This document shows, in pieces, positions 1-32,000 of a DNA stretch of 32,000 bases. Positions within the stretch are counted from its first letter, which is position 1, and every line of letters begins with the position of its first letter. The notes under the pieces are model-generated. The model was not told where the DNA came from. It searched no databases and worked only from the letters and a program-made list of their open reading frames with translations. Source of the stretch: Microcystis aeruginosa NIES-2549 (lineage in GTDB: Bacteria; Cyanobacteriota; Cyanobacteriia; Cyanobacteriales; Microcystaceae); NCBI RefSeq assembly GCF_000981785.2, contig NZ_CP011304.1, positions 780,001-812,000 of the forward strand, written 5' to 3'. Position numbers and translations under genes: made by a program.

Positions 1-1553
1 GTTATCTGGGATTGGATGCTAGTGCAGAAAAGCAGTGGACGAAAGAAGATGTCACCTTTGTGCGGTTGGTGGGAGAATTAATTGCGATCGCACAAAGTAG
101 ATATGAAGCGGAAAAAGAATTAAAAGAGGCTAAGGAAACGGCAATTAAAGCAAATAAAGCTAAAAGTGAGTTTCTAGCTAACATGAGCCACGAATTACGC
201 ACTCCTCTTAATGCTATCTTGGGTTTTACTCGCTTAATATCCCGGGATAGCAGCATCAGCAGTGAATATCGCCAATATTTGGAAATTGTCAATCGTAGCG
301 GGGAACATTTACTAGAGTTAATCAACGATATTCTAGAAATGTCGAAGATAGAAGCGGGAAGAACGGTTTTTAATCCTAGTAATTTCGATTTATACGCTCT
401 TTTAGATAATATTGCCGAAATGCTCCGTCCCCAAGCGCAAGCAAAAGCTTTAAGCTTAATTTTTGATCGCAGCTCCGATCTGCCTCAATATATATGTACT
501 GATGAAAGCAAATTGCGACAGGTGTTAATCAATCTCTTGGGTAACGGATTGAAGTTTACCGAGTCGGGAGGGGTGACTCTCCGGGGAAAAGTAGGGGAGA
601 AAAGAGGAGATTATCAGCGATTGCTCTGGGAAATTGAAGATACAGGCGCAGGAATCGCCCCAGAGGAGATTTATAAGCTATTTCAACCCTTTAACCAAAC
701 GGAAACGGGACGAAAATCCCAACAGGGGACAGGATTGGGTTTACCTATCAGTAAAAAATTTGTTGAGTTGATGGGGGGTGCGATCGGAGTTAGTAGTATT
801 CTGGGTCAAGGAAGTGTTTTTAGTTTTGATATTCAGGTGGGTTTGGTGGGGGAAAATGAGATTAAAACCGAAACCAATAGGGCAAAAGTTATCGCTTTAG
901 CCGAAAATCAGCCTAAATATCGCATATTAGTCGTCGATGATCGACCGGAAAGCCGTTTACTGTTACTGAAACTCCTGACTAGCCTAGGATTATCCGTGCA
1001 AGAGGCTGCTAATGGTCAAGAAGCGATCGCAATTTGGCAAGCATGGCAACCTCATCTTATCTGGATGGACATGAGAATGCCAGTGAAAGACGGTTACGAA
1101 GCAACCAGGGAAATTCGGCAGTTAGAGGCTGATAATCGCGGAAAAACGGTGATAATTGCCCTAACTGCCAGCGCTTTTGAAGAGGATCGCGCCTTGGTTA
1201 TTGCCGCCGGTTGTGATGATTTCGTGCGTAAACCTTTCCGAGAGGAATTTATCTGGCAAAAAATGAGCGAATATCTGGGATTAAAATATATTTATGCCGA
1301 TAATGAGCCAAATCAATCCAATTATTCGCCAGTTTTCCTCGATTCCCTGCAATCCCTATTAAAATTAATCAGTCCCGACTGGATTAGACAATTGCAACAA
1401 GCGGCGCGAGAATGTGATGATGAAAAAATTATCGCCCTAACCGCCGAAATTCCCCCCGATTATGCTACCCTTGCCCAAGGTTTACAACAGTTAGCCAGAG
1501 AATTTTCCTTTGATGCGATCGAAACCATAATTAGAGATTTAAACATATCTTAA
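1..1553 (+). CDS. hybrid sensor histidine kinase / response regulator, 5' partial (frame is open to the window edge; TTG at 12 is only the ORF caller's start)
   Basis: H-box SHELRTPLNAILGF. HATPase_c boxes LINLLGNGLKFT, EDTGAGI, GTGLGLPISK. These are followed by a receiver domain (ILVVDDRPESR ... MDMRMPVKDGYEAT ... ALTASAF ... VRKP). The preceding residues look like the end of a GAF/PAS-type sensor module. Confidence 0.9.
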   Translation, partial: YLGLDASAEKQWTKEDVTFVRLVGELIAIAQSRYEAEKELKEAKETAIKANKAKSEFLANMSHELRTPLNAILGFTRLISRDSSISSEYRQYLEIVNRSGEHLLELINDILEMSKIEAGRTVFNPSNFDLYALLDNIAEMLRPQAQAKALSLIFDRSSDLPQYICTDESKLRQVLINLLGNGLKFTESGGVTLRGKVGEKRGDYQRLLWEIEDTGAGIAPEEIYKLFQPFNQTETGRKSQQGTGLGLPISKKFVELMGGAIGVSSILGQGSVFSFDIQVGLVGENEIKTETNRAKVIALAENQPKYRILVVDDRPESRLLLLKLLTSLGLSVQEAANGQEAIAIWQAWQPHLIWMDMRMPVKDGYEATREIRQLEADNRGKTVIIALTASAFEEDRALVIAAGCDDFVRKPFREEFIWQKMSEYLGLKYIYADNEPNQSNYSPVFLDSLQSLLKLISPDWIRQLQQAARECDDEKIIALTAEIPPDYATLAQGLQQLAREFSFDAIETIIRDLNIS

Positions 1554-1627
1554 GAGAGTATTTTATCTAGATCTCAAAAACGTGATATTCTAAAGGCATA
1601 AATCCCTAAATATCACAATTTTAAAGG

Positions 1628-2089
1628 ATGAAACTGTTAAAAATGCTCATCGGTACTTGGTTAATACTACCGATTTTTTCTGTTCATGCTCAAGTTCCCT
1701 CGCTGCCCCCAATTAAGCAAAATTCCCCCAATCTTGGTGATCTACCGAATAATCCCACCCAGCAGAAAAATTGGCTTTGTAACCAAGGAGATCAACGCAT
1801 TGCCGTGGCTGCCAAAGAAGTGCAAGGTTGGAAAGAATTAATTGAAAAACAAGGTTGGCAATGTCGTGAAGGAAATGCCGATATACCCGCTCAAACTCTC
1901 GGCTTTTCCTGCGAACCAGAACAAACCCTCGGCATCTTGACAGTTTACTGGTTAAATGGTAGTAATGGTCAACAACAATTAAGCCAATGGCGAGATAAAT
2001 TAGCAGCACAACAGGGGATGGTTTGTACCATTAATAACGTGCGGTTATTCGATACTCAAGAAAATATACCCAACCCATTACAACCATGA
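1628..2089 (+). CDS. hypothetical secreted protein (N-terminal signal peptide, 4 Cys)
   Basis: The ORF starts MKLLKMLIGTWLILPIFSVHAQ, a hydrophobic h-region with an AxA-like cleavage site. Its stop overlaps the next start (ATGA at 2086-2089). I recognise no family. Confidence 0.6.
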   Translation: MKLLKMLIGTWLILPIFSVHAQVPSLPPIKQNSPNLGDLPNNPTQQKNWLCNQGDQRIAVAAKEVQGWKELIEKQGWQCREGNADIPAQTLGFSCEPEQTLGILTVYWLNGSNGQQQLSQWRDKLAAQQGMVCTINNVRLFDTQENIPNPLQP

Positions 2090-2727
2090 TTAAATTAGCA
2101 ATTTTGCCTCAATCTATTCTCCTGGGTATCAGTTTACTATTAAATAATTCTCTGCCCTTACTTGCCCAATCTACACCCCTGAGCGTCGATAATTTAAGAA
2201 ATACCGTCTATAACATTCCCAATCGAGGTTCCGTAATTGTCAGCGATGGTATTTTTCAATCTAACGAAGGACCAATTTTAGGAGTGCAAGTTAGTCGAGA
2301 AGCTTTGATGGGGGACTATAATAATGATCAAAGGACTGATGGTATTGTCGTATTAAGAGTGATTACTAGAAATCAACAGCAATTACATTATTTAGCCCTA
2401 GTGATTGATAATAATGGTACTGCCACTAACACCGATACTGTCCTGTTAGCCGATCGAGTAATTGTCGATAATCTGAGTGCTAAAGATGGTATGATCACCG
2501 TCAATATGAGAAGATTTCTCCCCCGGGATCCTTCCTGTTGTCCGTCGGGAGTCATTACCCAACAATTTGCAATCAATCCTAGTATTAATCAATTGACTTT
2601 ACTGAGTACCAACGAAAGTCAACCCACCACCCCAAATGTGCAGGTAATACCTGGTTCTCCCCTGAGAATTAATAATAATAATCTCCCCTTTCAACCTCCC
2701 GCTGGAGCCATCCAAATCCGCTTTTAA
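2086..2727 (+). CDS. hypothetical secreted protein
   Basis: Signal-peptide-like N-terminus MIKLAILPQSILLGISLLLNNSLPLLAQ. It is translationally coupled to the upstream ORF by a 4-nt ATGA overlap. I recognise no family. Confidence 0.6.
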   Translation: MIKLAILPQSILLGISLLLNNSLPLLAQSTPLSVDNLRNTVYNIPNRGSVIVSDGIFQSNEGPILGVQVSREALMGDYNNDQRTDGIVVLRVITRNQQQLHYLALVIDNNGTATNTDTVLLADRVIVDNLSAKDGMITVNMRRFLPRDPSCCPSGVITQQFAINPSINQLTLLSTNESQPTTPNVQVIPGSPLRINNNNLPFQPPAGAIQIRF

Positions 2728-2737
2728 CCTTGTTTTT

Positions 2738-2766
2738 GGTGCGTTACTAACGCACCCTACCTTTTT
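2738..2766 (+). terminator. candidate intrinsic terminator after the two secreted-protein genes
   Basis: Palindrome GGTGCGTTA-C-TAACGCACC (2738-2756) is followed by CCTACCTTTTT with a T-run at 2762-2766, 11 nt after the stop at 2727. Confidence 0.4.
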
Positions 2767-2778
2767 CCTTAACAAAAA

Positions 2779-4743
2779 ATGACCTACAAATATCCCATCC
2801 AACGCTGGTATATTGCCGCGACTAATCCCGAAAAAATTGAGGGTTTAGCGCGGGAAATGGGACTATCATCGTTATTAGCAACTATCTTAATTAATCGCGG
2901 TATTGATACCCCCGAATTAGCTAAAACTTATATAGATCCTGAAGCGGATACCTTACCCTCTCCCCTGGGAGAATTTCCCGACTTAGAAAAAAGTGTCAAT
3001 TTATTAGTAAAAGCGATCGCCAGAGGCGATAAAATTGCTATCTGTGGGGACTACGATGCCGACGGCATGACCAGTACATCTTTACTGTTAAGAGCCTTGA
3101 GACATCTCGGTGCTAGGGTAAATCATGCCATACCCAGTCGCATGAAAGAGGGATACGGAATTAATCAGCGCATTGTCGAAGAATTTGCCGAGTCGGGAGT
3201 CGGATTGATTCTCACCGTTGATAATGGTATTTCCGCTCACGAACCGATCGCCCTAGCGATAGAATTAGGATTAAAAGTTATTATCACCGATCATCACGAT
3301 CTGCCGCCAATTTTACCAAATGCCTCCGCTATTCTCAACCCGAAATTATTAACCCCGAACTCTCCCTATCAGGGATTAGCGGGGGTGGGAGTCGCCTATA
3401 TTTTAGCGGTGACAACTGCCCAAAAAATGGGTAAATTACAGGGATTAACCGAGTCATTATTAGCATTATTTACCCTAGGCACTATAGCAGATTTAGCCCC
3501 ATTAATCGGGGTAAATCGTCGCTGGTTAAAACGGGGTTTAAGAAAATTACCCAAATCTCAATTAGTCGGCATTCAATCCCTGATGCAAATAGCGGGAATT
3601 AGCGAGGAACAAAAGCAATTACAACCGGATGATATTGGCTTTAAATTAGGACCGAGAATTAATGCCATTGGCAGAATTGGTGATCCCCAGATAGTTATTG
3701 AATTATTAACCACCGATGATGCCGGAATTGCCTTAGAAAGAGCGATGCAGTGCGAACAAATTAATCGTACCCGTCAAGAATTGTGCGAAAAAATTGAAGA
3801 AGAAGCGATTAAATTGGTCGAAGAAACTCCGATTCTTTGGCAAAAAGATCGAGGTTTAGTTTTAGTCGAAAAAGATTGGCATCATGGGGTAATTGGTATT
3901 GTGGCCTCCCGTTTGGTGGAACGCTACGGAGTGCCGGTTTTTATTGGTACTTACGAGGAAGAAGATACGGGTAAAATTCGCGGTTCTGCCAGAGGAATTG
4001 AAGAATTTCACGTTTTTGAAGCCCTGCAATTTTGCCAAGATTTACTAGGAAAATTTGGCGGTCATAAAATGGCGGGTGGTTTTAGTTTACCCACAGCTAA
4101 TTTACTAGCATTTAAACAAAGATTAAGTCAATTTTCTCACAAAATTTTACAAATAGAACAATTAAAACCTTTAATCAAAATTGATACTATCCTAGACTTT
4201 AAACAAATAAACCTGCAACTTTTTCAACAAATTGATAGTTTGCAACCCTGGGGAATTGGGAATGAATTACCCGTTTTTTGGACTCCTAACGTGCGAATAG
4301 TAGAACAGAAAACTATCGGAAAAAATCATTTAAAATTATTGCTGGCTCAAAGGGATGATACCAGAATTCAAGCCCTAGCTTGGCGTTGGGGCGAATATTG
4401 TCCTTTACCAACTCGTTTAGATATTGCCTATAAACTCAAAGAAAATACCTGGAATGGTAATACAACCATAGAAATTGAATTAGTGGGAGTGCGATTACCC
4501 CAAGAAAATGATAATATTAAAAAAGCAATTTTTATGCACGCAGATAAAATGTATCAATGTAGTTTTTGGGCTGATTTAAACGAGATTCGCATCAAAAATG
4601 AACAGGGCGATATTTTAGTCGTCCAGAAAGGCCAGCGCATTGGTTTATTAGGCAAAAATCGACAACAAGCGAGAGAAGTCAACGTGACTGAACCCCGTTT
4701 TTATACTTTAATTAAAGTTGCCATCAAAGCTTTGGCTATCTAA
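2779..4743 (+). CDS. recJ: single-stranded-DNA-specific exonuclease RecJ
   Basis: DHH-family motifs: IAICGDYDADGMTS, LILTVDNGIS, VIITDHHDL. DHHA1 motif GGHKMAGGF. 654 aa, typical RecJ length. Confidence 0.93.
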   Translation: MTYKYPIQRWYIAATNPEKIEGLAREMGLSSLLATILINRGIDTPELAKTYIDPEADTLPSPLGEFPDLEKSVNLLVKAIARGDKIAICGDYDADGMTSTSLLLRALRHLGARVNHAIPSRMKEGYGINQRIVEEFAESGVGLILTVDNGISAHEPIALAIELGLKVIITDHHDLPPILPNASAILNPKLLTPNSPYQGLAGVGVAYILAVTTAQKMGKLQGLTESLLALFTLGTIADLAPLIGVNRRWLKRGLRKLPKSQLVGIQSLMQIAGISEEQKQLQPDDIGFKLGPRINAIGRIGDPQIVIELLTTDDAGIALERAMQCEQINRTRQELCEKIEEEAIKLVEETPILWQKDRGLVLVEKDWHHGVIGIVASRLVERYGVPVFIGTYEEEDTGKIRGSARGIEEFHVFEALQFCQDLLGKFGGHKMAGGFSLPTANLLAFKQRLSQFSHKILQIEQLKPLIKIDTILDFKQINLQLFQQIDSLQPWGIGNELPVFWTPNVRIVEQKTIGKNHLKLLLAQRDDTRIQALAWRWGEYCPLPTRLDIAYKLKENTWNGNTTIEIELVGVRLPQENDNIKKAIFMHADKMYQCSFWADLNEIRIKNEQGDILVVQKGQRIGLLGKNRQQAREVNVTEPRFYTLIKVAIKALAI

Positions 4744-4778
4744 GTAGCTGGTTATAATTAAATTAAAAATCGATTTTA

Positions 4779-4856
4779 GGTTCGATCCCCCCTGCCCCCC
4801 TTAATAAGGTAGGGTTGATTCATGAATCAACCCTACCCTTGATAACGGGGGTGTCT
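4779..4856. repeat. nested palindromic (MITE/REP-like) intergenic element downstream of recJ
   Basis: Perfect 30-nt palindrome GGTAGGGTTGATTCA|TGAATCAACCCTACC (4808-4837) is embedded between imperfectly complementary arms CCCCCCTTAATAA / CTTGATAACGGGGG. The left arm GGTTCGATCCCCCCTGCCCCCCTTAATAAG recurs in reverse orientation inside the giant ORF at 25975-26005. Confidence 0.7.
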
Positions 4857-4911
4857 GATAATTTTTAACGCCTACCTACTTAGCAAAACCTCCAAAAAAA
4901 GCGCCTTGACG

Positions 4912-6045
4912 ATGAACCAAACCATAGTGATCAAAATCGGTACTTCCAGTTTGACCGATAATCAAACCGGCCAATTATCCCTCTCCACGATCGCCGCTTT
5001 AGTGGAAGTCCTCACCCGGTTGCGCGCTGCCGGTCATCGGGTGGTATTAGTATCTTCCGGGGCCGTGGGGGTGGGCTGCCGTCGTCTGGGAATACAGGAA
5101 AGACCGAAAAAAATCGCCCTCAAACAAGCGATCGCAGCCGTCGGACAAGGTCGTCTGATGCGGATCTATGATGACCTCTTTACCAGTCTTGGTCAACCGA
5201 TCGCCCAAATTTTGCTGACCCGTCCCGAATTGATGGAACGCACCTGTTATGTCAACGCCTATAATACCTTTCAGGCTTTGTTTGAATTAGGGGTAATTGC
5301 CATTGTCAACGAAAATGATACGGTGGCGATCGATGAGTTAAAATTCGGCGATAATGACACTTTATCAGCCCTTGTCGCCAGTTTAATCGAGGCTGACTGG
5401 TTATTTATCCTCACCGATGTGGATCGCCTCTACAGTGCCGATCCGCGGCTATTTCCCGAAGCTGCGGCCATTGCCCGAGTTAGTCCCGCAGAATTAGCGC
5501 AACTATCGATCGATGCCGGTAGTAGTGGCAGTCAGTGGGGGACCGGGGGTATGGCGACTAAATTGGCCGCGGCCCGGATTGCCACCAGCGCCGGGGTAGA
5601 AATGGCGATTACTAGGGGAGGGCAGCCCAGCAATATCTTAAAAATTATGGCAGGAGAGGCGATTGGAACCCGTTTTGAGGCCCAAAAACGCAGTGATAAC
5701 GCCCGCAAACGCTGGATCGCCTACGGACTAATGCCCATGGGTAAAATCTATCTCGATGCCGGGGCGATTCAAGCCATTTGTCAGGGGGGAAAATCTCTCC
5801 TCGCGGCCGGAATCACCAAAGTGGAGGGGGAATTTAGCGCCTCGGAATCGGTGCAATTGTGCGATCAAGAAGGCCGGGAAGTGGCCCGGGGAATTGTTAA
5901 TTATAGTAGTGAGGAGATCGATCGAGTTAAAGGTCAACATTCCGAGCGTATTGCCAGTTTATTGGGTTATATGGCTGCAGAAACCATTATTCATCGGGAT
6001 AATCTCGTCATTTTGAGTGCCTCGTCCACCAACTCGACTAAGTAG
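4912..6045 (+). CDS. proB: glutamate 5-kinase (with C-terminal PUA domain)
   Basis: [12 protein letters not shown]-terminus. Amino-acid kinase motifs [26 protein letters not shown] and [12 protein letters not shown]-like tail GKSLLAAGI...ARGIVNYSS. The ORF track starts at TTG 4906; I prefer the in-frame ATG at 4912. Confidence 0.92.
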
Positions 6046-6074
6046 TCGTGCAAAATAAATTTCCTAGTGAAGAT

Positions 6075-6102
6075 AGGCAAGAGGCAATAGGCAAGAGGCA
6101 AA
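6075..6102. repeat. heptanucleotide tandem array (AGGCAAG-type, 4 units)
   Basis: aggcaag aggcaat aggcaag aggcaaa, read directly. Lies in the intergenic region after proB. Confidence 0.85.
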
Positions 6103-6336
6103 AGCTTTATCGAAATGTGTAATTAATTTTGCCTAGGTACTTAATAAGGGATAATTCCGCCACCCTGAGCAAGTCCAGCCAATGCCTTAAATGTAAAGAA
6201 ATGTCTCAAAAAAACAACAAATTGTTAGACAAGCAAGAGAGTTAGACTAGGGATGTCCCCCGAAGTTCAACCCTGTGAGATTATAAATAAAGCGAAACTC
6301 AAAAATGTCTTTATTGCTGTTGGGAGAAACTTAATA

Positions 6337-6846
6337 ATGCGAGACGCGGTAACTAGCCTGATTAGAAAATACGATGTCACCGGACGTTATCTCGATCGAG
6401 ATGCGATCGATAATCTTAAACAATATTTTGCCTCGGGAACTGCCCGTCTAGCTGCCGCCGCCCTCATTAACGCTAATTCGGCGGCGCTCGTGCGTGGGGC
6501 GGCGATTCGTCTATTTGAAGAAGTTCCCGAATTGATCCGCGCTGGGGGTAATGCCTACACCACCCGTCGTTATTCTGCCTGTCTGCGGGATATGGATTAC
6601 TATCTCCGCTATGCCAGTTATGCCCTAGTAGCTGCTGATACTAATGTTCTAGATGAGCGGGTGCTGCAAGGACTGCGGGAAACCTATAATTCCCTCGGTG
6701 TTCCCATCGGTCCGACGGTGCGCGGTATCCAAATCATGAGCGAAATGATTCAAACCATGGCTACTGAGGCGGGTATTGCCGACACCTCTTTGATCGCTGA
6801 ACCCTTTGATCATCTCACTCGCGAATTAAGCGAAGTCTCTATCTAA
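6337..6846 (+). CDS. apcF: allophycocyanin beta-18 subunit (phycobilisome core)
   Basis: MRDAVTSLIRKYDVTGRYLDRDAIDNLKQYF... with the bilin-attachment context NAYTTRRYSACLRDMDYYLRYASYA and YNSLGVPIGPTVRGIQ, characteristic of the ApcB/ApcF lineage. The start is moved to internal ATG 6337, preceded by GGGAGA at 6322-6327. This gives a canonical 169-aa product rather than the 197-aa ORF from 6253. Confidence 0.85.
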   Translation: MRDAVTSLIRKYDVTGRYLDRDAIDNLKQYFASGTARLAAAALINANSAALVRGAAIRLFEEVPELIRAGGNAYTTRRYSACLRDMDYYLRYASYALVAADTNVLDERVLQGLRETYNSLGVPIGPTVRGIQIMSEMIQTMATEAGIADTSLIAEPFDHLTRELSEVSI

Positions 6847-6849
6847 ATT

Positions 6850-6901
6850 CAGTTATCAGTTATCGGTTAGGAAAGGCAAGAGGCAACAGGCAAGAGGCAA
6901 G
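6850..6901. repeat. two adjacent heptanucleotide arrays (CAGTTAT x2-3, then AGGCAAG x4)
   Basis: cagttat cagttat cggttag gaa aggcaag aggcaac aggcaag aggcaag, read directly. Lies between the convergent genes apcF and ruvX. Confidence 0.85.
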
Positions 6902-6909
6902 AGTATTTA

Positions 6910-7388
<479 letters not shown>

Positions 7389-7389
<1 letters not shown>

Positions 7390-8630
7390 TACACTGGATG
7401 CCCCTGATCGGGGGGTTCCGAGGGCGGTTTAACTGGGGGAAGTTCCCCCGGACTGTCGAGGGAGTCCAGGGGGGGATTATTGGGCCATTTTAACCAAGAC
7501 ATCCGACTAGGGATAGGAGTTCGCGGCACCGATTGTAAACCCTGCAGCATTTCTGCTAGGGCGGAATTTTCCGGCTTAGTTTCGCGAATTTTGTGCCATA
7601 CCGAGCGCGACATCATCAGGGTGTGGGAACTGCGGATCGCTCCCAATTGTTCCAGATATTCCCGTCTTTCGTGCTGATAATCAGCAGATATCAACTCTAG
7701 CGAGCGAGGGGGATACTTGCGAGTGATCTGGGCCATCTGGATTAATAACTTAGGATAGAGCCAAGTGTAGGCGGGATGGACAATTAATTTCGCTTGATGG
7801 GGTCGCTCATCTTGGTTAGATAGGATTAATTCAAAATAACCGATCGCCGCTTTTCGTTGTGGTTCAAAAACGTAACCGCGACTAATTTGCGGACCGCCGC
7901 ACCAACTCTGACAGCGACCGAACAAACTATCAACTAAACTGATTTTAAAATCCTGGATATGGCGATCAAATACCTGACGCAGTAGCGGCGGCATAGACAC
8001 ACAATCTAACTGATAAAGTAATTGAGCGTCAGCATTGCTCACGGGCAGTAAATTCGGTAAATCTGCCTCTTGTTTGCTCAATTCCTGTAATAATTGCGGC
8101 GGTAAAGACCAATAGGTTAATTCCGCTAAAGGCTGAAAACCGTGTTGCCGGAAAAGCGCCAAACTGTCCTTTTGATTGATATTAACCTCTAACACCCAGG
8201 TGCGGGCTTCCCAAACCGTTTCTAGACAATAACGCAGTAATTGCGCCCCGATACCCTTGGGTTCGCTTAAAGACTCCCCCGGATGCACCCGCACCTGTTC
8301 CACCCGCCAAGTGCTGCGACTACTATTAAAAGGGGTGACTTGGATGGCCCCGCGAATTTTCCTTTCTTCTCCCCGATCCGCCGTAGACTCAGCCACATAG
8401 ACATGAAAACGGTGTTGGAGAGGATTGGGAAAAAGACTGAGAATTTTAAACAACCCAAACCAAGGACGCACCCGTTGCACCTGCGTGCGGAAATTTTGGG
8501 CGCGACGATCGATATCCTCATCGAAGTCATCTAGGGTTAAAGCTTCAATGTCTTCCAAATCCCGATATTGTACGGGACGGATTGGGCGATCGCTAAAATC
8601 GTCCCCTTGGGGAACAGGAGAAGTGGTCAT
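7389..8630 (-). CDS. GNAT-family N-acetyltransferase-domain protein (413 aa)
   Basis: The N-terminal half has a GNAT-like core (IRGAIQVTPFN...WRVEQVRVHP...GIGAQLLRYCLE...WVLEVNINQKDSLALFRQHGFQP). Its stop overlaps the ruvX start by 1 nt (TAATG on the minus strand at 7387-7391), which suggests an operon. Confidence 0.7.
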
Positions 8631-8842
8631 GGCTCTGGGGTAAATATTGTCTATGCACCTATCTTACAGCAGAATCTAGAGGCACTTCCCCACCAATAAC
8701 AATTTCTGAGGGATCATAGGGGACCACCACAGAAAGAACACCTCGATCGGTAGCTGGGGTTTTTTGGGCCAAATTTCCGATCATGACAATTCGATGCTAC
8801 AATAACGGACGGTTAATCAGTCCGAATTTGCAGTAAAAGTCT

Positions 8843-9349
8843 TTGAGTCAATCTGTAGATACCACTAACACCCTAGACACTCTAGCTCAAGAACTAGCCG
8901 CCATTCAGCAGACCGGTTCTAAGCGCGTCGCCTTATTGGGTTCCCGTCACGTTCCCATCACACACCAGCAATTGATCGAAATGATGGCCTATGCCCTCGT
9001 GCTGGGGGGCAATCGGATTATGACCTCTGGGGCGACGGGAACCAATTCCGCCGTCATTAAGGGGGCAATGCGGGCAGATCCTAATCTGTTAACCGTGATC
9101 TTACCCCAAAGTCTCGATCGCCAGCCCCTGGAATCCCAAGAACAACTCCAGCAGGTTATCCATCTGGTGGAATGTCCCGAAAATGACCATCTATCCCTAG
9201 GGGAAGCCAGCAGCCTCTGTAATCGCGAGATTATCAATCGTTGTCAACAGTTAATCTGTTTTGCTTTCCACGACAGTCAAACCCTTTTGCAAACCTGCGC
9301 GGAAGCGGAAGATCAACGCAAGCTAGTTACCCTATTTTATTTTGACTAA
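8843..9349 (+). CDS. DprA/Smf-like Rossmann-fold protein (DNA recombination-mediator A family)
   Basis: LLGSRHVPITHQQLIEMMAYALVLGGNRIMTSGATGTNSAVIKGA resembles the DprA/LOG-type G-x-x-G nucleotide-binding core. The start is TTG at 8843, with no in-frame ATG before residue 47, so the start is uncertain. Confidence 0.55.
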   Translation: MSQSVDTTNTLDTLAQELAAIQQTGSKRVALLGSRHVPITHQQLIEMMAYALVLGGNRIMTSGATGTNSAVIKGAMRADPNLLTVILPQSLDRQPLESQEQLQQVIHLVECPENDHLSLGEASSLCNREIINRCQQLICFAFHDSQTLLQTCAEAEDQRKLVTLFYFD

Positions 9350-9357
9350 ATTCAGCG

Positions 9358-9765
9358 ATGAATCTCTCCGTCAGTGCCATTCTTCTCTATTCGATAGTGG
9401 CCGCCGCTATCTCTGTCTATCTACCTTTTCTGCTGGTCGCTTACGCTAGAGCTAAGGTGGGTTACAATACCTCCGCTCCCCGGGCCATGTTCGACCAACT
9501 CCCAGACTACGCTAAACGAGCAACTTGGGCCCATCAAAATGGTTTTGAAACCTTTATGATCTATAGTGCCGCCGCTCTCATGGCCTACGTTACAGGAGTC
9601 TCCTCATCCTTGGCTGCTAACTGTGCGATCGCTTTTGTGATCCTCCGGCTTCTATTTTCCCTTTTTTATATCACTAATGTCCCGATCGCTCGTTCCCTGA
9701 TGTTCGGCCTTGGTTCTCTCTGTACTTATACTCTCTTTGGGTTGAGTTTAATCAAGATTCAGTAG
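9358..9765 (+). CDS. MAPEG-family integral membrane protein
   Basis: 135 aa with ~4 hydrophobic segments. The motif context ...APRAMFDQLPDYAKRATWAHQNGFETF... is typical of bacterial MAPEG proteins. Lies 8 nt after the preceding gene. Confidence 0.65.
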   Translation: MNLSVSAILLYSIVAAAISVYLPFLLVAYARAKVGYNTSAPRAMFDQLPDYAKRATWAHQNGFETFMIYSAAALMAYVTGVSSSLAANCAIAFVILRLLFSLFYITNVPIARSLMFGLGSLCTYTLFGLSLIKIQ

Positions 9766-9801
9766 AATTCCCCAAACCAGATGCAGGAGAGTCGAAAAAC
9801 G

Positions 9802-9846
9802 CTATAGTTCGGGAGCGGTAAAGAAGTTGCTTAACCCGAACTATAG
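9802..9846. terminator. hairpin between convergent genes (possible bidirectional terminator)
   Basis: 12-bp perfect stem CTATAGTTCGGG (9802-9813) / CCCGAACTATAG (9835-9846) with a 21-nt loop. It sits between the stops at 9765 (+) and 9856 (-). There is no strong U-tract, so this is tentative. Confidence 0.4.
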
Positions 9847-9855
9847 TTAATTCTG

Positions 9856-10896
9856 TTACTGATAAACCGGTAATTTGGGATTATCTACTGATAACAAACC
9901 GGTTAAAAGTGAGGCGGGTTTTTGACTATAGGGCCAGGCAAAAGCATGACGAAAAGCCGCATCTTGACAAGCTTGTAATTGTCGAAAATCGATCACGTCC
10001 AGGGTGAGTAAATTCTCGTACTCGAAGGGCAGCCGGACATTGTGTAAACCAGCATTATCGGTACAGATAGCAATATCAACCCCCGCTTCAAAACAGCGAT
10101 CGAAGACTATCTTTAATTGCGATAAACTCTCAAGGGTGCCAGTTTTTAAATAGGTGGTGGGACAGACTTCTAAACATTGATGACGACGGGCAACTTCCGG
10201 CAGCAATTCCGGATATTGTAGGGGAATTTGAATACCGTGACCAATTCTTTGCAGATAGGGCAGTAATTGGGGATAACAACCGTCCTTTGTTTCGTAAAGA
10301 TGGCCGGTGGTATTTAAACCCTCTTCCCTGGCATAACTGTATAAACCGGCAAATTCCTCTAGTCGAGTTTGGTAGTGGGAATCACCCCCAGCAATATCGA
10401 TCGCACAGACGTATTCTCTCATCCCTAGGGCCAGATCAACGATCGCTTTGTTGACTTCGTAGGGAAGTCGCGAGTGCATACAGAGAATTTGACTGGTAAT
10501 AATCGGATATTCGCTCATTTTCGAGGCTTGACCGACGATATCGACAATCGATCGCATTTGCTCGATTCGCTCTGTTTGGTTCAAATGTTCGTCGGTGCGA
10601 TAGTAGGGAGTATAGCGCAATTCTAAATAGGCAAGATTCTCGAAGATGTAAGCGCCGCGAATCAGACGATAGATAAAATAGGGCAAAGTTTGGGCGGTTT
10701 GAACACTTTCGACTAGGGTATGTAATTCCAAATACTCATCTAAACTATTGCGTTCGCGGGTGTAAAATTCCTCAAAAGCGGGATATTCTGGGAATTTAGC
10801 CGCTAAATCCCGCTCATGTCTGTGAAAGTAGCGCCAGAGAATTCTCGGTACTACCGATCCCCCTAAATGCCGATGCAAATCCGCGTATAAAGCCAC
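9856..10896 (-). CDS. adenosine/AMP deaminase-family metallohydrolase
   Basis: N-terminal metal-binding signature DLHRHLGGS, later HGIQ and CTDNAGL (the Asp of the amidohydrolase fold). GTG start at 10896 with GGAG 8-11 nt upstream on the coding strand. Confidence 0.8.
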   Translation of the reverse strand: MALYADLHRHLGGSVVPRILWRYFHRHERDLAAKFPEYPAFEEFYTRERNSLDEYLELHTLVESVQTAQTLPYFIYRLIRGAYIFENLAYLELRYTPYYRTDEHLNQTERIEQMRSIVDIVGQASKMSEYPIITSQILCMHSRLPYEVNKAIVDLALGMREYVCAIDIAGGDSHYQTRLEEFAGLYSYAREEGLNTTGHLYETKDGCYPQLLPYLQRIGHGIQIPLQYPELLPEVARRHQCLEVCPTTYLKTGTLESLSQLKIVFDRCFEAGVDIAICTDNAGLHNVRLPFEYENLLTLDVIDFRQLQACQDAAFRHAFAWPYSQKPASLLTGLLSVDNPKLPVYQ

Positions 10897-11002
10897 AACT
10901 CCGCTGCTCCTTAGTCTCTCAAATGTTCCTTAAATATAACGAAGTTTTACAATTGTTTGACAATTGCTCGCAAATAGTATCAGTACCTAGTCGGTGAACA
11001 GT

Positions 11003-11079
11003 GTGGGGTGTGGGGTGTGGGGTGTAGGGTGTGGGGTGTAGGGTGTGGGGTGTAGGGTGTGGGGTGTAGGGTGTGGGGA
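11003..11079. repeat. heptanucleotide tandem array (GTGGGGT/GTAGGGT, 11 units), G-rich on the + strand
   Basis: Read directly. Units alternate GTGGGGT and GTAGGGT. Lies in the divergent intergenic region between 10896 (-) and 11173 (+). Confidence 0.9.
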
Positions 11080-11092
11080 GTTTTCTCAGTGA

Positions 11093-11124
11093 ACTGATAA
11101 CTGATCACTGATCACTGATCACTG
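11093..11124. repeat. heptanucleotide tandem array (ACTGATC, ~4.5 units)
   Basis: actgata actgatc actgatc actgatc actg, read directly, 13 nt after the G-rich array. Confidence 0.9.
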
Positions 11125-11172
11125 CTTAATGATTTGATAGCATGGAGGAAAACCTATCGAGGGTGAAGCGGT

Positions 11173-12003
11173 ATGAGTGACTATAAAGATTCTTCTTCCA
11201 TGCGCTATTTCTTGGCAGGATTAAAACCCTTTGCCCAACCTTTATTTTGGCTGCCGCTAGGAATATTTTCCTTAGCTCTAATTGGTTTCTCGGTATATCA
11301 ACAGAATCCTGAATGGTTGGGTTCGGTATTAGATACCCCAGGAATGTCCTTGGAGGAACGCGAAATCCAGACTAAGCAGATTACCGATGCTCCTCTCCCC
11401 AGTCCTGCAACAATGCCGGCCATTCCTGCCAATAATAATACCGCTCCCCCGAACGAACCGGCCTCGCCGCAGCCTTTTAATCCTTTAAATACTAATCCCA
11501 ATAACAACCAGAAACCCTCTTTATTCGCCCCGTTAATGCCGCAGACTAAGCAAAATCAGGCACCGAAGGCTAGTAAAACTCTGCAACCGATTCAAGTGCA
11601 ACCGATTAGTGGCAACAATAGCAATTATCCTTTACAAAGGGAAATCGAAAATCGCTCACGGACTACTAACTTGAATAATTCTCCTAATCTCAACCCCGGG
11701 GGCAACCCGAATCAAGTCAACCCCCAAGGAAATTATTCCCCTTATCAACAAAATACTCAGCCTCTACCCTCCTGGAATAATGCCAACCCTAACCCGGTCC
11801 CCGGCCCTAGCAACCAATCCAACTATTATCAACCCCCCGTATATCAGGCCCCCGTTTACGGCAGTCAACCCAACGTCACCAGTTATCCCAATCAGGGAAT
11901 GGCACCCAACAATAATGGCATCCCCAATCAAGTTCCCCCTCAAACTACTAACCGAGGTTTCTCCATCCAACAACCGATTGATACTAGGTCTTCTGGTTAC
12001 TAG
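11173..12003 (+). CDS. hypothetical membrane-anchored low-complexity (Pro/Asn/Gln-rich) protein
   Basis: One N-terminal TM segment (LFWLPLGIFSLALIGFSVY) is followed by ~220 aa of P/N/Q-rich low-complexity sequence. No family recognised. Confidence 0.55.
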   Translation: MSDYKDSSSMRYFLAGLKPFAQPLFWLPLGIFSLALIGFSVYQQNPEWLGSVLDTPGMSLEEREIQTKQITDAPLPSPATMPAIPANNNTAPPNEPASPQPFNPLNTNPNNNQKPSLFAPLMPQTKQNQAPKASKTLQPIQVQPISGNNSNYPLQREIENRSRTTNLNNSPNLNPGGNPNQVNPQGNYSPYQQNTQPLPSWNNANPNPVPGPSNQSNYYQPPVYQAPVYGSQPNVTSYPNQGMAPNNNGIPNQVPPQTTNRGFSIQQPIDTRSSGY

Positions 12004-12009
12004 AGGGAC

Positions 12010-12900
12010 TTAGATAGGAGCTTGCAGGAAGTCTAATAAAATCGGATTAACTATTTCTGGGGCTTCATCCTGGGGACAGTGGCCCAAACCAGCTAAGGGG
12101 ATAAACTGTTTTACTGTCGGGAATCTTGCTAATTCTTGGCCCAAGGACAAGGGTTCCCAGGGATCCTCGCTACCCCAAAGCAGAATGGCCGGACAGGGGA
12201 GAATCGGCAGCAGGTCTTCTGGGAGTGGGCCGCCAGAATAACCGGTAAAAGCGAGGAAAACCTCGATCGCTCCCTGATCTCGGGCGGGTTTTAGGATTAT
12301 TTCTACTAATTCCTCCGTTACCGCTTCCGAGCGCCGATAAGCTTGCAGGAGAATTTTACGCACTGTCTGGGGTTTAGCGATCTGTTGGAAGAAAAAAGCC
12401 CCAATTGCTTTATTTTTGAGAATTATTTGGGCAAAATCTGCGCCTAAACGACGATACCAGGGTAATTCCCCCCGTTTTCTTTCGTGCAGTAGTCTGAGGG
12501 AACAATTAATCGCCGCTACCCCAAGGACAAAATCAGGATGATCGACGGCAGCCTGCATAATGGCCACGCAACCGATGGAATTACCCGCCAAAAAAGCGGG
12601 ACCCCCCACCACTTCCCGACAAAAATCGGCAATCTGCGCCCCCCAAGTCTCGAAAGTGTAATCGATCTCCTTTTGCGGTTCGGGTTTGTCGGAACCGCCA
12701 AAACCAATTAAATCTAGGGCAAAACAGCGACATTTTTCGCCTAAAACGGGGATATTTTTGCGCCAATGTCCCCAAGATGCCCCAAATCCATGCACAAGCA
12801 CGATCGCAGGTCCTGTCTCCCCCGCACTCTGATAGGTGATTTTGAATCCCCGCCAATGCCAAATTTTTGCCTGTGTCTCTAATCCTAGAATTTGTTGCAT
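12010..12900 (-). CDS. alpha/beta-fold hydrolase
   Basis: HGFGAS oxyanion-type motif, nucleophile elbow GNSIGC (G-x-S-x-G), C-terminal GHCPQDE (catalytic His). The ORF track extends to TTG at 12993; ATG at 12900 (MQQILGLE...) gives a typical ~296-aa product. Confidence 0.8.
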   Translation of the reverse strand: MQQILGLETQAKIWHWRGFKITYQSAGETGPAIVLVHGFGASWGHWRKNIPVLGEKCRCFALDLIGFGGSDKPEPQKEIDYTFETWGAQIADFCREVVGGPAFLAGNSIGCVAIMQAAVDHPDFVLGVAAINCSLRLLHERKRGELPWYRRLGADFAQIILKNKAIGAFFFQQIAKPQTVRKILLQAYRRSEAVTEELVEIILKPARDQGAIEVFLAFTGYSGGPLPEDLLPILPCPAILLWGSEDPWEPLSLGQELARFPTVKQFIPLAGLGHCPQDEAPEIVNPILLDFLQAPI

Positions 12901-13083
12901 ATTTTTGTTTATCTGTAAAGTATTCGTTGCTTTTCTTAATATATACTGTCGGGTTAACTGGCGGCTTAACTGATCGTCTGGAGATGATGCCAAATCCCGT
13001 CATAGTTCATCTCAAATGAACCCAACAACCGCCAATTATGATGAACCCTAGAAAGAAGTATTAAGTCACCTAGAAAACGGGTT

Positions 13084-13116
13084 TCTTCAAGAAACCCGTT
13101 TTCTGTGGGGTTTTTT
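13084..13116. repeat. 33-nt palindrome AGAAAACGGGTTTCT-TCA-AGAAACCCGTTTTCT (copy 1)
   Basis: Perfect 15-bp arms, read directly. Lies 150 nt upstream of the Rpn-family gene. Confidence 0.9.
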
Positions 13117-13265
13117 GCGGAAAGCATACCCCTCTTTTTGTAGTTCCCCCTCTCCTCGTAGGTTAAAGGGGTAAGGTCATAACAATCCGTTGCCAAAACA
13201 GACTTTTCAGAATATAATAGAGAAGAGTAGTCATTCATCGATCAGATTCGTTAAGATGATATTAC

Positions 13266-14234
13266 ATGACTAATAATATTGACCATGACCGCTTATTTAA
13301 GGAGTTAATCTCCACCTTTTTTGTCGAATTTATCGAGTTATTTTTTCCTCAATTGATGGATTATTTAGATAGAAACTCGATTACTTTTTTAGACAAAGAA
13401 GTATTTACAGATGTCACGGAAGGAGAAAAGCATGAAAGCGATTTAGTCGCACAGGTTAAGTTTCGAGGAAAAGAATCTTTTTTTCTGATTCATGTAGAGG
13501 CGCAGGAAAGTTCCCGAAAGTGGTTTAACCGGCGAATGTTTACTTATTTTGCTCGTTTTCATGAGAAATTTGTCTTACCGATTTATCCGATTGTAATTTT
13601 TTCTTATTCAAAGCCAAAAAGAGCAGCGATTAGTCAATATGTAGTCGATTTTCCCGATTTTAAGGTATTAGAATTTAACTATCAAGTAGTGCAGTTAAAT
13701 CGATTAAATTGGCGAGATTTTCTCAATCAACCGAATCCAGTTGCTTCAGCTTTGATGGCGAAGATGAACATTGCCGAGAAAGAGCGAGCCAAGGTAAAAG
13801 CGGAATGTCTGCGCTTGTTAATTACTTTAAAGTTAAATCCTGCAAAAATGCAATTAATTTCCGGATTTATTGATACATATATCAATCTAAATCCTGCCGA
13901 AGAGATACAATTTCAACAAGAAATTAGCACATTTAGTCAACCCGTACAGGAGGGAGTTATGCAAATTACCACCAGTTGGATGCGTCAAGGTATTGAACAA
14001 GGTATTGAACAAGGTATTGAACGCGGTATTGAACGCGGTATTGAACGCGGTATCGAACGGGAAAAGACATTGATTCTTCGTCAACTTAAACGCAAGTTAG
14101 GGGAGATTAATCCTTCATTGGAAACTAAAATCATGCAGTTAAGTATTGATGATGTCGAAGTATTAGGAGAAGCTTTATTCGATTTCTCTACGGTTGAAGA
14201 TTTAATCAATTGGTTAAATACTTTAACTGCCTAG
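13266..14234 (+). CDS. Rpn-family recombination-promoting nuclease / putative transposase (PD-(D/E)xK) with DUF4351-like C-terminus
   Basis: N-terminus HDRLFKELISTFFVEFIELFFP, ...ESDLVAQVKF....FFLIHVEAQ (D...E-x-Q/K nuclease-core pattern) and a C-terminal LILRQLKRKLGEI...L...L..LGEALFDF module. This architecture is multi-copy in cyanobacteria. Confidence 0.8.
   Translation: MTNNIDHDRLFKELISTFFVEFIELFFPQLMDYLDRNSITFLDKEVFTDVTEGEKHESDLVAQVKFRGKESFFLIHVEAQESSRKWFNRRMFTYFARFHEKFVLPIYPIVIFSYSKPKRAAISQYVVDFPDFKVLEFNYQVVQLNRLNWRDFLNQPNPVASALMAKMNIAEKERAKVKAECLRLLITLKLNPAKMQLISGFIDTYINLNPAEEIQFQQEISTFSQPVQEGVMQITTSWMRQGIEQGIEQGIERGIERGIERGIEREKTLILRQLKRKLGEINPSLETKIMQLSIDDVEVLGEALFDFSTVEDLINWLNTLTA
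13989..14060 (+). repeat. in-frame 12-bp tandem repeat, 6 units, encoding (GIEQ)2(GIER)4
   Basis: ggtattgaacaa x2, ggtattgaacgc x3, ggtatcgaacgg x1, read directly inside the Rpn-family CDS. Confidence 0.9.
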
Positions 14235-14257
14235 GTTTGACGTTAGCGAGCGTCTTG

Positions 14258-14290
14258 AGAAAACGGGTTTCTCGGAGAAACCCGTTTTCT
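14258..14290. repeat. 33-nt palindrome AGAAAACGGGTTTCTC-G-GAGAAACCCGTTTTCT (copy 2)
   Basis: Perfect 16-bp arms with the same core as 13084-13116. Starts 24 nt after the Rpn-family stop and may also act as its terminator. Confidence 0.9.
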
Positions 14291-14357
14291 GATGGCTTGA
14301 GGTTTAACCGCACCGAATTTAATTTGATTTTCTCTGATTCATGAATAAACCTGATGA

Positions 14358-14375
14358 AAAAAAAAAAAAAAAAAA
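14358..14375. repeat. A18 homopolymer
   Basis: 18 consecutive A residues counted directly, 20 nt upstream of a TTGACA hexamer. Confidence 0.95.
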
Positions 14376-14395
14376 TAAGCATACTTTATATTCTA

Positions 14396-14424
14396 TTGAC
14401 AGTAGAAAAAAACGCTCTCAAAAT
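14396..14424 (+). promoter_or_regulatory. candidate sigma70-type promoter of the giant gene
   Basis: TTGACA (14396-14401), a 17-nt spacer, then CAAAAT (14419-14424). Lies ~170 nt upstream of ATG 14592. The -10 element matches only 4 of 6, so this is tentative. Confidence 0.3.
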
Positions 14425-14591
14425 GGTGGAAACGATTAATTGATGGTTTAATAGTTTTTTTTAGCCTAACCTCGACTGGCTACGTTTGCGGAAAACAGGC
14501 TGACTCGGCTGAATAAATAATAGCCAAGCAAATTGTGGGCATTGCCCACCCTACACAACTATTCATTTGAGAAATTTAAAGGGTTAATGTC

Positions 14592-15821
14592 ATGACTTCT
14601 ACCCTCTTGCCGAGCTTTCCTGCTGTTGACGATGTTTTGTTCAATTTCGCTCAATCTGATGGATTTTGGGCGAATTTAGAAACTGCTTTTGGCACAAGTT
14701 ATGATGTGGTTAAGGCGACGCAATTACGACAGCAGTGGAAAAGTCGAGATTTTAGTCAAATTCCCCCAATTGAGGTACTTAGTGATGAGGTTTTGGGGAC
14801 GGCGAATGGTGCATATTCCAGCAGTACCAATAAGATTTATCTATCAGCATCTTTTTTGAATACGGCATCGTCAGCAGCGATAATTAATGTAATTTTAGAA
14901 GAAATTGGGCATTATGTGGATGCTCAAATTAATCAGGTGGATAGCGCGGGAGATGAGGGGGCAATTTTTGCAGAGTTGGTGCAGGGAAATAGTCTGGATG
15001 TGGCAACCTTGGAGGTATTGAAAGCTGAGGATGATGCGGGGGTAATTAGTATTGGTAGCGTGAGTATTGCAGTTGAAATGGCGAATTTGACAGGGGATGG
15101 TAATAATAACAATATTTCGGGGACAAATGAGGATGATGTGATTGATGGGTTAGGGGGTAATGATACCCTAAGTGGTTTAGGGGGTAATGATAGTCTGATT
15201 GGTGGAATAGGTAATGATGCTCTCTATGGTGGTACAGGAAATGATACCTTAGACGGGGGAGATGGTCGTGATGGACTCTATGGAGAAGAGGGGGACGACT
15301 ATCTCCAAGGGGGGGCAGATAATGATAACCCAGATTACTGGAATGGTAATTGGCGAGTTGGTGGACTCTACGGCGGTGCTGGAAATGACACTTTAGATGG
15401 AGGCGATGGGGATGATTATCTAGACCCTGGTGAAGGTATTGATAGTGTGATTGGGGGTGCAGGAAATGACCAAGTTCTTCTCAACTACAGCAGTGACACC
15501 AATAGCTTAACTATCAACTACACCGATGCTAACAATGGTACGGTTTCCAATGGAGAAACCATCAAAGAAATTGAAAGTTTCAATTTGTATTTGGGGAGTG
15601 GGAACGATACGGTCAATCTAAGTGCAGCGACTGGGGTAATCTATGCTGAAGGCGGCTTAGGTAACGATAACATCACTGGTGGTAAGGCTTACGACAATCT
15701 ACATGGGGGAGAAGGGAATGATACCTTAGACGGGGGAGATGGACGTGATGGACTCTATGGAGAAGAGGGAGACGACTATCTCCAAGGGGGAACAGATAAT
15801 GATAACCCTGACTACTGGAAT
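14592..15821 (+). pseudogene. 5' fragment (410 codons) of the giant RTX/Calx-beta/cadherin/S8 surface-protein gene, severed by IS insertion
   Basis: A conserved N-terminal module (..FGTSYDVVKATQLRQQWKSRDFSQIPPIEVLSDEVLGTANGAYSSSTNKIYLS...VILEEIGHYVDAQIN) is followed by GGxGxD nonapeptide repeats. The listed ORF 14592..15896 reads 25 codons into the IS before its stop. The native sequence resumes at 16968 in the same frame. Confidence 0.85.
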
Positions 15822-16967
15822 AGACCTCTCCATAATTTAATTAAATCACAATATATAGGATATAATAAAACAAATAGTAACTCAAAAAAGCCATGAAAAA
15901 CTACACTTGGGAATACATTCAAAAATATCCGAAACAAACTAAAAGACTATTAGGAATTGACTACCAACAACTAGAACAACTGATGGCACTTGGAAAACTT
16001 ATACATCGGAAAAACCAATCAGAAATCGAAAAAACCAAAATTAGGATTAATCAACCAGGAAGCGGAACACCTCCTAAATTATCAGAAGAGGAACAAATTG
16101 TTCTAATGTTGGTTTATTTAAGACATCATCTAAGCTTTCAAATCTTAGGACTAATATTTCAAGTGAGTGAATCAACGGCTCATAATATCTTTACCTATTG
16201 GCAAAAACTTTTTGAAGGAGAGTTACCGCCAAGTTTGTTAGAACAAATAAAGAAGTGCCAAGAAGAGGAAATAATAATTGAACAATTAAGGGATTATGAG
16301 TTGATTGTCGATAGCGCAGAACAGCCCGTGGAGAGGCCGACCGATTATCAAGAACAAAAAATATATTATTCGGGAAAGCAAAAAAGACATACTTTAAAAA
16401 GTCAATTTATTGTCTTGCCAAAAGCTGAAGATATTGTTGATGTAGTTATTGGTCAACCTGGTCCGACGAGCGACATAAAAATCTGTCGGCAAACTTTAAG
16501 CAAATTCGATTCTCAACAAACTTTTATTGGAGATAAAGCTTACCTAGGAGAAAATCAAATCAGAACTCCTGATAAAAAACCTAAGAATGGAGAATTAACC
16601 GAGAATCAAATTAAAGAAAATAAAGTTTTATCATCTCGGCGAATTTTTGTTGAGCATTTAATTCGAGTTGTCAAAGTATTTAAAGTAGTTCAAGAAAGAT
16701 TTAGATTAAATAAAAGTCGATATAAATCGGTTTTACTGACCGTTTGTGGCTTAGTAAGGTTGAGAATTAGTGCGCTAATTTTAGAAGTAATAGAAGGGGA
16801 GCAATCAGGGGAAGTAATTGACGTTATAATTAGCCATAGTTTTCCGTCAAAATTGGATTTTGTCTCTTCAAACCCTGATTAATCGGTTTTGAGAGCTAAT
16901 TTTGACTCTTGGTCTAATCTGCCTCTCTTCCTTGCTGTGACTGACTTATAAATTTTTGGAGAGGTCT
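15822..16967 (+). mobile_element. 1,146-bp insertion sequence (IS5/Harbinger-like DDE_Tnp_4-type transposase) with a 3-bp target duplication
   Basis: Terminal inverted repeats AGACCTCTCCATAATTTAAT (left) and AGACCTCTCCAAAAATTTAT (reverse complement of the right end). The first 11 nt are identical. AAT is duplicated at 15819-15821 and 16968-16970. Removing the IS plus one AAT restores ...DYWN|GNWQVGGLYGG..., exactly as at the intact unit junction at 17445-17450. Confidence 0.9.
15893..16882 (+). CDS. IS transposase (N-terminal HTH plus DDE domain)
   Basis: DDE-type pattern LIVDSAEQPVERP ... YYSGKQKRHTLKSQFIV ... FIGDKAYLG ... RIFVEHLIRVVKVFK. The YSGK.KRHTLK motif is typical of DDE_Tnp_4 / IS5-Harbinger-type transposases. 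Subgroup assignment is uncertain. Confidence 0.85.
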   Translation: MKNYTWEYIQKYPKQTKRLLGIDYQQLEQLMALGKLIHRKNQSEIEKTKIRINQPGSGTPPKLSEEEQIVLMLVYLRHHLSFQILGLIFQVSESTAHNIFTYWQKLFEGELPPSLLEQIKKCQEEEIIIEQLRDYELIVDSAEQPVERPTDYQEQKIYYSGKQKRHTLKSQFIVLPKAEDIVDVVIGQPGPTSDIKICRQTLSKFDSQQTFIGDKAYLGENQIRTPDKKPKNGELTENQIKENKVLSSRRIFVEHLIRVVKVFKVVQERFRLNKSRYKSVLLTVCGLVRLRISALILEVIEGEQSGEVIDVIISHSFPSKLDFVSSNPD

Positions 16968-19900
16968 AATGGTAATTGGCAAGTTGGTGGACTCTACGGC
17001 GGTGCTGGAAATGACACTTTAGATGGAGGCGATGGGGATGATTATCTAGACCCTGGTGAAGGTATTGATAGTGTGATTGGGGGTGCAGGAAATGACCAAG
17101 TTCTTCTCAACTACAGCAGTGACACCAATAGCTTAACTATCAACTACACCGATGCTAACAATGGTACGGTTTCCAATGGAGAAACCATCAAAGAAATTGA
17201 AAGTTTCAATTTGTATTTGGGGAGTGGGAACGATACGGTCAATCTAAGTGCAGCGACTGGGGTAATCTATGCTGAAGGCGGCTTAGGTAACGATAACATC
17301 ACTGGTGGTAAGGCTTACGACAATCTACATGGGGGAGAAGGAAATGATACCTTAGACGGGGGAGATGGACGTGATGGACTTTATGGAGAAGAGGGAGACG
17401 ACTATCTCCAAGGGGGAACAGATAATGATAACCCTGACTACTGGAATGGTAATTGGCAAGTTGGTGGACTCTACGGCGGTGCTGGAAATGACACTTTAGA
17501 TGGAGGCGATGGGGATGATTATCTAGACCCTGGTGAAGGTATTGATAGTGTGATTGGGGGTGCAGGAAATGACCAAGTTCTTCTCAACTACAGCAGTGAC
17601 ACCAATAGCTTAACTATCAACTACACCGATGCTAACAATGGTACGGTTTCCAATGGAGAAACCATCAAAGAAATTGAAAGTTTCAATTTGTATTTGGGGA
17701 GTGGTAACGATACGGTCAATCTAAGTGCAGCGACTGGGGTAATCTATGCTGAAGGCGGCTTAGGTAACGATAACATCACTGGTGGTAAGGCTTACGACAA
17801 TCTACATGGTGAAGCCGGAAATGATACCTTAGACCCCGGACTCGGTAGCGACTACGCCGACGGAGGCACCGAAACCGACACCCTGAAAGTTGACTACTTC
17901 TCCTTAAGTACCAATATCACCTCTACAGTGCCTAATAATGGCGGTGGTACTATCTCCACCACTGGAAACTCTGTAAATTACGTCAATATCGAAAAATTTG
18001 ACATAACCACAGGTAGTGGTAACGATAACCTCATCGGTGGCAACCTTGACGATACCTTAAAGGGAGGCGCAGGAGATGACATCCTTAACGGTGGTACAGG
18101 TGTTGACATCCTTCAAGGAGGGGTAGGAGATGATTCCTACATCATTGATGAACTAGGGGACACCATTAATGAAAATGCAAGCGAAGGTAAAGACCTCATT
18201 CAAGCCTCTGTTTCCTATAGCATTGAAACCATCGCTAACGTTGAAAATATCACTCTCACAGGCACAAATAACCTCAGCGCGACAGGTAACAGCCTTAACA
18301 ATACCCTCACAGGTAACAGTGGCAATAATACCCTTACTGGTAATGCTGGTAATGACACCTTAGAAGGGGGGGCCGGGAATGACTCCCTAAATGGTGGGGA
18401 TGGTAATGACAGGTTAATAGGGGTTAACTCCACTGCTGCTACTCCCGGAGTTGGTGAAATTGATACATTAGAAGGGGGAACAGGTGCAGACCGTTTTATC
18501 TTAGGAGATGCAACCAAAGCCTACTATGATGATGGTAATACTAGCGCTAATGGCACGGCTGATTATGCTCTAATTAAGAACTTTAATATCAATGAGGATA
18601 AGATTCAATTATCGGGGGCAAAGAGTAACTATATTCTGGCTAATTCTCCCATTACCGGAGTTTCAGGAACAGGAATATTTCTGGATAAACCAGTGACAGA
18701 ACCCGATGAATTAATTGCCGTTGTTGAAGGAGTAACAGGATTAGATATTAATGGTAATGCTTTTGGCTCAATTCTCACATTACTAAATGATAATTTTAAT
18801 AGTGAAAGAGGGGGTTCTGGGACATTAAATTATACGGATTTAATCAATTGGAGTATCACCAATGGTAGTGTTGATTTAATTGGTAATGGTTACATTGATT
18901 TGCAGCCAGGCAATGGTTTGTATTTAGATTTAGATGGTTCGACTAGGAATGCTGCCCGACTAGAATCTAAACAAACGTTTAATTTTAACAGTGGCGAACT
19001 TGTTACCTTACAGTTTTCTTTAGCCAATAATGGTTCAGCTACCAACTCGGCTACAGTTTCTTTAGGTAATTTATTTAGTGAGATTTTTTCCTTAACTGGT
19101 TCTCCTCCTTTTACAACCTTTACTCGTAGTTTCCAAATTAATAATTCTTCTAGTGGCAAACTTATCTTTGATCATGCAGGAGGAGATAATTTAGGATTAT
19201 TACTGGATAACGTAATCTTAACTTCTGAAACTGGAAATGCTCAATCACCCGGTACTTTATCATTTAATACCGCCACCTACAGCGTCAACGAAAACGGCAC
19301 AGCAAATATAATCATAAATCGTACAGGAGGAAGTGACGGTACAGTTAGCGCAACCATTACCTATATAGGGGGTACAGCAACCGCACCATCTGACTACACT
19401 AATACCCCCATTACCGTTAATTTTGCTGATGGGGAAAACAGCAAAACCGTCACCATTCCCATTGTTAATGATAGTAACTTTGAACCTAACGAAACCGTTA
19501 ACCTAGCCTTAACCAACCCCACCAACGGCGCAACCATTGGCACACAAGCAACAGCTAATCTAACCATTATTGACAATGATTCCCCAATTCCGGGAGTATT
19601 AGCCTTTGATCGTTCTACTTATACCATTAATGAAGACGGTACACCTGTTATTGCTGTCGAAGTAGTTCGGACAGGGGGAAGTGATCTCGAAGTTAGTGTT
19701 ACTTTAACTCCTAGTAATGGAACGGCGATCGCCGCTGATGACTACACAAACACCCCCATTACTGTCACTTTTGCCGATAAAGAAACCAGTAAAACTGTTA
19801 CCATTCCTATCAATAATGACACCGTTTATGAACCTACAGAAACCGTTAACCTGACCCTATCTAACCCCACCAATGGCGCAACATTAGGAACACAACAAAC

Positions 19901-22900
19901 AGCCGTTTTAAACATCATTGATAACGATGCTGTGCCGGGTGTTTTAGCCTTCTCTCAAGCTAATTACAGTATTAATGAAGACGGAACTACTGTAATAGCT
20001 GTTACAGTTAATCGTACCAATGGAAGTGATGAATCAGTCAGTGCTACCATTAGCTTAAGTGATGGTACAGCTACCCGTCCCGAAGACTATACTAATACCT
20101 CAGTTACCGTTAATTTTGCCAACGGTGAAACCAGTAAAACTGTTACTATTCCTGTCGTTAATGATGGGGTATTTGAACCCAATGAAACCATTAATTTAAC
20201 TTTAATTAATCCTACTAATGGCGCAACTATTGGCACCCAAAATACAGCCACTTTAACCATTATTGATAATGATACTTTACCCGGAATAATAGGCTTTAGT
20301 GGTGCTAATTTTACTGTTAATGAAGACGGTACACCTATTACCCAAGTTACCCTGACTCGTACAGGCGGAAGTAATGGCGAAGTTAGCGTTACTTTAACTC
20401 CCGATGGTGGTACAGCAACCGCAGGAAGTGACTACAACAACACCCCCATAACTGTCACCTTTGCTAACGGAGAAACCAGTAAAACTGTTACTATTCCTAT
20501 CAATAATGATACAGTTTATGAACCTACAGAAACCGTCAACTTAACTCTATCTAGTCCTACAGGTGGCGCAACATTAGGAACCCAAACAACAGCAGTTTTA
20601 AACATCATTGATAATGATGCCGTAGCAGGTGTCTTATCCTTCAGTAATGCCACTTATAATATTAATGAAAATGGCACACCTGTCACCCAAGTTACCATTA
20701 ACCGGACTGGGGGAAGTGATGGCGCTGTTAGTGCTACTGTCACCCTAAGCAACGGTACAGCAACAGCCGGAAGTGATTATGTTGCGAACCCTATCACGGT
20801 TAATTTTGCCAACGGAGAAACCAGTAAAACTGTTACTATTCCCATCATCAATGATACTGTTCTAGAAAATACCGAAACCATCAACTTAACCCTAACTAAC
20901 CTTACTGGAGGAGCAACAATTAATGATGCACAAAAGAGCGCAATTGTCAACATTTTAGATGATGATTTTAAACCCACTTTAACGGTTAATATTAATCCCC
21001 AACAGGTCAACGAAGGTAACACGATTCAGGGAACTGTCACCCGTAATACAGACACCACCCAACCCTTAACAGTCACCTTAGTTAATAGTGAAAATAGTCA
21101 AATTACTGTACCTACAACTGTTACTATTCCAGTAGGTGCAACTTCGGCTAATTTTAACATCACTGCGGTAGATGACACCTTAATCGAACTGCCAAAAAAT
21201 TATACTATAATTGCTTCTGCTGCTGGGTTTGTTAGTAGTTCTAATACTGTTGCTGTCACTGATAATGATGGGGTAAATTTAACTCTCACCATCTCAGGGG
21301 GGATCTCCGAGAATGGTGGTAAAATTTTAGCAACTGTCACCCGTAACATTGTTACCAATACTCCCCTAGAAGTTCAACTCAGTAGTAGCGACACCACCGA
21401 AGCAACCACACCCCAAACCGTCATTATTCCAGCGAATCAAGCATCTGTCACCTTTGAAATTCAAGGGGTTGATGACACCATTTTAGATGGAAATCAACTC
21501 GTTATAATTACCGCTAAACCGACCTATACAGGGACAAATTTAGCCATAGACGCAGGACAAGCAACCGCTAACCTAAATGTCACCGATAATGAAAGTCCCA
21601 GTCTCACCCTCACCCTCGATAAAAACATTATTAGTGAGACAGGAACCGCAACCGCTACCATTACTCGTAATACTGCGACAACAGAAGCATTAACTGTCAC
21701 CCTCACCAGTGGTGATACTACCGAAGCAACTGTACCCAATACCGTTACTATTCCTGTCGGACAAACCTCGGCTACTTTTATTGTCACTGGGGTTAATGAT
21801 GGAGTTAATGATGGTATTCAAAGTGTCACCCTCACCGCAACTGCAAACGGGTTTAATAGTGGGGTAAAAACCATCGAGGTTAGTGATATTGATGTACCAG
21901 ATTTACAGATTACTAACTTAGCACCAACAACTAACCCCATTTATACGGGTAAACAGTCTTATTTAACCTATAAAGTCGAAAATAAAGGTTTAGCTCCTGC
22001 TTCGGGAACTTGGACAGATAAGGTTTATCTTTCTACAGATAATAAACTTGATAGTAGTGATAGTCTAATTACTGAAACTACTTTCACCCCTAATATTCCT
22101 TTTAATTCCTTCTATGAGCGTAATATTCCCTTCTTTGCGCCGAGAAATGCGGGACAATACTATTTAATTGCCACCACAGATGCTAATAATACTGTTAATG
22201 AGGGTACAGGGTTAGGGGAACAGAATAACACGGTTATTACTCCCATTACGGTGATACCTGCTTATAAAGCTACGGTTTACACTGATACGGTAATTGGTAC
22301 AAATGGACAAGCGGTAACATTACGGGGAAGTGCGGTTAATAATGCCGATAATTCCCCTGTACCTTTTGAATTTGTCACCATCAGGATTGAAAATAACGGC
22401 ACAATTCGGGAATTAAGCGCGTTTACCGATGGAAATGGTAACTTTGTTAAGAGTTTTAACCCCTTACCCACCGAAGGGGGACAATATAACATTAATGCTT
22501 ATTTCCCCAATAATCCCACCGAAGACACCGCACCGGAAGACAGTTTTAAGCTGTTGGGGATGAAATTTAATACCAGTCAAGTCACTAATAAAGTCATTGC
22601 AAATACTCCCTTTACAGGTACGGTGACGCTGGAAAATATTACTAATATGGGGATAACGGGAATTACTGCAACCGTTGATAGTGTAGTACCCGGTTGGAAT
22701 GTGCAGGTAAATACTCCCCAAAATTTAGCAGGTTCGGGGAATAATACCCTTAGTTATACCATTACTGCACCGAATGACTCTTATATCACTCAAGATACTT
22801 TTAATATCAAGCTTACCAGTACCGAAGGTGCAACGGCGGTATTACCTGTTAATGTTAATTTAGAGCGTATTGTCCCCCGTTTAGTCGCTTCGACTAATTT

Positions 22901-25900
22901 AGTCAGTGGTGGAATGTTACGGGGTAATCAAACCGTTGTCGAGTTTCAGGTAACAAATGAAGGGGGAGGAATTGCTCAAAATATTGAGGTAGAGTTACCT
23001 AATGAACCTTGGTTAAAGTTAGCTTCTCCTGCGACTATTTCCGCATTAAAGCCGGGGGAATCGACAAAAGTTACTTTATTATTAACCCCTGATGCTAATT
23101 TACCGTTAACGGAATATTTCGGTAATTTCTTCTTAGATGCGGAAGGGAATGATGGAGATTTATCTGTTAATTATAATTTCCGAGCGATAAGTGAAGCGAA
23201 AGGTAATATACGGATTAATACCGTTAATGAATTATTCTACTTTGCTGAAGGTTCGCCGAAGTTAGCAGGTGCAACGGTGACATTACGGGATTATTTCACT
23301 AATGAAGTAATCGCTACGGCGGTGACAGATAATACGGGATTAATTAACCTGTCTAATATCAATGAGGGTTATTACAATTTAGAAATTAAAGCAGATAGAC
23401 ATGATACTTTCCGTCAGATTATCCAATTAGATGCAGGGGAAACGGAGAATATTAACGCCTTTTTATCCCGTAATACGGTGCAATATAACTGGACAGTTAC
23501 ACCGACAGAAATTGAGGATAAATATAATATTACAGTTGAGAGTGTTTTTGAGACAGATGTACCCATTCCTACAGTAGTAATTGATCCCCCGTTAATTGAT
23601 TTAGAAGGGTTAGATGTAGTCGGTCAAGTCATGCAAGTGGATATGACTTTGACTAATCATGGTTTAATTGCCGCCAATGATCTTAAGTTTAGTTTTAGCG
23701 ATCATCCTTTCTATAAAATTGAACCTCTGATTAATAATATTGAGTCATTAGGGGCAAAAAGTTCCTTAACTGTACCTGTCAGAATTACTCGTATTGCTGA
23801 TGAGAATACGGTCTTAAATAGTAGTAGTCAACTGTCATTACAAAGTAGTGGCGATTTGGTAACTTTATCTTCAGGTGGGGGTTGTGGGATTTCGGGATCT
23901 GTCGGTTATTCCTATTCTTGTGGGGGTCAAGATGTTGGTAAATCGGCAGGTATTGGGTTTAATAATGTAGCAGGTTCTGGTGGTAGTTGTGGTGGACCTT
24001 GGAATCCTCAAGGTGGTGGTAGTGGTGGTGCTGGTGGTAGTAGTAGTAGTAGTAGTGTTGCTACTTCTTCGGGGGATTGTAATCCTTGTCTCGAAAATTG
24101 GAAGAAAATACTATTAGGTTGCGGTTTAGCCATTAGAACTTGTGTTACTAAGGCTAATCCAATCTTTGCTTGCCTTGCTTATGTTGGATCGTGCATATAT
24201 GACCATGAAAGTGCCAAAGGAATCGTAAATTGTATTACTGGCTGGATTGGTTGTATTCCAGGTGCAGGGGGAGCATTATGTGTATACAAAATCAATTTCT
24301 GTTTGATTGACATTTTAACTTGTGGGGAATTTGGTTCTCCAGTTCATAATTTATCTACAGATAATTTACACATAGCTAATTCTCAGGTATCAATCATTGG
24401 TGAAATTAGCAAATATAAAAACAGAATAGACAAAATAATCAATTTTTATACTGCTTTTTTCGGCGACGATATATGGCTACAAGGTGAAAACGAAGAAAGT
24501 ATCAACAATTGGCTCACAAGTTTCTTGGATAAAATTGGAGAGTCTAGTGAAGACAGTTTGAAAATTTCTGTTGCAGAACGCAATTCTTTGCTCAACATAC
24601 AACTTCCTGATAAAGTTACAAGAACAGATGTTGACAAATTTATAGAAAGATGGAATCGTTCAATAGACTACTGGAATAACGGGATTTTTAACCTAGCAGA
24701 TGTACCTAATGGACAAAGTAATAATTTTATCGCAATTGATGTTTTAGGAAATGCTGCCAATGCAGTAAATCAAGCTGTAGAACAGTCTCAAGCAGAAGGT
24801 TTTTCAAATATGCTTGAAGGTGCTGAATTTTATGTAGAAGAACTAGGGAATATTTTAGGAATTAGTAATACTATTGGTATCACAAACTCATCTATCAATG
24901 AAAGTGCTACCAATAACAATGAATTAGTAATAGCTCCTTTAGCCAATGGAATCGGTAGCGTTTGCGCTCAAGTCCGTATCACCATCGACCAAGAAGCGGT
25001 AATGACTCGTTCCGCATTCCTTGGAACTCTCGAAATAGACAACGGCAACCCCACCAACCTAACCAACCTCTCCATTACCCTGCAAATTACCGACCAAAAC
25101 GGCAACATAGTTAACAACCTCTTTGGTATTACTAACCCCACCCTGAAAAACATCACCGCAGTAGATGGTACAGGTATCCTCATCGGCGATGACCCCAATA
25201 CTCCCCAAAATGAAGGGTTAGGTAGTGCAGAATGGACATTTATCCCCACTAACCTCGCCGCACCCCAAACCGCTACCACTTACAACATCGGCGGTACTCT
25301 TTCCTACACCGAAAACGGACAAGTTATCAACGTCCCCTTACTTTCTACAGGTATCACCGTCTTACCCCAAGCGGAATTATACCTAGATTACTTCCAATCC
25401 CGTAACGTCTATGGCGATGATCCCTTTACCGATGCTACCGAAGTATCCGTACCCTTCGATCTCGCCGTCTTAGTCCAAAACAAAGGTTATGGGGACGCTA
25501 AAAACCTCAATATTACCTCATCTCAGCCCAAAATCATCGAAAATGAAAAGGGCTTACTGATTGACTTTAATATCATAGGTTCTCAACTCAACGGACAAGA
25601 CGTTAACCCCTCCCTTAAGGTCAACTTTGGGGACATCAAAGCCGGAGAAACCGCCGTTGCTAACTGGTTACTCAAGTCCACCCTACAGGGTAAATTCATT
25701 GAATACAAAGCCACCTTTGAACATATCAACGGACTGGGTAACAAAGAACTATCCTTAATCAAAGAAGTCAAAATCCATGAATTAATCAGTAAAGTCAAAG
25801 CAGACAGCGATAACCTGCCTGATTTCTTGGTTAATGATGTATTTGATGCCAAATTCTACCCCGATACCCTCTACTTTAGTAATGGTACTACTGCACCCGT

Positions 25901-28900
25901 CACCGCCATTGACACAGCCACCGTTGACGCACCCGTTACCATTTTCGATTTAGAGGCACAAATCATATCCCCCCCTTATCAAGGGGGGTTAGGGGGGATC
26001 GAACCGCCTCAAGGCTGGAATTACATCCGTTTAGAAGATCCTGCTAACGGACAATTCCAAATTAAACAGCTATTACGTTCTGATGGAACAGCGATCGCCC
26101 TAGATAACATCTGGCGCACAGATCGCACTTTCCCTGCTACAGGTCGCCCTAAATATGAAAATATATTACATTTTCTTGACAAAGACAGCACGGGCAGCTA
26201 CACAATCACCTACGATAGTAACGACTCCGCATCGCCTCAAGTGCGAGAAATCATTGACGTTAGCCCAAATCCCCGTAATATTCCCGTTAATAACTTAACT
26301 GTTGTCTTTAGCGAGCCAATACGCGCTAATAGCTTCGATTATCAAGACCTTACCTTAACCCTTGATAACGGTGCCAACTTAATCACCAATGGGGTGACAA
26401 TCAGCCAAATTGACCCCATAACCTTCCAAATTAACAACTTAACCGGTATTACGGGTAATATTGGACAATATCAACTCAGTGTTAATGCGACAGGTATCCA
26501 AGACTTAGCGGGTAACGCCGGAGCCGGTATTGTTAACGAAAACTGGACATTTACAGGAGATAAACCCGGTATTGATTCAATTACTGGCTTTAACTCTACT
26601 TTAATTAACACTGCTGTTGATACCTTTGATGTCACCTTTACCGAGGCGATTATTCCCAATAGCTTCGACTATACCGACATCACCCTAAGACGCAACAATG
26701 GCGCAAGCTTAGTTAACAATACCGTTACCATTACCCAAATTGACGCTACAACCTTCCGAGTCAGCAATTTTGCCCAATTTACTAACATTGAGGGAGATTA
26801 TCAACTCTTAGTCACCGCTAATGGTGTCCAAGATACCGATAATAACAACGGTGTCGGGGGTAAAGGGTTTAACTGGGTACTGGATAACACTATTCCTACC
26901 CTTACCAGTATCACTAATGTCACCAGTCCTCGTAATACCGCAGTTAGTAGCCTAGAAATCAGCTTTTCTGAAGCAATAAAACCTGATACCCTTGATATTA
27001 ATGATTTAACCCTTACCCGTGATGGTAGTGTTAATTTAATTACCAATAGCGTCACCCTAGAAAAACGCAATGAAACCACCTACACCATCAAAGGGTTAAG
27101 CGGACTGCAAACTGATAACGGTATTTATACCCTCACCGTTAATGGTACAGGGATCAAAGATACTGCAGGGAATAGTGTTAGCAACTCCTTAAGCCAAAAT
27201 TGGACATTAGACCGCATTCTGCCGAGTATTCCCACAAATATCCAAGTTAGTGCTACTCCCACATCCCAACTACAAACCACCTCACTAGGCATTCTTAACC
27301 AATTCGGACAATTCCGAGTTAATAGTCAAAATATCACCATTACAGGCAATTTAGCCGAATCTAACCTGAAAGTATATATCAAAGACCTAACCACTAACCA
27401 AGACTTGGGACAAGCAACAGTTACAGGTACTCAATTTACTGGTAATATCCAACTTCCCTCACCTGGCGCAAAAGATATAGAAATCCGGGTAGAAGATACC
27501 GCAGGAAACACCACCAATACAACCTTAAGTCTATTTGCAGACATCACCCAACCAGTCCTTACCCAATTTATCAACGTTCCCCCCTCAACCGCCAATCCCA
27601 TCAACAGTATTGATGTTCAGTTTTCTGAAACTATTAACCTCAATACCTTTGATAAAAGTGATATTACCTTAACCCGTAATGGTGTCACCCTAACCCTTCC
27701 TAATACCGTAACCGTTGAATATCTCTCTGATACAACCTACCGCATTAACGGATTAGGCGACTTAACCAACACCCCCGGTATCTATAGCTTACAGGTTGAC
27801 GCAACCACCATCCAAGACAACGCCGGAAATAGCGGAGACGCAGCCAAAACCACCAGCTTTACCATTACTCCTCCTCCCACCCCAGGAGTCACTTTAACCC
27901 AAACTGGGGGTAATACCACCGTCACCGAAGGAGGTAACACCGATACTTACTCTCTCGTCCTCAAAACCCAACCCACTGCTGATGTCACCATTACCCTAAC
28001 CAGTAACAATCAAATCACCCTCAATTCAACTAGCCTTACCTTCACTACAACCAACTGGAACACTCCCCAAAACGTCACCATTACCGCAGTAGATGACACC
28101 CTAACAGAAGGAAATCATACTGCTACCATTACCCACAATGTCAGCAGTACAGATACCAACTACAACGGGTTAACCCTTCCTAATGTTAATGTCAATATTC
28201 AAGACAACGACGCTGAAATAAAAGGCAATATTTGGAATGATATTGATGGCAATGCCGTTAATAACAACGAACCCAGTTTATCAGGCTGGACAGTCTATTT
28301 AGATGCTAACAATAATGGGCAACTTGACACAGGAGAAACCACAACCCAAACCGATGTTAATGGTAACTACACCTTTAATAATCTACGCCCCAGAACCTAT
28401 ACTGTTGCCCAAATTGTCCAAGAGGGTTGGCAACAAACCTATCCTATTCTGAATATCACAACTACCGCCTCTGAGGTTGCGTTAGCCATTCCTACTTTAG
28501 ACTTTATCACTGCCTCTGAATCTAGCTTAATTAACTTTAATCGTGCTAATTATCTTGTTCAAGAAGATGGCACTCCAGTTACAGAGTTTTGGCTAACACG
28601 CACGGGCGATGTGTCTAATTCAGTAACTGTGACACTCAACCTTTTAGATAGCACAGCTAAAGGTTGTAGTTGTGCCGCTAGTTCTGTCAATAATGATTTT
28701 AATAATGTTTCCTTTACCCTTACCTTTGCAGAGAATGAAACTAATAAACTAATTACGGTTCAAAATGCGATTCTCGGTAATCCCAACGCAATTAAGATTC
28801 GCAATGATAGCAAAGTGGAAGGCAATGAAACCTTTACCATTAAGCTCACTAACCCCACAGGGGGAGCAGTTATCGGGGAGCAAGGAACAGCAACGGTCAC

Positions 28901-32000: not shown

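Follow-up and report, generated by a model that had tools for sequence, protein, structure and literature searches.

A hypervariable insert with a probable disulfide-laddered helical hairpin in a giant RTX-type protein of Microcystis aeruginosa

Why should a giant bacterial protein that is nearly devoid of cysteine gather almost all that it has in one short stretch? The question arises from 32,000 nucleotides of the Microcystis aeruginosa NIES-2549 genome (hereafter the window), in which a 5,020-codon open reading frame contains 17 cysteines, 14 of them at nt 23883-24323, within a span of 147 residues. The chance of finding 14 of 17 cysteines in one such span is approximately 1e-15. An earlier note on this DNA had pointed out the cysteine contexts GGGCG, YSCGG, GGSCGG and CNPC along with an (AGT)6 tract, all of which are present as described, the tract lying at 24039-24056. 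Its further claim of a C-x6-C pattern, with exactly six residues in five of eight intervals, agrees with the codon positions: from the CNPC pair onward, the intervals run 2-10-6-9-6-12-6-8-6-6. When the segment was shuffled 200,000 times, 25 of the shuffles had at least five gaps of exactly six, and 763 had at least five gaps of any one size. The cysteine cluster is real and non-random. As for cysteines elsewhere, they are as few as had been stated, with only three of the 17 outside the cluster (24963, 28665 and 28671), but the one in the SVCAQV sequence (24963) belongs to the same module as the cluster.

The gene that hosts the cluster extends beyond this open frame. The open frame around position 23868 begins at 16941 and continues to the window end (32000), whereas the true gene start, an ATG at 14592, lies further 5′, on the other side of an interrupting IS element. 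The N-terminal part of the gene (14592-15820, forward strand) carries HemolysinCabind (RTX) repeats and is truncated by the element, its translation reading ...DNPDYWN before it runs into IS sequence. The element itself (15821-16968) is bounded by 21-nt inverted repeats (15821-15841 and 16948-16968) and contains a transposase ORF (15893-16882) matching DDE_Tnp_4 and HTH_Tnp_4. The remainder of the giant ORF (16969-32000, forward strand) spans more than 5,000 codons and continues past the window, encoding RTX repeats, five Calx-beta domains, CARDB-like/NEW3 and CarboxypepD_reg-like domains and the cysteine module, followed by Big_5, SdrD_B, Calx-beta, subtilase and six cadherin domains. The nonapeptide repeats expected of an RTX protein are present (HemolysinCabind, E values of 1e-38 and 4e-27), and the host, judged by its sequence, is a giant RTX-type surface protein. 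The C-terminal secretion signal of such a protein would fall beyond the window, and ten upstream ORFs that were scanned gave no match to a transporter family.

Rather than forming one module of ~150 residues, as had been supposed, the cluster comprises a beta-hairpin, a flexible linker and an alpha-hairpin, which make up the N-terminal two-fifths of a ~380-residue module inserted among beta-sandwich domains and reaching 24965. All its parts are encoded on the forward strand. Upstream lies a conserved beta-sandwich flank (23562-23810; ..TNHGLIAAND..HPFYKIEPL..AKSSLTVPVRITRIAD) that is 96% identical to P0001. Hairpin A (23874-23990) contains the first three cysteines of the cluster, here termed the framework cysteines A1 (23883), A2 (23919) and A3 (23988), spaced A1-x11-A2-x19-A3; exactly three cysteines are found in this hairpin in 95 of 141 family members. 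Its strands are a low-confidence prediction, and AF2 confidence is likewise low in the neck region. The Gly/Ser-rich flexible linker that follows (23991-24074; pLDDT <50) contains the (AGT)6 tract and across the family has a median length of 38 residues, with 29% Gly and 13% Pro. Segment B (24078-24323), a predicted antiparallel alpha-helical hairpin, carries 11 cysteines, namely C1 (24078), C2 (24087), C3 (24120), an extra cysteine (24141), C4 (24171), C5 (24192), C6 (24231), C7 (24252), a second extra cysteine (24279), C8 (24300) and C9 (24321). Domain H (24357-24854) is conserved, helical and free of cysteine, as it is in 124 of 141 members; it is marked by the motifs FGDxxW .. RWNR[ST]xxYW .. 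GQSxDF, and R, W, N, R, Y and F are invariant in the alignments. Through a Ser/Asn-rich second linker (24855-24962; pLDDT <50 at residues 271-295), the chain returns to the beta-sandwich, where the framework cysteine Cv (24963-24965) and the downstream beta-sandwich domains, with predicted strands, occupy 24963-25720. Cv lies in the motif G-V-C-A-x-V-R-I-x-I-D-Q-E-A-V-x-T-R-x-A-F, the cysteine of which is present in all 141 members.

The region had been regarded as an orphan, which homology searches contradict. At least 1,397 representative homologues of the module were found at E≤1e-3, with 286 at E≤1e-30, mostly inside proteins of 1,000-7,500 residues, and their hosts include cyanobacteria, Verrucomicrobiota, Planctomycetota, Bacteroidales and others. 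The module is carried at 74 genomic loci spanning at least six phyla. Two of three word-indexed searches returned merely 5 and 10 matches among 8,000 candidates; in the search with 5 matches, Gly-rich words are suspected of having crowded the candidate list. On the other hand, the statement that no family could be assigned holds for Pfam, NCBIfam, PDB sequences and PDB folds alike. Pfam-A 2025 and NCBIfam r20 have no family for nt 23601-25500, 32 members compared with Pfam at E≤1 shared no family common to more than one of them, PDB searches with a single sequence and with a profile yielded nothing significant (best E 0.2-0.3), and Foldseek gave a best E of 0.19 in the PDB with the helical part and of 0.33 in the viral library BFVD. 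The literature that we searched describes no giant protein of Microcystis or other cyanobacteria that contains this region. The family is widespread yet unnamed, and defines a large protein module absent from Pfam, for which a testable disulfide map can be drawn.

While profile searches returned no known cysteine-rich family, structure prediction returned a confident helical hairpin. The AF2 model of the helical part, built on an alignment of 32 sequences that are substrings of database proteins, has a pLDDT of 83.5 and a pTM of 0.80, with helices at residues 3-41, 46-59 and 64-85 (pLDDT 80-93) and, in domain H, at residues 94-259, where ten-residue blocks have a mean pLDDT of 90-98 except for 76 at residues 151-160. 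In this model, segment B consists of two long antiparallel helices of ~40 residues per arm, and the all-helical domain that bears the conserved RWNR and GQSxDF motifs would have this hairpin as its first arm. Such a hairpin might insert into membranes or bind lipids, in the manner of ClyA-family alpha-pore-forming toxin heads or saposin-like domains, and membrane insertion had been among the functions first suggested. The window allele is fairly hydrophobic, the top non-significant fold matches include PaxB, XaxB, HblL1 and AhlC, and a CxxC at a helix start recalls saposins. However, the 75 residues previously called hydrophobic are only moderately so (mean Kyte-Doolittle 0.80), the best 19-residue window (1.46) is under the transmembrane range, charged residues are spread across the entire cysteine segment, and the hairpins of the listed homologues are rich in charged and polar residues. 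Furthermore, every fold match has E≥0.19 and a probability <0.4, Pfam offers no SapB or toxin family match, and five cross-links between the helices would be expected to hinder opening for insertion. We regard a membrane role as very improbable. A saposin-like (SAPLIP) assignment was rejected on the grounds that neither SapB_1 nor SapB_2 matches at E≤1 and that the nine to eleven cysteines follow a pattern other than the six-cysteine one.

Conservation of the cysteines across the family points instead to a covalent arrangement. Nine cysteine columns are conserved, as CxPC-x10-C...[Cx6C]...[Cx6C]...[Cx7C], and are kept across phyla, while the remainder of these giant proteins contains 0-0.7% cysteine. 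Among 80 complete members, the successive spacings are x2 in 74, x10 in 63, x6 in 57, x6 in 61 and x7 in 59. Cx6C occurs 62 times in the homologues, compared with 16.1 ± 4.0 in shuffles, so the spacing first noticed in the window is a conserved property of homologous giant proteins. The columns are lost together: clean co-losses involve C5 and C6 (13 cases), all four of C4-C7 (five cases) and C3 with C8 (three cases plus L001), and, more rarely, C4 with C7 (one case) and C2 with C9 along with C5 and C7 (one case). Similarly, the C4-C5 and C6-C7 spacings covary, being (6,6) in 56 of the 80 members, (10,10) in 11 and (14,14) in three. Because losses are paired and spacings covary, segment B probably forms a nested disulfide ladder, C2-C9, C3-C8, C4-C7 and C5-C6, a reading with which the helix register is also consistent. 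The two extra cysteines of the window allele, one between C3 and C4 and the other between C7 and C8, are nested in the same way and probably form one additional rung, five in total. The residue numbers of the proposed pairs in the AF2 model sum to 91, 91, 90, 90 and 86, and thus fit an antiparallel hairpin. Co-loss, the AF2 helices and the covarying spacings favour the disulfide ladder over the other three mechanisms raised in the earlier note. Some lineages (L009, L027 and L033) have lost all hairpin cysteines and retain domain H, so that the module does not depend on the ladder.

Facing cysteines could also hold a metal in place of disulfides, with the helices forming a thiolate site for Cu(I), Zn or another soft metal like that of copper storage bundles. 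The cysteines do line the inner faces of the paired helices, and covarying spacings prove that cysteines lie opposite one another but are no proof of covalent bonding. Nevertheless, cysteines are lost pairwise, and their number in segment B, leaving out C1, is even in most members; these two features disfavour metal binding. In addition, the alignments show no conspicuous conserved His, Met or Asp partner, Pfam gives no match at E≤1 to cysteine-rich metal-binding families, including Csp/DUF326-type metal storage bundles, and the host is an exported, RTX-type and otherwise cysteine-free protein, as is typical of extracellular disulfide domains. A metal site is therefore improbable.

The proposed ladder resembles several known disulfide-stapled helical proteins. 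CHCH (twin Cx9C) and small Tim (twin Cx3C) proteins of the mitochondrial intermembrane space form an antiparallel helix-turn-helix with one CxnC per helix and two nested disulfides, outer to outer and inner to inner. The C4-C7 and C5-C6 unit has the same matched spacing on both helices, and equal n on two antiparallel helices, which defines the twin-CxnC class, is found here as (6,6), (10,10) and (14,14). It differs in its x6 (or x10 or x14) spacing as opposed to x9 or x3, in having four to five rungs and ~40-residue arms as opposed to two rungs, and in its bacterial, extracellular setting within a protein of more than 5,000 residues. Sequence similarity is absent, as is any CHCH-type Pfam match at E≤1; membership of the CHCH family proper was rejected for want of such a match and on account of the x6 spacing and bacterial host. 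The twin-CxnC principle of helical hairpins would thereby come to include spacings of x6, x10 and x14 and ladders of as many as five rungs. Plant alpha-hairpinins (CX3C-Xn-CX3C) and Cs-alpha/alpha toxins, which are free peptides of 30-50 residues with two disulfides and x3 spacing, are likewise stapled helical hairpins with nested connectivity that serve as stable extracellular scaffolds, whereas the segment here is internal and continues into a ~170-residue helical bundle. Helicobacter cysteine-rich proteins consist of tandem 36-residue Sel1-like repeats with one disulfide each; they too are bacterial, exported and helical, with paired helices cross-linked by regular cysteines, but the present module has one nested hairpin and no solenoid, and Pfam detects no Sel1 repeat in the window or in family members. 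A thioredoxin-like CxxC oxidoreductase was rejected, since the model is all-helical, C1 survives the loss of C2 and no Pfam match was found.

Outside the ladder, five framework cysteines are conserved, three in the beta-hairpin, the first of CxPC and that of GVCAxV. Because the latter two mark where the chain enters and leaves the insert, the framework probably ties the insert's base. C1 is kept where C2 is lost (as NCDPR, NCDPQ and NCNPL), indicating that the two cysteines of CxPC have different partners, and alleles without the helical insert still hold a minimal framework of five cysteines. Co-loss within the framework offers just four informative exceptions. Of 141 members, 106 have an odd number of cysteines in the module (P about 8e-10), as do 121 of the 162 in a larger set; one conserved cysteine is therefore probably unpaired, and may be a reactive thiol in proteins with hardly any other cysteine. 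A3 is lost alone in P0058 and P0151/P0164, which makes the total even, and in domain H a single extra cysteine turns up repeatedly at the same positions and makes the count even again, a hint that these positions neighbour the free cysteine.

This thiol might be the functional element, joining the protein covalently, by an intermolecular disulfide or a thioester-type bond, to itself or to a ligand, with the ladder as a mere scaffold. The odd counts, the five-cysteine framework of insert-less alleles, the single losses of A3 and the parity-restoring cysteines in domain H would all fit, as would the many members with no other cysteine in the whole protein to act as a partner and the near-invariance of GVCAxV...Q...R..AF across the family. 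However, co-loss would make A3 the free cysteine, the geometry of the insert-less P0005 would make it C1, and this account appears unlikely. Thioester proteins (alpha-2-macroglobulin/C3 and Gram-positive TED adhesins) offer a partial likeness, having a helical domain among beta-sandwiches and a conserved cysteine comparable to the one that is perhaps unpaired here. The TED fold is an alpha/alpha toroid, in contrast to the long helices (35-40 residues) of this module. Fold matches of the whole-region model to C3b, A2ML1 and A2M are weak (TM about 0.1, probability 0.5-0.66), and the C3b and alpha-2-macroglobulin matches vanish with the helical part alone. A thioester domain was rejected: neither CxEQ nor TQxA(I/V)W is present, the window has TCGEF without Gln, the last cysteine of segment B in the listed homologues mostly precedes other residues (for example CDDL, CDEL and CLEF), and a fold search with the helical part did not return the TED.

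Comparison of closely related strains shows where the module sits in the population. Hairpin A, the first linker, alpha-hairpin B, domain H and the second linker together occupy a cassette at 23805-24955 (forward strand). The upstream flank is 86-98% identical at the DNA level in Microcystis relatives up to 23801-23809 and the downstream flank 85-92% identical, whereas the intervening 1.15 kb (nt ~23805-24955) is unalignable or replaced by other cargo. In five relatives the breakpoints are 23801-23809 on the 5′ side and 24953-24960 on the 3′ side; L083 instead breaks at 23989 on the 5′ side. One relative has a different cargo between the same flanks. DUF3238, or no cargo, also occurs at this site. 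Protein identity is 96% and 92% in the flanks versus 35-45% inside, and at ~24950 GC skew changes sign and GC content rises, from 0.34 to 0.49. Because near-identical flanks with sharp common breakpoints enclose an unalignable interior, the cassette is hypervariable and probably exchanged between strains. It is the single hypervariable, recombining cassette that the module marks in this giant surface protein of M. aeruginosa. DGR-type mutagenesis was rejected, as the entire cassette is replaced rather than altered by adenine-specific changes. Giant filamentous surface proteins of the CdiA type have modular, strain-variable receptor-binding regions in mid-protein, and similarly combine a sharply bounded, divergent internal cassette with conserved flanks and alternative alleles in close strains; the FHA, YP and toxin-immunity architecture is absent here, and the likeness lies in this organisation.

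Taken together, we favour, with a probability of roughly 0.6, a disulfide-laddered hairpin within an exchangeable recognition head of a giant RTX-type protein, its putative function being read from architecture and population pattern. Five framework cysteines, one of them left unpaired, would hold the base of the insert in a beta-sandwich rod, from which the Gly/Ser linker leads to an antiparallel alpha-helical hairpin of ~40 residues per arm. Hairpin cysteines at facing core positions i and i+7 (Cx6C) would be oxidised to nested disulfides after export, giving an exposed arm that may resist protease and force. As close strains hold unrelated alleles or other cargo at exactly this site, the insert would be a swappable head for recognition or adhesion, shaped by diversifying selection. 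In this bloom-former, the cassette is a candidate determinant of colony formation, of adhesion that differs between strains or of interaction with phages or grazers. A bolder extension, which we consider doubtful, is a phylum-spanning plug-in head, in which the five-cysteine framework holds swappable cargo, here the twin-Cx6C laddered helical domain, and one cysteine is deliberately kept free to bond covalently with a partner molecule or another copy of the protein through a disulfide or a thioester-like linkage; in Microcystis, phages, grazers or cell-cell recognition would then select for the swapping of cassettes between strains. Among processing routes, a RiPP or TOMM-like precursor was rejected because the segment is internal to a 5,000-residue ORF, Asp-Pro self-cleavage at CDPC because the D, conserved at 72%, is N in the window, and intein- or hedgehog-type cleavage at GNC because the residue preceding A3 is not conserved.

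Since the IS element splits the gene, the giant protein may not be made in NIES-2549. This interruption, the fragmentation of related loci and the low-complexity linkers flanking the region could suggest that the cluster arose by chance, reflects low sequence complexity or is part of a decaying pseudogene and has no function. Such an origin is exceedingly improbable given an open frame of more than 5,000 codons, cysteine columns conserved across phyla, statistics far from chance and a confident AF2 model; as an account of the pattern it already stands refuted. Related loci are themselves fragmented, and in one relative (L159) RTX repeats are present in the C-terminal piece.

Position 23868 lies in a reading frame of 5,020 codons that stays open from 16941 up to the window end and encodes only 17 Cys, 14 of which fall within nucleotides 23883-24323. 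Such clustering has a chance probability of approximately 1e-15. From the CNPC pair onwards the intervals run 2-10-6-9-6-12-6-8-6-6, and when the segment was shuffled 200,000 times, at least five gaps of exactly six arose in 25 cases. The Cys clustering and spacing are thus beyond chance, and an artefactual origin of the pattern is refuted. The earlier note's Cys contexts, its (AGT)6 run (24039-24056) and its CNPC pair are all present. The only Cys of the ORF outside the module in the window are a GCSC pair 1,240 residues away; this pair (28665-28673), the only other one in the ORF, sits in a Calx-beta domain directly upstream of the subtilase.

The earlier note had treated the stretch at 23868-24340 as one module. 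The Cys-rich stretch is real, but alignments divide it into distinct elements. Hairpin A (23874-23990) carries three Cys at fixed spacing (A1-x11-A2-x19-A3), with exactly three in 95 of 141 members, and is followed by a Gly/Pro/Ser linker with a median length of 38 aa across the family. Segment B (24078-24323) opens with the motif [SND]-C-D/N-P-C and precedes domain H (24357-24854), which is helical, Cys-free and marked by invariant FGDxxW, RWNR[ST]xxYW and GQSxDF. A second linker leads to the strand that closes the insert, G-V-C-A-x-V-R-I-x-I-D-Q-E-A-V-x-T-R-x-A-F. Its Cys (Cv, 24963), earlier listed as a separate residue in SVCAQV, is kept in 141/141 members. Between hairpin A with its Gly linker on the 5' side and GVCAxV on the 3' side, homologous proteins differ in content: segment B, domain H and the second linker are all absent from P0005 and are replaced by a DUF3238 domain in P0008; a beta-rich insert with CC motifs on both sides is the cargo in P0013, P0015, P0016 and locus L082; and P0019, from Desulfatitalea, has the hairpin and linker followed by RHS repeats. 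Because relatives hold DUF3238, a beta-rich insert, RHS repeats or nothing there, the site is one at which exchangeable cargo is inserted. In the Desulfatitalea protein the flank before the hairpin and linker resembles the beta-sandwich seen here.

When segment B is aligned across 129 members, nine high-occupancy Cys columns (C1-C9) emerge, all of which the window allele retains along with two extra Cys, one in the C3/C4 gap and one in the C7/C8 gap. In the 80 members that keep every one of the nine columns, the prevailing spacings are x2 for C1-C2 (74/80), x10 for C2-C3 (63/80), x6 for both C4-C5 (57/80) and C6-C7 (61/80), and x7 for C8-C9 (59/80), and the loops separating the Cys pairs are variable in length. 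In 46 modules there are 62 instances of Cx6C, as against 16.1 ± 4.0 in shuffles; this excess, together with the conserved spacings, makes the Cx6C motif reported earlier a family trait. Cys are also lost in pairs: C5 and C6 in 13 members, C4-C7 all together in 5, C4 and C7 in 1, C3 and C8 in 3 members and in locus L001, and C2 and C9 along with C5 and C7 in 1. The C4-C5 and C6-C7 spacings covary as (6,6) in 56 members, (10,10) in 11 and (14,14) in 3, that is, two, three or four helical turns per side. An AF2 model built on a 32-sequence alignment (pLDDT 83.5, pTM 0.80) places helices at residues 3-41, 46-59 and 64-85 of segment B. In an antiparallel hairpin the numbers of paired residues add up to a nearly constant value; with C1 as residue 1, the sums are 91 for C5-C6, 91 for C4-C7, 90 for the two extra Cys, 90 for C3-C8 and 86 for C2-C9. 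Paired losses, covarying spacings and the structure prediction, three independent lines, point to a nested ladder of four rungs, five in the window allele, and segment B is best read as a predicted disulfide-laddered antiparallel helical hairpin.

Metal binding by the same thiolates is disfavoured by the pairwise losses and by the parity of the Cys counts. Insertion of segment B into a membrane, suggested in the earlier note, is likewise disfavoured, given a mean hydropathy of 0.80 (1.46 in the best 19-residue stretch), the abundance of charged and polar residues in segment B of the listed homologues, and toxin-like fold matches that are not significant. The confident model of segment B with domain H found nothing better than E = 0.19 in the PDB, its top fold matches (NasR, PaxB, XaxB, HblL1 and chemoreceptor bundles) all being of low probability, and had no match in a viral library. 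A 745-residue model (pLDDT 64) matched nothing but generic Ig-like proteins and, at a weak level (TM ~0.1), C3b and alpha-2-macroglobulin, and profile searches of PDB sequences and per-member Pfam scans returned nothing. The twin-CxnC hairpins of CHCH domains, small Tims and plant alpha-hairpinins would share the mechanism of the laddered hairpin, but spacing, context and sequence all differ, which places segment B outside these families. We rate it as a variant of this known structural principle.

No curated family contains segment B, and the domain family is unannotated and widespread. A Pfam scan of the giant ORF found no domain at 23601-25500, and NCBIfam and PDB sequence searches gave no match for the module. 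An initial homology search returned 19 partial proteins; scanning a single genome of each species for the pattern located 74 loci in cyanobacteria, Verrucomicrobiota, Planctomycetota, Bacteroidales, Hydrogenedentota, Sumerlaeota and others; and 45 giant ORFs matched a profile of the 405-aa region over its whole length. When 1.84 billion cluster representatives were searched exhaustively with HMMER, 1,397 proteins were recovered at E ≤ 1e-3 (286 at E ≤ 1e-30), mostly with the module in mid-protein in hosts of 1,000-7,500 aa, so that the label of orphan no longer applies. CARDB, NEW3 or CarboxypepD_reg domains recur upstream (P0040, P0045, P0088, P0109, P0052) and Ig-like domains downstream (loci L025, L033, L066 and others); the neighbour-domain scan covered six shorter family proteins and fragments.

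The conserved odd Cys is, with the strain-variable behaviour of the cassette, the most interesting aspect of this region. The module Cys count is odd in 41/45, 106/141 (P ~8e-10) and 121/162 members in successive samplings, and the remainder of the host proteins is nearly Cys-free. Segment B without C1 has an even count, C1 is retained where all other Cys of segment B are lost (NCDPR, NCDPQ, NCNPL), and the total is again odd in alleles that carry different cargo or lack it. These observations point to a framework of five Cys (A1, A2, A3, C1 and Cv), one of which is probably unpaired within the protein. Pairing of A1 with C1 and of A2 with Cv, leaving A3 free, fits the losses of A3 alone (P0058, P0151/P0164) and of A1, A3 and C1 jointly (P0069); an A1-A3 pair with C1 free would fit the geometry of the insert-less allele. 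Single extra Cys in domain H recur near residues 135, 227 and 237 (window model numbering) in unrelated members, making the total even, and could indicate the position opposite the unpaired framework Cys. The alternative that the module exists chiefly for a reactive free thiol has the odd count as its sole support.

The laddered hairpin lies within a hypervariable interval. Protein P0001 shares 96% and 92% identity with the window in the two flanks, but only 45% in hairpin A, 38% in segment B and 35% in domain H. At the DNA level, locus L078 aligns at 97.7% up to 23801 and at 89% from 24954, with an unalignable interior; L079 at 94.8% to 23809 and 91.8% from 24960, with hairpin A at 80% and one 130-nt patch at 70% as the only alignable interior; and L077, L080 and L081 at 88-91% to 23809 and 85-86% from 24953, with two short patches of 68-70% in an otherwise unalignable interior. 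L083 (86% to 23989, 75% from 24956) again has an unalignable interior, and L082 (79% to 23801, 76% from 24956) carries its different, beta-rich insert. Near 24950 the composition shifts abruptly: GC content climbs from 0.34 (0.33-0.36) to 0.49, and the skew, positive before this point, drops to about -0.3. Near-identical DNA flanks, the unalignable interior and this compositional break indicate that the Cys-rich stretch is part of a 1.15-kb cassette (~23805-24955) swapped among related strains. The compositional shift lies at the cassette's right edge. Upstream of hairpin A, L079-L081 carry a long (GGTGGGT)n-type Gly/Thr repeat linker, versus ENTVLNSSSQLSLQSSGDLVTLSS in the window, with unequal numbers of repeats in L080 and L081.

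Such mosaicism across the population speaks for diversifying selection on the insert, in the role of a recognition or adhesion surface. The hairpin would supply the first arm of a helical insert domain not yet characterised; framework Cys would hold the base of this domain and flexible linkers would tether it, and the disulfide ladder would help the exposed arm to resist unfolding and proteolysis outside the cell. Such a role agrees with an RTX-type exported host that avoids Cys elsewhere and with the RTX repeats of the related locus L159.

The window is Microcystis aeruginosa DNA, and its RecJ is the same protein as in strains NIES-2549, NIES-2481 and NIES-3806. The giant gene starts at an ATG at 14592, with RTX repeats. 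An IS element at 15821-16968, bounded by 21-nt inverted repeats and encoding a DDE_Tnp_4 transposase (15893-16882), interrupts the gene, which then continues in frame. The N-terminal ORF (14592-15896) ends in ...DNPDYWN and the frame restarts with ...GNWQVGGLYGG. Adjacent RTX repeat units on the two sides of the IS make up a perfect direct repeat of 300 nt (15342-15641 and 16968-17267). Pfam domains 5' of the Cys-rich stretch comprise RTX, five Calx-beta and CARDB/NEW3/CarboxypepD_reg-like domains, and those 3' of it Big_5, SdrD_B, Calx-beta, a subtilase (Peptidase_S8, 29061-29852) and six cadherin repeats. A 345-nt array (19667-20899; 3.6 copies, 70% matches) corresponds to Calx-beta repeats, and a 315-nt tandem array (30126-31992; 5.9 copies, 97% matches) to near-identical cadherin repeats that continue past the window end. 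In the cyanobacterial relatives L159 and L077 the locus is broken into several short called genes, and loci of this kind may often be disrupted or mis-assembled; L159 adjoins a transposase, and its C-terminal piece carries Peptidase_S8, Calx-beta and RTX repeats.
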